Assembly (NCBI GenBank): GCA_030390025.1
Contig: CM059438.1
Coordinates: 80,104,001 to 80,168,000 of the forward strand
Length of the DNA: 64,000 nt
From: Squalus acanthias
Lineage: Eukaryota
Direction: 5' to 3'
Shown: positions 1 through 64,000 of the stretch, piece by piece
How the letters are laid out: each line of letters opens with the position of its first letter
Position numbering within the stretch: position 1 is the stretch's first letter
Program-made: the position numbers and the translations under genes
The notes under the pieces: generated by a model
What the model saw: only the letters and a program-made list of their open reading frames with translations
Databases searched by the model: none
Told to the model about the DNA's origin: nothing

Positions 1-95
1 TCAAACCTATTAATTTCTATCTGCGCTATTAATTCATCTATTTTGTTGCGAATGCTTCACACATTCAGATATTGTGCCTTTAGCTTTGACTTATT

Positions 96-767
96 TTGTT
101 GTTATTTAAGAAAGGGGAGAGGGATAAAGCAGGAAACTACAGGCCAGTCAGCCTAACATCGGTGGTGGGGAAATTATTGGAAACCATTATCAGGGAAAAA
201 ATAAACTTTCATTTGGAAAGGCATGGGTTAATCAAGGAGCGCCAGCATGGATTTGTTAAAGGCAAATCATGTCTGACTACCTTGATTGAATTCTTTGATG
301 AGGTAACAGAGAAGGTTGATCAAGGTAGTGCAGTAGATATATATATGGACTTTCGGATGGCATTTGAAAAAGTTCCACACAGGAGACTTGTTAAGAAGAT
401 GGAAGCCTATGGAATTAAAGGGGAAAGTGGAGAGCAGAGAGACCTTGGTGTTCATCTACACAAATCCTTAAAGGTAGCATGGCAAGTTGATAAGGTGGTT
501 TAAAAAGCATATGGGTTACTTGGGTTTATAAATAGAGGTGTAGAATATAAAAGCAAAGAGATCATGCTCGAACTTTATATCATCACTGGTTAGGCCTCAG
601 CTGGAGTATTGTGGACAATTCTGGGCACCACACTTCAGGAAAGATGTAAAGGCCTTAGAAAGAGTACAGAGGTGGTTTACCAGGATGTTACCAGCGATGA
701 GGGACTTCAGTTATGAGGAGAGGTTGGAAAAGTTAGGACTGTTCTCCTTGGAACAGAGAAGGTTACA
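96..767 (+). mobile_element. Degenerate CR1 LINE ORF2 fragment with a large internal deletion
   Basis: LFKKG...GNYRPVSLTSVVGKLLE...QHGFVKGKSCLT...YMDFxxAFEKVPH is the CR1 reverse transcriptase N-part, fused to the C-part EQRDLGV. Downstream DNA encodes the LEYCxQFWAPHFRKDVKALERVQ and LFSLEQRRL motifs, with stops and frameshifts. Confidence 0.93.
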
Positions 768-3700
768 TAGTACATAATTAACATTTTGTTATACTACAGA
801 TTGAGCACACTCAATTTGCACATGTATACTTTAATGATCTGGGTAGTGATTTCACAGTAACTTGAAGAAGTCCTTTGTAAACGATAGTTACTAACCAATA
901 AAGAATCGTCGTTTTCAAAGTGAACCCATTATGCATATAAATATGGTACTTGATACCCATTTTGAACATGCAACGAGGCATTCCTATATGGGAATGTGGT
1001 CCGTGGACCTATGAGACCAGAGTAAGCATAGCACATTTCAGTACTTGTCTCCGCATTAAGTATGGAGAGCGATTTGTACCAGAGTCAAAATTAAATACTG
1101 AGGTAAGATATCGTGCTTGGGTTGATGTCAATTTCCTACACTAATGTCTGCAGTCATGACACTGCTGTTAGCTCTTCTATAATTGTGCTGCTTTGTGTTT
1201 ACCAGAATAGATACGATCTGAAAGCTCAAGTAGTTAGACATCACTAAACAAATACTGTATGTAGCAAAACAACAGCTTGTGAAACAGCAGGGTTGGGAAC
1301 TGCGGTACCAGTACTGATCTTAAAGTCAGACTACAGCAATCTATTTTACAGTTTAACACCTAATGACTTCTTTTTTACAATAAAACACTTAGCACTTTCG
1401 CTACTACATGGATCGGTAGCTTTATACATTTATTTTTGTACTAGAAATGACACATTATTTTTGAGTTTAGGCTGGACAATGTATCCTGGTAACGTTGTCT
1501 CTTGAGCCATAAATGTGGAAGATTGAAGCTGTAGTTATGCCAGGACCGTTTCATTGATGCAACGTGGTTTTTGTTGCACACACATAAAAGTGGCAGTATA
1601 ACTCAGGTTTCAGATCCTGTACTGATGCCCAAGCACATTTACATCAAGTTAGGAGCTTGTCTCACATCAGCTTGAGTTCACACTAACTGCAGTATAACTC
1701 CAGCTTGATATAAAGCTGAATTTTTACAAGTGCTGTATTGGACTTTCTGGGAAATTCTAAAACCTTTTATGGCTTGTTTTTACTGTTACCAAAGACCAGA
1801 CACTCCTACTGATAGTTGCCACCCCAGGAACAGAGCGCTACGCATAGTTTCATGGGTGCATTCACAGAGTGGCGGACAATACTGGGACCTGCAGCCGAGC
1901 AGTCTCCCAGATACCGGTCTGAGACGGCTAGCTGCAGTCACTCTACATTATATAGATTATGAACAAGAATGATAGCCATTTCTATTTTGAGCAAACTTCT
2001 GCTAATAAAATTGAAGTGAAAATAAACTTACATCTGCCCTCCAATAAAATGTATTGGCAGCTTAGTGTAATTTTGCTCGCAGCGAGGGTTTAAACTTTCT
2101 TTTAACTTTTAAATCGTGGGAAATTGTTTAATATTGCAAATCGCCAGCACTGATTTCAAGTGTAAAAAGGCGAAAGGGGTTTTAAGATTCCATATGAGTG
2201 CGTTCAAATTCCATGGTATACACATCACACCTGTGATGTGCTTTCTGTAGATTTCTGCAGAAACTCACAAGGAACGTTTATCTGGGCCTCATCATCAGAC
2301 TTTTAAAAGAACTTGCTGTCTTTCTGTTTTTGACACTCGTTTAAGCCTCGGTGTCGATATATACTGTTAGATTGGTTTTAATGTTGCCGGATTGGAAGAC
2401 GTGTCAATTGTTTTAAAATGAAATTTGTCCGAAACTGCAGAATTTGTTTTAAGCGATCGGGTGGGAAGGATTATTTTCACAGGAGGAATCACATACCGTT
2501 TTTTATTTCTGTCCATAGATTAGCAAATCTGCAGGGACATAACATAGCAACTAGGTAACAAGAAAAATCTGAACCAACCTTGGGTTTCCATGTGGATCGG
2601 AAATGTTGAGAAGCATGAAGTAGACCCAGTCAATTGGAATTGAAATACTCCGACTAGTTATGCATTCCTTGGCGAATTAGGAGGGTATTTTCCTGTGTGT
2701 ACAGTTTAGCAAAAGAGATGTGACTAAATTGTGAAGGGAAGGCAATTCGTTAATTTTCTGGAGTTTATACCTCCGGTTCATTTTCCCTTCACAGACCGAA
2801 ATTGTTCATTTTTATGACTGTGGAAAGCCTTGTATCTAAGACCTGCAGTTTCGGGGCATATTGAAGAACATAGTGCCCATTCAGAAGGTGAATCAACTGT
2901 GTGAAAAAAGGTATAGGAGTGTCATGCATCAACACAGCATTGTGCACAGGATTTTTTAATCCCCACAAAATGCGTGTAATGGCCAATTTAGCCAAGGTTA
3001 TATGGTGTACAGCTGCAGGAGAAGATGCCGCAGAATCGCAGATTGAATAGGAGGCACACCACTGGCAGAACAACCCCACATATTACTGCCAGATACCTGG
3101 GCCCGGCAGAGAAGCAGTGCATGCTCAGGCTCTGATGTGCTACCTGAAGACACACATGACTATCCATACTGCAGCAGTGAAGGTTGCCACTGTCTTCAGC
3201 TTTTATGCCACACACCCACGGGTGCAAGAGACAGATACTGTGCCACGCACTATTCCATTAGCAGGTAACTGAATCCCTCTTTCACCACAACCCCACCATC
3301 TACCTCCACTTCAAGTGCCAGCAGCAAATCAGGCCCCAACAACAGGAAAGATCTGGGTGTTCTCCCAGTCCCAGTGAGCTTTCCAGATAGATACTATCAC
3401 TTTCTCTTGGACATATTTTCAATGGTGATTTTTTTTTGCCTCCCCCTCCCACCCTGAATAACTAAAATATGTAAAGTTCATATTACTCTAGCAGCCGCCA
3501 TAATAAAAGCATGAAGGACTGCAACATAGATTCACAGCAACCAGATGCCATTCTCTTGGTATGCATGTGGTGTTGGAGTTTTCATTGTATGTCTTCAGCG
3601 TATTCCCCACTTCTATACTTGTTCTTGTTTTCTCTCTAGGTGGCCTAATTCTGTGCTTCGGTGGCTAAGGTAGTAGAGGTCGTGGGTGTCGGCTCATGCA

Positions 3701-6700
3701 GATGTGAACAGTGATCTCAAGTCACACTATATCTACTGGAGAGTCCTCTGATATACCTGCATCAGTGAAGGGAAGCACCTTGCTGGATTCACTGTGTTGA
3801 GTGTTTTTGGATGTTGCAGCTGCAGCTATGTGTGCATGGTTACATGCTGGCACTGCATTGCTGCTGACACGAGGAGCCACATACTACTTCTGCATAATGC
3901 CACTGTCAGAGTGAATGTCCTCATAACACCCTACACGTCCTATAGTGGGCATATGTGTGTTCTCCAAACCCCTTCCTCAGAATTCCATCCATATATTCTC
4001 CAAGCATGCTGAAGCTGCCCACGATTGCGTGGTGCAAATTATCAATACCACATTGCACTGCCATAGGTATCAATTCAGCAGAGGCAAGTGTGGCTGCTCA
4101 TCAATGCACGTGTTGCGACTTGCAATCTTCAAACGTAGGGCCCAGATGGTCTAAATTCAGAGACAATGGAAGAGTCAGGCAGCCTGCAACTGCTCACATC
4201 TTGTCTTTTGCCCCTTCATAATCTGTGTCATGTGTTTCAAATGTTACAAGATGCTTGCATCGGAGCTGGTGCAAACGTAAGTGCAGAGAACTGCTGGGCA
4301 CTGCAGAGCACTGTGAAAAGAGCAGCGGGGTTATTATGAGTACTTACATTCACATCCATTTTGATGTTATATTCTCATTACATGAACTATTAAACACTTG
4401 TGCACAACTGGCCTGTATGGATACATTGATAAAAGAGGGGACATCATAGAATATAATAAATGCATTGGTCTGCATGTCTCTCCAACCTCATCAATCCCAA
4501 CACCTTCTAATACTTTTCTTCCTATTAAAACCAGAAACCTGATCTCGGGACGAGTTAAAGCTTTCTCCTGTAATCCCTGCTACTTGGTTCTCCTGTGTTT
4601 CATTAAAAAACGATAAGAGTGTGCGTTAAGGCAGGGTGAATAAGCAACATTCAATTCACTCATTCTGAATTGGTAAAAGATTGTCAATTCCGCACACATT
4701 TTTGCAAGTCATGTCCATTTCAGGCAGCATCATATCGCAGTTTTAATGTTTGATACTTTGCAGTCAAAAAGCTAGTCAATTACATCCACAGGAGAGCACC
4801 ATTCCGATACCTGTCTTTACAGTAACATTGAAACTTTATCTTTTTCTGCTTGTCCTGAAACGTATTGCCTACTTCCTAACAGGTCTGTTTACAACCAAGT
4901 TCACCTGGTCGCAGATGAGTTACCCAGATATTAAAGCAGTGACTATCCTGCAGCACGAATAAAGTTTCCCCATCTCCATCACACCCCATAACTGACTGAA
5001 GAAAACAATTAGCGATGAACTGGAAAGTTAGATCATAATGAAGTGTTAAAAGAGGTTTATATTAGGTGAGTCTGGAATGAGTGGTTTTCTGATGTTACTA
5101 ATATCAGACTCGTGTTTCACGATTTCAGTGGCAACAAAATAGCGAAAAGAATTTATTTTTTTATCAAACACGGAAATCTATGAACTAGCAAATTAAAAAG
5201 TAATAGCCTTGGCTATAATTTTTTTTAATTACTAGGTCTGTTTCGCTATTCATTTCCTAACTGATACCACACGCTTTTAATTCTGAATCAGCCAATCTGT
5301 TGGCTCGTTTGTACAATGAGGTTGTCGTTTTCCAACGCTCCACATTTTCGGTCACCTTTCTGTTACAGCCTTGGTTGAATAATAAAGTAAAAAGGCATTG
5401 CATGGCGACTTCTGTTTCTCAACAGGTGAAGTTCAAAAAAGTGCTTGCATTGATATGGCTCCTTAAATGTCTGAAAGCACTTCACACAACGAATTACTTT
5501 TTGAACTGGGCGGCGAATACGTTTTCTTCAATCAGACGCTGCAGTGAAGATGTGGTGGTCCCACGGGGCAGAAGTCGGGGTTATCACTTGCAACTTGTCT
5601 ATTGAGGTTAGGCTGCTGAGAATCCGCTGTACGCGGGTCTTACAGCTATCAACAACCCGACTAAACCATTTTCTTTTGTGTACCTCAGCAATATCACACC
5701 GTTCAATGTACTGTCAGCAAATCTAGCCAGATGACAAGACGATAGAAAGAGTTGTCAGCGTCATTCGGCAGCACACACAATTATACAACAGGCCTCAAAG
5801 TGTTGCCCCTTTTATTTGCACCAACGACACACAACATGTTCGTAATGCTGGGCAGAGTTCCGAAGTGTATTCTCATTTCTGTCACTTTTGAGTTCTAACA
5901 GAGCAGAGGAAGGAACTGCTGGCCTACTGTGTAAACGCTGCACGGTTTTATTAGTCGCCGGTTGTGTGCTCTCTGCTGTTACATTGTCTCTCCATCAAAT
6001 CTCCGGGGATTACCTTTTCTTGCAAGATGAGTCCGGGCATTCTCAGGCCAGTGTTCCCAGCAGGCACGAGTCCACCGCACAAAACTACAGCCACATCCAC
6101 AATGAGCACAAAAAAACACGCACAATTACCATTGCTTTCCAAGAGGTCAGCTTAAAGCAACATGACTGTAGTCTGCACACACACACAGATATATATTCTA
6201 TATTTTACTCAATGTTATGATGTTTCTCCTCGAATGTTATATTCTGACAGAATTCCATTTCATCCATAAAGGTTCCATTTATTTCATCCCGGTACGACAG
6301 CGTCTGCTTTTAGCCAACTTCCCTGTAGTTTGCGGGCTCAGTATTGAGAAAGGCAGCGGCTTAATTCAAACATCTGCCCGCTTTCTTTGCAAGCGTTCCC
6401 CAAACTACATGAAACCCTTCCCGTATGTGTCTATAGGCTGCTTTACACCGAGGAAGCCCCTTCTGTTCTATCTCAGCACCCACCCCACACAGCCCCCAGC
6501 TTCCAGGGTACAGCTTCGGTGTAAATAGGGAGCCACCTTGCACATCCCAGTGGGCCGTATTCAAAACCCTCTACCCTTCGAACTTCCTTCCATTACTCTT
6601 CACATGGAAGTTTTTTCCCCCATTATCGTATTACTGATGGGAAAAGTGAAAAAATGCAATATTCCAGCAACCCTGTAAAACTATTTACAATGTGAAGAAA

Positions 6701-7687
6701 TTATAACTTCACTGGAAATAAAACTTCTCAAACTGTTACAGTAATTTTCAGATGCTCTGGAACTTTTCATCGTTACATTTGGCTTTATTCTTCAATGTAC
6801 AGAGCCTATTCTGAATGAAGTGTAGGCCCAGTAAACGCTCCCTCTCCCAGCAGGCAGAGACCTTCAGACTGCAGCCAAATCCAACCCCTTTGCACTTGAG
6901 CAAAACCTGAGCCATCGGGTGGGACAGGGAGTCGGGTGACTCCTTGCGCCGCGCTGGCCTCGAATACCGAGCTAGCGCTCATGGCTCCAGGTGAAAGGTG
7001 CAGCTGTTGAAAACGCCCAATGAGCGACACAATCACAGTCTGAGGAGAAAGGCACAGCCCAGCGTGGCCACGGTTTGGTGACTTGCCTCAGAGCCTCACT
7101 CTGCACACGTCCTGTCCCAACTTAGCCCCATGGAGCTCCGAAGTTTACGTTCAAAGCATGAACTGAGGCGAAAGTCCCCGCACCATTCTCTTTACACACA
7201 CGAGGAGTCCTGCAACCAACTCGTGGCTAACTTATGCCTTTCTGTTTGTGCTGCTCCCCCTGAATAAAGAATTGACTCGATCGTTTATCTGATTTTAGGT
7301 GCAGCAATTGCATTTTGAATTCCGGTCCCTTTTCAGTAAATCCTACCAGTTAAAAACAGTGAAGTTTAAATCTACAAATGAAAAACGAAGGAAGCTCCAT
7401 CTGTTATGTAACACAACAGTGATGATAGTGTGCATGGCTTCGTGTTAGTCAGTGTATCTTTCGGTGGAGAAATAGAGGGTGACAAGTAGTAGATTGTAGG
7501 GTTAGGGCACATTGATACAGGTGGACAGTTTGTAGACACTGGCTGTTTATTTGGTTATAGTACCATTATCTCTTCTGTTGGTCCTTCCTTCATCTCTCAA
7601 CTCTATCCACATGGGCCTATGTTCATTCTGCGAATTTAGGGACGAGGGCTTGACTATGGGCAGCAATCCAATGAAGAGGATAGAAAT

Positions 7688-7883
7688 AAGAAAGAAAGAC
7701 TTGCATTTATATAGCGCCTTTCACGACCACCGGACGTCTCAAAGCGCTTTACAGCCAATGAAGTACTTTTTGAAGTGTAGTCACTGTTGTAATGTAGGAA
7801 ACGCGGCAGCCAATTTGCGCACAGCAAGCTCCCACAAACAGCAATGTGATAATGACAAGTTAATCTGTTTTTTGTTATGTTGA
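7688..7883 (-). mobile_element. 3' half of the same SINE family
   Basis: Reverse complement matches about 57290-57487; both translate to the pseudo-peptide HYHIAVCGSLLC...LHYNSDYTSK. Confidence 0.9.
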
Positions 7884-7904
7884 TTAATGGGAGATTAGGG
7901 CTCC

Positions 7905-8120
7905 GCGGGTACACTGTCTGGTGGGCCAATGAGCCATTTAAACCAAAAATGGTTCGGGATATGATCCCTGTTCTCAGCTACAACAACTGGCATTCCCGGG
8001 CAAGCGATGGGAAAAATCAGCCAGGGCTCCTGCTTCTGGTTTTGAAAGTGCAGAGAAAGATGCAAGAGGGAGCTCGACTGTGATGCCACCTCCAACATCC
8101 AACTGAATAGCCTGCTGACT
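7905..8120 (+). repeat. Old interspersed repeat (SINE-like), copy 1
   Basis: GGAAAAATCAGCCAGGGCTCCTGCTTCTG...CTGTGATGCC...AATAGCCT, shared with 45177-45292. Confidence 0.55.
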
Positions 8121-11100
8121 TCCTTGCGAATTGGTGAGAAACAGGAGGGAACTACACTTCAGTACAAGTCACCATCTTAGGGAAAGGAGCGGTAAAATGA
8201 AAATGGAATCCAAAAAAAAATTGCGACCTTGTAGGCACGGCTGAGAACTAACAAGACTACAGTTGTAAAAACATTGGGGCAATGTCAGGAGTTGAAGAGG
8301 GCCGGGGGAATCGAGTGACTCGCGACAGATGAACCAATTTGGGAAATTATAGGGACTGTAAAAATAAAACGGTGCAACAGAACAACGGGTGACGAGAAAA
8401 ACACTGTGGTAGAACAAAGGCTGGCATCCACAACTCTCCACACAGACTGCCAGTCTTCCTCGAGTTAACACGTGGAGGTGTTGACCAGGTTATTCCTCTG
8501 GCCGACCAAGTAGCTGGTTACATTTCAGCTAATACAACATTATTTAAAAAATAATCTTAAAATCAATTTAATTTGATGCATTTTCCGGAACCAGAATAAG
8601 ATTAGTTACAGAGATCCATTAACACATCGAAGGGATGAGGTGACACCATAAAGAGTGACAGCAAGGCCAGTGTGGTTCACTAATGTCAGGTGTGTACATT
8701 TTGGAAAAGAACATTGCAACCTATGTGTTATAACAGATAGAGATGGAGTTTATGAGAGGAATTGAGTCCCAATTTTAGAAACTTTATTTGTGCTCATGGT
8801 GCCATGGTTGACAACCAACTTACACAATCGAGCATGTCGCTTAAATCACTGTGCTATTTCTCCATCTGACCTGAACTGGAGTGATTTGGGTTTTCGCTCA
8901 GTGCGCCTTGCAGGCAGGCATATCCTGTACATATCAAGGGTCATGTTTGGTAGTGGGTAAAGAGCAATCAACCGCTAACCCCGTCAATGGGGAAGAGCCA
9001 GTGGCCCACGGGGAACAGAAGGGGAAAGGATATTTTAACGCAGGAAAAAGAGCCGATGAAGAAATAAGCAAAGAAACAATGAAATTATGGAAGTGTAGTA
9101 GATAATGAGAAAAGGAGAGAAAGCAGAGAGGGGATAGAACTAAAATACTGAAGTTGTAAAACAAAAAAACATAGACAGCAATAACGAGAATTTAATGAAG
9201 TACAAATATAATGTAGAAAGGTAGGGACTGAAACAGATTAAGGGAGTGAAGGGGAATATAAATAAATGATGGAAATGTAAGAATATTGTTTTGTCCTAAC
9301 AGTGAGAAAATGAGTAAGTGGGACTGGCAGTCAGGACTATTCACAGTCTCGTTCCTAGTCTGTAGTAATAATACACAAAGGACAAAATTTAACATGTCAA
9401 ATCAATGTTTGCAAGGTTGTACATTAAACGCAAATTGATCATGTAGGAGTTACAGTCCAGCTTCAGTTGGTGCATCCCATAAAGTTGATTTCAACGGTTT
9501 TACCACGGATAAGAGCATCTATATGAGTAAGAAAGTAGAAAGTTGAATTCATTCTATTTGTTGTTTCTGTATAATATTGCTAATCTGAAGGAGCACTAGT
9601 TATCAAGAGTATCATTTACAGTTTAATTATCAATAAGTTCCCAACAAATGATATGACAGACCTCCTCTCAAAATCGAGCAAGCTAATTGTCTTCAGAAAT
9701 TCACGTTAAAAAGTACCAAAGTCCAGCGTTTGTGAAAAATAATGCGTTATCCTCATGAGTCGTCAGTTGTAAACTTAGATTTAGAAGCAGTTACAAATGA
9801 TTCGTTAGTCCAGGGTAAGATCATGGTACGTGTGGCACTTAGCAGCACATAGATAGATATTGACCGGTTATTGAGAAACTGACAGAAAAAAGATTGATGA
9901 ATGGAGATAGGTAGTAAAGAGCAGAGAAAGACATTGACAAACAGAATTACAGATTTTAGGGTCGATTGTTAAACGAGGACGGTTGAATTGTGTAGTTATT
10001 ATGTTTTGGCATATTTAATTGTTCAAGATCGACATTATTGTACAAACTCAGAATCTGAGAACGCGGGAATAAAATCCTCTAGGATCCGCTGGCAAAACAA
10101 ATTGCTGCCGCTTCATTCTGTTCTGTAGATTTGGCTTTAAATTCAGGTCAGAATCCAGGATTTGTTTTGGTCCTACTGGTGACAATGTAACTGTCAAAAG
10201 GGAAATACAGAAACATCTGGAGACCTCAGCGTAATTTCAATCATCATGGTTCTCAGGTCATGAGATTTAATTTATAAAAGAACTCCTCCTCCCCCCAATA
10301 TTTGTCAAAGTGCTATATAGGTTTCGGGGAAACGTGTGTAGATAAGGTCCCCTCTTGTTGGCATTGTGCAGAGATTTTAGGACTGGGCGGTCACTGACTG
10401 GCTCCGACCTGGCCTATAACAACAGCTGATAATGTATTCATATTGCTGCAGACGATTTCTTTAGTATCCAAGACTTTCAGTAAGCAAAAACAATTCAAAA
10501 TACTGGTCGAGTGATTCTATTTTGGCATCGACTATTAGGTTTAATGTAATTTCAGGTGTGGGTGTCAATATCAAAAAGCTCCCTGTAGTTTATATGCTGA
10601 TACTCCAATTTTCTTTTAAGAAATAATTTATCTTATTTTCCGCAGTTCTCTTTCCTTCACGTCTACCCTGACTTTTTCCTTTTTATATATCCTTATGTTA
10701 AGTACCCCCCCCCCCCGCCCCCAACCACCACACACACACGTGACGATGTAATTTCTATCTGACGGACCCTGGTGCACTGAGCTTTATTTAATGAGCACAT
10801 CTTCAGTGACAGATTCATTATTTGCATTCAGTTGCTTTAAGTCAAAACACATTAGTTACACTTACATTGCAATACAGATTTAATGATTTACTGTTTAACA
10901 CCAATTTATTTTGATTAACATCTCGCTATTGGCAATTGTAAGTCCAATTAAATGCAGGACAACAGCGATTATGTGTTGTATAAATTAAAAAATTCAACAA
11001 ACGGCAAATGTTACGTTTTATTAGTATAATTCTGTCTGTAATTTCAAATCGTCACTACGAGAAGCGTTTAATGGAATGTTGCAAAGGAGGAAAACAAGCC

Positions 11101-14100
11101 CAGAAAATAAAATAGTCCTCTTTAAACAGGCTATTGTTAAATAATTCGGGAATATATTTTGGGTTTAAAACGCCGCTCCAATATATGACATATAAAACTA
11201 GTTTTACAATTGTATCGATATAATGTTAGTGTATCTGTTTTAAATTCATTAAAGCTACATGCATAGTCATTTAGTTATGTGAATATTGGCATATATTTTA
11301 GGCTAGATGTACAAAGGTACCAAATGATGTACTGTTTTTGCAGTATATGAATTTAGAGCGAGTGTCCCTGAACGTGTCAATCATCATAATGTCATTTTTA
11401 ATATATCATGTGAAGGATTCAGGGTCATCAGCTCCCGCACGGGAGGACCAGTGGTAATTTAAACCGGCTAGTCCTGCTACATCATATATGCCAACCTGGG
11501 ATGGATGCAGGTAAAACAGTCTGAGCATTGAACTGCCTCTCTTACATTACTGCTACAGCAAAAGAGCGCTGTCATACGTTGGGACTTTAAGTGGGTTCAT
11601 GTAATATGAATGATGTAAATGAAGTGCGTGCTTACCATTCTTGTCACCTCCAAAAAGACTGTTTTCAAAATAATGACACTTCACAGAACTTTGGGAAAGA
11701 CTAGGTGGGATAACGGGACACATGAAGCGTTCATTTACATTCTGAAAATGTGGCTTGTGACAGGATGCATTTAAAACGATTCGCCTAGCAGAAAATAATC
11801 TCTAAACTAATTGCGTAAATAAAATTAAAACTGTTACAAGATTAAGAATCAATACCAATTACAAAACCCCAAAGGAGACGCCATTGGTCCATCTTGTACC
11901 GCGCATTTATAGTAATAATCAGCCGTTTCTTTTATCAACAGTTATTCCTTCTTTCTGTCTTCGCCCCTCCACGCATGTTTAAATACACCGCCAGCTGTTC
12001 TCCTGCAGCCAGTTCCACCAGTTCAACTCACAACTGCAAGTTTGTAAATCCTTTTTAAAGCAAAGACTATATATTTTTCCGCTAACCACTCCATGTCTGT
12101 CCTCAGGTTATTGCCGTTATAAAGGACATGTGCTTGGTTTTCAATAGGCTTTGCTAGATGAGGTGGCTGGCTATAAAAAGGTAATAAAAACCATTTGTTA
12201 TAATGGGGCGAACAGGATTTTTCCTGTTAATAGACGCAACCGACGTGGAAGTAGTTATTCGTTTCCGGTATAGCACTTCATCGGAAGGATTTTATTTCCA
12301 CTGAGTAAGACTGAGGGAAACAAAGGTAAAGGGCATGTCTTGAACTTATTAAACGGGCGGTGCATGGGGTCTCTTGCAATCCCGAGACAGTCTGGCGATG
12401 CAACAATTATTCCAAAAGAGGTACTCTTTAAATCAACACCATTAACGTTTTAAACACCCTGTCCCCGTTATTATGAGGGTATTTCTGTTAAACTACGCGA
12501 AGCTCGTCAAAGATGTTGCTAGCCTTTAGGATTAATTACAATTATTTATAAAGCGTTTCTCTCACTGTTGTCATATAAATCGGCAGCATTGAACAGAACA
12601 CGTTTACCGTGCATGCTATGATCTAAAAACTGACGAGTGTGAGGTGTGTTGTCATTGGCGTTATCAGATCATGATCAAACGTGATTGACTTGTCACAGAT
12701 TTTTAACAGGAGAAGTCATCCGATCCTACTTTATAAAGTTCAAAAATGGATGAAGAATTGATGCAACCAAGGAGTTTGACGATGCAGCTGGGTCAGAGGT
12801 CAGTTATACACAATGATTATAAAGGGAGTGAGGCTCTAGATCACAGCTGTATATGGTGTTTCGTCTGGGTTAGTGGAGATCGAACAACAGATAGTCCGAG
12901 TGTTCATAAACAACCAGGTTACAGTCCTGTAAGGAGGCAAGTCTGGAAATCTCTCTGCAGAGGACGAGACTGGCTGGCGGTAAGGCATCATTTATCCAAT
13001 AGTGGCGTGATGTTATTCGAGTCAACTGCAAATTTATTAGAGTGTGAAGATTTAGCACCAGTGATTAATTTATGCTTGGTTGATGCATTAATCGTTTGTG
13101 AATGTTGCAATATCATATTTCATACACGCCTGCAGACATCCTGTGTATAAGAATGATGTATAATGTATAAACCAACATCTAGACGTTATGATGCCCTGAT
13201 AGAATGTGCATGTATTAAATATGTATTTATTCAATTAAGCATTCTGCATGTTTTAATTTGCATGGGGTCCGTGTAGGACGAGGCCGATCTTTAAGCAGTT
13301 GCTGTTTTATTATGTAGATCCGTGGACGCTTTAAGGTTATTGATTTTAATCCTTATCAACATGAAGTAGACTTAAAGAGACAGATAGATGGGAAATTATA
13401 AATAGTGATTGTAATTGCCCAAAAATGTAGGCATGCAGCATTTAAGGGTAAAGCAGACCGTTGCGTTGTTAATATTTGATTTAAATGTATTATGTGCACT
13501 TTTCCATTAGGGCAGAAATGGACGCTGTAAAAAAATTAGAGTGAAAGATGCGATTCGATGTTTTACGCGAGTTGTGATAGATCCGTTTGGCGTGACTTTA
13601 AAAAAAATGAAAAAGGTAGTTTAAACCCGTGTCAATCTACAATTAGCTTACCGGCGGTATAGTGGGGACCGGCCCTTTCAAATACAAAAGCATTTAGATC
13701 GCTTTAGAACGGTTAATCCTGTGCATGGTTGAGGTTTCTTTTGTTTTGCAACTCCACTGTGGGTTTTTGTCCTGTTTTTCTGCTCGCTTGATTGACCGTT
13801 CAATGGTGGCTAATTATCCAAATGTCGCTTCCAGATAGTTTGACTTACTGCTATAGCGCTTTCCCGTATTAGCATTGGCAGATACACTGTCAGGACATAT
13901 CAGATTGCATTGCCTCCTTCGTGTGGTTCCGCTTACCAGCAAAGCTGTATCCCTAGCGCGACTTTTTCAATGTCCACCTCCTGTGATATATTTACGTTAC
14001 ATTTGTTAGCTTTGATTCAATAACTAAGTGTTGTCGGAATGTTAATAAAAACTGGAAACCGAACTGTTTCATAGATTGTGCGCTGCTTTATATCTCGTCC

Positions 14101-17100
14101 TGGACAAGAGATCTGGTGAAATCTATGTGAAAATAAAAGAAAGTTATGCATACTGCGATCTGCTGTGATTATTTTATCCCAAATTATGAAATGGCGATGG
14201 GTAAAGTTTTAAATGTAGCCACACAGAGCTCTGAAATAATCTGTCTATAAAAAATACTGAGAGAGTTTGCCTTCCATTGTTTAACACAAATCATAAAACT
14301 GTTAGTTTAAGGGACACGCAACTGTTGTTACTGCGTTTTGTAACATTTTGGGATGTTACGAAATTTGTAATTGTTAAGAGCTAAGTCTGATATATAATTG
14401 TACGATTGGATATAAAACAAGCTGAAACTGATATCGTAGCTAAACTTGGCAATATGCAATCTAAGACCAGATTGTGGACAATTGATTTTGTTGACAAGTT
14501 TGTAAAAAGTATTTCAAAGAGGACATCATCTTGTTGCAAGCTCCTCTGAATTTGCACCCTGGTTTTGTAACAACCCTATTCTAACTCCATAAGCCTGTGT
14601 TTCATATCATTAAGAAATTCTAAACTAGCCTGAACACTGTGAGAACATTTTACTCTTCCCAGTGGGATATTCAGTTTCACTCACAATAACACTCAATAGC
14701 ATTGGTTAAGCTAGTTAGAATAAACAAAGCGGACTATTCACTTTAACTTTGTGACGTCCTACAGGATATAAAGTAAAATAGAAAGTAAACGTCAGTTTTC
14801 TTTTTTGATGTAAGTTATACATCAGTCATGCGATACAATTGCTTGCAGGTTGTGGGCTATGTAACGGACAAATGTGTTAATTTCACGGATTATTGGATAA
14901 CATTGCAGCCCTGGAAAGGCAGAACGGATCCAGGGCAGTTTGTGTCCAGTAACATCTCACAATGTGTTACAGACTAGGGCGATAGTTCATTTGATATACA
15001 AGTCAAGTGTACGATCCGATAATTGGCTTTATATTCACTGCAGTACTAACTTTCTCCCGCATGCTCAGTTTCTGCAAATGCCAGTCCATCGTTCAATACA
15101 AGTTTGGAACCAAGGGCCGAATTGGCAAGTTAGAAGTGTGTTTGTCAGGTTTCCATCATATATTAGTTGTCATTGAAAATTGCACTAAATCACTGTATCT
15201 GCCCCTTCCGGTGTGTTTTCAATGATCATTACAAAGGTGGTTTATGTAGATTAAAATGCCGTGATATCCTGTTTGCCAACCATATTATTTACAAAATACA
15301 GGAACCCGAGAGGTGTACTTATCTCTGGCACCTTCAGTTGAAGGTTGTCACACGTTTAGGATGTGGGTTTCAGTTTGTTCAATGAAATGGACATAAGCAT
15401 CACAATCCTAATTTTACTAATAAATAGACAATGGTTCTTGTAAACGATTAGAACAAGAGGTTTGAAATATATTGGATGCAAGAAGGCCTGTTTACTAGAT
15501 AGCTAACCCAAACTGCAGATTGATCTATAGACTGCATTAATGAATCAAGTACGGAAAGAATTGATGTCACAACTAAAGTGTACAGCATAGATCATATTAT
15601 CAGACAGTATAAGACACATCAATGCTGACAGCTTGCACTCGCGTTTTGATGGATTGGAAAGACACTATTCAACGTCCTGAATTATCAAATATGATTGTGA
15701 AGCAGTTAATCAGCCAGAAAGTTGGCCTTCGTATTATAAACCTTTCCACCGAGTAATGGTTTAATTGTGGTATTAATATAAAACCATAGTCAGTGAAAGG
15801 CTATTGGCTTTGGCTGGGTACCAGAAAGTCTGTATGTAACATTCCGCCCCTTCCCACACCTTCACACAAACAAACATTTCACACGTGCTTTTTTTCACAC
15901 ATTTTAGTGGGTTATGAGCATTACCAAGCAGGCTAACCTAACAAAATAATCTAACAGTGACCCATCGATTGGCATCGGCACCAATACCAACATATCTCCA
16001 AAATCAGGAATGTTAAAAACATTGGATATATGACAATTTAAAAAGCAGGTGCTGAACCGCATCACACAACATGTATAGGTCTAAATATTGAGAAAGTAAC
16101 TTTTAATTTGAATTAGTATTGAGTTTACTTACAAAAGGGGAGAAAAGTCGCGGAACGTAATAAAGGACACGTTTTACCAGAACAAGTGGCCGCAGGTGCA
16201 GAGCACTGATTAAACTAGGTGTCCTGATGCAAATTACGGAGCACAAATGTTTACAAAACTACTTCCCTCACTGAGCACTTTTAGAACTCACACTGCTCGC
16301 CAGTTCTTAGTATTCGATAAAGGGTTTACCCCCGTCAGTCTGCAATTGAGGAGCTGGCTTCTAAATATTTGTTCCTTTCCCCTCAATGTTTGCTATAAAA
16401 TTAAATCGAGATTTGTATCTTTTTTAAATTGAAACGATCCAGATCTACTTTATATTCCAATGTTATTCCATCTATTGCAATGGATGTATTGAGTTTTGCA
16501 CAAATCCCTCGTGTCTAATCCCATGGTTTACCTATAGCTTCCCATTGGCTAGCGTCCAAACTTAAATCTATCATTGGCACAGTTGTGTTCGGTACAGTTG
16601 ACCCCATATCACCCTCGCAATGTTAACAGACAGTATTAATTATTCTGGTTTACTGGGTATTAATGGCTTGACCGGTTAGGTCTTCTCAATTGATTAACTA
16701 AAGTAACTAATGATTGTAAAGTCCAATATGCTTGAACTGTTTTATCAGTCCAGTCGCCTTGTTAGGGTAGAGAGGTAACAACTGGTCAACAGATGTCAGT
16801 CAGGCTGAATTAATGATTAATCTGTTGTACAACAGGGACCAGTTACTACAACAGACTGTGTTCACATCCAGGATCAGACGTCGTCAGCTGACCAGACATC
16901 TCCCAACACAGAATGCAGCTGACAACAGGGTCCGCCGGTGCTCCCTGTAACATCTCTGTCTGCCTTAAACGGATATTTGAGCGGACTAAATGAACTATTG
17001 GGTTGACGTTTCGACCATTAAAAAAAATGATTTGCTTTCCAAAACAGCGGCTTGCAGTAAAAGTCACAGTGCCGATTTCACAGTGCACGTGGTCAGAGGT

Positions 17101-20100
17101 GTGAACAAGTCAATTTAAGAGATTGATTCCTGTGGTGGGTGTGCTTGTTTCAACTCCTTATTAAACAAAATGAATAAACACGAGTCCGGAGTTTCTTGTA
17201 CAAACAACGGGCGTTCCTAGTCTTTTCGAATGATTTTCTAATTAAAAGAAATAACTTGAACTGCTAGCTGTGTCCTTGCACTGGGGTATTTTAAATCTGT
17301 GAAATGAAAGCAGTGTACTTTAATTTACAGATAACTTAAAGTTCCAATGATGCTTAACCTTTCTCAAACCCGAATGATTCAACCGCCCCCCCCCCAAAAA
17401 AAAATCTACTAATATTTCAGATTTCAGAGAACTTTACTTTAAACTGAGGTGATGTTATCTAGAAAGACCCAAACAGATTATAAGCTTGGTAATATAAAAG
17501 TTGATTAAATGATATATTGTTCTGAATATATTTCAATTAATAGTTTAATCTAAAGAATAAGAATAAAAAGTTGGGCCTCGATATATTTTCTCGAGATGAT
17601 TGTGCCTTGTGAGATTAAATACATCGCCCACCCTGGTTTATACAAATAATTAACTTTAAAGCTGTTCTTATAATTCGAGTTATACAGCTCAGCAAACATA
17701 ACTATTTCGCTAAACTGAAATATGACCTGAGAGTAGCGATAAGACATCTTTCGAAATATTCTGTCATCTTGTATGGATGTAAAATGGATCAGCACAAATG
17801 AAAATAACTGTGCAGTTATGCAATATATGATTCTATCGGACGGGCATATTTTACCAGGTCCCATAAAAGTATAACCGTCTTAAGTTAAAAGGTCTTTGAT
17901 TTCAATCCTTTTAAGTTTAAACTTTTTTCGCTGCGGTAAGTACATTGTGTTACACTTTATCCTGTTGAAATACTTTTCCGCTCCGCTCTAAATTGGCTCA
18001 GACATTTCTTCCAGCAACAGGATTCCTGTCCCAACAGCACTTGTCAGTTCCATGAAATTTAAAACCAACCAACCAACCAACCAGCGATTCACTGATAGTC
18101 TTGCTAAAAAAAAAATTAGCCACGAGTTAAATACGCCTCTGGTTGTCTTCAGGTTGAATTTGTGAAACTGACCAAATCCTTCAATTTTAACACTCCCTGG
18201 TCATATATAAACAACACTTAAATGGTGTTGGAACATGTGGCGAAGATGGGCAGTACTAAAATGGTCATAATCACAATCAACTCGTATAACTGACCTTTCA
18301 CCTTTTTATGTTTGAGCTGGCACTTAATTAATCTGCTTTCCTGTGGAAGATGTTGACGTGTTTGGAGATAAGAATTATCCTCTTCAAAGCAGCGAGATAT
18401 ATATATATATATTTTAAAACGGAGTATCAGTCATTTGCCGCACTCCCTTTCTCGGTGTGAGAATTATTGAGTAAGTCTATATTCTTTCCACATCTTCCTG
18501 CAATGGGGTGTAATAGCCTGTCCTCAGTAACAACTACCAGGAATAGTTAATTAATGAAACGACCGGCTAATTGCTACTCGAGTTGATGCGCAAAGATGTT
18601 AAAGTGCGTTTGAAATAAGGCCGGTTCAATGTGTGAAGTGTACTTTCTAATTTTGTTTAAAAGCGTTTATGTGTGTGGACCCTTAGATATTTTGGCTGTC
18701 TTCTCCCGATCATGAAGCAAGCGCGACATTTAAGTGTTCAATTGAGTTTTAATTAATGGCACTATGTCGCTCGACCCTTTGGTCGCAGGACTGATACACG
18801 GAAGCTTTTATTTTCTGCAGGTGGCTAAATTTAATGAGAAGTGGGAGAATGAACCATAGAGTGGTAAAAAGACAAATAAATCCAAAATAGGAATGGACAA
18901 TTATTACCAGTAATGAAAAAGACACCGATTTCAACATGGGTGTATGACATAAACATCAATACTGACAAGAATAAAAGCATTTTTGAGGTTTATCTAACCT
19001 CTGCTGCCCTACATATGTCGAAATCAGTTGCAGTAAACAATGTTGAATGTTAAATGACCATCTTTACAATCTATTCCCATACTTCACTGAACTTCTCATG
19101 GCGTTAGAGAATTAATCGGACACATCTTGACGCTGTAAAGAGTGCCAGTTATTTATTTATTTCAGATTTTAAGCTTTCATTTCATCATACAGTGGCTAAC
19201 TAGTTCAGATATACATGAACACAAACAGTCACACGTGTAACAATATATTTATTTTGTCTGTTTATTTTCATGACCGGATCACAAAGTTTCGAATACTTTT
19301 TAATATTTTATAGGTAAAAGCATTTAGTGTTAAAGTAATGTTTGAACCTGTGAAACAAATGATAGTGAAATCCTATTCTATATGTAGCTGTTTGGGACGG
19401 AAGCAAGTTCCATATAGTCTGCTTTGTATATAACCGGATTGAATATCCATTTGTGATTATGTAAAAAGCGAAACTGAAACTCGGGTTAATGTGTCCACAC
19501 AGTTCCAGGAATCTTATTTAACTAAGAATGGATAGATTCGGATCAGATTGAATTCCCAGACTGCAGTTGTTTTATGTTATTACATTTTAAAATGTTTCAT
19601 ACCGAACAAAAGGATCGGTGAATTTTCATGAACTGGCATCAGTGCGTTTACAAACATGATGCAAATGCACACAACAGCAACCTTCCGGGTTGGAAGGGAA
19701 ATAACATAATTTTGCTGTTTTGTTGTTTTCTTTTTTTTTTTAAAGCTGGTCTCCTGAGCTGGAAGCCGAGCCGGCAGGGTAATCAGATACTGTTGTGTGC
19801 TGTTTTAACTAAGAATGCGGATACACCGAGCATTCCAGCAACACTTCTGCGTCTAAAAATTTCATTTGTAGACAGATTTCCCGCAGACGAATACCCCCTG
19901 CAGCTAACCTCATAACTCCGCTCATAAAAAGGAAAACGTGCAGAAACACATCAAATAAAAAGGGGATTCTTTACTTAAAGAGCGACATAATATTTCCTTG
20001 AGAGGATACATTAAGCATCTTGAATCCTTTTGATCTGGGAAGGAAATTCTGAAATAGTCCACGTCTTATTAGGAGCTTCTTGCAGCCTACTGTAAACTCG

Positions 20101-23100
20101 GCTTAAAAGTTGTTTTTTTAAAGTCTGCTCATTGTACAAATGTAATAAATCCCAGCTGAATATATCTCAGCAAGGATTAGATGGAAGGAATTGGATCGTC
20201 GTACAGTTCGGATGCTTGTTATGTGAACAGTTGATCCGCGCTGCAAACATTCAGGAGTTACTCTTGCAAATCTCCGAAACTGCATTTCTCAAATGAATTC
20301 AACGATTTGAGTTTGTTGCGGCGTTTTCCCCTTAAAGCCGCGTTTTTAGTTGTAAGTCTGACGCTGAGAAGATTTCGACTTGTTCATACGGCTCCCCTGA
20401 TTAACCAAATTACCCAGTTAGGACAAATCGTTACTGTCCAGATCATAACACTCGCATCTAATTAAATCAGACTGGGGCGTTCTTTATTATCCTGGCGCAT
20501 GATAATTTTGAAGGCAGACTGTTAAATACCAGGGAGAGCTGAGGGGGGAGGGGTAGCAGGGTATTTCCATCCAGTAAGATACTGTCCCCAATGAATACAC
20601 ACACACACACACGGGCAGAGTTATATCGTATTCGGATACTCACGAAGTTGTAAACAATTGGGAGGAACGATTCAGCAAAACACATTCAAGTGACACGATG
20701 GCGCTTTAAACATTTAAACAGCTGTACTTTCTAAAACGTGTATCGCGACAGGAATCGTAGCGATGGCATACATGTAATTACAATTACTCAGCTTTATTAG
20801 TGAAACATGCTATGCTCGGAAGAAATCTTTTATTTCCAACTATAAAGAAACAATTACAGGGAAATGGTTTGTGGAGAATAGGTTGGTACAGTGTTGTCTG
20901 ATGAGTGCAGTTATATAGCCGGAGTGGACAAGTGCAGTAAAACTCGGGTTGATTTGGCACGGGCCGAGAAATCAACGCCCATGAATCAATTTCATCACCA
21001 CATTGAGAAAATGAGTTGACTGAACAGTAAAATCAGGAGTTGTGGTGCTGATGAGAAGCTTCTACCAATCGTCCGTTAATATTTTCTTTATAAAATAACA
21101 TCATTCAAGTCATTGCCAAAGTTTGACCTGGCATATTCATGCTCAATGGAATCTATGTCTATGTGTTCGTTCAGAACACTGAGCGAGACCCCGATCACGA
21201 CTCACTGAGTTGTATCCCAGACTTAAGTTAATACAGAACATAGGCAAGTGGGACATAACTGAACTGAAATCTTCCATTCAAGACACACGCAATCCTCTTT
21301 AGTATGAAGTATTTCCATGTATAGTTAGTGATAAAAGGAAAATGTTTTATGATTTATATTAATGTTTCATGTTGTATTTACGTATGATATTGAGCTCGTG
21401 GCGTATTGTACACTGTCTCGTAGAGTTCCCATAACACGCGTTCCTCACGTCTTGGGATCCAGCTTCTGAAATGAAATATAGGCGCTGAAACCGTGACAAA
21501 TGAAGTTGTCAGTAGGCAGTAACTCTGTTCAATTAAAGCAGGTAGGTTTCACGCCCCTCCCATACATATCCCGACATCCACACGTTGTCTAATTTAAATG
21601 ATGTCGCTGAAGTTTACCAGAAGGAGAGTACAGTCCAAGTGTTTGTTTTACGGTTGTACAGTTTAAAAAAACAAACTCCTCTTACATTTCTCTGGGATCA
21701 CGAGGTCAAATGTTTACATAAGCCAAATTTCAACTCGAGACATTTGTGTGAGAATTGTAACAGTTCTTAATTGTCTGGTGGAAGTGCTTCGGTCCCGCTC
21801 GCATGATGCATCCATCCCTTGTTGGTCTCTGCAAGTTTGTGAGCGCCTCCTGCTGGCGAACCTGAACGCTTCCTTATACCAGACATGGGAGATGGTGGAG
21901 AACTGTACCAATGAACAGCCACTGCGTGAAGGCAGAAGGCCTCAGACGCTCAAGGCTCTGCGTTAGAAAATCATTTTGCGTCCCCCTCTCCGATTATTAT
22001 AAGAAATTAAAGCTGTGAATGAAGTGGTGCCGAAGTGCTTTAGATGTTTCGACAACATTATCACATTGTTAAACTTTAGCCGTTTAGTCGACAAACATGT
22101 TTTGTGATGACACACACTGGAGTGAAATCTTTTACTCGTTCCCTCTTTCAGTGTTAACATTCCCTTCCTCTCCCCCCCCCCCCCTGTGTATTTAAATTCA
22201 AACATACATATTCACTTCAACTTTCCATTACCAGTAATTACGAACAGCTTTTTCCACAGGAAAAAAAACAGCGATTGTTTAGCAAAATAAAATGCAACTG
22301 AGCTTAACTAACCCATACATAGGAATAGGGAATTAGACAGAGCAACAGATCTAAATAGTATTCACAAGAGTTTCCAGTAATCGAAATGTGGCATCAATGC
22401 ACCATTAAATTACTCGTGTAAGCATATTTGTAATTTAATCTAATGTCTTATCTTTTCATTTAGAGAAAAAAACACGAAAATAAAACGCCTGATTATTGTA
22501 CTCGAGAAAATTACTGATGAGGGTTTCAAAATAAACCCATAGTTACAAGGGCAATAACGATGATTAATTACAGCTTGTCAATCACAGTGCATGAAGATAT
22601 AAAACCAACATCAAGCAATATATTAGGCGCCTAGAGCAATTACAGGTTTTAATTCACAGTTCAATTTATATCAAATTAAGTACTTGCATTTTCTATTCAG
22701 ATAAAATCATTTAAGTAGGGAGGAATATAGTGATAGTTATGTCACCCAATAATATCAAGAGATTTGCTAGATAATTGTAACTAATCTACAACCTGTCAGT
22801 TATCTGTGCAAACCTCGATCCCGTGGATTAAGCAGTCTGCGATTTGAATTCTATTGTTAGGAGTTAGTCACGGTTGCTGGCTGGAAGCTGGTACCTTTGT
22901 GTGTTGGTGTGGTAGGCCGGCTGACAGCAGATGGTACTGGAGATGGTGACGTTTACATAGAGAGGCTGTTTCTCGCAGCTCCAGGCTCACGATTTGTTCA
23001 CCTGTCACCTTTTACCCGGCGCAGGAAATCCAACCTGCAGACAGAATCTATACTATCAACATCAACGACCAACACACACACACACACACCTGCTTCACTT

Positions 23101-24489
23101 CCAGGATAGCCTAAGAGTACCTTGGTGACGATCGTTTTAATGAATACATTTCAACTGTTATTTTAATCTACCGGACCATATCTACTTTAAATCTGTTCCA
23201 TCTTTATGTGAATACATACGGCAGAAGTGAATGCACTTCATACTTTTAATGCCATCAAATTACGAAAATTAAAGTTAGAAAGGTCTATTATTCACCTCAT
23301 TTGGGAAGCAGTGAGAACCCCCACCCACAGTTAGCGCTGTGGATTAAGTGACTGCAGAAACACTGCCAAGGCCTGTCTATACACGTGGATTCCATGTAAC
23401 CATGACCTTGCAAATTGGCAGAGGCAGAACCATGGACAAACACGATTTGCAGGATAAATGCACACATACAGTATATACATTTTTGACTCTGTGGATTAGA
23501 TCTGGCGCTGGTTTCACTTTGGCTTTTGTCTGCATTACATCTGTATCCAGTATGGCCCCCGGCTTCTTTGTAACCGCCGCGGAAAGCCTTGATTTCCAAG
23601 TTTAATCTTGTTCTGATTGGGCACGCTCTGTTCCCCGGACTAACATGATTATTTCTGTTTTCTAAGGCGATCTGGTTGTAGTCTGTGTCAGACAAGGTTC
23701 CCAACACCCGCCGTGCGTTATGTTTAAAGGTTGGCGCTAACAGCTATATTTGCAATACATGTCGTGTGAATATTCCGATAGGAATTATTTTAATTACAAA
23801 AAAAAAAGAAAGCTCAGACGTCACGCCTGGGATCCACGTACTGGGGATTTAATGATAACATGGCATCTGGCCAACGTTCGACTCATTTTTCAGTTACCGT
23901 AGGATACAAAATTCTGACTGTTGTGGGAAAACACCGTATGAACGTATATGTTTAGATCCTATTTGACGCGTTAAAATTGTAATTACTGCATACTTCAAAG
24001 ACATTATTTCAACTGCGAGTGTTAAAAACGATATCTAGTCCAGGATGTACTGCATACCCACTGGGTAGGGAGGGAGATGAAGCTGCAGGAAGGACTCTCA
24101 TCTGCACAAACTACAGCACATTCATTTGCCTCAGATTACCCCAGCGACGTATTCAAAGCTACCCCACAGGCGCACACCAGCGTCCTTTGTCACAGACAGG
24201 GAATAAACTTTCATCTATCAGAAATGGAGGTTTACAACGGAAGCACATGTAAGTAGAAAAGTAACGTACAAACCCGTTTATCTTTGGATTATTCAAACAT
24301 GCTTTAACAACTTTTATAAATCATTTGTTTAATGACGAAAAGTCTATGCATTTATATTACACCCATAGACTATAACTGATGTGTACTACAGGTATTTGCA
24401 TTTTAAGTTCGCAATATGTGGTCCCCACCAATGATACACACACATACAGTTAAGTTATAGATGCAATAATTCAATTTGTTAATCTACGA

Positions 24490-25211
24490 ATCCTGAAGGG
24501 GGTGCACGAACAGAGACCTGGGGGTGTAATGTTCACAAATCGTTGAAGGTGGCAGGGCAGGTTGAGAAAGCGGTTAAAAAGCCTTGGGGATCCTGGGCTT
24601 CATGAGTACGGAGTACGAAAGTGTGGAAATTATTATGAACCTGTCTAAAACACAGATTCAGCCCCAACTGGAGGACTGTCCAATCTGGGCATCGCACTTT
24701 AGGAAGGATGTGAAGGCCTTAGAGAGGGTGCAGAAAAGAGTTACCAGAATGATTCCAGGGATGAGGGACTTCAGTTACCTGGATAGACTGGAGAAGCTAG
24801 GGTTGTTCTCCTTGGAGCAGAGAAGGTTGAGAGGAGATTTGATAGAGGTGTTCAAAATCATGAGGGGTCTGGACAGAGTAGATAATAGATAAAGGGAAAC
24901 TTTTCCCATTGGCTGAAGGGTCGAGAACCAGAGGACGCTGATTTAAGGTGATTGGCAAAAGAACCAAAGGCGACAAAAAACTTTTTTACGCAGCGAGTGT
25001 TTTGGATCTTGAATGCACTGCCTGAAAGGGTGGTGGAGGCAGACTCAATCATGGCTTTCAAAAGGGAGTTGGATAAGTAACTGAAGGAAAGAAATTTGCA
25101 GGGCTACAGGGAAAGGGCGGGGGAGTGGGACTGGCTGAGGTGCTCTTGCAGAGAGCCGGCACGAGCTCGACGGGCCGAATGGTCTCCTTCCGTGCTGTAA
25201 CCATTCTATGA
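24490..25211 (+). mobile_element. 5'-truncated CR1 LINE 3' end (ORF2 C-terminus and 3' UTR)
   Basis: HFRKDVKALERVQKRVTRMIPGMRDFSYLDRLEKLGLFSLEQRRLRGDLIEVFKIMRGLDRV, ending in GGGCCGAATGG...CCATTCTATGA, a typical CR1 terminus. Confidence 0.95.
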
Positions 25212-27419
25212 ACTGCTTTCCAATTGCAGTGAGAATCTTCTGAATTATCAATATCTACAAACTGTCCCCAGGTTTTGCACTCAGAAAAGGAAACGATTAC
25301 CAATCTAGAGGCTGTCAGCAAGCTATTGTAATTAGGAGACCCTGTTGTATACGGGCAACGGGTTTGTTTTAATGGTTTTATAAAACGACTATTTGAGTAG
25401 TGCAGCTTTAACTCTTTCTGCAATGAAGCAAAATGCACAGAAAGGTCTTGAATAATCACTGCACGGTGTCTTCTAATTAGAGTATGCTTTATGAGCTTTA
25501 TTAGATTGTGTTCTGTCACATGCACCACGATTTTGTAAACTGGTCAATATTAAAGCAATACGGCCACACAGACACATTTTCTCTCTCTCACATACACACA
25601 GAATACATATCTAATGTTTGCTATGAAGCAGTGTATGTTTATGTATATATGTATACTGCTAGTAGTCACAGAACTCTCGTTACAACGAACTTGTCCTTGG
25701 TCCCAACTGAAGCTTCATCACCATCCGTGTAGGGCTCAGACCTGGACAATACCCCCTACGTTAAAAAAAATAAACCCTCTGCCCATTCCCATGACCTCGT
25801 TCCCTTTCTCTAATGCATAATTTCATATACATATATATATATTACATATAGACATGCAGTTAGTCTAGTTTGTTTTCTTCATTCTATGAACCCAAATGAT
25901 TGACATGCCCAATACATGGCAATCAAACACCACCATGCTCCCGGCCATTCGAAGCAGAATTTATCACAATCCAGGAAACCTTATGTGCAAGACAAGCCGC
26001 CACCTGAAGTGGACCGGCCCTCTCGGGTGTCCTCTGCGAGCCTGCCGACGTTGACACCAGTGGGGCAAAGCATATCTGCAGCAACGGACCATCCACAGCG
26101 TTTTGTATGATAATCCGATAGTTACAAATATAACGGTTACCTGTTCATGGAGCTTCACAACTGAATCTGAATGTTGTTGCTCTTTGGAAAAAGAATCACA
26201 CGATATCCATTGGATTCGCCATTAAGTATGTTTGAAGCATATAGCCAACCAATTAGTTACAACTTTTAATTAACATACCCCATAGTATAGCATGCCGTTG
26301 ATTAGTAGCCAGACTATAGATTTTCTCTGGAATCATTTACATTTCTGACCATTTAACTCGTACTAACTGGCTATTAATATGGGCAAGAGTTATCAAAAAG
26401 ACCTTTGTAATCTAGAAAAATACATTCAAATAGTCTGATATTTTAAATTGCTGCCACCTACAGAGTTTAAAATGTCTTCAAAACTGCACGAATCATTAAA
26501 ATGAAATTGCTTTGTATGCTGGGGCGGCTTTGGTATAAAGTCTTCACGTTGGGTTTAAAACGGTGCTGTGCGGTTTGTACTACATTCGGACACTGGCCAT
26601 CTGAAATGTTGTCCTTAACCAATAGCAAACGACACTGGCCATATTTTGATGGAACTTTTATCTACTTTTCTTCAATTCGCCACTGTGGCCAACAAAATGC
26701 TGACAGAAAGTTGCGATATAAATAGGTTTCATATCGTATGAGATGCATATCCTCTTTCGGTGGTGAATATGTGTCACTTGTAATAGGATATGCGTATTAA
26801 GTCAGCGGAATAAAACTGTGCAACGATAATATGGATCTTCTTAAGGCTTATTGTAATGTACTATATTTTTAAAGGGAGACCCTGAAAATGCGATGGCAGA
26901 GTGGGATTGGCTTTTGTAAAGGGACACTGAGTGGTGCATACGCCTTCCTTTGCTTGCCTCATCGTGTTGAATCCACATGTTGTGCCATTCTAATCCAATT
27001 TAAAACAATTGATAATCGATAATTGCAAATTGTGTGTAAATCCCGGTTCTGTTCCGTACATTGTCACCAAATGTCCTCTTATGTGCAATCGATTTAACTA
27101 TTGTAAATGACCTGATGCCACAGCCAATGAAGTCTCTGCAAGCACTTTTTTTATTTTCTGTTTATTATATATCACTGCCTTAAGTGCTATAATAGTTAAA
27201 TGCATCTTTGGAAAGTAGCTATCTGGTGAAGTCGAGTTACCCAGGGTAATTACTGCAATGAGCCGAACGCGTGTGGTATGTTTGAGATTGATTTAAAGGA
27301 TAACAATGAGACTAACTAATTATGGCACTGCGCCTTTAAGTCTGTAAAAAAAAAATGTTGAACTCTTAAAATGTTTTTTTTCCATGGAACCTGAGCAGTC
27401 TCCCTTTAAATGTGAAAGC

Positions 27420-27545
27420 CCTCAGCACGCGCTGCTATAATAGGAAGGAGGCGACGTCCAGACAGCCAATGGGGAGGCGGGGGGCGGCGACGTACAGTCC
27501 CGGTAGAAAAGGCGCGGAGTCCGCGCTGCTCGGAGCTGTCAATCA
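27420..27545 (+). promoter_or_regulatory. Probable lhx2 proximal promoter (CCAAT box, GC boxes, CpG cluster)
   Basis: AGCCAATG with CCAAT at 27466-27470, followed directly by GGGGAGGCGGGGGGCGG (27471-27487). CpG-rich, about 450 nt upstream of the first ATG. Confidence 0.7.
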
Positions 27546-27934
27546 AAGAGAGAAAGAAAAAGCTTTGCAAGTCAGTGGCGTTAAAGGATTACACTAAATG
27601 CAGAGCGAACTCCTCCTCCCCAATTACTCACACAAGGCTTTGCTTTGCAGAAGAGTAACTTACTAAAAACAACAAGCCTTCAAGTCTGCAGCTTTTTGCA
27701 TCGAGATCAGACATTGCAAAAAACCCTGTATTTTTTTTCCATGTGATCAACTAGGCGACAACACATCTTGATGGGAGCTGTTTAAAGAGAGCGGGTCCCC
27801 CCCCCCCTCAAAAAAAAACCGTTCCAAGAGACGTGATTGTTTTTTTATTTTCTTATTCTTTTTAAGACCGAACCTGTGGTTTGACCTCGCTCTCTTTTTT
27901 CTATTGAGGGAGAGATTTAGAGAACTGTGGCTAA

Positions 27935-28132
27935 ATGCATGGGTTAGGTCTGCGTCTTATGGAAGTTCTGGGTTCGAAATCTGAACAAGACACGTGTAAT
28001 TTCCGTCAGTCAGCGATGCTTTTCCATGGAATCTCGGGGGGTGAGATGCAGGGAGTTATGGAGGAGATGGAAAGACGATCCAAGAACGAGCAAGCCATCA
28101 GTTCGGGGATAGACATGGGGGAGAGAGAAACG
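27935..28132 (+). CDS. lhx2: Lhx2 coding exon 1 (N-terminus; in-frame ATGs at 27935, 27959 and 28016)
   Basis: Translates MHGLGLRLMEVLGSKSEQDTCNFRQSAMLFHGISGGEMQGVMEEMERRSKNEQAISSGIDMGERET, matching the Lhx2/Lhx9 N-terminus (AISSxIDxGxxET is Lhx2-type). Donor ACG|GTAGGC at 28132/28133, phase 0. The true start ATG is uncertain. Confidence 0.9.
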
Positions 28133-29732
28133 GTAGGCACCAGAGCTTTAAAACAATCTATAGAGGACTGCGCTGGGATTAGGCAATTGTTATTTAAAAA
28201 AAAATCATTTTATGCGTCTACGCTTCACGAAGTAAGTTCTGTATTTTTATTCATATTTGTATTAAGTATCTTCTGTATAATTGAGAGCATATTACTGCAA
28301 AGATACCAAAATGTCTATATTAAAACTAAATTAGGAGGAGTCAGTGCTGAAGTCTTACCGATATCATCTGGAGTATTTATCAGATTTGTATGATTTAATG
28401 AGGCATTAAAATTAATCAGATTTTAAATGAAGATGTACTTGGGGATACAGCAACTTTAGAGAATGCTAACGAGTCTTAAAAACTCTACCGACCAGCAGAT
28501 CCGAGCAGTTTCGGAATATAAACGGGTCCGGACGGTTTTTTTTTAAATTGCTCTCACAAAACAAAAAAAAACTTAATAAAAATTCAAGGCTAACACGGTT
28601 CGGTGTATCCCTTGAATTTGATGAAGTTTTATTTTCAAATCGAAGCAGTGATTAAAACCAATGGGTGCGCCCAGGTTTAGTAGAAATAATTGAAGAGAAT
28701 CACAACACGGCCACGGAAGATATTTTATCTGAATGTATTTTGCTTATATTCGGGCTTTTCTCGTAAAAGGATAGAAAACGTGGTCTGGTTTAATTTTGTA
28801 AAATATATGAATGGAATCTGTCTGAAAGAAATGTAACAAAACATATTCGGCAGCTAAATCGATCGAATGCAGTTTAAAGCGTTTCACAGGATTTGCTGGA
28901 ATACACATATTTGATTCAGACAGGTTTATTTCACATCGCTTCCGTCTAGATTACAAGGAATTGTCCGTAATGGGCTGGTTCAATAGGTTGCTTAGACTTC
29001 AGGATGACTACAGCTCAGGAAAGGCCTGTATCATAAATAACAGCACATGTCATAAAACAGCGACTTTAAACGTGACAGTTATTACAACAGAATATGATTA
29101 ATAGTTTGGGAAAGGAACACCGATCCCTATATGTAAAATAAACCTGTCCGTTCCATGCAGTGAAATTGGTAGCAGGAATATTCTGCACTTCAGTGCTGCT
29201 GAAATGTTTTAAACTGCAGTGATAGTGATGGGTGTAAGCAAGGCTCTTTGTGCATAACGGAGCAGGTAGACCATAGTTACTTGTGCAATTGTTCGTGTGT
29301 GAGAATTTGAAGTTAATAGTATATCGAGGTAATAAAAAGTGTAAAAAGTAATACAAAGTGTAATTTTTACCATGCGGAAAAACGAGAGAATGAAACTATT
29401 ATATGCAATTATGATGAACTGCGTATATTAGCCATTTAGTTTACCAGTAATTTGATGTTAAACAGCACAGCTTCCGTTAGAACATACCCTAAAACTTTTT
29501 ATACTGTGTACATATGATATCATTGGCAAAAAAAACAAAAAGTTGCCGTGGAATTTACTCCACCAAACAGGCGACATAACCCATGCATTATACTCCTTTG
29601 AAAAATCATCTGCTACATAGTTGATTTAATGGATGGTGTTAGCTCATTCTCGAGCTGATGAGATGTAACCCTATATCTGGTGTGTTGCAAAGTGGGTGCT
29701 GATGGGGTGTATCCTGCTGGTGTTTTTTGCAG

Positions 29733-29935
29733 ACTATGCCGTCCATTAGTAGCGAGAGACCGGCTCTGTGCGCTGGCTGTGGGGGCAAGATCTCAGACCG
29801 CTATTATCTGCTGGCGGTGGACAAACAGTGGCACATGCGTTGCCTCAAGTGCTGTGAATGTAAACTGGCCCTGGAATCCGAACTGACCTGCTTCGCTAAG
29901 GATGGCAGCATCTACTGCAAAGAGGATTACTACAG
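29733..29935 (+). CDS. lhx2: Lhx2 coding exon 2 (LIM domain 1)
   Basis: Acceptor TTTTTTGCAG| and donor AG|GTACCG. Encodes TMPSISSERPALCAGCGGKISDRYYLLAVDKQWHMRCLKCCECKLALESELTCFAKDGSIYCKEDYY; 203 nt, ends phase 2. Confidence 0.97.
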
Positions 29936-32556
29936 GTACCGAGACATGTTAAAAGCACAAATCAAAATGTCAACTGGAAGCTGCAGCAAAACAGAGGGCG
30001 ACGACACTGCATGCAGTAAACAAGGCAGAATAGCAGAATTTTACAATAATTAAGTGGAATAGTCGGAGTTGGACTGATATACCCATAAGTAACGTTAAAC
30101 GTTACCGCCATTCTTATCTGAACCCATGTGCGCGAATTAAAGACTTTTTTTTAACAAGAAGTACTTCAGAATAGATACCATATTTGTTAACCTATTGAAG
30201 CCGAGGCAAAGTGGGAGCATTTCTTTCAGATGACGAAATGGGCTGGAATAATTTATGCAGGGTCTTTTCTTTAAATGTTTTATGCAATGAGATATCAGGG
30301 TTTAAGATGTATTTACAGCAGAGCCCTATTACAATGCTCAGGAGTATAGCGTCAAAGCAGAGTGAGAGGATTATCTATCTAGAATAAAAATGACTCCGAA
30401 TACTTAATACAAGCACCCAATTAAATTGTTTTATGCAAGGCCGAAGTTGCTTGTAACCAGCTACTGGAGGCACTTAGTATATAAAAAAAAATCTAAACAT
30501 TGGCACTTAACATGCCGAAAGTAGAGTACAATAGAAACAATAAAACGGGGCTTCTGCTAATATTCTAATTATGCTTAATTGTGTTCTAATTGTGTTAAAT
30601 AAAATTTAATGCCAGCAACAATGATTCGTGCAGTTAAATATAATCGAATGAACAGCCTCCAGTAGGGGAAAAGTCTATTAGAATACCCTGGGAAAACACA
30701 GGTTATTCTAATAGACAATGCATTGGGACGAAAATGAAAGAAATGTAGCTGTTGTAGCAGGTTGAAAGCAGGAACAAATGTGCGGTTAGCCAGTTTAATT
30801 GTATTGGGGCTGTTTTATGGAATTGCATGGACTTGAGGTATTCCTTAACTATTGTCTGAATTTAACATGTGGCGAAAGCAGAGCGATCTGCGCTGTTTTT
30901 GAGCCTGAACGATTCACGCTGTAACTCTTCCAGCTATTGGTATTGGGTACGAATGGAGTGAGGAAATAAACCCCTCTAAACCGGGGGCGGATCAAACACG
31001 GGGGAGTTCGGCACAAGTTGCTATTGCCCATTGCAGTGTTTCAAAATTGTTTTCCGTATTTTTATTGCAACGCAATGAAATACTAGATGTTCCCGCATTA
31101 ATAGCCGAATAGTGGGAAGCCCAGGACCTTTCAAAAGTTGGGAAACACGTAAGTCTGCGGATGAGAATATGGAAAAATGATCACCTAATTGACAAAATCC
31201 ACACCCAGCGCGAATTAAGTGAACTCTTAAAGTAAGATGATACCAGTAATAAACCTATCTAAAGATCAGGACTATTTCACCGAGATTTCACACGGAACAG
31301 CCAGATTGGCCGGTGCGACATCTCTGCAGAATACTCTTTTATTTACATAGTTCATTTAAATAGTTAATTTTTTAATGATGCGGTTTTGCACCGAGCGTAA
31401 TGTTTTATGCATGATCTTCTAATTAAAGGACCGCGCCACGCAATTTAAAGCAACTCGCCAAATTAAAACACTGGTGTTTATTTCAGCATGCATGTTCTTT
31501 TACAGCAGGCACAGAATGAGCCAAAGATGTTTGACATGTTACACGAAACAGAATAAATGCGCAGTGCTTATACCTTTTATGGGAAATGGAAAGGAATCCC
31601 ATTTATTTTCAAGCTAAATACAGTGCGCGCAATGAAAGCTAGTAACAGTAAGGCCATTAAATTATCACATTCTTTAGCGGAAAAAGTTAAAGTTGGTGGG
31701 ATATTGTGAAGAGCTCGGTACGTTTTATATATATTAGATTTCTAACTGTTTTGATGAAAAACTAAATATCTTGCTTCGTTAGTTAACGAAAGTGCATTGA
31801 AAAGGTTCATAAGCCGAATCTGTACTTTAAACTAAAAGTTATTTTCCCAGTGGGCCCCACCAAGTGCTTCAACTTTGAACTCTAAATAGGAGCACCTCAT
31901 TTTCGAAATAACTACTGATTGTAAATGAACTGAACGACTTTCTGCGTGGAATTGCGTTGCAATAATAATTAGATTTTTTAAATAATAAATGCTTATAAAA
32001 AGAATGACACAATCAGACATGTTCTTATTTAGGCGGCACAGTGAAGCTGCTTTGAACAATATTGAGCACCGGCAGTGGCTATCCCACTTCAGGACAGTCA
32101 GAACTTCCACACATCAGGGCGAAATGACAGACGATTGTATATGATTTTTTTAAATGACATTTCAGACGGACAATTAAAAGCAAAGACAGTGTAGCATTCT
32201 GAAGATCGCCTCCACCAGACGGATCACAGTGAATTCTGATAAGATATTGTGTAAATAACAAGTGGTAAACTCCACACCACCGCTGATAGTAACAGCCTTT
32301 AGCAAGCAAAAACCGATCCTGTTAGTGTTGGGCTTTGCTAGGTGGCAACCTGGGGTGGTGGGGTTGCTCTGGTTGTTGTGTACAGCGACATCCTGTATTC
32401 AAAAATAACCTGTTTATGATATTGTTATACACGGCGACAAAACATTCATAGTGACCCTAAAAGCATATAAGACTAACCGATCCGACAAAAGGTACCAACA
32501 TGTTTTAACGGTAATATTTGTCCCCTTCTCCCCCCCTCCCCCCCCCACCCCCGCAG

Positions 32557-32915
32557 GAGATTCTCCGTGCAGCGGTGCGCCAGATGTCACCTCGGGATCT
32601 CGGCATCAGAAATGGTGATGAGAGCAAGAGACTTGGTCTATCACTTGAACTGTTTCACATGCACAACTTGCAACAAAATGCTGGCAACCGGGGATCACTT
32701 TGGCATGAAGGACAGCCTGGTATACTGCAGGATTCACTTCGAGACTCTGATTCAGGGAGAATTCCAGGCTCACTTCAATCACACAGACGTGGGCTCCAAG
32801 AGTGGCGCTGCCCTGGGGCTGCCATTCTATAACGGGATGGGCACTGTGCAGAAAGGACGACCCCGCAAGAGAAAGAGCCCAGGACCCGGGGCTGACCTAG
32901 CAGCTTACAACGCAG
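32557..32915 (+). CDS. lhx2: Lhx2 coding exon 3 (LIM domain 2 and basic linker)
   Basis: C-rich acceptor ...CCGCAG| and donor G|GTAGGG. Encodes RFSVQRCARCHLGISASEMVMRARDLVYHLNCFTCTTCNKMLATGDHFGMKDSLVYCRIHF...GRPRKRKSPGPGADLAAYNA; RDLVYHLN and SPGPGADLAAYNA are Lhx2-type rather than Lhx9-type. 359 nt. Confidence 0.97.
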
Positions 32916-34038
32916 GTAGGGCTTTCTAAACTTCCACCAAGCACAACTAGCACTCTTTAAAGGATGGGTTGGTTATAGTGGCTGCTGCTGATGGAACGAG
33001 GTTGGTGTTTGTGCTGATGCAGGGTCTCATTTTTTTTTGGCCTGCCGAGTAACAAACAAAACTATCACTTTTACAACTATGAAGCGAACACCCTGGAGAT
33101 TGAACCTTTTTTAGAGTACCATACAGTGACATCCACTTTCGCGGTGACACTATTGCTTTAATTCGCTAACACGTTGTTGTAACTGTGATGTAGCCACTAA
33201 TAAAAACAGTGGTTAATAACCGAGTCACTAACTCCTGTGTTTGGACCGACGGTTCGTGGCTTAGAATTAATGACAAATGTAAGTAGAGAATGCCATTGTC
33301 AGATCCAGTGTTCCTATTCCAACAACAGGGTCACCGTCTCTTTGCCATCTGGAACTCGCTGGCGTCGACCCAATGAAGCTTTGGGACAGAACTTCCACTT
33401 GCGGATTTTTTTTCTCTGTTAGATTTTCTACCCTCCAACTTCCAGCAGCATCTTTTCACGTCTTGTTTGCTGAGATATTTATACACGTCATTATTCTTAA
33501 AGAGACACTTTTCCCGTTTAGGCTGGAAGGCTCCAGCAAAGCAAATATGCTGATATTATGCTTTGAGCAGTCTCCCTGCAGGCGAAGAGTGCTTTGGGAA
33601 TGCAGGTTGTTTGTGTCACAGTGAAAGAGGCACCCAACTTCAGAAATTGCGTCAAAAACAAAACGGGGCGAACTTATTTGTAAAGGAGTCGGTTCATTTG
33701 GAAGTATTGCTGTGTAGGAATGATGTTGAACCGATTGCAATGCCTCATCCTCTCACTGTCCCCTTCAGTCTCTTTCAGACTGAGAAGAAACTGTTGGAAA
33801 AGGTGGATATGAATTGTTGATTTTAATGATTGTGTTTCACACACGATATTGGCCTTTAAACAGTAGTCGAGGTCGTTTCGTTTTGGAGGGGGGCATTGCA
33901 CTGAGTTGAATTTTATTGATTCCTAATCAGCAAAACCGGCTGCATGCGGAAAGTTACAGAGTATCTTTTCATTCAGTGGTGAAAAGGGCGTTTGGGAACA
34001 TTTCTGAGGAGGTCTGAAATGTAAACATGATTTCGTTA

Positions 34039-34041
34039 CCC

Positions 34042-34072
<31 letters not shown>

Positions 34073-34075
34073 ACA
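34039..34075 (+). repeat. Poly-C and (CA)n compound microsatellite
   Basis: About 20 C followed by (AC)n. Shorter (CA)n or (GT)n tracts lie near 10728, 20597, 23072 and 61336. Confidence 0.9.
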
Positions 34076-37000
34076 ACATTGATTATTTTAACACAAATGG
34101 CAGAAACTTTTGAAAATGTTGTATCTAGAAAATCCCTCGGCTTCCCTCTCCTGTTACTTTGTGTTACTTTGATTCCCAGACTCTCAATTGTGTCAGAAAG
34201 AGCATTAGAAAAGTTTGTTGAAGATATGGCGCGATATTACGAATTAGAAAAAAGGGGGGTTCGTACAAAAAAAGTGCGTCTCCAAAATGAAAGGGAATTC
34301 GGATCCGACCGGAATGGTTGATGTGTTTGGTTTAGTGACACTTCTCGTAGATTGAGGCGGTCTACCCTTGTTTTTTTGGGTAAGAAAGACAAAGATGTAG
34401 GCGGCGCTGGTGTATCTTTATTTAGGGTCGCCTGTATGTCTTAAATCCTGGGAACTAGTGGCGAACAGGACGGGCTAACAGAAAAGGCTGACCTTATGAT
34501 TGACTCTTTTTAGGAGCTTTACAATGGGAACACTTCCTACTCCCCCTCTCGTATTCTCTCCCCCAATAATTAAATGTTCTAGAAACACGCAGTGCTGCTT
34601 AGAAACTTTAAAAAATGTGGTTTGCCGCCAGTAAATCCTTAGGTATTTTATTCCTATTTTGTATTAGGTTCCAAAAATGATCTGATTGGAGCATTTGTAG
34701 TTCAGTTTTCTTTTAGTGGTATTATGAATTGTAATATCTACAGGTCTTGTATATTTCTGGAGTTTACAGTAATTAGTGTTAAATTATACTTAGCAAATGT
34801 CTTTAAATGCAAAGTTTGAAGCCTTACACTCACTGGAAATGAAAAAATAGCATGTAGTTTTTACCCGGACATAATAATTACAAGTGCATCCTCATTATAA
34901 TATGGACAGAATGCGGCCCAATGTAATAGCAATCCCTGCAATGATTGCATCAGAACCTTTCATTGCTCTAAACGGCACCAATTCCCCTTCAAAGACTCGA
35001 GGAGTTTACTTGAGACTTTTACCACATTAAGCTTTAGTCTTTAGAGGGTTGCGGCGGAGGGGGTGGGGGGGGGGGGGCTGGTGGGGAGTCTGGCAGGACT
35101 TGGCAGATTTTAGACGAAGATGGAGGCTGACAAGTGGAAAACAGCTCAGATGGACGCCGGAACTTCAAACGCCTCCTTTGCCAAGGTTCTTCTTTTATAC
35201 TTTCATTTTTGTGCCCATCGGGGGGGGGGGGGGGGGGGGGATTGCATTTTCTGACGGCTTTCCGGGAGGCCTACAGTGTTGGTGGGTCAGTAAATCAATG
35301 GGTGAAACCTTGTGGAACAAGCTTTTTGCTCAGAACTGAACACCTGTACAAAACGGCAAATCCCTCGGCGGATTCCCAGCGAATAAAAAAAAACCCGAAT
35401 TGCTAAAGAGCATCAGATTGGCTAGAACTCCATTGCAATGTCTGAAGATCATCTCTGATAAGATCTCTTTTATCTTTATGGTAGCGTCACCACAACGTCA
35501 CCCCCCCCTAGCAAATCCGGACTCAACTGCTTAAGATTTGAAGGAGTTGTAATTAATGTATTCAAAATTCCATAACCAATTATTTAGCAAATAATTATTT
35601 TGTGTCGAGTATGCAAGACCCACTAAAAGCTGACACGATCACTGCACATTTAAACACTTTCAAGAGTAACCATTGGGGAAAGATTAGTATTACAGAGAAC
35701 GCAGATGCATTCATTTTATGAACTATTAAAAAATCAACATAGTTAATAATCATTTTTCTAATAGTCGCGAAAATCATTAATAGTCATTTGCATTGACATG
35801 GTACAGATATTCATATTTCCCGCAGTTCCACGCAGTCACCAGCCAGCCAGAATTTATTTTGCAGTAAATGAACTAAGCATGTAGCCGATCTTGCAGTCAC
35901 TATATGTAATCACCACCTCCCCCAAATTACTGCATGTAATTATCAGCTCCCTAAATCCCCCCTCCCCCCCAGTTTAAAAAGACTCCTGTTTCTGGTACAC
36001 ACATTTGTAGACCCGCTTTTCGTGGAGAAACTCTTTGGTTTGCTAAATATGCCATTTAAAATTAGCTTCGTGGTTCTGGATAATCCTTCACTAAATACCA
36101 TTTTGTATAATGCTTAATTATCCTTCCATATTTTAAAACCTTTTTTTTACTAAACGTCTTTCCTGACAATCAGGTGCAAAGCAGCGGTTTTCTATAAATT
36201 TGTCAATATATTCATGCTTAACTCATTACCTAATCCACTTCTTCCCAGTAACAGGCTTCAATTATGCTAATTAAAGCCTATTGCCTAATAATTACATATT
36301 TCCATCACTAAACACCTTGTTGGTACACACAAAACGGGGTATTACAATTCTGCAAGAGAAAAACCACCAGTTCGTTGATTTAATATAGGGAGAGCTGCAC
36401 TTCCAGCAAAGGTTTCGGACAGATAATGAAGAACAAGGTTGATTAAGCTGATTTCCTCACCAGTTGTATTTAATATTTAACAAATAGATGGGATATTTTT
36501 TGGCTTGACAGAAAACATTAACTGTGTGAGTATTGGGTTAGTGACTCCAATGAAATAGACGGAAAAGTTTAAAGAACAGTTGCAGTTGATGACATTAGTA
36601 TTAGATTGCACAGGCGTTTCAAGCCCTTGTGCACTGTTCGGATTTCTCTCGTTACTTTACGGCGGTGATTTATTTACATCTATTCCCCAATGCCCCAGTA
36701 CAGAGCTAACTCTGGTTAGTTGATTTTAATTGAAGGAAACTGACCTGAAGTGGAGGAACAGATCTTGGGGAAAGGGAAAAGTGCACCTCTCATGGACTGT
36801 TTTTTTCTCCCAAGTCTGTTAAATATTTATCCACATCAAGCTCGCCCTTGCTGTTACAGAATTTGGTTACGTGTTTCCTTGTTTTTTAATAAAATAATCC
36901 AGTTAATTTATCCCCAATTTTTAAACTGTCGGATTTACATTTCTGTTTGCCATTGCACTGATTCGATGTTAATAATGAACGAATTTCACCCCAAACGTGC

Positions 37001-39778
37001 GTTCTCTTCAATATGCGATCATGTCGGGCTCGGAAAGTCTAAAACCTGTGACATAACCATCGCTTTTTAACTGTTCTCACATTGCGGCGCCAAATCAATG
37101 CAAAACGCGTCTTGAGCACAAAGCGAAATTTCGAAGAATGTAAATAGCACTTGCAGCGTTTAGCTTTAATGTAACAGAGCGGGCGACACCCGGGAGATTA
37201 CCAAGGTTAGCAATTAAAGGTTGCAGTAATCTTGTCAGTTGTTCGAAAGGAAATGCAGTAGCAATAAAACGGTTAAACAGAATGTTGTTTCGTGTACAGC
37301 ATTAAATCTAATAAATATCCTGGTAGTTTCCATAATTTGGGGGGGGGGAAATGTAATTGTATATTGGCTGTCGGTGTGATGTAGTGAATAATACAGAAGT
37401 GGATTAGTGTAAGCAGATTCCCATAATTCAGCATTGTTAGTCGAGTTCGGGAGCTCTTAACCCTTTGAACTTTTCTAATTGAAAGGAAACCCCTAGATCA
37501 CAGCGGTCCAAACACCTCCACTTGCTTTTTAACAGCAGGCTGTAAATTGCAAGATCATTATGTGGTGAACCGTGGTTAATTTTTAAATGCTCGATCGATA
37601 ATTGAACAGCAACTAGTTTTATGCTGAGGCACATCAAATGCAGAGCCGTTGCCCAAAGTGGGGCCGTGAGAATCTGATAGCGATCGTTTATTAACTGTAG
37701 ACAGGGACTTTAATATTGTGTTTTTTTTATTTTGCCGATATCTGACAATTGCTACGGAGATCTTTAATTCATTTCTTCATTAATGTTTCTAATGGAAAGT
37801 TAGTTAAAGCAGGGCAGGAATATGAAAGCGGCCACCGACTCTGGAACACTGTCTCCCCCTTGAGGCTTTTGTAGTACTGCTGCCAGCCTTGCATGACAGT
37901 CAGTGAGTTGCTCAGGCACCAGACTGCGATTCAGTAACAAAAATATCATTTTCACAATTTGGTTCCATTTCACTTTTTTCCAACCCAAAAAAAACCTCCG
38001 GCACTTTTCAGCCTTAAGAATGAAGATTTGATCAGTCCTAAGAAAGCTGTTTGCATTTATGGTCCCTGATTAAAAAGACCGGTGAAGTTGCAAGAAGTTT
38101 CTAAACAAGGCTCTGTGTCATGGTCTGATCAGTTATGTTATGAGGTTAATATTATAATCTGGAATTGCAACATAAAAAAATTAATGCCACAGCAAAAATA
38201 TAAATTGTAAAAGAAAATCCCGCTGCCGCTGCTGTCCTTCCCTGGGAGTTTCTATCAGAGCGGACTGTTTGTAGCTGTGCTTTGAACTAGACCTGCCTGA
38301 AAACTTCTCAGTGAATAATGGCACAACTTCTATCGAAGAAGACTTTTTGAATACTGGGAAATACATATAAAAAGGAACACCTCATTTTGTGGCTTTATGA
38401 ATAGCTGTAAGCAGTAACATCAGATGCTTGAACATTTTAAGCTTTTGACTATTTTGACGTTTTTCAGAACACAGCTCTCTTACATTAGCTAACCTATAAA
38501 AATATAATAAAAGTTGCTGAACATTACGAGAAGTATGAAAACAATTGATTACAGTGATCGTTTAATTTCTGAAATAATGTAATGCTACTATTACATTTCA
38601 TTAGTTGTTCTACAATTAAAAATAGGGTAATTATACCGTGAATAGCAAATAAAAGTGCATCACTTCTCCTTTAGAACCGTTTGCCCTTATGAACGATCTT
38701 CAGAACTGTGCCATATTATGTCTTCTCAAGTACAACGCAGCCCATCCTTGGGGCATGTTTGTGTCTCCTTGCTTTGTCCAATGACTAATGTTTTTGAATC
38801 ATGTCATTGCACGTGACGCAGAAATGAATGCCAGCAAATATGAATTACGTAAATGTACGCCACTTTTGATGAGTCACAGTCACTTTCTTAAAGCTGCGGT
38901 GCCCCAGGTTGACAAAATAACACTGGACATTGAAACAGCAGTGAGCATTCCCACAGAGTGGAGCGGTGCAGGTTTGAGCTCTCACTTGCCTGAGTTCCTG
39001 ATCTCAGTGGTACTGCGTGAGGACAATAAATTGGAAGCAGTGTCACCATGGTTATCACATGACCACTGGAGCAAGCCTGGTGGCGGAGGCCTGCAGGCAG
39101 GTGGTCCATCTTAGCTGTAGGGGCACGTTGCCTGGAGGTGAACATGCCAGAGGAGAACATGGATAAAAGAGTATTCACCAGAGGGTAATATACTCTCAAA
39201 AACAGCCACAGTAATTACAGTACTATTTTTTTCCATGTTATACCTTGGAATTAGGAATCTGACCAATCAAAAATGTTGTTACCAGTGCTTTTTGCTATAA
39301 AGAAATTCACAATATTGTAATAGAGGTCAGTTTCAGAAAGGTCTGGCTTGTGTATTCCTTTCATTGATCTTAATTTCTTGCCTCTGGGTTCTGGCTCTGA
39401 TTGTCAGGAATACGAGGGTGAAGAGTGGAGATCGGTGTTATGACTATATAAACCATGACTTGCTGAAACTAAATGCCTCGCAGAAACCTAATAGGAAGGA
39501 CATTTTTCAATAGGTTGCTTTCCTTAGTTCCTAATGATGCACTGGGGGAAAATATGAAGACTAAGCAACTTTAAGAAATGCTCTTCCTTCAGTTCTAAAG
39601 TCATTACAGTCAGAAAAATCTGCACTGATTTCAGAGTAAAACTGAACTTGTAAAATGGGAAGGAATCACTTAACCTAGTAGCGTTTAATGATGATATATT
39701 TTTATTGTCAAGTTCTATTCACTTTAAATAATAAACTACAAAAACTTTAGTAGCAATTTGTACTGGAGCACAAATTTA

Positions 39779-40020
39779 CATAGAAATTACAACACGGAAA
39801 CAGGCTGTTTGGTCAACTAGTCCTCCAAATGCACAGTAGTCCTAATTGCATGTGTCCACCTTGTTCCCATATCCTTTTCCTTCAACCACCTATCTAACCT
39901 TAAATGTTGACATGGTCTCTGATTCAGTCACTAACTGTAGTAGTGCATTCCACAGCCTCACAACCCTCTGTGTAGAAAAGTTCTCCTGATCTCTGTCCTA
40001 AATCTCTTACATTTAATCTA
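39779..40020 (-). mobile_element. CR1 3'-end fragment
   Basis: CATAGAAATTACAACACGGAAACAGGC...GCATTCCACAGCCTCACAACCCTCTGTGTAGAAAAG is the degenerate reverse complement of the CR1 3' end seen at about 24980-25210. Confidence 0.75.
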
Positions 40021-41619
40021 ATCTCCTCCGTTCTAATGATATTTTACAACATTGGACAAGTATTTAGCCTCTTGAACAATTAACTCCCTATCTTGCATCA
40101 TGCCCATCTCTGTAATTTTTTATGATACACTACCACCCACTTTTGAAATAGCGTGGATTTTAATAAATATTATTTTGCATGGGAATTGAAAGAAGGCTTT
40201 GATACAGTGGATAAAAAATGTTGCATAGTGGGCTTTAATTTGGAAATTTGTGAAATGGTTAAAGCAGAACAATGTTTCCTAAAGTATTTCGCTGTCTGCA
40301 CAGGATTAGAAGGCATTCAAATTCTGCTGGAAATGAAGGCTCCATGGAGGCTGCAGTTTGACGGTCTAAGGCGTCAAAAATATATATCTCTGAGAGCTAA
40401 AAGATTACAGATAGGAGCCTTTACTGGACATCTTAGACCAAAAGACATAGGGTACGAGAGCTGAAATCCATCACTAAGATTACTAAGATTGATTTTTGAA
40501 GTATTGATAAGTATTTTCTTTTAACGCAAATGTACAGATATTAAATATGGCAATATACACGTAAGACAAATACTTTTTATTCATTGCAGAGGTTTTCTGT
40601 TAACACAGCAGAAAGTTATAACATTATGGCATTTCTATTAACACTTGGTGATATTAAAATAAGAAAACAAATACGTTTCAGCAAAGTGCGTTCAATAACT
40701 AAAGATACAACTCTAAGTTGGGCACAGTGCTTTGCTGCTTCATGGCGCTGTATGGCAGTGATGGAAAGTGGCACCTTTCTAATCTCAGGTATGACATCGG
40801 GAGGAGATATTGAATGGAGACACTACTGCAGGGAGGGGGAAACGTAGAGAAAACGGAACGGCAAGTCATCGTCGGGTGCTCCCTTGTACCAGAGTGACAT
40901 TGGCAAAATCTTGGGAGCGTTTGGTCTGCCCACTCTCTTAGCTGGGGGGCAATGGCGCTGGGAATTTAAAAAAAACCTATTTTTATGAATAGCGCTTTTC
41001 ATTCCCACTGTCTGATATTTATTGTGTCACTGTTACCTGTTTGTCCAGCTTCAAGTTCCTGAAACGCTGGTTACAGCAAAATATTGTTGACTTCTGTGTT
41101 TAAAAAAAGTTCCCGATTTTATCACAATTTATTAGCAATCTTAAATACATTTACGTATTTCTGTGACGTTTCAGTTGTCAGGTCTTCAGTTCAGCTAAAT
41201 TCAATCAGGCAGATTTTCTCTCTGTACTCATTGCAGTCATTCTTTCGAAAGTAATGCTGAAAAATGTCATCAATTTAAGTTTTGACATCTGGAAACTGTA
41301 GCAAGTGGACTTATGCAGTATTATAATTATAATTTAAAGGAACATTTTGATTCATAGGTTATGAATTTTTATTTATGAAATATCATTTGTTTACATTTGC
41401 ACCATTTGTAATAGAATAAAGGGAAAGAACATAAAACCTTGTGTTCTCATTTGTCTCGGTTCCTCGTACACTCGCTGAGTTTTTTTTTACATTTGAGTTG
41501 TAGATTAGTGAAAGCTTTCAACGTCAAAATATCAATCGCCATTTTGGAATCGTCAAAATAGTTAGCAGTTGAACAAGAAATAATTAAAATTGATAGAAAT
41601 ATTGTCAAGTGATGGAGGC

Positions 41620-42158
41620 TTTGTTGTTGTTGTTGTTGTTTTCACATCTTCACACTCCTCCCTTGGAGAATAGCCTGAAGTGGTGGAAGGACTTGCAGGC
41701 TGATTAACAGCCTGACAGGCCGTGATAAGGATGCTCCTTCCATGTCTGTAATTTTATACCAGCCGATGGAGTGGTTAGTCCTATATGGCAGGAGGGTTTT
41801 ATGGGCTCCCACAACCCATATGATGGGGTAGGGGCCACCCAGACCCACCAGACATGTTTCCCACTGGATGTCAGCCCAGCATTCAGAGCCAGAGCTCCGG
41901 TTTCCCCAGGACTGTCTGGAGTGGGGTTTGAACCCAGCACCTTCTGACCAATACTCTCCCCGCCCCCCCCCCACCCCCAAGGTGCGCGGGCTCGTGGCCA
42001 CGCATCAATTGGGTGGTCCCGCACCGGCCGCTCACAAGCTGTTGCCGCTGGAAGATATCGCGCGTGCAAATTTAAAGGGACCGCGCCCGAAAAAAAAATA
42101 TTAGAGGGAACATTGCTTCTGACTCAGAGGCGAAAATGCTACCACTAAACCAAAGGTT
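41620..42158 (-). mobile_element. tRNA-headed SINE with a (CAA)n tail, interrupted by a nested insertion
   Basis: On the - strand: A box TGGTTTAGTGGTAGC (about 42138-42152), B box GGTTCAAACCC (about 41923-41934), a distinct body, and a (CAA)n tail at about 41621-41641. Confidence 0.7.
41949..42115. mobile_element. 167-bp hAT-like MITE with an 8-bp target-site duplication CTTCTGAC
   Basis: CTTCTGAC at 41941-41948 and 42116-42123. Ends CAATACTCTCC and GAGGGAACATTG form an imperfect TIR. Confidence 0.7.
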
Positions 42159-43261
42159 TGCTCCTGTGGAGACTTCGTAATTCATAATAAGTTGAAATTA
42201 AATGTAATCACTTTCAATAGTAGTTCCTATTGCATTTTGAAATGATCTCTTTATCTTCACAGATCTCTGTGACAATATTAAAGGGGAAGCCACCCCATGA
42301 AAAAATGCTTAGCAAACTCTTTTTGTTTTGTTTATAAACAAAACTCACAATTCTGTGATATAAAATCTGTTGAAACACCTGATCTAGTTATGATGAAAAT
42401 GATGCGGGTTTGTTCTGGCTCTTCTCTCCCCCCCAAACAAAAGGTTTGTCCAAGGATATATTGGTGAAGACAGTACTCCTTTAATTGAGGCGATCACATT
42501 CGATGTTACAATAAACAGCTGGGCAGAATGAGAGAGCACACAAATCATGCCATTATTAACTGCGTCTCCCAAATAAAGTAAAACACTTTCATTCTTTAAT
42601 ATTTTTGGACGATTCCACAGAAATACTATACTGGAGTTCCTGAAGATGCATAACTCTGATAATGGGTTTATGGAAACATGGGCTTTTGTAAGCAACTTGT
42701 TGCAACGGGATGTGCAAAAGAAGGCCCTGGCTTTTTATTTTGGGGGGTGGGAGGATATCATTTTTACAGTAATATGGATTTTGTGTTTCCACGGAAGTAG
42801 GGTTTAAAATAAATGTAGAGATCAAAATCACTGCTTCTTGTACTTTTAACATTTTATAAATGATACCTCCTTACTTTATTCTAATGTTGAAGAGGCGAAT
42901 TGTGGCTTGCGTCTTTGATGGAACTTAAAAATAGTCACATTGCAATGTTACAACCACCAAAAAGGCAATAATGATTCCTGTCTGTAATTTAATGGAACAA
43001 TGTTCAGATCAAGCTCCAACTTGCTAGAACTATAAGATCCAGCAGATTGAAACAATATGTATAATTCTTCGAAATAATTTTTAAAATAACAAATGAATGA
43101 ATTTTATTCTTATCTGATCTTTAAGGTGATACGACCACGATGATTAACCTGTCTGATATATTGTAATTTTACTGTTCAAGCACGGTGTTAAATTAACAAA
43201 TCAGCATGACGGATGAGAACATTTGTTATGTCCCTTGAGGTTGAATATCCTACTGACACTC

Positions 43262-43918
43262 AGGGAGAAATTCAACTTATCTTCACTCGTTTCTCGGGCC
43301 TAAGATGGTGGCCGGGCCTGCACATTTTGGATGATGACCTCCTGCACCTGATCTCCCTATTAGGTGTGTAGGGCACTCGCCTGAAATAGGCATTCCGCGC
43401 CTTTGCATATGTAAATCAGGGTCCTAACACCGCTCAAAAGTAGGCGGAGCTCGCGCTGTGCAAGCTCCGCCTAGTTGTACCAGGTCTTAAGTGGCTTAAC
43501 CAGCCATCCTGAAAGGGACCGTTCAGGATCATTCAAGAAATGGCCACAAAACTTTAAAAAAGTTACATTTCTGTGGAGCTAGAAGGATCAGGAGAGCTTC
43601 TCCTGGTTCCACAAAATTCCTGCGGACTGCTGCTAGTCCAGACTCGCCCTCCCTCCAACTTCACTTCGCACCTCTTCCCCACCCCTCCTGGACCTACCCA
43701 CGGGCCAGTCCAGTGTTGGAGCTAGCCAACTTTTGTCAAGCCACAGCCGACAAGCTGCGTGGGGACGAACAATTGGCACCCGCAGCCTGCCAGTTTTATT
43801 CAAATGAGGCCCGCTGACGAATTTGGCTCGGGTCTCAGGCTGGCACAGACTGGCATGTGAAGCAATTGCTTCACCGACTTTCCGCCTGTTTTGGACGCAA
43901 GTCCAATATCTCGCCCTC
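43262..43918. mobile_element. GC-rich non-autonomous DNA transposon (MITE-like) in intron 3
   Basis: Abrupt GC-rich block with imperfect inverted ends GGGAGAAATTCAACTT and AAGTCCAATATCTCGCCC, and an internal perfect 11-bp stem TAGGCGGAGCT/AGCTCCGCCTA (43441-43473). Confidence 0.55.
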
Positions 43919-44360
43919 AATGTCGAGGCTCAGGCATGAAACACATGGGTGAGGTGTTGAAGGGTAGCTTGTGCATTTGGGAACGTACCCAGGCATGAGA
44001 GGAGGGGAGGAAAATTAGACAGCCGCAATCATTGTGATACCTTTTACGCAATTATTTGGTTTTAATTTCATTTAATTTGCAACAAACTCTAAACTCTAAA
44101 TCAGTCCATTCTTTTCATTTCAGAAACATTCTCATTGAATTCTGTTCAGCGTAACGTTTGTTAAATCAGACGTGTGTCCAAAGACAAAGCTAATCACAAA
44201 CCAAATACATTTTTAAGCAAACAGTGGGACTTTAAATGAGTCAATGATACAAAGAACAAAGTTTTTATTAAATCAGCAGTGGAATATATTTTTAGGCAGT
44301 AATCACATTTATTCAAAATTTCTTCTTAAATTTACAGTATATCTTCATAATATTTTGTAG

Positions 44361-44566
44361 CGTTAAGTTGTAATGAAAATGACGGTGACCACATGGACAG
44401 AGAGCAGCAGTATCCTCCCACTCAGAAGACAAAGCGCATGCGCACCTCTTTCAAACACCACCAGCTGAGGACCATGAAGTCTTATTTTGCCATTAACCAC
44501 AATCCTGATGCCAAGGACCTGAAACAGCTAGCACAGAAGACGGGGCTTACAAAGCGAGTTCTGCAG
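44361..44566 (+). CDS. lhx2: Lhx2 coding exon 4 (homeodomain up to the start of helix 3)
   Basis: Acceptor TTTTGTAG| and donor CAG|GTAAGA. Encodes ALSCNENDGDHMDREQQYPPTQKTKRMRTSFKHHQLRTMKSYFAINHNPDAKDLKQLAQKTGLTKRVLQ; 206 nt, ends phase 0. Confidence 0.97.
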
Positions 44567-44769
44567 GTAAGAGACCTCTATTGAGTTACTGTTCAAATTC
44601 TGTTTCTCAGGCAATCTGTCCTTTTTTATTCTCCCAGTTTCACTGGTTTTTAGAATAATAATTACATTTACAGGTATATTTAAACTAACATGACCTCACA
44701 TATGTAACAGTTTTTTGGAGCAAAAACGGTTAATTTGGTTCAACTTCTCAGCATATCTCTCAAACACAT

Positions 44770-44920
44770 CTCTATGCAGAGGTACATTTCATTGTCCTTT
44801 AGATCCATTTTTATTGCCCACTTCAGTGGCTGTCGCATGTTACCTATTCCACAAGTCTATTACCCTTTCAGTGAAAAAGTTCTGCCCGACTTCCCTTCTT
44901 ACTCCTAACTTCTTAATTTG
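44770..44920 (-). mobile_element. Highly decayed CR1 fragment
   Basis: CTATTCCACAAGTCTATTACCCTTTCAGTGAAAAAGTTCTGCC resembles the antisense CR1 motif near 39945-39990. Confidence 0.4.
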
Positions 44921-45059
44921 TTTTCTCTGGTATTCAAATCCTTTGCTAGAAGGAGCAATTATTACTTTTGCACGTAGGAGAGCTCATAAGCTCCTCAAAA
45001 TTATTCTGCAGCAATTCTGTTTGGTTCCTCCTACCATCCTGAAGACTCTGCGAGTGATT

Positions 45060-45400
45060 GCACTGCATGGTGTGGGACTGAGCCAAACAGACTGGGATTC
45101 GCAATCTGTGCTGTTTTCGCAGGGAGGGCAATAGGAGTGCTGCAAGTGGCACTGGTGGCCCCTGCACTAGGGTGTGGAAAAATCAGCCTGAGTTCCCACT
45201 CCTGATTGCTGTGTAGCAACTGCTGTTGGAGTGCATGTTGGGTGAGGAACAGGTGGATTGCAGCTGTGAGGTCCCCTATGGTCAAATAGCCTTCGAAGAC
45301 TCACTGTTTGGGTTCATCCATTAAGAATGGCAATCGTTGCCTGTGGCATCGAACCTCAACAAAAGTTGCTGCTCTTGGTAGATCGGGGATCTGGGTGGAA
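45060..45400 (+). repeat. Old interspersed repeat (SINE-like), copy 2
   Basis: GGAAAAATCAGCCTGAGTTCCCACTCCTG...GCTGTGAGGTCCCC...AAATAGCCT, colinear with the copy near 8010-8115. Confidence 0.55.
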
Positions 45401-45854
45401 AATTGGAGCAGGAAAAAATTCCATTTAACGTAAAAGCTATAACATTTTAAAAGAGCTGTACTATTCAATAATCTTTTCTTAAGTTTCTCACTTGTCTAAT
45501 GTGTATTTTAATTTGATACACTTTTGGGAGCTGCAATAAGTCCATGATTTCAGTGTGGAGGTGGGAGGTGGATGGTTTTAATGCACTACAGAGTGGGGCT
45601 GCTTTTGTGATACAATAATGACTTTGGCCAAACTGCTGGCAAAACCTCCTGGATTCTGGCCTGTAGCTCCCTCTGTGCTGTATAAAATACATGTAAAAGC
45701 ACAGTGCTGGTGTTTGACGTGAAATCTACCATAAAACTGCAGGTCTGTAAATAGGGAAGGTGGGGGGCGGGGGCGGGGGCGGTGAAAGGGTTGTGGGTGG
45801 TGGAGTGGTCAAACCCTGTTTTTTTTTTAGCCATTTGAGGATTCTAGGGGAAAC

Positions 45855-46150
45855 AAAAAAATCAGCCAACCAAATGGACCAGATAGGAAGGTCCCAGATT
45901 CAGTCCTTGCTTTGCGCTGACTTTGCTACTTACCTGGGACAGGGAGCCACTACGACTGACTTCAGCATCCTGGATTAGGGATTGGAATTACCATCCAGGG
46001 TTCCAACTCCTGCTAGCTATCCAAAGTAAAACCCATTTTTTTGGAAAGCCTGCGTATGGACCATGCCTATTGTCAGCAAACTCTTTCCAGTTGATCCTTT
46101 GAGGCACTCAGACTGCTGTCATTCCTGTCTTGGAACACGCCAACCAATGG
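45855..46150 (+). repeat. Old interspersed repeat (SINE-like), probable copy 3
   Basis: CCAGGGTTCCAACTCCTG motif with an upstream GGAAGGTCCCAGATTCAGTCC head-like segment. Confidence 0.4.
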
Positions 46151-46475
46151 TGTAAGTACAGGACAATTAATCGTGCAGGAAAGAGAAGTCAGAGGAGTGT
46201 GCAGGCAGCTTGTGCCACTTCCACTTGACATGGAGACTGGTGAACATCATAATATAGTCGCTTGCAACAAATAACCAATCTTAAATTATTCTCTTTTAAC
46301 TGTGAAATATTAAAAATTCTGTTAGAAGTGGGAAGTGCACAGAATAGAAACTTAGGAGGTAAACATTGGAACCAAATATTAAAGCTTAATCTACACCCAA
46401 ATTGCATAGGGAGATATAGTTGGACTTTATTTGAGGGGGGGGGGGATTCAAAGTATAAATCAATAAAGTGTGCCC

Positions 46476-46558
46476 AAGTCCTGGTCCAATATATTGAAGT
46501 CCTGGTCCAATATATTGAAGTCCTGGTCCAATATATTGATGTATTGGTGCAATATTCG
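46476..46558 (+). repeat. 21-bp tandem repeat (three perfect units plus one degenerate)
   Basis: (AAGTCCTGGTCCAATATATTG)x3 followed by ATGTATTGGTGCAATATTCG. Confidence 0.95.
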
Positions 46559-49005
46559 ACAGCCGTGGCTGTTTGTATTTAGCACCATGTGAGGCAAGCT
46601 ATGTCCCTTTCTCTATTTTTGCAATCGCTTCTGCTATTATTACACTGACCTGGTTACTGGCTGTTGTTCAGCTAATTGTTCTTTCCCATACTGTGTCTAT
46701 CTGTTTAATCAGTGTAAGCCAGTTTTGGTTGTCAGCAGTCTCTCCCTGGGAGCTAGTTTTAAATTGCTGTAGTTTTAACTATCCTCGGAAAAAAGAGCTG
46801 TGCTAAAAAGACGATCTCTGAGAAGTATGTTTTTTCTTATTAGAAGCTAAACCCAGTGCCTATAATAAAGCAAGCCCTCTTTCTTGATCTCTCTTGATTT
46901 AGTCACACTGTAAAAGACCAGAATGTTTAGACATTCCTGATCAATACCAAATAAAACACCTTTGCATTTACATTCTGAAATATAACATGATATTTAATGA
47001 GCTGAAACGATGGGATCCTGCAGCTTTGAATATCAATGTGTTTTTTCTAGGTATGCTCACTTGGTGATCTGTTTCCCCAAAAATGGGAGAGACATGTCCC
47101 TGTGCAGGAATAATGAGTTTACACAGTGATTCTCCCAGTTTTAGGAGAAACAAGCGCCCCACTGTCTAGGCAGGTATAACCCTGTAGGTGACAATGAGGC
47201 AGTGTTATTTAAAGCACCTCATTGGCACCTGATAAGCTGCTGTCACAACTGTAACAATAATGTCAGAGGTCTTTAAACTCATTATAAGTTTACTACCATC
47301 AAACACTGAAGCACTACTTTAATACCAAGCACATCTTCAAGGATTATTTTAATATGCGAAGCCCGACATATACACATTTTTTTTTTCTTGATTTGAAATG
47401 GGTTGCCTGAAAATCACAGAATTTAATATCCTTTATGTGACTTGCATGCTTAGTGTTGTTTTGTATGTGCGTGTGTGTTGTGAAGTTTAAATAGATCCGT
47501 ATCATTATAATTACACAGAGCACTGATCAATTGCTATGAAATGTAAAATGGTACTTACTTAGGGAGTTGCCTGTTAAAGGGGTTGTTCAGTGGTTCTTGT
47601 GCCAATGCGGCAGGATTTATTGTATCCCTGTTCCCTTTTCTGCTTGCAAAGTGCACTGTAGATGGAGCTGATGGACGTCTATTTCCAAAATGCCTCCAGT
47701 TCACCAATATCAGGAGATGCTGTAACATTTAGATTTAATCATTTTTTAATTTGAGACATATTCTTGAAGCAAAAATATTCTGCATCAGCAATTCTCTGGG
47801 GCCCAACTCTTCAAAATTTAATATCAATTTATTAGGCAGTGTGCCATGTACCAAATTAATTTGGCATAAGCCACAAATATATAATTCTTAGATGCTTTCC
47901 ACGCTTAGAGCAAAGTGATATTTTACAGAGTCGGGCTTCTGGTGACTCTGAAGTGCTGTGGTCATTGCACTTATTCAAAGATTGAAAAGGACAACCGGTT
48001 ACACATTTCACTTATGACAGAGACTTGTGAGGCCGTTGTTATCGTTTGTCACTGGATCGCATCGAACAACGTCTGTGGCAAACAGATAACTTTTAAAATA
48101 TCATATGGGATAATAAGTATATTTTATTATTTAGGTGTTCTGGCGAGGGATAAAAAAATTCTCTTTGTGAAGTCCTGTTTCAATAGGAATGGAAGGAGAT
48201 AACGGTACAGGCTGTCATTCTGGAGTTATTCTTCCTTTGGCTTTGATCTAAGTAACACTGTTTAAACAGAAATTAGCCATCAGATCAGTAGAAACTAAAT
48301 AGAAAATAAAATTAAATCAGATGGAAGCTTCGCGATACACTTATCATTGCTAAGGTTCGAGTGGTAAATAAAGTGGTCAGTAATAACACGGAAGAGTTAG
48401 ATACTGTAAGTTTGTAGAAAGTTGATCCCCATAGCTGTGAGACTGAAATCTTAGAGAAGGCTGAGGCAATGCAGGTCATTTTAATTAAATTTTGTAGCAC
48501 TTTGATTTATTACTTGGGTAACCAGCTTAAAGAGACACCGCTTCCTGAAGTAAATGTGTCACAGTAGTAGCTCGTGTTGCTTATGTTTTTTTTCCTTTTG
48601 GTAAAAAAAATGTTTGAATTTTCTTGGCACGCTTTGCAATCACTGAGTGACCCCTGTAATTGTTCAATTCCTTTAAACAGTTTTCTGTAGAAAAAAAACC
48701 CTCCTCTTCACAGAATCTAGAATTTTGTTGTTCTCCTTTACAAAATCGAATGAATGCATTTTGAGAATGTCCCTTAATTTGTTCTCCTTGTAAAAAAAAA
48801 TACAAGAAACTAATCAGAAGCATAATAAAAAAAAAGGGTGACAGTATTTCAAAATTTGAACATAGCTGATTAGAATCTTCAGAAGGATAGTATCTATATG
48901 ATATGTGACAGGTACAATATATTTTCTGTTGCGATCGTTTTACTTACTTTAAACTCTCTATATGGGTTCAAAACTGGTACAATATTACATCAAATTGGTT
49001 TGCAG

Positions 49006-49296
49006 GTTTGGTTCCAAAATGCAAGAGCAAAATTCAGGAGGAATCTTTTACGGCAGGAAAATGCAGGGGTTGATAAAGCATCTGATGGCACAGCACTTCA
49101 AGCAGCAACACCGTCTGGCCCAGCATCAGAAATTTCCAACGCCTCTCTTAGTCCTTCAAGCACTTCTACTACTTTAACTGACTTGACTAACCCTACTATG
49201 CCAACCGTGACGTCAGTTTTGACGTCTGTGCCTGGTAGCCTCGAGGCCCACGAATCCCGAAGCCCTACACAAACTACTCTCACAAACCTTTTCTGA
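49006..49296 (+). CDS. lhx2: Lhx2 coding exon 5 (recognition helix and C-terminus)
   Basis: Acceptor TTGGTTTGCAG|. Encodes VWFQNARAKFRRNLLRQEN...TPSGPASEISNASLSPSST...QTTLTNLF*, with TGA at 49294-49296. The C-terminal region matches Lhx2. Confidence 0.97.
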   Translation, partial: VWFQNARAKFRRNLLRQENAGVDKASDGTALQAATPSGPASEISNASLSPSSTSTTLTDLTNPTMPTVTSVLTSVPGSLEAHESRSPTQTTLTNLF

Positions 49297-49547
49297 GAAC
49301 TCTTTTACATGATTCCTATGGAGAAGAGGAAATTCTTAGTTTAATTATAACTGTATTTTTATTAGATGCTTTGTACAACTGACTAACAGCACTATGGATC
49401 TGTACTGAAAACTGAGGCAAGTCAATGTTCTGGAAAAAAAAAGTTTACAAGCTGCGGAGAACCTTTGCAGAGTTAACTTCGATGCCCTTTTGTGTAACTG
49501 TACAGTTTTGTGGACTGAACAAGGGAATGAAATCAAAAATCTGAACC

Positions 49548-49557
49548 ATTAAATAAA
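49548..49557 (+). terminator. Proximal polyadenylation signal candidate (overlapping ATTAAA and AATAAA)
   Basis: ATTAAATAAA about 250 nt downstream of the stop codon. Confidence 0.45.
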
Positions 49558-49603
49558 GTTGGCTAGGAATTATGTGTACTTCTAAGTTTTCAAAGACTGT
49601 CAT

Positions 49604-49611
49604 GTGCCTTA
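49604..49611 (+). promoter_or_regulatory. miR-124 8-mer seed site (GTGCCTTA) in the lhx2 3' UTR
   Basis: Exact 8-mer match about 310 nt after the stop codon; mouse Lhx2 is a known miR-124 target. Confidence 0.7.
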
Positions 49612-49747
49612 TACACTGTCTTATAAACACACAACGGACTGCATCTGCATTCAATTCAGATTTATGAGGTTGATTCTTGCCAGTTGTCTTTCTGCTACAT
49701 TGAAAGTTCAGAAACCTTTTAGAATGTCATAGTAAAAGGTCAGTTTC

Positions 49748-49753
49748 AATAAA
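49748..49753 (+). terminator. Distal polyadenylation signal candidate (AATAAA)
   Basis: Canonical hexamer about 450 nt downstream of the stop codon. Confidence 0.55.
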
Positions 49754-52700
49754 GTTGTGCTAAAGTTATATAAAAAAACAAAGAAAAGAACATTCTGGAC
49801 ATTGAAGGATTGCAGTTTGAGACTGAAGGTTAGGAAGAGTCTCCGTGTTTCGTATCACCCTTGAATTCAATTGGGGTAACTGTTATACCTCAGTGACCAC
49901 CGAGAGTTCAGGGGTCTTTAACGGTTGTTTGGAAAGGTAGCATTTGATTTTATTGGGCTCTTTCAAAATCAAACCTCCAGTCATTTCCTTTTGATGTTGA
50001 TCTTCTGTCCCACATACATTTGTTTTGCATTATTTAATACATTCAGCTCTGGGGATTGTTAAATAACTAACTTTAAAACACTACAAGGTGCCCAGTTTAG
50101 ATAACATAGCAGACCACAATGCTATCAGTGACAGTGTATTCTGAAGGTTCTTTCATGAGTCCAGTCTGTCTTTTGCCACAAGTGAAGGAATGTCAGTAAT
50201 GCATCATGTGTGATACAACACTGTTTCTTTTGGGGGTTACTCTATTTTAACTTTTCACACTTTCTGCAATTGGATTGTTAACTGGTGATTTGCGGCAGTG
50301 AATTCTCTCAACGCTGGGCGATGAAATTATCATTCAGACTCGCAACAGATAGTGATAAGAGTTTCTGAACAACTCCATATTCATGCTAAATGCTAGGGAG
50401 ACTGCGATTTGTTTGGTTCTTAGCAACAATGAACTTACTGGATTTAGTCTTTCAGTGGCATTAGTGTACAGTAAATAGATAGCTCACCCAATTTCAAATG
50501 GATGATTCCACTTATCATTAATTATATATAAAACAATTGAAAACAATCTTGTAATCTGTTTAAGAGGAAGGATAGCTACATGCAACTTATTGCATTAGTC
50601 TCAGTGAATCCGAGCCCTCATAAATCACCATGCTCTTTATTATGAAAAAGTATTGTTTGGTTTAGAGAATAAGGACTACAATGTGATAACTTTTATTTTT
50701 GCAGTTTTAAAAATATCATAGGATGTAATAACTGAATGTTACCAGCACCCACAAAGGAGAAATGAGAATTTAACATCTTGGAGTAGTAAATGCACTGTCT
50801 TTTGCCTATGACAGAAGGTATTCTATTTGTGTAAATTTCTGTTTCAGTTCAAAAACCTTACTACCAAACTTTGCTGATTAACTCTTTGCTGTACATCCAC
50901 TTTGGCAAATGATTCCGTCAAAAGGATTTTTTTTAACATGTAAAGCTCACAGAAGACCAATTTTACGTTTTATTGACCACTGCAAATTCCGTCGGTTGGG
51001 CTGGAGGGTACAATCTGGCGCGTGAAGCTGCACAGCGATTACTGTCTGTGCTGCTCCATGGTCAGCCAGCAGGAGGCAAGTTTCAGTGGAGAGAGCTGTC
51101 TGTTTTCCCCAAACTCTGAGACAGACCACCTTACTATTGCTCTGTGCTTTCCTGTTGACCCCCCCCCTCGCTCCAGGCGAGTTTGAGTGACAGGCCTCAA
51201 CTCCCTGTTGCCTAGTTGTGAATCTAGTGCTCAACTTTTTTGAGTTCCCAAGTCGTCTGAATGCCAACAATTTTATAACAAAAAGGTATTAATGAGATGT
51301 GATGCAAAATCAGGTGGTGAAAACGGTCGCTCATTTTGCAAAGTTGTTACATGAGTAACCTACAATATTCTTTCAGTTTGAGTGTTGAGTTGGGTAATAA
51401 TGAGCAAGAACGGCTGCTTGTGTTGGGGGCATCTGCCACACCAGTTATTATCTTGGAGAGGAAAAAGCTGAGTGCTAAGCCACTGGTGCAGTAGGAAGCT
51501 CAACATGTTCTAAATATATTAATTGGCATTGAATGAAAAGAAAAATTAGAGTGCAGTGTGATTTCAGTAAACCAGTGCTTTAAGAATGCAGTGTTAGTGT
51601 TTACTGGGATGGTAATCATTTCTCAGTGATCATTTTGCTGACGTATACAGATGTTTTAACAGCACACAGTTAACAAGAAAGTAGTTGAGACAAAAGACAC
51701 CAGGTTTGCATTGGATGCCCCAAGACATCAGAGGCCATGTTAAAGCTGTGTGTCTAACGTAGGAATAGCTCTGGACCGTGAAACAAGGATTTGGTTTGAA
51801 CAAAACTATCATTAAATACAATGAAGCCATACAATAATTCCTTTTTGGAGTATCTTAAATGCATGTCCAGGAAAATCTTACTGCCAATAGTTAAATAAAT
51901 GTACAACTTCAGCTTTTCATTTTAAATAGAGCTACAGATCACCTTATAGACCAGGGTAGTCTGATAACTGGTGGGATGTGGCTGCCACTGATCATGTGGC
52001 TCTGACGAACTTGGGGGCACACGACTGCTTTGATTTTGAATAATTAAAAATAATATTCGTTAAAATGAAAAGTACCAGAGTTATAAACAGAATATATAGT
52101 GGCAAATAATAGTTTATAAAGAAAATTCTAGTTAACAGTGTGGGTGTCTGAGATACCACATTGTGGAATATATATTTTTATTCTATGAGTGTGATTGGTA
52201 ATTTCACTGCCCAGGGCACTGTTACTTCACATGTGTAAAAATCCAACGTGCCATTTCCCATCCGTGAGATAACGGGCAGAAGCAGAACATTCATTTGAAG
52301 TCCCATTTACCTTTTTACCCACAAACATTGACTGTAGAACGAAGAGGCTGCTTGCCCCAGTGACATGAGTGGCAGGGGTTCACTCACTTGTTTTAAAGGC
52401 TGTCAGGAGTCAATAGCATCAGCAGCACTCGTAAGTTCTGGGTTTTTCACATTGGTGAACCAGCTGTCAGAATTCACCGTGGTGCAGCATGTAAAGTGTA
52501 CACTATAGGAATTCATGGTAAACTCAAGCTAATTTACTAACAATTGGCAGTGCACTGGGTAGCAGTATTTCATGATAAAAAAGGAAATTATGGATTGGTT
52601 AAACATGCACCAACTACAGAACGGATCAGATATTTACATTCTTTTTCCACATTCTTTAAAAAAAAACCCAAGGAAATAAATTTGAAGAAGCTGGATAAAG

Positions 52701-53326
52701 TAAAAATGAAAAATATTTCCTCTTCATGTTGAGGGAGGTGGAGGTATATTCAGAGCAGCAAGTTACACAAGAAACGTGATCAAGAAGAAGTTTATTAAGA
52801 GACTATGGAATTTCATGCATACACTTTCATGAACTTTGCTGACCCTTTTTATTGTTTTGATGCTGTGGTCTTGTCTGATTGTGAAAAGCACGCTGGCTTT
52901 GAATGCTGTACATTTTCTATTATACCAATTGTACTGTCCTGTACACATTCTTGTACAGTTGAATGTGATGTATTAAACAGTCTCCATTTTTGTTGATATG
53001 TATAAATTAGCATAAAGTAGTTCTAATTTTTAAAGTGTTTTCTTGCCAATGAATTTAATCTACAAATTCATGCAATTTATACAAAAAGGAAAGTGATGGG
53101 CATGTTTCCTACGGCAGAAAGGCACCCCCTGGCCACATGGCTAAAAGATTAAAGCTGCAAACCCTACACCGTGTGCGTGATATAATTAACAACCGAAAAA
53201 AGATGATAAATCCCATTCAATTAGAGTCAATGCATTCTTTCTTGAGATATGAAAGCTCTTAGGTTAAAGCAAAAGATTAGAAATTATTTAGGGGTTAACC
53301 AATTTGTAAATATGATTTTTTTGCAG

Positions 53327-53374
53327 GTAGAGCAAGTATTTGGGCCAATTGAGACTGCCATTCCCGAAGTTTGA
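53327..53374 (+). CDS. Candidate alternative terminal exon (Lhx9-alpha-like), VEQVFGPIETAIPEV*
   Basis: Branch-like GTTAAC near 53294, acceptor TTTTTTTGCAG| and phase 0 compatible with the exon 4 donor. The peptide start resembles the Lhx9-alpha tail GEQILG, and a shifted frame reads SRSLKCP (compare SRRLKIP). ATTAAA at 53520-53525. No transcript evidence. Confidence 0.55.
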   Translation, partial: VEQVFGPIETAIPEV

Positions 53375-56001
53375 AATGTCCTATCGTTAAAAGAATGAAA
53401 ATTATAAGACTGGAAACTAGGTGACTTCAAGACAGAGGTCATTTGAAAAGTGAGCTGCTTATATTAGTTTACTATATTGATGTTGAAAAAATGTGAAATG
53501 CTTGTTGGGCATTTTTTCAATTAAAAGAAAAGACTGATACAAAGATACAATACTTGCTCTTGCTGCAAAATAGAAGGTAAACAATGCTCCCAAATGGGAA
53601 ATGTGCTATCAAATAATAACCACAATGAATTCATGAATAATAATAAGATAGACTCTTTCACAGTCTTCTGCAGTTAGATCCAATCAACGGCATAATACAA
53701 TAAGCTACCTGTGACACAGCTCATCTATTGTTCGTTATCAAAGTACTGGAATATGCTTTTTTTCACTGCTTCTGAAAGATACCTGATTTTTAAATCTTTC
53801 CTCATTAAAACAGGTTCAATCGTGGATGCGGTAAATACACTCAGGCAGCTATTTGATTAATACATCAAAATCTTAGTACATGTTTATGATGGAAGAGTTC
53901 CTATTGTCTGAATTCATATGGCTTTAATATCTTTAGGTTCCTAGCTGCTTTGAAGAACTGACTAGAATCTTTGCACAACATTATTTATTACACTATTTTG
54001 AGAAAGCTCCGACGAGTCATGAAAGAAATGCATATAAGCTGGTCCCTTGATACTACAGTACAACACCGGCATAGATATCGATCTGACTTTAGTTAGCAAA
54101 AGCTTTTCTTAGTATGGCTGGAAACGGCGCTGTTAGATAAATTCTTCATTGTCTGTGTCTTGGTAGATATTAGATGAAGGGATAATTAATCTTTGCAGAT
54201 GCGCTGCTTTTTGCAAATTGACGTTTCCTCAATTGCTGTCTCTTCAGCTCTACCTTCACACACTCTCCTTCATCCAGGAGGGCAGTGCGCTCCAGGCTAT
54301 AGGTTTGCTCCGTGGCTTTAGCCAATGGACCTCCATGACTGCTATTAATGGCACTCTGCGATTAACCAACAGGAAATACATTTGCAAATGATATGCAGTG
54401 CTGCTTTCTTTCTCCCGTGAGGTGTAATGATTTATTATTATAAGCTGCTCTACCTATCAGTCTAGTCAAAACTATGTAATTTTAGGTGGTCTAAAGAGCC
54501 CAGTAGGACAGGCACTTGAACCCACAGCCAGCTGATTAATTCTTCGAGAGTTGAAGTAGCATTTTTGAACCAAAATCCAAATAAGAGAAGATAATGCTGG
54601 GCCAGTTAATGCAGGTTCTTAGTGTGCTAAAATCCAGAGCTGTGAAGCAATTGGGCATGGGTTTCCCCTTTGGCAGCCCCTCAACAGAGAGTCCTGCATC
54701 TGGCTGGTACCATCTCTAGAGGCGATCTATGACGGCAAGGTGCTTCCTCATAGGTAGTGATAATCTTAAGGCAAGTCAACTCTTCTGTAGCTCCTGACAG
54801 CTGGTTCCAATAGGGTCTGGCACATTGGGAACAGTTTACCTGCCCAGCTGCCCAGTTGGAGTAGCTGCATGGCACAGAGTAAACTGTGGAACCAGAAACC
54901 AAGAGAAAGTAAATATAGAAGAATACGAGAGATGTTGGTGGGGTGGCGGAAATAGGGCGGGAAAGAAAGACCAGGCAACAATTCAGAAACATTTTGTTTG
55001 TTTCTATAATTCCATTTCTGTAGTATTATTTTTGCAGTGGAAAACAGAGACGATTCTATTGTAGAGATTACACAACAATATAAAAGACGTGTATATTAAA
55101 CTTTCAAAAATCATTTAGTTTTCAAAAGGATCACATTTTTGTGATATTTAACCTTTTTGTGCTTAGATAATTTGAGCAAAATTATTGAAATTCTCTCGAA
55201 GAACTAGAATCTACAAGAAATGGAAAAAACCCAGAAATACCGACATTGTGTTTGCAGCACTTAAAAGTCTCATTTTACCGACAATATGAGACACTGTGGA
55301 CCAACACACACCTTTTAGGTATATTCTGCATAATATTCCAATGCGCTTCTGCTATCAGAGGTGTACACTTTGCTGATGTATACCTGATGGAAGTAGGCTC
55401 TATTTATAGCATCTAGCAAAAGACAGTAAAGCAGCATGAACGAACTGGGTAATTTAGTCTATTTAAACTGTTTAAAAAAAAAATTGAAATGCACATATAA
55501 ATTCCAGTGATACCTCACTTGAATGGTTATATTTTGGTTGTTATTTGACGTCTACTTTCCCCCCTTTCCCCCCGAATAGCCTTGAGCCCCATGTACCTGG
55601 ACTCTGAATAAAACTGTTACAGGTGGGGTTGGGCAGGGCGGGTTGACAGCAATGACTTTCATAACCTTTGTAGATATTGTTTTGTGCTCAGCTGAAAGTG
55701 GGGGAGAGAGGGGAGTAGCTGAATCCAACCTGAACTTGCTGATATTTCCCTTTCTTCCCTTTGCTCAAAAACACAGCTGAGATTAGTAACTTTCTATCTG
55801 GTAAACCCTTAGCACAAATAGAGGCCTTTGAGGACTTTGGACTGTAATGATCCTGCAACAAATCCACAACATAGCAAAATTACAATTGATTAACCCATTG
55901 AAAAAATCTCAAGAATTAAGTGTTTCATACTAATGTCCATTATTCTAATTTGATGTTAAATGTTTTGTAATGGATTACTAACAAAAGAAATACCCAGACA
56001 C

Positions 56002-56927
56002 AGGCCCCGATATTTATGGGGAGGGCGGTGGGGGATTATAGCTGCCCGGAAATGTGGGCAACGCGGTAGTCCTGCCGAATTTAACGGCAGGACCTCATTT
56101 GAACTTTTTATTCTCCGTTTCCCAGCCGGCAGCCAGCCAGATTGAGAAGCTGCCTGATTGTCAGGCGGGAAGGCCTGCGCCGGAAGGTCGCAGCTGGGAG
56201 CGGAGAACTGGGAAGGTCGGGGGTTGATTGTGGGTCGGAGGGGAGATGACCGGTGGGGGGGTTGGGGAGGAGGTCACAGGAGGGGGAGATCGCGGGGGTA
56301 TGTCAACAGATGGTGGGTTGGGGGGGGGGGGGAGATCACGGAGGGGGTGGGTGTTGAATAGTTCACTGGTTTGGGGGAGAGATCCTGGGGGGGTTGTTGA
56401 ACAGATCGCGGACGGGCGGTGAATCATGGGGAATGGGAGATCGATCGCGGGGGGGGGGGTTGAAAAGATTGCGCGTTGGGGGGGGGCAGGTCGTGGATGG
56501 GGGGAGAGATCGCTGGGGGTGCGTGGGGTTGAACAGATCACGGATCGGGGCAGGAGATGGTCGGGGGAGCTTCGGATCGCGAGGGGAGGAAGCAAGTTTG
56601 CCTGTAGGGCTGGGGGAAGCACTCCTGCTCCTCCTGGCGCACTAGCAGTGCAGGAAAGGCACTTACCTGCTGGATCCGTCCTTACTCGCCTCCCAGTTAG
56701 ATCTGAAAGTCTGTTACAATTTGAGGCACGCAGCCTCATTAGCATAATTCAATGACTGACCCGCCTCTTGAGAGGAGGTTAGTCGCCCGCCCCTCAACCC
56801 ACCTCCGTTAAAACAAAAAGTAGGCGTTCTCAAGGCGGGTTGGGGTCGGGTTTCTCATTTTTGAAATTTGAACACCCCACCCCGCCCCGTCCAAGTCCCC
56901 CCCACATGGAGGGTTAAAATCCCCCCC
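56002..56927. mobile_element. GC-rich MITE-like insertion with an internal G-rich minisatellite
   Basis: Sharp GC- and CpG-rich block in AT-rich flanks; ends GGCCCCGATATTTA and TTAAAATCCCCCC; repeated GAGATCG-G-run and GTTGAA units at about 56220-56580. Confidence 0.55.
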
Positions 56928-57029
56928 TGCCCCCCCCCCCCCCACCCATAGTATTTAATGAACTTTAAGGATACAAACTCTTTGTGCTTTAAGAATCTTA
57001 TTTTTTCCATGGCTCTCCAGGTGGTTAGG

Positions 57030-57487
57030 TGTTAGCCGTGGCTCAGTGGTAGCACTCTCGCCTCTCAGTCAGAAGCATTCTGGTTCAAGTCCCACTCCAG
57101 AGTCCTCAACACATAATCTAGGCTGACACTCCAGTGCAGTACTGAGGGAGTGCTGCATTGATGGAGGCGCTGTCTTTTGGATGAGACGTTAACTGAGGCC
57201 CTGTCTACCCTCTCAGATGGACGTAAAAGATCTCATGGCACTATTTCAAATAAGAGCAGGGGAGTTCTCCCTCGCTAATATTCCTCAATCACCATCACTA
57301 ACAAACAGATTATCTGGTCATTATCACATTGCTGTTTGTGGGAGCTTGCTGTGCACAAATTGGCTGCCACGTTTCCTACATTACAACAGTGACTACACTT
57401 CAAAACAGAACTTCATTGGCCGCAAAGTGTGTTGGGACATCCTGTGGTTGTGAAAGCTGCTTGCTAAATGCAAGTCTTTCTTTCTTT
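57030..57487 (+). mobile_element. Full-length tRNA-headed SINE, Deu-domain (SacSINE1/AmnSINE-like) family
   Basis: Pol III A box TGGCTCAGTGG (57039) and B box GGTTCAAGTCC (57082); central GCAGTACTGAGGGAGTGCTGCA...GATGAGACGTTAA; tail AAATGCAAGTCTTTCTTT. The 3' half is shared with copies at 7688 and 63550. Family name recalled from consensus. Confidence 0.85.
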
Positions 57488-58294
57488 GTTCCTTCTTTTG
57501 CTAAATTCACAGACTCACCTGGCTTGTTGTGGGGGAGGCTGTCAGCAGAGATGAGGTATTGCCCAAAAGGGAGAGTATGGAATTACAAGTGAATCAACCT
57601 GCAATTCCTAGTGCCCAGCTACAGTGTGGCATTGACAGAGGTCTTGGAATAAACCACTTGCCCACTCTCCCAATCAGGGCATAGTATAAGACATGGAAGG
57701 GGTGTAGAGAGGGTGCAGCATGGAATGAGAGAGCAATAAAAAGAGAGAGTAAATAAACTTGGGGATAAAGAAAAAGTTTTTTAAATCACCAACACATAAT
57801 CATCTGGATTAAGATACATTTTAAAAGAAAGCTCGAACTTGAATTGTTATTTTGTCATTTTACTTGCACTGAGATTCAGGTACAGTGAACCCCCCCCATT
57901 ATCCACCATATTGGACAGGACACCATGGGTCCCCTGTGCATAATGGAAGTTGTTGGATAATTGACAGATCCACATGTTGGACTTACCTTAAATATGGGAA
58001 TGAAGACAATTACACAGTCAATAACATAAACTGAATGTAATCTTTCTCGGGCTGTGAGTTTGATTTATATGAGACGGGGAGATTGGTTTTAGCGAGTGGT
58101 GCAAAGAGATGAGGGAGGTCATTTTTACCTTCACAGCCTGGGTAGTAATCTGGCTGAGCCCGTTATAGAATCCATCCCATCGGTTTCAATGGGATTGCAG
58201 GTGAAAGTTATCTCCAATGGCTCACTTCAAGATCTTGTTTGTGAAAATTCCATTGGATAATTGGATCATAGATAACAGAGGTTGCAAAGTATTT

Positions 58295-58510
58295 CAAAGT
58301 ATTTACAGCACAGAAACAGGCCATTCGGCCCAACAGGTCCATGCTGGTGTTTATGTTCCACACGAGCCTCCTCCCACCCCTCTTCATCTAACCCCATCAA
58401 TATATCCTTCTGTTCTTTTCTCCCTCATGGGCTTATCTAGCTTCCCCTTGAATGCATCTATGCTATTCACCCCAACCACTCTCTGTGGTAGCGAGTTCCA
58501 CATTCTAATC
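58295..58510 (-). mobile_element. CR1 3'-end fragment
   Basis: TTTACAGCACAGAAACAGGCCATTCGGCCC...GGTAGCGAGTTCCACATTCT is the reverse complement of a CR1 3' UTR. Confidence 0.85.
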
Positions 58511-61500
58511 ATTTTCTAACATAGAATACTTTCTAACGTGAGGAAATATTAATTTCAACAATGCTGAAGGATCAGTGCGAGATAATATAGCAGAGACATA
58601 TATCCTTTTGTTGGCTTCCTCAGCTAGGAGGTCACAGTAGGTGTTTTGATATATAATCACCATCACAAATCCTATTTAGGTAAACTGGCATTTGTGTGGG
58701 TTGCTTAACCTTTTTTTTGCTGTTTTGTCATTGTCATTGCAGTTTTAGTCCAAGGGTGTTGTTAATTTAATTAACCAAAAACATTATAATTCATTGCAGT
58801 GGAATAAAAAAGTGAAGTATTCCGAACAAATTTAAATATGAACAGAGTTAACTCACTGATTAAATTAACTATTGCACCAATAATAATGAATTGGTGATGG
58901 TCCTCCATCATATCTACAGAGCTTGCGACTTATAGATCTTTCGTACTCATGTAAGAACTTCCATAACAGACGTTCATTGGTACAATATCCTATAGATCAT
59001 TCCTTCCATATTTGTAAAAATATTTAGCATAATACACCAATGATACAGTATCTTCTTACAACCTGAACTGTGAAATTTGTCCTGCAAGTGAAGGGACAGT
59101 AATAACAGAAGACTTTAATTGATTCTATCAGTTCTCATGGTCGTTCTGGAATGTGGCACGTGAAGCTGACATCAAGTGGTAATTCCCTGTAATAAGTTGC
59201 TACTTTCATCAATTTATACGTGAGGCCAAATGATAACCTGAACCGTGCATTTTGACAATACAGCGAATAGTTCAACGGCTTCTGTACTAGAATAGGTGAC
59301 GAGACAGAGAGTTAAAAAATGATTCAAGTGCCGAGCCATGGCCCTGGACCCAGTACAAAATCTGCCTGATCTTTTCACTAAAATCATCAGAACTTGCTTC
59401 GAGAAGAGCTATTTTTTCATTTATTTCTGTTGTCACTTAGTGTTGAGATTGCTCTCCCAATCTTCCATGTTCTGCCTCTTTCTTTTGACAGGTAAAACGT
59501 TTCAGTTTATTTTGTTATTCTGCTTTCTGGGACGACCTCTTAAGGAATTTCAATTTTTAAAAAATTCAGACTTAGTTACACAGAATGATTGAGCCGTTTG
59601 GTGAGCAACCTTGTGAGATTTTACAAATCCATTTCCTACAGGGGTGGCTGTGCATATACCAAGGTGTTTACTGCGGCATGGATTGTTGGCATGAGATGAA
59701 GCTGAGTACTAAAATAATTAGCATTGTGGTAAAACTGCCATATGCGAATCTTCTTGTTTATTATTATCATCAGATCCTGTTGTGTTTTTTTGTTATCTGT
59801 TGTAATAATAAATTATAATAAAGCTGTAGTGCCTATCCACAGAGGTACACAGATACTACAGTGAAAGAATCCAAATGTAATACTCTTGGTGACTATACCA
59901 GTGAGTTTTACACACTGTGATAGCACTGTACCTGATCTCACTCTGATCTACTGAACATTAGATTCTTATAGATAAAGAGAAAGACACCGACTGGCTGTAC
60001 AAAAAAAATAGAGAGGAAGTGAGTATAAATTCTAGAGCAGCACAATCAGATTATGGGGAGATTGAGAGATGATGAAAGAGTGAGGGGAGAGCACCAAGAA
60101 TTCAAAGCAGAAATTATAGAACTTGAAGTAGACCTTGCAGATTGATAATTATGGTGATTATGTCATTTTGTTCAGACATTGTGGCCATTACTAGCCCTGA
60201 GGGTCCCACCACCACCTCGTAATGAGGCACGCTAATGACAGCACGTTGATATAATAGTGATTTTAAAAAGCTTAATTAGCAGCAAGTGAATCAAAGGACA
60301 ATAATGAAAAGATCAGGGCTGTTAATGACCATAAAATCCAAACAAGATTACATTATATTATATCACTGCTATTATTTTGCACTGGTGTGACTGACAGAAT
60401 CTGAAAGCAATGAAATTGTGAACGATATTCATTGAACTTATTGGTGTTTACCACAATATTATGGTACTGCGCTCGTACCATAGACTGTGTCAAAGCCATT
60501 AAAACGCTACCAGTGCATGTGTCTGATGGAATGTCTAGTTTTCTACTAGTTTAAGCAACAAAGCAGATTGCACACAAACTATGGTGCAATAATTAGCGAG
60601 TGGATGTGTAAGAAATGCTTCAGAATGGTGACAGCCAGAACGGAACGAGAAAGACATTTTAGAGAAAGCTATATTAATGTCTTCACTGTTAGATTGTTTT
60701 TTCATCTTGGAATCTTTTGGTTATTTTCATATTGTTCTGTTGACATTGCAACACTGAAGTACACTTACATGATTGCTACAGCTTCTTTCTGCCACTCAAA
60801 TATTTGAAGAAAATGTCAATAAATCAACTTTCAGGGGATTTATTATAAGAATTCAAAAACTAGAAAAAAAAATGAAACTCAACACAGTGGTAAACGTTTA
60901 CATGAGATTTATTTTGACTAATTTTTTGAACTGAGACAGTGTAAGGTGAAAATACAATTGCAGACTCTTGTCAGGTACATGCAGTCAGTGAGAAAATATC
61001 TATACATGGCATCTTTCAAAATTAATTTAATTGCAGCATATTGATTTGAGAAATAGTATTTATCTCTGTTTTTAAAAAAAAAAAGTAAATCAACCAGACA
61101 TGGTTCTTTTTATTTATCAGTTTAATACAATCAATAGGAAAGTCATTCTATCTCACCCACAACGTAAACAGCATTTTGTGCTCCACCTCTATGTGCAGCA
61201 GTATGAGTTTTCCTTGCTTGTCGTTCATTGAGTATTGTTTGTGAATTATCAGCACACTGTGTAAGTCCCAGCTGATATTATAGTGGATTATACAAATCTA
61301 TGGAAAATAATATCTCAATTTTGCCATTTGTTGGTTGTGTGTGTGTGTGTGTGTGTGCTTTTCCTGCCATGCAGATGTGAAGAAACTAAAGACTATTTAC
61401 ACTGGACGTGGGAACAAGTTGCTGTATCTTTATGCCATGAAGGAACAATCTTCAGAAATAAAAGACATTTTCATACTATGCAAAGTGCCCTCCATTTTGT

Positions 61501-61699
61501 ATTTGTGTTGTGTTACATAATTAAGAACTAGTCATTTTCATCTTTGAATCTAAACATTTATTCCATCATACAACACACTGAAGGAGATCATTGTTTGATT
61601 TAAAAACCATTTTGAAACACGATGTATTATATCAGCAGTTTATGCCAAAAATGAAAAAGATGATATTTGACTTCTCTTAATATTGGAGTTGAGGAAGGA

Positions 61700-61772
61700 G
61701 ATCAGCCATGATCTTATTGAATGGCGGAGAAGGCTCGAGGGGCCGAATGGCCTACACCTGCTCCTATATCTT
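61700..61772 (+). mobile_element. Short CR1-type 3' tail
   Basis: GATCAGCCATGATCTTATTGAATGGCGGAG...GGCCGAATGGCCTAC; a near-identical inverted copy lies at about 63890-63950. Confidence 0.8.
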
Positions 61773-63549
61773 ATTTGATTTTTTTCCCCAACATTTTCCA
61801 CTAAACATTTTTGGATTTAAGGGTTTTGTTCCTTCAAGAAGAAAAGTTCGGTTGTGGGATTGATAAAGGGGTTGCATAGATGTAGAACCAATGTCAGGTG
61901 AATATGATACAGAATGTGTAAAACATGGTTGGCAGCTATAAGACTCTACTCCAGCCATACTCCCTCAAATCGTTGAGAAGATAAGTCAATCAACCAGGAA
62001 AAATCAGCAGGCTGGATCGTCCTGAGGGGTTTTCAGGCCTGGAAGCATAGAGCCGTCCCTTATAGTCTTTTCTAGACTGCCTCTAGCTGTGCCGTTTTAA
62101 GTGTTCTGTCATTAGCATTGCTTATATTCTGAGTTGGTATGAGGAAGGTAAGTATTTGTTTTTAGAAGATTTTATTTAAAATTGGTATATATATTTGTAG
62201 CCATTTTCTCTGGTGTTTTGTGGCCATCTAATGTTAAATATTGCACATTTCCTGGCCTTGTGCACCGGCACAGGATATCATGGACCCCTGCCCAGATGAG
62301 GAGGAAAGCAACAGATTCAAGGGCAGTCGAAGGAAAAGGGAACATAGAAGACACCTGATAAGGTATGCACTCGCTGTTGGAACTCTGGTAAATCTTATTT
62401 GGTGAGCTTGCTCTTAAATAGGCCTCACATCTCCACTTAGATATTCCAGCTGCAGAGGAAGCTAATGACAACCCACAATCTTACAGAAAAAAGTTTGGAG
62501 GAGCATTGGTTGTGTCATCAATGTTGCCGAAGCATTACGTTTGCAGAAAATCTCAATAAAAAGATTCTTGCGCTGCCCAGAATAGACACAGTACATTGAA
62601 TCCTGAGTGGGCTTTAGCTGTCAGCAACCAGCTCTGTGGAGATCATAGCCTCAAACCAAGTTCAAATATAAATAAGGATTTCCCTACAGGTACAGACTCT
62701 CCCTTCCTGGAAAAGGAGGAATGTAAATTGAATGCTGCAAGGTGAAAATTGTACCTCCGTACAACAGCACATTGCCACATACACAGTGCTTTAGAAAACT
62801 GTTACCCAGCAACAAACAGTATAGCTTGATGGTATATTATTTAGAACCTCCAGTTTGGCACAGGGCTGCTGTGCTCCTTATTGATTATATACGGCAGACC
62901 GCTTGCTTCCAGATAGATCAATCTGATGATGAATGTGACCTGGTCATTCTGGCCTCACACTAGCTGTTGGTTCCAGGGACATGCCTGGCAAAATGATCAG
63001 AGTTCGCATTTGATATTGTAAATAATGTTGTCAGCTTGCTTGTCATGGTAAAAAAAAACATTTTTTGGGAAAGGTTCGAGGAAAATGTACTTTTGAAAGA
63101 TAATAAAGCCAGCAAGATAGGAAAGAAATTCCTGTTAAGCTACTCGAGGCAAGTTATAGAAATCTGCACCTCTGCCAGGGCTCCAGATTCTGAGCTCCAA
63201 AGAAACATCTATTTCATGGCAGAGCACCCTCATTCTCAGCAGAGTTTAAGAGACTACATCAGGGACCCATTCCCCAGTCTCTGTCTTGGCACTATACAGT
63301 GTCCCAGCCACTCAAATCAATGCGGTGATGCAATACGGCAATCATCTGTGGCACTAGAGACAGACACCCTAGTGAGAGGACTGGGTGTGTGTGTTTTTCT
63401 CAGATGATAGTTTTAAAGTTTTAAATTACACACAGATGGGTGCAGTCAACTGTAACAGGGAAAGGTGCCTTACAACTTCTCCACATATAAGGGGCAGAGT
63501 TCCAGAGGCAGGAAAAGTGGTTTGTGAAACCTCGCTCCTGGAAACTTCA

Positions 63550-63770
63550 ATCCTGGGCCAATATTTAACCCTCAACCAGCACCTAAAGAAACAGATCATC
63601 TGGTAATTATCACATTGCTGTTTGTGGGAGCTTGCTGTGCACAAATTGGCTGCCGCGTTTCCTACATTACAACAGTGACTACACTTCAAAAGTACTTCAT
63701 TGGTTGTAAAGCGCTTTGGGACATCCTGAGGTCGTGAACGATGTGATCTAAATGCAAGTATTTTGTTTAT
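63550..63770 (+). mobile_element. 3' half of the same SINE family
   Basis: ATTATCACATTGCTGTTTGTGGGAGCTTGCTGTGCACAAATTGGCTGCC is identical to the segment starting near 57320. Confidence 0.9.
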
Positions 63771-63867
63771 TTTGTCAGGACATGTTGGACTACTATAGTA
63801 TCTAACGGTAGTGCTTACTAGGATCATAGAAAGTCTTGGAAATGCTGTACTTGGGTCCCAGTAGAAC

Positions 63868-64000
63868 CTAAGAACATAAGAAATAGAAGCAGGAGTAGGC
63901 CATTTGGCCCTTCGAGCCTGCTCCGCCATTCAATAAGATCATGGCTGATCTTCTACCTCAACTCCACCTTCCACATTATCTCCATATCCCTTGGTTCCCT
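63868..64000 (-). mobile_element. CR1-type 3' end running off the window
   Basis: AAGAACATAAGAAATAGAAGCAGGAGTAGGCCATT...GCCATTCAATAAGATCATGGCTGATC. Confidence 0.85.

Follow-up and report, generated by a model that had tools for sequence, protein, structure and literature searches.

A putative RNA stem over the acceptor of an Lhx9-alpha-like last exon in shark lhx2

Introduction

An alternative last exon of Lhx9, giving Lhx9-alpha or Lhx9ab, is already known (PMC9310833, PMC2447832), and the Lhx9ab protein has been shown in mouse and chick with a tissue-specific pattern (PMC9310833). A 2022 paper called this ending Lhx9-specific. Pairs of conserved complementary regions (PCCRs) are RNA arms that block acceptors or loop out exons, including a looped-out terminal exon in FGFR1OP2, and 43.2% of the regions that overlap a pyrimidine tract also block the acceptor (PMC8052449). 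In Drosophila PGRP-LC, competing RNA pairings lie at the 3' variable regions (PMC6191721), and the paralogs BRD2 and BRD3 carry splicing-control structures that evolved independently (PMC10789245). Ten Lhx2 elements have been placed 219-619 kb upstream, and none of these ten lies in intron 4 (PMC3100342).

We analysed a 64,000-nt window of Squalus acanthias DNA that contains lhx2. Its alpha ending shares with Lhx9-alpha the position after exon 4, a homeodomain truncated before WFQN, and an alignable acceptor and exon. The locus resembles PCCRs in having complementary arms of about 20 nt over the pyrimidine tract and acceptor, but PCCRs are defined by conservation, which here is known for the lhx9 arm alone (two sequences). 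Neither the text of the PCCR paper nor the five of its supplementary files that were searched mention an LHX gene, the full catalogue lying outside these (PMC8052449), and the lhx9 arm may already stand in that catalogue. As in PGRP-LC, the choice of an alternative 3' end in lhx2 would be tied to pairings on a shared sequence that, according to a structure model, exclude each other. In PGRP-LC, however, pairing between a docking site and its selectors activates the proximal acceptor, whereas in lhx2 it is the alpha acceptor that both arms share and are predicted to mask, and it lies 8.7 kb away from the common donor. The likeness to BRD2 and BRD3 is that paralogs have splicing-control RNA structures at different positions; their poison exons arose independently, whereas the Lhx2/Lhx9 exon appears to be shared by descent and only the arms differ. 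Our literature searches, whose scope was work other than the early Lhx9-alpha papers, found no described Lhx2-alpha and no described Lhx9 splice-site structure.

Results

Shark lhx2 has an Lhx9-alpha-like last exon

The features of the locus are collected in Table 1. An earlier reading from the sequence alone (the sequence-only reading) had placed the start of an Lhx9-alpha-like exon at 53327, and homology, a splice joint and shark and ray gene models all bear this out. An lhx9-alpha profile matched 53311-53382 (nhmmer, E 2.8e-5) with both acceptor and exon alignable, and the alpha region had a single match in its own genome. In X13 contigs of a relative, a GT..AG joint 44566>53327 at depth 5.4 was found beside 44566>49006 at depth 10.5; the former joint comes from one contig and has 23 letters on its short side against the tool's 31-letter bar, and X13 is guessed, no more, to be RNA. 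At half the depth of its exon-5 counterpart, the alpha contig gives no sign of strong repression, although contig depth is a poor measure. X13 coverage of the Lhx2-alpha 3' UTR reaches at least 53900.

Of 39 newly listed members from sharks and rays, five (from three sharks and two rays) end Lhx2 with the tail VEQVFGPIETAI[P/S]EV, all five being RefSeq gene models that carry the exon-4/alpha junction peptide, and this 15-residue tail is conserved across the shark and ray gene models. Alpha splicing takes the place of exon 5 and, as translation after RVLQ shows, leaves homeodomain helix 3 without its WFQN part; the predicted Lhx2-alpha isoform would therefore have a truncated homeodomain. The tail VEQVFGPIETAIPEV is frameshifted relative to that of Lhx9-alpha, with EQ and G alone aligning before the frameshift, and it does not contain the Lhx9-alpha C-terminal peptide GEQI[LM]GHYS[QH]TSRRLKIP. 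Judged by nucleotide alignment, the lhx2 alpha exon is homologous to the last exon of Lhx9-alpha.

Among bony vertebrates, the alpha ending was found in none of 120 Lhx2 representatives and none of 111 listed members (at most 15 per cluster). The loci compared were L009 and L010 for lhx2 and L011 and L012 for lhx9. A metagenome scan, in which 80 of 240 loci were kept, gave four vertebrate-type loci, and the other 76 were left out. Pattern scans of genome and viral contigs added no further vertebrate loci. The sequences of L009 and L010 stop before any alpha exon could show; their exon-5 acceptor is T-rich, unlike that of the shark gene. Because shark and ray Lhx2 keep the alpha ending, it likely predates the Lhx2/Lhx9 duplication and was then lost from bony-vertebrate Lhx2.

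Table 1. Positions of the lhx2 features in the window
Feature	Position	Strand	Description	Basis
lhx2 exon 4	44361..44566	+	homeodomain helices 1-2 and start of helix 3	translation; joints from 44566 in relative's contig X13
Exon-4 donor	44566		common to both last exons (exon 5 and alpha exon)	
Second copy of 11-mer TTGTTCTCCTT	48728..48738	+	51 nt before the copy within the element	read from sequence
Intron-4 element	48766..48798	+	antisense match to alpha acceptor and exon start	
Small local hairpin	48787..48806	+	6 bp; predicted to tie up the AG-pairing part of the element	fold
Exon-5 acceptor	48994..49005	+	pyrimidine-poor; 12 nt identical to lhx9 exon-5 acceptor	
lhx2 exon 5, coding part	49006..49296	+	VWFQ... 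to stop; full-homeodomain isoform	translation; joint 44566>49006 in X13
Candidate polyA signals after exon 5	49548, 49748, 51811, 51894, 52043, 52675, 52972, 53148			
Alpha-exon 3' splice site	53311..53326	+	pyrimidine tract and CAG; alignable with lhx9 alpha acceptor	X13 joint
Lhx2-alpha last exon, coding part	53327..53374	+	VEQVFGPIETAIPEV to stop	homology, X13 joint, translation
Local stem 5' arm	53319..53340	+	8 intron bases through AG, 2 unpaired exon bases, 12 exon bases	
Local stem 3' arm	53549..53570	+	in alpha 3' UTR; 20/22 Watson-Crick to 53319-53340, 208 nt away	

A local stem covers the alpha acceptor in structure models

The alpha acceptor can pair with a nearby arm in its own 3' UTR, a stronger partner than the intron-4 element and one that the sequence-only reading had missed. 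No other ungapped inverted repeat in the whole window reaches 20 of 22 Watson-Crick pairs with arms within about 1 kb. The identity of this stem was reached by 0 of 400 shuffles and its energy by 5 of 200 (fold z -3.8), so that the local stem shows the complementarity beyond background that marks PCCR-type pairings. The model gave most of its pairs a probability of 0.95-1.0, and several hairpins form in the 208 nt between its arms. Even when the local arm was left out, the pyrimidine tract was mostly paired in the model (unpaired probability 0.06-0.20 at 53316-53323), so the arm may be dispensable. Relatives' contigs, drawn from 4 of 23 listed runs, cover the local arm in X13, X14 and X9, and X16 has no coverage of the arms. 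Rfam covariance models gave no match at E up to 1 in 44000-56000. A point against the stem is the ATTAAA at 53520, which might direct cleavage within the 3' arm or ahead of it.

The alpha acceptor of lhx9 also has partners. In L011 and L012, bird-type and ray-finned-fish-type loci, a common 18-bp arm lies 187-256 nt upstream of the acceptor with 18 of 18 pairs kept, and its fit was matched by 0 of 200 shuffles in each. The two sequences show one double change, and here the shuffle control was not beaten (250/500). In the shark's own lhx9, no upstream arm beyond chance was found (138/200 shuffles), and a weaker downstream partner was present (3/200). All four alpha acceptors, as against 2 of 12 others, had within 1 kb a partner equalled by no more than 2.5% of shuffles, the sites in this comparison not being independent; the exon-2 acceptor, a control, likewise had a strong partner (0/100). 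A 12-mer in the shark's lhx9 that matches lhx2 alpha was set aside, as 261 of 400 shuffles did as well.

Our preferred reading, held with moderate confidence, is that lhx2 has two last exons, that the alpha acceptor is hidden, as structure models predict, mainly by the local 20-bp stem so that alpha use would be damped, and that the intron-4 element is an older and weaker arm, predicted to pair briefly or not at all. The two-ending design would be older than the Lhx2/Lhx9 duplication and would have been lost in bony-vertebrate lhx2, with its strong exon-5 acceptor. In the shark, the weak exon-5 acceptor would let some transcripts run beyond the exon-5 polyA signals; the alpha acceptor would be recognisable while roughly 220 nt are transcribed before the 3' arm is made, and would be covered once the stem forms. 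Elongation rate or stem-opening proteins would then set the alpha/exon-5 ratio. Since the element fits the lhx9-type exon, presumably the ancestral one, and the local arm fits that of present-day lhx2, the local arm likely replaced the element.

Probable origins of the intron-4 element: antisense arm or chance match

The intron-4 element had been suggested to be an ancient inverted copy of the exon; it probably derives from the start of that exon, copied in antisense long ago, or else is a chance match. It fits its paralog's exon better than its own, a point missed in the sequence-only reading, with -32.7 for the lhx9 alpha exon versus -26.3 for that of lhx2. Within 32 positions it makes 25 Watson-Crick and 2 G-U pairs with lhx9 alpha (5 mismatches), and its 11-nt core pairs 11/11 with lhx9 alpha, compared with 8 Watson-Crick pairs, 2 G-U pairs and 1 mismatch in its own exon. 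The element was not found in the lhx2 introns of L009 and L010, nor in lhx9 intron 4.

It is a tenable though somewhat doubtful reading that the exon is real and that the element resembles the antisense of a splice acceptor by chance, being a locally repeated AT-rich pyrimidine motif with no pairing role. The 11-mer TTGTTCTCCTT is indeed present twice, 51 nt apart, the profile match at the element carries a composition bias of 5.0 bits, and the fit to lhx9 alpha was reached by 1 of 60 shuffles (energy) and 2 of 400 (identity), which is modest for a post-hoc pick. Its flanks have no consistent homology to the lhx9 upstream arm, their rank among 3192 windows being 2-3 against L011 with two lenient scoring schemes, 226 with that of blastn, and 105-1887 against L012, and common origin with that arm was rejected on these inconsistent ranks. 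Against chance, the element is the best match of the lhx9-alpha profile after the alpha exons themselves in 144 kb searched on both strands (nhmmer, E 0.013); it lies antisense within the alternatively spliced intron, and it fits the exon in three parts, just as the lhx9 arms of L011 and L012 do.

Other origins and partners of the element were also rejected. A repeat origin disagrees with its single match in its own genome (a weak search that skipped common words), and 98 of 200 shuffles equalled the energy (-20.5) at which it would pair with the acceptor of exon 5, at a distance of 250 nt (fold z +0.41). The minus-strand frame 48581-48823 does read FLQGEQIKGH as claimed, but as a gene it was discarded, with two 1-nt deletions inside it in one X14 contig of a relative.

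The local stem is less readily explained as an mRNA structure

The stem might instead act in the finished alpha mRNA, on translation, stability or 3' end choice, and not on splice-site choice. Because exon 4 ends like the intron, 19 of the 20 stem pairs survive splicing (7/8 at the junction and 12/12 in the exon), and the stem may therefore act in the mature mRNA, where it would close a folded 3' UTR domain, the several hairpins included, over the exon junction and stop codon; its arm lies in the 3' UTR that the X13 contig covers. The analogous arm of L011 and L012, however, is upstream of the acceptor and absent from spliced alpha mRNA, which points to a pre-mRNA role for such pairing, and we regard the mRNA role as rather unlikely.

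The 4.5-kb duplex is of ordinary strength

The sequence-only reading had also proposed that the element pairs with the alpha acceptor over about 4.5 kb and thereby controls last-exon choice. The pairing itself was reproduced: 48777-48798 and 53316-53337 form 17 Watson-Crick pairs, 4 G-U pairs and 1 mismatch, with -20.1 to -21.1 kcal/mol depending on flanks, and nothing else in the 8.7 kb from the exon-4 donor to the acceptor pairs with the acceptor 22-mer as well as the element does. The energy, however, lies within the shuffle range. As good a partner of the 22-mer turned up in 13 of 60 dinucleotide shuffles of the 8.7 kb, and one of a 30-mer in 22 of 60; 58 of 555 GC-matched 22-mers of the region (555 of 584 candidates were run) had a partner at least as strong; the duplex thus lacks the complementarity beyond background of a PCCR. 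The "looser complementarity" described across the exon (-36.7) was beaten by 70 of 70 shuffles, a harsh test because large loops were allowed. Another long-range pair in the region, 50314-50341 with 52187-52214, is stronger (-39.7), and its 23/28 matches were reached by 5 of 60 shuffles.

The duplex could still form on nascent RNA before the local arm exists, making a two-arm switch between last exons. When the local arm was omitted from a two-strand model, the helix reached a probability of about 0.9; of the three core positions at which lhx2 alpha differs from lhx9 alpha, two still form G-U pairs; and functional structures of such energy and span exist (PMC8052449). On the other side, its probability fell to 0 once the local arm was included, the two helices being mutually exclusive on one shared sequence in the model alone; a rough estimate sets a loop cost of about 13 kcal/mol against binding of 10-12 kcal/mol; part of the element is predicted to be held in its own hairpin (unpaired probability 0.00-0.05 at 48787-48792), four wobbles are uncompensated, and the element was not found in the other loci examined. 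Looping out exon 5 and masking the alpha acceptor, proposed as outcomes of the duplex, would occur together and would therefore block both endings. We consider such a switch unlikely. The alpha exon in lhx2 stands, and its acceptor is a likely target of pairing; the 4.5-kb duplex as the controlling structure is not supported.

It is very improbable that the element acts in trans, with lhx2 pre-mRNA or its excised intron pairing with the lhx9 alpha acceptor and exon as a substitute for the missing upstream arm of the shark's lhx9. In favour, no other site in 32 kb of lhx2 pairs as well with the lhx9 alpha probe (-33.1, versus -27.4 for the best in 20 kb of lhx9), the shark's lhx9 has no upstream arm of its own, and newborn dI1 neurons of the mouse express both Lhx2 and Lhx9 (PMC9310833), but the two shark genes lie on different contigs, L009 and L010 have no such element, and the better lhx9 fit is equally explained if lhx9 kept the ancestral sequence. 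Intronic RNA is scarce and short-lived, which counts against pairing in trans. The wider proposal, a pre-duplication last exon governed by antisense arms in every lineage, with the shark lhx2 element acting in trans on lhx9 pre-mRNA where an upstream arm is missing, is highly improbable too.

Discussion

Lhx9 switches in a developmentally patterned way between its full-length form and the one with a truncated homeodomain, and the Lhx9 literature cited above, as far as consulted, gives no mechanism for it. The 18-bp arm upstream of the lhx9 alpha acceptor, found by sequence comparison, is a specific candidate for that switch. The alpha ending is apparently no invention of Lhx9, as the Lhx2 of sharks and rays keeps it. 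If arms at different positions do mask the same acceptor in both paralogs, the regulatory structure would turn over while its target stays; and if the element did act in trans, sister transcription-factor genes would cross-regulate their splicing by direct RNA pairing.

The alpha exon of lhx2

The alpha exon of lhx2, an alternative last exon at 53327 that is spliced from the exon-4 donor in place of exon 5, is real. The stretch 53311-53382 was hit at E 2.8e-5 by a profile built from the alpha exons of three lhx9 loci. Contigs assembled from X13, a sequencing run from a different organism that is RNA only by guess, join exon 4 both to 49006 (depth 10.5) and to 53327 (depth 5.4), each as GT..AG, with the short side of each joint reaching 23 letters against the tool's 31-letter bar. 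Among 39 newly listed cluster members from sharks and rays, five RefSeq models, from Stegostoma, Cetorhinus, Heterodontus, Narcine and Pristis, have the C-terminal tail VEQVFGPIETAI[P/S]EV. No such tail occurred in 120 representatives or among the 111 members listed for nine clusters of bony vertebrates, a weak negative with at most 15 members listed per cluster.

The lhx2 alpha exon adds a member to the class of last exons known from Lhx9-alpha, although, unlike Lhx9-alpha, it lacks the alpha peptide. The lhx9 paralog sits on a separate contig; the translation of its alpha exon, GEQILGHYSHTSRRLKIP, is similar to the tail that PMC9310833 prints for mouse. TCCCGA-GTTTGAAA is common to the lhx2 and lhx9 alpha exons, though their reading frames differ, and this frame-independent retention hints at a constraint at the RNA level. 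The design with two endings (exon 5 and alpha) appears to be ancestral. Neither an Lhx2-alpha nor an RNA structure at the acceptor of Lhx9-alpha was the subject of any paper listed by our literature search, whose scope did not include the full catalogue of pairs of conserved complementary regions.

Exon 3 matched named Lhx2 proteins of sharks and rays at 93-98% identity, and the genome is accordingly treated as shark-type. The exon-5 acceptor is identical over 12 nt with the pyrimidine-poor lhx9 exon-5 acceptor; exon-5 acceptors are T-rich in the lhx2 loci of two bony vertebrates, L009 and L010. In several gene models from sharks, and in some from bony fish, exon 4 is joined to an internal exon-5 acceptor at 49057 (RVLQ/EN...); this joint loses 17 residues of the homeodomain end and is a second route to helix 3 truncation. 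For the exon-2 acceptor (29734), a strong partner lies within exon 2, 155 nt further downstream (~29890; -32.1; 0/100 shuffles). In the sequencing run X16, four minus-strand CT..AC joints within 44300-47721 (44527>45305, 44527>45934, 45390>47559 and 46128>47559) read as a spliced antisense transcript that overlaps exon 4 of lhx2 and uses either of two middle exons. On the minus strand, the donor at 47558 has the sequence GTAAGT.

The table lists two inverted repeats. One pair, ~15 kb apart, flanks the stretch from exon 4 to the alpha exon and is probably SINE-like, with another copy near lhx9. The other (28 nt, -39.7 kcal/mol) encloses candidate polyA signals at 51811, 51894 and 52043; its match count was equalled in 5 of 60 shuffles. 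A putative LINE reverse transcriptase fragment lies at 90-500.

Positions of features in the lhx2 window and in lhx9 loci
Feature	Position	Strand	Basis or remark
LIM exons of lhx2	~29.7 and ~32.6 kb	+	translation
lhx2 exon 4	44361-44566	+	translation
lhx2 exon 5 (coding)	49006-49296	+	translation
Inverted repeat, probably SINE-like	41915-42152 / 57039-57101		
Inverted repeat, 28 nt	50314-50341 / 52187-52214		
Conserved arm upstream of lhx9 alpha acceptor	L011 6945-6977; L012 3266-3297		complementary to exon start and CAG/GG
Near-invariant lhx9 intron block	L011 7100-7140; L012 3458-3495; own lhx9 60-25 nt upstream of acceptor		just 5' of alpha pyrimidine tract
Second long lhx9 helix, exon 5 to alpha exon	L011 5648-5682 / 6135-6169		-38.5
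Own-genome counterpart of second helix	G000:C15 ~68198058-68198023 / 68197788-68197755		-32.0; begins at AATAAA

The conserved arm of lhx9

Of the structure candidates that we found, the strongest is an arm outside the window, 5' of the alpha acceptor in lhx9. Two bony-vertebrate lhx9 loci, L011, with a bird-type tail, and L012, probably of ray-finned-fish type, have a common island 187-256 nt upstream of the acceptor, identical at 17 of 19 positions versus 61 of 160 in the next stretch. The island pairs with the alpha exon over 18 bp in both loci, one of the pairs showing a double change (U-A to G-U), and the folds of both contain an extra CCCUG pairing with CAG/GG. The arm was matched by 0/200 shuffles in L011 and 0/200 in L012; with two sequences, its covariation was not significant. 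The upstream arm was absent from lhx9 of the dogfish genome itself, where a weaker partner lies 750 nt downstream (3/200 shuffles). A partner within 1 kb reached by no more than 2.5% of shuffles was present at all four alpha acceptors versus 2 of 12 other acceptors, a comparison in which the sites are related and, for L011 and L012, shuffling covered the upstream side only.

A near-invariant intron block in lhx9 is predicted to form a hairpin in both bony loci and is not obvious in lhx2. The 5' arms of a second long helix can be aligned between L011 and the own genome; in the fold of the own genome this helix did not rank among the top ones, and L012 showed no sign of it.

The intron-4 element

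The sequence-only reading had paired an intron-4 element of lhx2 (48777-48798) with the alpha acceptor and exon start (53316-53337), ~4.5 kb away. Its pair count was reproduced (17 Watson-Crick, 4 G-U, 1 mismatch), and translation confirmed FLQGEQIKGH in the minus-strand frame. The core of the element makes 11 of 11 Watson-Crick pairs with the lhx9 alpha exon versus 8, with 2 G-U and 1 mismatch, for lhx2 alpha, and the energies are -32.7 and -26.3, respectively. With the lhx9 probe, the element was the top partner across 32 kb of lhx2, a match equalled by 1 of 60 shuffles in energy and 2 of 400 in identity. It also ranked next after the alpha exons in a 144 kb profile search (E 0.013, bias 5.0). 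We lean towards regarding this fit to lhx9 as non-chance, and the element is probably an arm of older date that matches the exon in its ancestral form.

Neither L009 and L010 nor intron 4 of lhx9 yielded the element, and it had no cover in run X16; its core 11-mer recurs 51 nt upstream, and its homology to the lhx9 upstream arm was inconsistent. Both lhx2 arms are spanned by contigs of two relatives, with 426 and 222 differing letters over ~6.7 kb. That the element arose by chance is a serious possibility, if short of even, and is compatible with a local stem at the acceptor.

A predicted local stem at the lhx2 alpha acceptor

Positions 53319-53340 pair with 53549-53570 in the alpha 3' UTR (20/22 Watson-Crick, separation 208 nt), a better partner for the acceptor than the intron-4 element, and the two unpaired bases are the exon's first two. 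This is the sole ungapped repeat of such quality in the window with arms within ~1 kb. It was matched in 0 of 400 shuffles by identity and 5 of 200 by energy, and the fold of the region gave z -3.8. Against the stem, the pyrimidine tract of the acceptor is mostly paired in the model even without the local arm, and ATTAAA at 53520 could cut off the 3' arm. Moreover, 19 of the 20 pairs are kept after splicing; that the stem instead acts in mature mRNA seems unlikely. The alpha junction (53324-53332, CAG/GTAGAG) looks like a 5' splice site and like the exon-4 donor CAG/GTAAGAG, and the stem would cover it also after splicing.

The most likely mechanism is a competition of the alpha acceptor against the weak exon-5 acceptor and the exon-5 polyA signals, in which the local stem would cover the acceptor shortly after its synthesis and damp alpha use. 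We infer every functional step of this mechanism. Such pairing would act in the manner of the complementary pairs that block acceptors in the PMC8052449 catalogue.

The 4.5-kb duplex as a proposed last-exon switch

For the acceptor 22-mer, the intron-4 element was the top partner in the 8.7 kb past the exon-4 donor (-21.1 kcal/mol). Shuffled controls contained an equally good partner in 13 of 60 cases for the 22-mer and 22 of 60 for a 30-mer, and 58 of the 555 GC-matched 22-mers run (584 candidates) had one of equal strength. The cis duplex thus exists but does not stand out. The looser complementarity proposed across the exon (-36.7) was surpassed by 70 of 70 shuffles in a test that allowed large loops. 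In a two-strand model, which omits a loop cost of ~13 kcal/mol versus 10-12 of binding, the proposed long-range helix had a probability of ~0.9 with RNA ending at 53540 and 0 once the RNA reached 53620. Given these shuffles and the loss of the helix at 53620, the duplex is quite unlikely to switch last exons. Pairing of the element in trans with lhx9 is very improbable. The proposed duplex nevertheless pointed the way to a conserved Lhx2 isoform and to a testable arm in Lhx9.

Follow-up and report, generated by a model that had tools for sequence, protein, structure and literature searches.

Two alternative last exons of shark Lhx2, the weak acceptor of the canonical one, and an intronic element predicted to pair with its start

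Results

The gene and its two last exons

The window analysed here, i.e., the whole 64,000-nucleotide stretch of Squalus acanthias DNA, carries on its plus strand the Lhx2 gene of this shark, with a last coding exon that is 98% identical to shark Lhx2 proteins. Three exons are needed for what follows, of which the first is placed by translation, acceptor scoring and splice joints:

44361..44566, plus strand: Lhx2 exon 4, encoding homeodomain helices 1-2, with a phase-0 donor used by both last exons
49006..49296, plus strand: coding part of the canonical last exon 5, from homeodomain helix 3 to the stop; joined to exon 4 in 3/4 runs
53327..53374, plus strand: alpha-type alternative last exon, 15 codons and a stop, homologous to Lhx9alpha; joined to exon 4 in 1/4 runs

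The joints come from assembled contigs, which connect exon 4 to 49006 in three of the four runs and to 53327 in one of the four. The joint to alpha is of the GT..AG type, in frame, and lies in one contig whose short side measures 23 letters. The runs are presumed to be RNA (none is recorded as such), and their contigs leave both the intronic element described below and 52825-53165 uncovered, being uninformative there either way, also as to an antisense exon at the element. The alpha exon matches a profile of two Lhx9 alpha regions at E 2.4e-5, and its tail ends 5 of the 42 shark and ray Lhx2 proteins listed, these being RefSeq models from five species, and none of the 43 bony-vertebrate Lhx2 proteins among those listed with the exon 4 end. 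That the gene is Lhx2 with two alternative last exons, as the sequence-only reading had it, is borne out, the two exons by the joining of both to exon 4 and by the tail in five RefSeq models. A transcript can end in only one of the two, which makes them mutually exclusive by nature, and the choice between exon 5 and alpha in shark Lhx2 is real. The alpha exon is a further case of the Lhx9alpha kind, on Lhx2, in an isoform already predicted by RefSeq; a literature search outside subscription papers found neither a paper on the Lhx2 alpha form nor the name 'Lhx2alpha'.

The same end of the gene offers two side observations. In P0132, a RefSeq model from another shark, exon 4 is spliced to an acceptor that lies within exon 5, 51 bases from its start (window 49057), a second route by which homeodomain helix 3 is removed. 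Conserved pieces in window 49297-52733, far beyond the exon 5 stop, are covered by contigs of three runs, which suggests a long exon 5 3' UTR that extends nearly to the alpha acceptor.

Four complementary blocks and their predicted fold

Intron 4 had been read as carrying four short blocks able to pair with the start of exon 5, the last of them with bases that also pair with the alpha acceptor. All four are confirmed in the sequence, on the intron 4 side (hereafter the element), facing the exon 5 start (blocks 1-3) and its acceptor (block 4):

48700..48705, plus strand: block 1, complementary to 49036-49041, 6 pairs; pair probability 0.58-0.97
48720..48729, plus strand: block 2, complementary to 49026-49035, 10 pairs, one of them G-U; probability 0.83-0.95
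48755..48767, plus strand: block 3, complementary to 49012-49023, 12 pairs and one bulge; probability 0.63-0.68
48787..48794, plus strand: block 4, on paper complementary to 48999-49006, 8 pairs, two of them G-U; probability 0.00

Pair probabilities were computed over 8 windows at 2 temperatures, i.e., in 16 settings, and all fold figures are equilibrium predictions of a model beyond which a crossing arrangement of both helices lies. The proposed four-block fold survives in part: blocks 1-3 are predicted (0.58-0.97) and are contained in the MFE fold, but block 4 pairs with the exon 5 acceptor at a probability of 0.00 in 16/16 settings. In the MFE fold the block 4 bases belong to a local hairpin (48787-48806), where they pair with 48801-48806, and an alternative register, 48779-48781 with 49003-49005, reaches a probability of 0.12. 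The same bases, 48787-48794, also fall within the duplex with the alpha acceptor. When set against shuffles, the fold of 48650-49080 did not stand out (z -0.59, with 24/100 shuffles as good), and forbidding the pairs between element and exon 5 costs just 5.0 kcal/mol.

How far the pairing exceeds chance

Taken as a duplex, element and exon 5 reach -35.3 kcal/mol (p 0.004 over 500 shuffles, rank 3/45 among intron windows), and element and alpha -36.7 kcal/mol (p 0.002, rank 5/43 windows). Normalised for composition, the element scores z -3.8 against the exon 5 start and z -6.1 against alpha, where it is the best partner, and among 173 overlapping intron windows it is the sole locus with z < -3 for both exon starts. 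As a chance control we used another piece of the intron:

44995..45100, plus strand: partly repeat-derived intron piece, pairing with the exon 5 start at -46.8 kcal/mol, z -6.5

This piece outpairs the element on the exon 5 start and is the strongest partner predicted in the whole intron; its 3' part has 3 other matches in the genome. It lies near the exon 4 donor and could, its use as a control apart, bring splice sites together. Equally many confident long-range pairs are found in 19/186 shuffles and in 6/174 real windows, and arbitrary targets have an equally good nearby partner in 2/166 (z <= -4.4) to 16/166 (z <= -3) cases, the observed z in this test being scattered between -3.6 and -5.1. 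These rates make the pairing of the element a 1-10% event picked after the fact, and its match to exon 5 exceeds chance modestly. Searches for a known identity returned no Rfam match at E <= 1 in 44500-54500 and, for the element as a repeat, a DNA search of the genome matched only the element itself. With 2 mismatches allowed, its pattern gave 3 matches, vs 4 for the reversed control; in the prokaryote and viral collections it gave one chance bacterial match and none, respectively.

Competition between the two exons

The element has as partners 49012-49041, which is exonic, and 53316-53373, i.e., the alpha acceptor and exon. When it is folded jointly with the alpha region, it pairs with exon 5 at 0.96, 0.88 and 0.63 and with alpha at 0.00; with exon 5 removed from the fold, the alpha core pairs at 0.29. 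Two mutually exclusive folds linked through block 4, as originally proposed, are therefore not what is predicted, since the bases are shared on paper, but block 4 has a probability of 0.00 and so has alpha beside exon 5. Blocking the element in silico raises the unpaired probability of the exon 5 start from 0.15 to 0.37, that of the CAG/G at the acceptor from 0.29 to 0.40, and that of the pyrimidine tract from 0.52 to 0.53. From these shifts, the predicted stem would hide the exon start and not the acceptor. As the partners are exonic or lie over acceptors, pairing would mask rather than activate, unlike in Dscam selectors.

Variation in close relatives

DNA contigs of three close relatives span 48450-49150, a sample of low power (34 variable sites in 556 intron bases), with 0/145 exon bases variable. 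The conservation in related species to which the sequence-only reading had looked does not appear at this power, the element having 5/95 variable bases vs 29/461 in its flanks (p 0.82), and the four blocks 1/37 vs 33/519 (p 0.72). The sole change within the blocks in the three relatives, in block 3 of organism J, turns an A-U into a G-U and keeps the pair, and block 2 is invariant. Across 48700-48766 only 1/67 bases is variable in these three close relatives (p 0.11). The last 135 intron bases have 2/135 variable vs 32/421 elsewhere (p 0.007), and the alpha-pairing core at 48777-48798 has 4/22 vs 30/534 elsewhere (p 0.04 for excess). Within that core, T48782 is C in all three relatives, turning a G-U into a G-C in both duplexes, while changes at 48784, 48785 and 48796 break alpha pairs, the one at 48785 unless compensated. 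No compensation is open to the change at 48784, because the base opposite is the first of a Glu codon found unchanged in all five alpha tails. On the exon side, organism B has a synonymous G>A at 49038 that breaks a block 1 pair unless compensated.

Excess synonymous constraint at the exon 5 start, over its first 12 codons, had been suggested as a further sign of the structure. No excess is seen in shark Lhx2, where these codons hold 1 of the 5 coding differences listed for organisms A and B within 40 of 322 rows, but such constraint exists in Lhx9, which has no such element (see below). Between shark Lhx2 and teleost lhx2b, 6/11 codons at the exon 5 start are identical. A metagenome scan for distant orthologous introns kept 80 loci, two of them vertebrate and both teleost.

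Origin of the element

The alpha profile offers a possible source for part of the element:

48766..48801, minus strand: candidate decayed inverted copy of an alpha acceptor and exon start, the alignment extending to about 48737

The reverse complement of 48766-48801 is the best non-self nhmmer match of the alpha profile (E 0.028-0.031 in 181 kb), a match that is borderline and compositionally biased. Compared with Lhx9 alpha, about 74 bases of the element align (shuffle p 0.0007-0.003; 0/70 real pieces as good), and the element is the best intron match for Lhx9 alpha under 3/3 scoring schemes; its match to Lhx2's own alpha exon is weaker (shuffle p 0.15). These alignments are suggestive of an old inverted copy of the start of an ancestral alpha exon, since decayed. 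Such an origin would explain the complementarity to alpha without selection. Part of block 2 would be explained too, because the Lhx9 alpha frame ends in an A-rich word also found in exon 5: CAAAAT occurs twice in exon 5, and AAAATTC also closes the Lhx9 alpha frame. Read on the minus strand, window 48737-48801 looks like an Lhx9 alpha acceptor followed by its first codons.

A short internal duplication lies near 48729-48743, and window 46476-46555 of intron 4 is a tandem repeat with a 21-base unit in about 3.5 copies. A minus-strand frame of 120 codons free of stops was considered and dropped for want of support.

The weak exon 5 acceptor and the Lhx9 paralogue

A further feature concerns the acceptor of the canonical exon:

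48983..49005, plus strand: weak, G-interrupted exon 5 acceptor, its last 12 bases identical to those of shark and teleost Lhx9

Its pyrimidine tract, already noted as poor, holds 8/15 pyrimidines at -18..-4, the lowest of the 5 acceptors scored in the gene. The last 12 bases are the same in shark Lhx2, shark Lhx9 and teleost lhx9; the tract of teleost lhx2b is normal. Among open reading frames that run through the intron end, 11/11 informative Lhx9-type ones (typed by reading the downstream sequence, with 2 further ones set aside that begin at the acceptor) share their last five residues ahead of VWFQ, an ending found in 0/24 bony-vertebrate Lhx2-type ones. Four of the Lhx2-type frames (P0051, P0075, P0157, P0162) have a Gly two residues before the acceptor, possibly a trace left by the weak tract in a single lineage of fish Lhx2.

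In shark Lhx9 the alpha exon lies 1.85 kb beyond the stop and intron 4 measures 1.2 kb. Lhx9 intron 4 holds no homologue of the element in shark or teleost; the best z for the two exon starts in shark is -2.5/-3.2 at weak energies (44 windows), and no window in teleost falls below z -1.5 (19 windows). What Lhx9 does have is a constrained exon 5 start, where 19/22 synonymous codons are kept between shark and teleost vs 39/92 elsewhere (p 0.00024), over the first 24 codons of the exon (G000:C15, locus L005; L017:900-990). A local hairpin is predicted over the Lhx9 tract (-11.7 kcal/mol, z -1.6), with an invariant stem for which covariation is uninformative; it is similar in both Lhx9 genes, and its counterpart in shark Lhx2 reaches -7.7. 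From these sequences, the weak acceptor and constrained exon 5 start of Lhx9 are a candidate for isoform control. The alpha profile finds no match in exon 5 at E <= 20, so the two exons are not tandem duplicates.

The genome also holds a third, divergent Lhx2/9-like gene (G000:C26:5624400-5632900, loci L012 and L015), about 69% identical in the homeodomain; its exon 5 acceptor is normal, and no alpha exon came to light.

Discussion

What could set the choice of last exon

We lean, with reserve, towards a choice made by splice-site competition at an ancient weak acceptor, the element being an inverted copy whose pairing with exon 5 is incidental. Recognition of exon 5 would be slowed by its G-interrupted tract and by its constrained first codons, which may bind a protein or fold into a local hairpin across the acceptor. 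This would give the polymerase time, in a fraction of transcripts, to arrive at the U-rich acceptor of alpha, 4.3 kb downstream, and exon 4 would be spliced there, with the loss of homeodomain helix 3. The match of the element to alpha would stem from descent by inversion, and that to exon 5 from short A-rich words. The role given here to the weak acceptor would follow from its conservation only. In favour of this interpretation count the same exon pair in Lhx9, where the element has neither homologue nor analogue, the antiquity of the weak acceptor and the constraint on the last 135 intron bases, an element that varies like its flanks, a gain from the stem of 5.0 kcal/mol, and the inverted-copy match at E 0.028. 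Against it count the predicted formation of blocks 1-3 in every window, the duplex p of 0.004, the element being the sole intron locus with z < -3 to both exon starts, the single variable base in 37 block bases, with pairing kept, and in the 67 of 48700-48766, the borderline inverted-copy match, and relatives too close for a strong test.

Blocks 1-3 might, during transcription, form a one-way stem with the 36 bases at the start of exon 5, which would loop out the acceptor and hide exonic enhancers, so that more transcripts reach alpha and the alpha pairing is unneeded. The stem would then be an addition of shark Lhx2, replacing the stronger local acceptor hairpin predicted in Lhx9 (-11.7 vs -7.7), and its geometry is that of Drosophila Nmnat as given in PMC2724269. 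The pair probabilities (0.58-0.97), the opening of the exon start on blocking (0.15 to 0.37), the 1 variable site in 67 and the use by P0132 of an acceptor just past the stem agree with it. We nevertheless hold it to be unlikely, though well worth keeping in mind, as the net gain is 5 kcal/mol, 19/186 shuffles show equal long-range pairs, the repeat-derived piece pairs better, acceptor accessibility hardly moves, and the change at 49038 in organism B costs a block 1 pair unless it is compensated. If the element masked either the exon 5 start or the alpha acceptor, it would be a two-way switch setting the ratio of full-length to helix-3-less Lhx2. Being the sole intron locus with z < -3 for both targets, with duplex energies as similar as -35.3 and -36.7 and with T48782 changed to C, giving G-C in both duplexes, in three relatives, the element has some of what this takes, and a crossing of the two folds could make them mutually exclusive even if no base were shared. 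What makes such a switch improbable is the probability of 0.00 for block 4 and of 0.00 and 0.29 for the alpha pairing with and without exon 5, the 4/22 variable bases in the alpha core (p 0.04) with a change at 48784 that is not compensable, the absence from Lhx9, and a distance to alpha of 4.5 kb vs 0.3 kb to exon 5. It is just as doubtful that an inverted alpha copy has been co-opted as a single antisense switch masking the canonical or the alpha last exon. The opposite effect, an element that promotes exon 5 by capturing the 3' arm of a hairpin over its acceptor, is the least credible of all: blocking the element does raise the pairing of 49003-49004 with 49020-49021 from 0.14 to 0.60, and a hairpin of this kind is also predicted for the two Lhx9 genes, but the CAG/G is no more accessible with the element (0.29) than with it blocked (0.40), and the hairpin has a z of just -0.7 to -1.6.

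Sharks and rays keep on Lhx2 an alpha-type ending that the literature consulted treats as specific to Lhx9. Both the truncated isoform and the weak acceptor are likely to be older than the duplication that gave Lhx2 and Lhx9, and bony-vertebrate Lhx2 would have lost them since. Competition at the weak acceptor, as preferred here, points to the Lhx9 acceptor and exon 5 start as the site encoding isoform choice, which mouse or chick could show. The predicted fold as it stands is a weak prediction of a known kind. Were the two-way switch true, it would add to the few competing structures known in vertebrates one of the masking type, born by inversion and not by tandem duplication, that selects between a complete and a helix-3-less homeodomain.

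Comparison with known systems

The closest relative of the exon pair is Lhx9alpha (Lhx9a/b), the alternative C-terminal exon of vertebrate Lhx9 (PMC9310833). As there, the shark alpha exon is a last exon that follows the canonical one and, when joined to exon 4, removes homeodomain helix 3, its DNA is homologous (E 2.4e-5), and the canonical acceptor has the same weakness; unlike there, the shark Lhx2 tail is frame-shifted and 15 residues long, and the intronic element has no Lhx9 counterpart. PMC9310833 describes such an ending on no LIM-homeodomain gene other than Lhx9, reporting Lhx2 as being without one, and states that Lhx9a does not bind the LIM-HD DNA site, with a dominant-negative role disputed and not established. 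Loss of DNA binding is known for Lhx9a only.

For RNA structure in Lhx2 or Lhx9, the literature search outside subscription papers found no relevant paper, and LHX is absent from the text and from 5 supplements of PMC8052449, a catalogue of complementary regions in human, whose full list may lie elsewhere. The earlier proposal of a Dscam-type switch invites comparison with the docking site/selector systems of Dscam exon 6, srp and the PGRP-LC 3' variable region (PMC6071210, PMC6191721, PMC4691838), where the selectors are conserved intron sequences preceding duplicated exons, and an exon is activated when its selector pairs; in PGRP-LC, such pairing can govern alternative 3' ends. The shark element resembles them in being complementary, on paper, to a site at each alternative exon. 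It differs in that its partners are exonic or over an acceptor and lie at exons unrelated by duplication; only one of the two pairings is predicted to form, and no conservation above the flanks is seen in three close relatives. With the absence of the element from Lhx9 added, the proposal is not supported, and the shark element falls outside the Dscam docking/selector family.

A nearer likeness is intron 4 of Drosophila Nmnat, where, according to PMC2724269, the pairing of an intronic box inside the proximal terminal exon shifts splicing towards the distal acceptor. In both cases an intronic box faces an exon box some 300-350 nt away, with the proximal acceptor looped out, which in the shark is predicted only. 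The Nmnat boxes have, according to that paper, almost 100% conservation among Drosophila species and a pairing proven by compensatory mutants, whereas the shark stem consists of three short helices and is a prediction only. The proximal acceptor is the stronger one in Nmnat and the weaker one in shark Lhx2. By this analogy, the shark element, if it works at all, would work like that of Nmnat.

Follow-up and report, generated by a model that had tools for sequence, protein, structure and literature searches.

Shark lhx2 has an alternative last exon with DNA homology to the Lhx9-alpha exon, which predicts an Lhx2 with both LIM domains and without the homeodomain recognition helix

Is the alpha ending of Lhx9 the property of that gene alone? 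In the accessible text of PMC9310833, the alpha form of Lhx9 ends in the peptide GEQILGHYS(Q/H)TSRRLKIP (the Squalus copy has H for Q), and the ending is treated there as specific to Lhx9, a protein BLAST with the Lhx9 tail having been reported in 2022 to place it on no other LIM-homeodomain protein. The DNA downstream of a shark lhx2 gene raises the question anew, as a reading of it made from the sequence only, which had given the Lhx9-alpha peptide correctly, proposed that a hidden exon of the alpha type survives there with a small indel, that it replaces the recognition helix of Lhx2, and that it is older than the Lhx2/Lhx9 duplication. Here we follow up that proposal in a window of 64 kb (the whole stretch of DNA analysed, C14:80104001-80168000) from the 3.7-Gb genome of Squalus acanthias.

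On its + strand the window carries a five-exon LIM-homeobox gene (27935-49296), whose exons were placed by tblastn with shark Lhx2 and splice into a single frame of 418 residues. The product is 98% identical to Cetorhinus Lhx2, and in a 20-row tree the gene groups with the Lhx2 rows with modest support (81/70), the related gene on C15 grouping with shark Lhx9 (88/87). With two LIM domains and a homeodomain, and nearer to Lhx2 than to Lhx9, the gene is lhx2. Its parts are as follows (X1, X3 and X7 are runs of related species, described below):

27935..28132, + strand: lhx2 coding exon 1 (tblastn with shark Lhx2; the five exons give the 418-residue frame)
29733..29935, + strand: lhx2 exon 2, LIM1 (tblastn, spliced frame)
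32557..32915, + strand: lhx2 exon 3, LIM2 and linker (tblastn, spliced frame)
44361..44566, + strand: lhx2 exon 4, homeodomain through KRVLQ, with a phase-0 donor common to both endings; the joints to 49006 and 53327 start here
49006..49296, + strand: canonical last coding exon (VWFQNARAK..., the remainder of helix 3 and the C-terminal tail), with a GT-AG joint in runs X1, X3 and X7

Exon 4 ends in phase 0 at 44566, at the donor CAG/GTAAGA, and the canonical stop ends at 49296. The candidate exon lies beyond that stop:

53294..53299, + strand: GTTAAC, the likely branch point, 29 nt upstream of the acceptor; the lhx9 sequence that aligns with it is TTTAAT
53311..53326, + strand: alpha-exon acceptor region TATGATTTTTTTGCAG, conserved with lhx9; the X1 joint ends here
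53327..53374, + strand: coding part of the alternative last exon, VEQVFGPIETAIPEV and TGA, 48 nt with the stop at 53372-53374; the same tail is found in five RefSeq models
53361..53376, + strand: block 15/16 identical to lhx9 in another frame (SRSLK in the +2 frame, SRRLK in Lhx9-alpha), from the DNA alignment
53375..54118, + strand: start of the alpha 3' UTR, reaching at least 54118 (X1 contig 53322-54118; X7 contig 53322-54073)

The GTTAAC, the acceptor, the phase-0 end of exon 4 and the SRSLKCP reading all lie where the earlier reading had put them. The acceptor, TTTTTTTGCAG at 53316-53326, is 4031 nt beyond the canonical stop, and is the sole one in 44567-60000 with a run of at least seven pyrimidines before CAG/G. 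The branch-point consensus is yUnAy, by which GTTAAC would serve as the branch point. Joined to this acceptor, exon 4 reads KRVLQ-VEQVFGPIETAIPEV in the frame from 53327 to the TGA, by a joint that recurs in X1 and in the five RefSeq models, and exons 1-4 with the alpha exon give a predicted Lhx2 of 337 residues; the +2 frame at 53362-53382 reads SRSLKCP. The ATTAAA that had been pointed out at 53520 is present (53520-53525), but as a poly(A) site it is unsupported, in that contigs from two runs continue past it to 54118 and 54073, contigs being unable to reveal transcript ends. With 19 copies of ATTAAA or AATAAA in the 10.7 kb after the canonical stop, the chance of one is about 0.30 per 200 nt, and the copy at 53520 is no better than chance. 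A repeat or transposon origin of the exon is not supported, as the many copies it would entail are not seen: the 401 nt of 53200-53600 have a single match in the 3.7-Gb genome, in a search that passes over very common words, and a degenerate pattern built from both acceptors and exons finds no sites beyond lhx2 and lhx9 (its two matches by construction).

Splicing was assessed in contigs assembled from relatives (other species, with the RNA status of the runs guessed), of which four of the 23 runs listed were placed on 44200-55200. The canonical intron is removed at GT-AG in X1, X3 and X7. The alpha joint that the sequence-only reading had predicted, 44566-53327, is also GT-AG and occurs in one of the four runs, X1, on one contig of 818 nt that continues to 54118; its exon-4 side comprises 23 letters and up to 8 shared ones, under the 31-letter bar for bridging. 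The canonical joint of X1 likewise has 23 letters on that side, which a fork of the assembly graph at this point would produce, and the depths of the two X1 contigs sum to that of exon 4 (10.5 canonical and 5.42 alpha; 15.9). In X7 a contig begins at the acceptor, preceded by 12 letters without a placement; no joint was called, and the run is compatible with alpha splicing. The depth of the bin 53008-53374 (0.78 in X1, 1.04 in X7) is fully given by the alpha contigs, so that no contig covers the intron side. The alpha share of summed depth is 0.34 in X1 and 0.10 in X7, crude values given that contig depth is a poor measure of level. X3 has the canonical joint only among its pieces listed, with bin depths compatible with an unlisted piece near the acceptor, and X2 covers neither exon 5 nor the alpha exon and bears on neither ending. 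Splicing of the alpha exon to exon 4 is thus supported in the transcripts of a relative.

Contrary to what had been supposed, the isoform is not hidden from databases: it is already in public gene models, listed by RefSeq automatic annotation as isoform X3, X4 or X6, unnamed and not recognised as alpha-type. Five predicted RefSeq Lhx2 isoforms end in KRVLQ-VEQVFGPIETAIPEV, at 15/15 residues in Stegostoma (XP_059494204.1, isoform X3), Cetorhinus (XP_078405977.1, isoform X4) and Heterodontus (XP_067867982.1, isoform X3; tail rows P0129, P0130 and P0132), or in ...AISEV at 14/15 in Narcine (XP_069744601.1, isoform X6) and Pristis (XP_051893044.1; tail rows P0152 and P0157). The 337-residue product of the window matches these models, in the same order, at 327, 330, 315 and 319 of 337 residues and at 306/310; they are the same isoform as the window's, predicted automatically and linked by no name to Lhx9-alpha. 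Such RefSeq isoforms are usually backed by RNA-seq introns. With unrelated one-off tails in 35 of 342 Lhx2 gene models, a predicted isoform alone means little, and under a neutral model the probability of keeping at least 14/15 residues and the stop is 0.0005, 0.0045, 0.026 or 0.12 at an assumed nucleotide identity of 75, 80, 85 or 90%.

To place the tail among vertebrates, we took 507 proteins and set aside 34 without KRV(L/I)Q, 48 with fewer than 200 residues before it and 4 that were ambiguous. The alpha tail is found in 5 of 342 Lhx2 proteins and the GEQ tail in 29 of 79 Lhx9 proteins; by group, the former occurs in 5/44 elasmobranch and 0/298 other Lhx2 proteins, in what is a biased sample. 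Lhx2-alpha is not among the cluster representatives (best 120 of 337, 755 and 280 homologues) and appeared in the cluster member lists alone, which give at most 15 members per cluster and where none was found among the members listed for bony fish, coelacanth, lungfish and tetrapod clusters. The absence in bony vertebrates is weak evidence, because isoforms hide as cluster members and the tail-aimed search did not list them. A chimaera Lhx2 model (P0364) lacks the homeodomain and cannot show either ending. Sharks and rays seem to have kept the Lhx2 alpha exon, and the bony-vertebrate copy was apparently lost or silenced.

The relation to Lhx9 was examined at the level of DNA. The lhx9 gene of the same genome has an intact alpha exon, GEQILGHYSHTSRRLKIP, at C15:68196395, about 1.85 kb beyond its canonical stop. 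Aligned to both strands of the window (638 windows), this exon together with 20 intronic nt reaches 192 at the candidate, the next best place giving 118; against the 14.7 kb after the lhx2 stop it scores 197, a value reached by 0/500 dinucleotide shuffles (maximum 134, Gumbel p 2e-7), and without intron the exon scores 129 (shuffle maximum 105). A 300-nt query returns 53305-53376 at a blastn E of 8e-6 (75 columns, 74.7% identity) and an nhmmer E of 0.001. In an unbiased scan of 567 80-nt windows, taken from intron 4 of lhx9 and the DNA downstream of the gene, the highest score against non-coding DNA of lhx2 belongs to the alpha exon, at 185 (next 143, mean 106, sd 12). The exon went unreported in whole-locus blastn (27 kb against 44 kb; others 8 kb against 11 kb), the signal being short, and targeted or exhaustive alignment alone recovered it; a second weak match, between the alpha 3' UTRs (54980-55032, E 0.014), is not above background in the window scan. 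The alignment of 53290-53400 to the Lhx9-alpha exon that had been suggested as a check is significant, and the exon at 53327-53374 is confirmed as homologous in DNA to the Lhx9-alpha exon, the paralogous DNA spanning 53305-53382. The survival of the exon that the earlier reading had claimed is thereby borne out.

The small indel claimed by that reading is a net gain of 2 nt. The first 19 nt are 14/19 identical, ungapped and in the same frame in lhx2 and lhx9; the lhx2 exon then has the net +2 nt, after codon 6; and the last block is 18/25 identical in a different frame, with 15/16 in its first 16 nt. Because the indel shifts the frame, the two alpha peptides share only xEQxxG, and the lhx9-like SRSLKCP falls in the +2 frame, the stop of the spliced frame coming at 53372. 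Within the part that shares a frame, 10/12 first and second codon positions match and 3/6 third positions do, in small numbers. The peptides reach a local BLOSUM62 score of only 19, which could account for the Lhx9 tail having matched no further LIM-homeodomain protein in protein BLAST. The intron side of the acceptor is conserved between the genes too, and with the cross-frame 16-nt block this hints at a constraint on the RNA that no stable structure explains: a conserved hairpin across the indel has a plausible stem but is rejected, the z-scores of the four folded stretches being -0.11, 0.10, 0.58 and 0.04.

How old is the exon? The 4-fold sites of lhx2 and lhx9 are identical at 51/129, which is near saturation, so the two genes separated long ago. 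Some 200 kb beyond lhx9 on C15 there are Nek7 exons (most at 90-96%), and some 350 kb beyond lhx2 a paralogue of Nek (77-87%), each on the strand of its Lhx gene, which puts the two in paralogous blocks, and the accessible part of PMC13715784 derives the Lhx2/Lhx9 pair from early vertebrate genome duplication. In both genes the alpha exon has the same place and orientation after the canonical last exon, and would most simply have been inherited from their ancestor; in the introns and UTRs around it the two genes show no similarity above background. C26 carries a third Lhx2/9 paralogue, which evolves fast and is too long-branched to be placed in the tree; it has no trace of an alpha exon, its scores being at null level. 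An origin before the duplication, as the earlier reading proposed, is thus the simplest reading and a probable one on the Lhx-Nek pairs and the near-saturated sites. In this comparison, which covers the lhx2, lhx9 and C26 copies within one genome, the indel may have been a gain or a loss, and local conversion at an early date is conceivable.

What would the predicted protein do? The claim that the recognition helix is lost and the LIM domains are kept agrees with Pfam, which in a shark RefSeq counterpart finds homeodomain positions 1-46 of 57 (1-57 in the canonical form, 1-45 in Lhx9-alpha) and both LIM domains unchanged. The alpha ending replaces homeodomain residues 47 onward (47-57 are lost, with W48, F49, Q50, N51 and R53) by VEQVFGPIETAIPEV. 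The WFQNAR segment supplies core and DNA-contacting residues of homeodomain helix 3. AlphaFold models from 24-sequence alignments are poor (mean pLDDT 40.6 and 42.1), and within that limit the alpha form has no helix beyond residue 314 and a homeodomain pLDDT of 31-44, the canonical form having a helix at 318-345 with pLDDT of about 60-70. Helix 3 is described as critical for DNA binding in the accessible text of PMC9310833. To judge from the domain match and the models, Lhx2-alpha is strongly predicted to be unable to bind DNA, and it would reasonably be expected to keep Ldb binding via its LIM domains.

The donor at 44566 is shared by two acceptors, 49006 and 53327, and the following mechanism is plausible. 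Transcripts reading through the poly(A) sites in the canonical last exon would splice to the downstream acceptor, so that the isoform ratio would be set by competition between splicing and cleavage; as the stop lies in the last exon, junction-dependent decay should spare the mRNA. Lhx2-alpha might then act as a LIM-only-like subunit that alters the make-up of Ldb complexes and cuts the output of full-length Lhx2, with strict dominant-negative action as one possible outcome only. The dominant-negative, Ldb1-titrating Lhx2 suggested by the earlier reading is unproven, and doubted even for Lhx9-alpha. In the accessible text of PMC9310833, Lhx9-alpha protein was seen by antibody in mouse and chicken embryos, and Lhx9a is reported not to bind LIM-homeodomain DNA sites in vitro and, citing Molle 2004, not to have antagonised Lhx9c in a co-expression differentiation assay; Wheaton 2022 describes dominant-negative Lhx9-alpha as being without direct evidence, with one assay contrary (PMC9310833). 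Retention of cofactor binding is reported for Lhx9a. Competition for Ldb1 is a proposal in what is accessible of PMC2447832.

Compared with Lhx9-alpha and Lhx9-beta (Lhx9a and Lhx9b, as the accessible parts of PMC9310833 and PMC2447832 describe them), the lhx2 exon has the same splice point after KRVLQ and the same position as a last exon downstream of the canonical one. With Lhx9-alpha it further shares both LIM domains, a homeodomain cut at 45-46, homologous DNA and the xEQxxG start. The tails themselves differ, as that of Lhx2-alpha has 15 residues with two glutamates and no basic residue, whereas that of Lhx9-alpha has 18 residues ending in RRLKIP; the former is so far found in sharks and rays only, the latter from chimaera to mammals. 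Set against the conserved GEQILGHYS(Q/H)TSRRLKIP, the Lhx2 tail matches at E, Q and G of its first six residues, and the lhx2 exon is thus a paralogous counterpart of the Lhx9-alpha exon, not Lhx9-alpha itself. A net 2-nt indel after the duplication would have rewritten the tail from residue 7, leaving the paralogues with a shared truncation and start and without a shared RRLKIP end. The LIM-only (LMO) proteins likewise have LIM domains without a working DNA-binding domain and a cofactor-competition model, but they are separate genes without a homeodomain, while in the alpha forms the linker, helices 1-2 and the beginning of helix 3 are all retained. A truncated-homeodomain variant of Lhx8 (PMC9310833, accessible text) is alike by its description, with LIM domains and no working DNA-binding domain. 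A literature search, outside which lay subscription papers and supplements, found no paper on an Lhx2-alpha form.

Taken together, we consider it probable that shark lhx2 carries, as an alternative last exon, a DNA homologue of the Lhx9-alpha exon that a relative splices to exon 4, that likely derives from an alpha exon of the Lhx2/9 ancestor, and that predicts a 337-residue Lhx2 with both LIM domains and without the recognition helix. An ancient, spliced paralogous exon might instead work at the RNA level, diverting transcripts from full-length Lhx2 as a dosage valve, with a short protein that is unstable or irrelevant and a conservation that reflects splicing signals. Such a role would suit the 15/16 identity of the 16-nt block across different frames and the conserved intron side, against 51/129 at 4-fold sites, as well as a tail that differs from residue 7 on and an alpha form that AlphaFold gives no helix past 314 (pLDDT 31-44), against the canonical helix at 318-345, both models being poor. 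Sharks and rays have, however, kept the frame, the stop position and 14-15 of 15 residues, matches favour first and second codon positions (10/12) over third ones (3/6, in small numbers), and Lhx9-alpha protein has been detected in mouse and chicken embryos (PMC9310833, accessible text), and we regard a purely RNA-level role as unlikely. It is also conceivable, and in our view very unlikely, that Lhx9 gained the alpha exon only once the duplication had taken place, and that gene conversion, or else the ectopic duplication of a small segment, carried it into lhx2 in early cartilaginous fishes. A copy would fit a tail seen in 5/44 elasmobranch and 0/298 other Lhx2 proteins, exon blocks (14/19, 18/25) more alike between the paralogues than their 4-fold sites, and a C26 paralogue without a trace; yet it would have had to land in the paralogous block at the same place and in the same orientation, with respect to the last exon, as in lhx9, and, with flanks sharing nothing above background, by conversion without a nearby template. 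Loss in bony vertebrates, moreover, needs one event, and the protein sample is biased, with isoforms hidden as cluster members.

More improbable still is a decaying relic, an old paralogous acceptor spliced at low level and without selected function in slowly evolving shark genomes. The frameshift relative to the highly conserved Lhx9-alpha tail, the apparent absence from bony vertebrates and the one-off tails of 35/342 Lhx2 models could all be expected of such a relic, but the exon is the best-preserved non-canonical block between the paralogues, its tail is the same in five shark and ray species, unlike the one-off tails, and the alpha contig makes up about a third (X1) and a tenth (X7) of summed depth, by that crude measure. 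As for chance, in the form of a T-rich site that looks like an acceptor and resembles Lhx9-alpha by accident, the match is indeed short and was missed by large-scale blastn, but the shuffle, scan and targeted BLAST tests all speak against chance, the spliced joint falls exactly on the aligned acceptor and five independent gene models use that acceptor, which leaves coincidence a negligible probability.

Beyond the probable ancestral exon lies a wider hypothesis, which we offer tentatively and hold to be doubtful: that an alpha switch existed before the duplication, that sharks and rays make a regulated, translated Lhx2-alpha amounting to up to tens of percent of transcripts, that it was lost in bony vertebrates, and that selection, as the frameshifted tail would show, acts on the truncation and not on the Lhx9-alpha peptide. 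Lhx2-alpha would be an isoform within one clade and no new mechanism. An ending treated in the accessible text of PMC9310833 as Lhx9-specific would, with a copy in Lhx2, date the truncation switch to before the duplication. The two paralogues would also form a natural experiment in which one truncation is paired with two different tails, so that the loss of helix 3 can be separated from the gain of the RRLKIP peptide. Shark and skate embryos, as used in forebrain and fin work, would carry a form of Lhx2 that LIM-region probes cannot distinguish from the full-length protein. If the ancestral switch is true, the loss of this brake could have altered Lhx2 dosage in the development of the bony-vertebrate forebrain, eye and appendages.

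Beyond the alternative last exon of lhx2 (the alpha exon, spliced to exon 4 in place of exon 5), predicted isoforms point to an acceptor inside exon 5 as a second route to an Lhx2 lacking homeodomain helix 3. Predicted Lhx2 isoforms from Pristiophorus (P0010), Heterodontus (P0011), Hemiscyllium (P0135) and the teleost Megalops (P0405) use this acceptor, skipping VWFQNARAKFRRNLLRQ with the frame kept, and the window carries an AG at the corresponding position. No such joint occurs among those listed for the four assembled-contig runs from relatives (X1, X2, X3 and X7). The internal acceptor CAG lies at 49055-49057.

Downstream of the canonical stop, from 49297 on, cover in runs X1 and X3 is patchy as far as ~52650-52733 and is followed by a gap that extends to the alpha acceptor; an AATAAA stands at 52675. 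An extended 3′ UTR belonging to the canonical form may fill the interval 49297-52733, in which case it stops ~600 nt short of the alpha exon.

Run X2 yielded minus-strand contigs with CT..AC joints, spanning 44279-47559, and its contigs give no cover of exon 5. These contigs represent an antisense transcript that is spliced and overlaps both exon 4 and intron 4 of lhx2.

Antisense joints in X2 contigs (window coordinates)
44527-45305, minus strand, CT..AC
44527-45934, minus strand, CT..AC
45390-47559, minus strand, CT..AC
46128-47559, minus strand, CT..AC

Among the Squalus acanthias paralogues, the lhx9 alpha stop codon TAG (L021, region of C15:68196338) is directly followed by a donor-like GTATTT, whereas the aligned place in lhx2 lacks it. 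A third, strongly diverged Lhx2/9 paralogue encodes both LIM domains and a homeodomain of about 70-75% identity, and forms a long branch in the Lhx2/9 tree.

Third Lhx2/9 paralogue
G000:C26:5624472-5632739 (L014, L015), both LIM domains and homeodomain

A search for the alpha exon at this locus found no trace, and the gene may be one more copy left by the genome duplications.

In frogs, the Lhx9-alpha tails (P0196, P0197, P0198) diverge in their first half, GEQCSGFNSHTTRRLKIP, and retain EQ, G6 and RRLKIP; positions E2, Q3 and G6 are common to Lhx9-alpha tails, frog included, and the Lhx2 tail. The Lhx2-like record of the sawfish Pristis pectinata (P0157, XP_051893044.1) is the alpha form and bears no isoform number, so that the representative database Lhx2 for this species may be one without the recognition helix.
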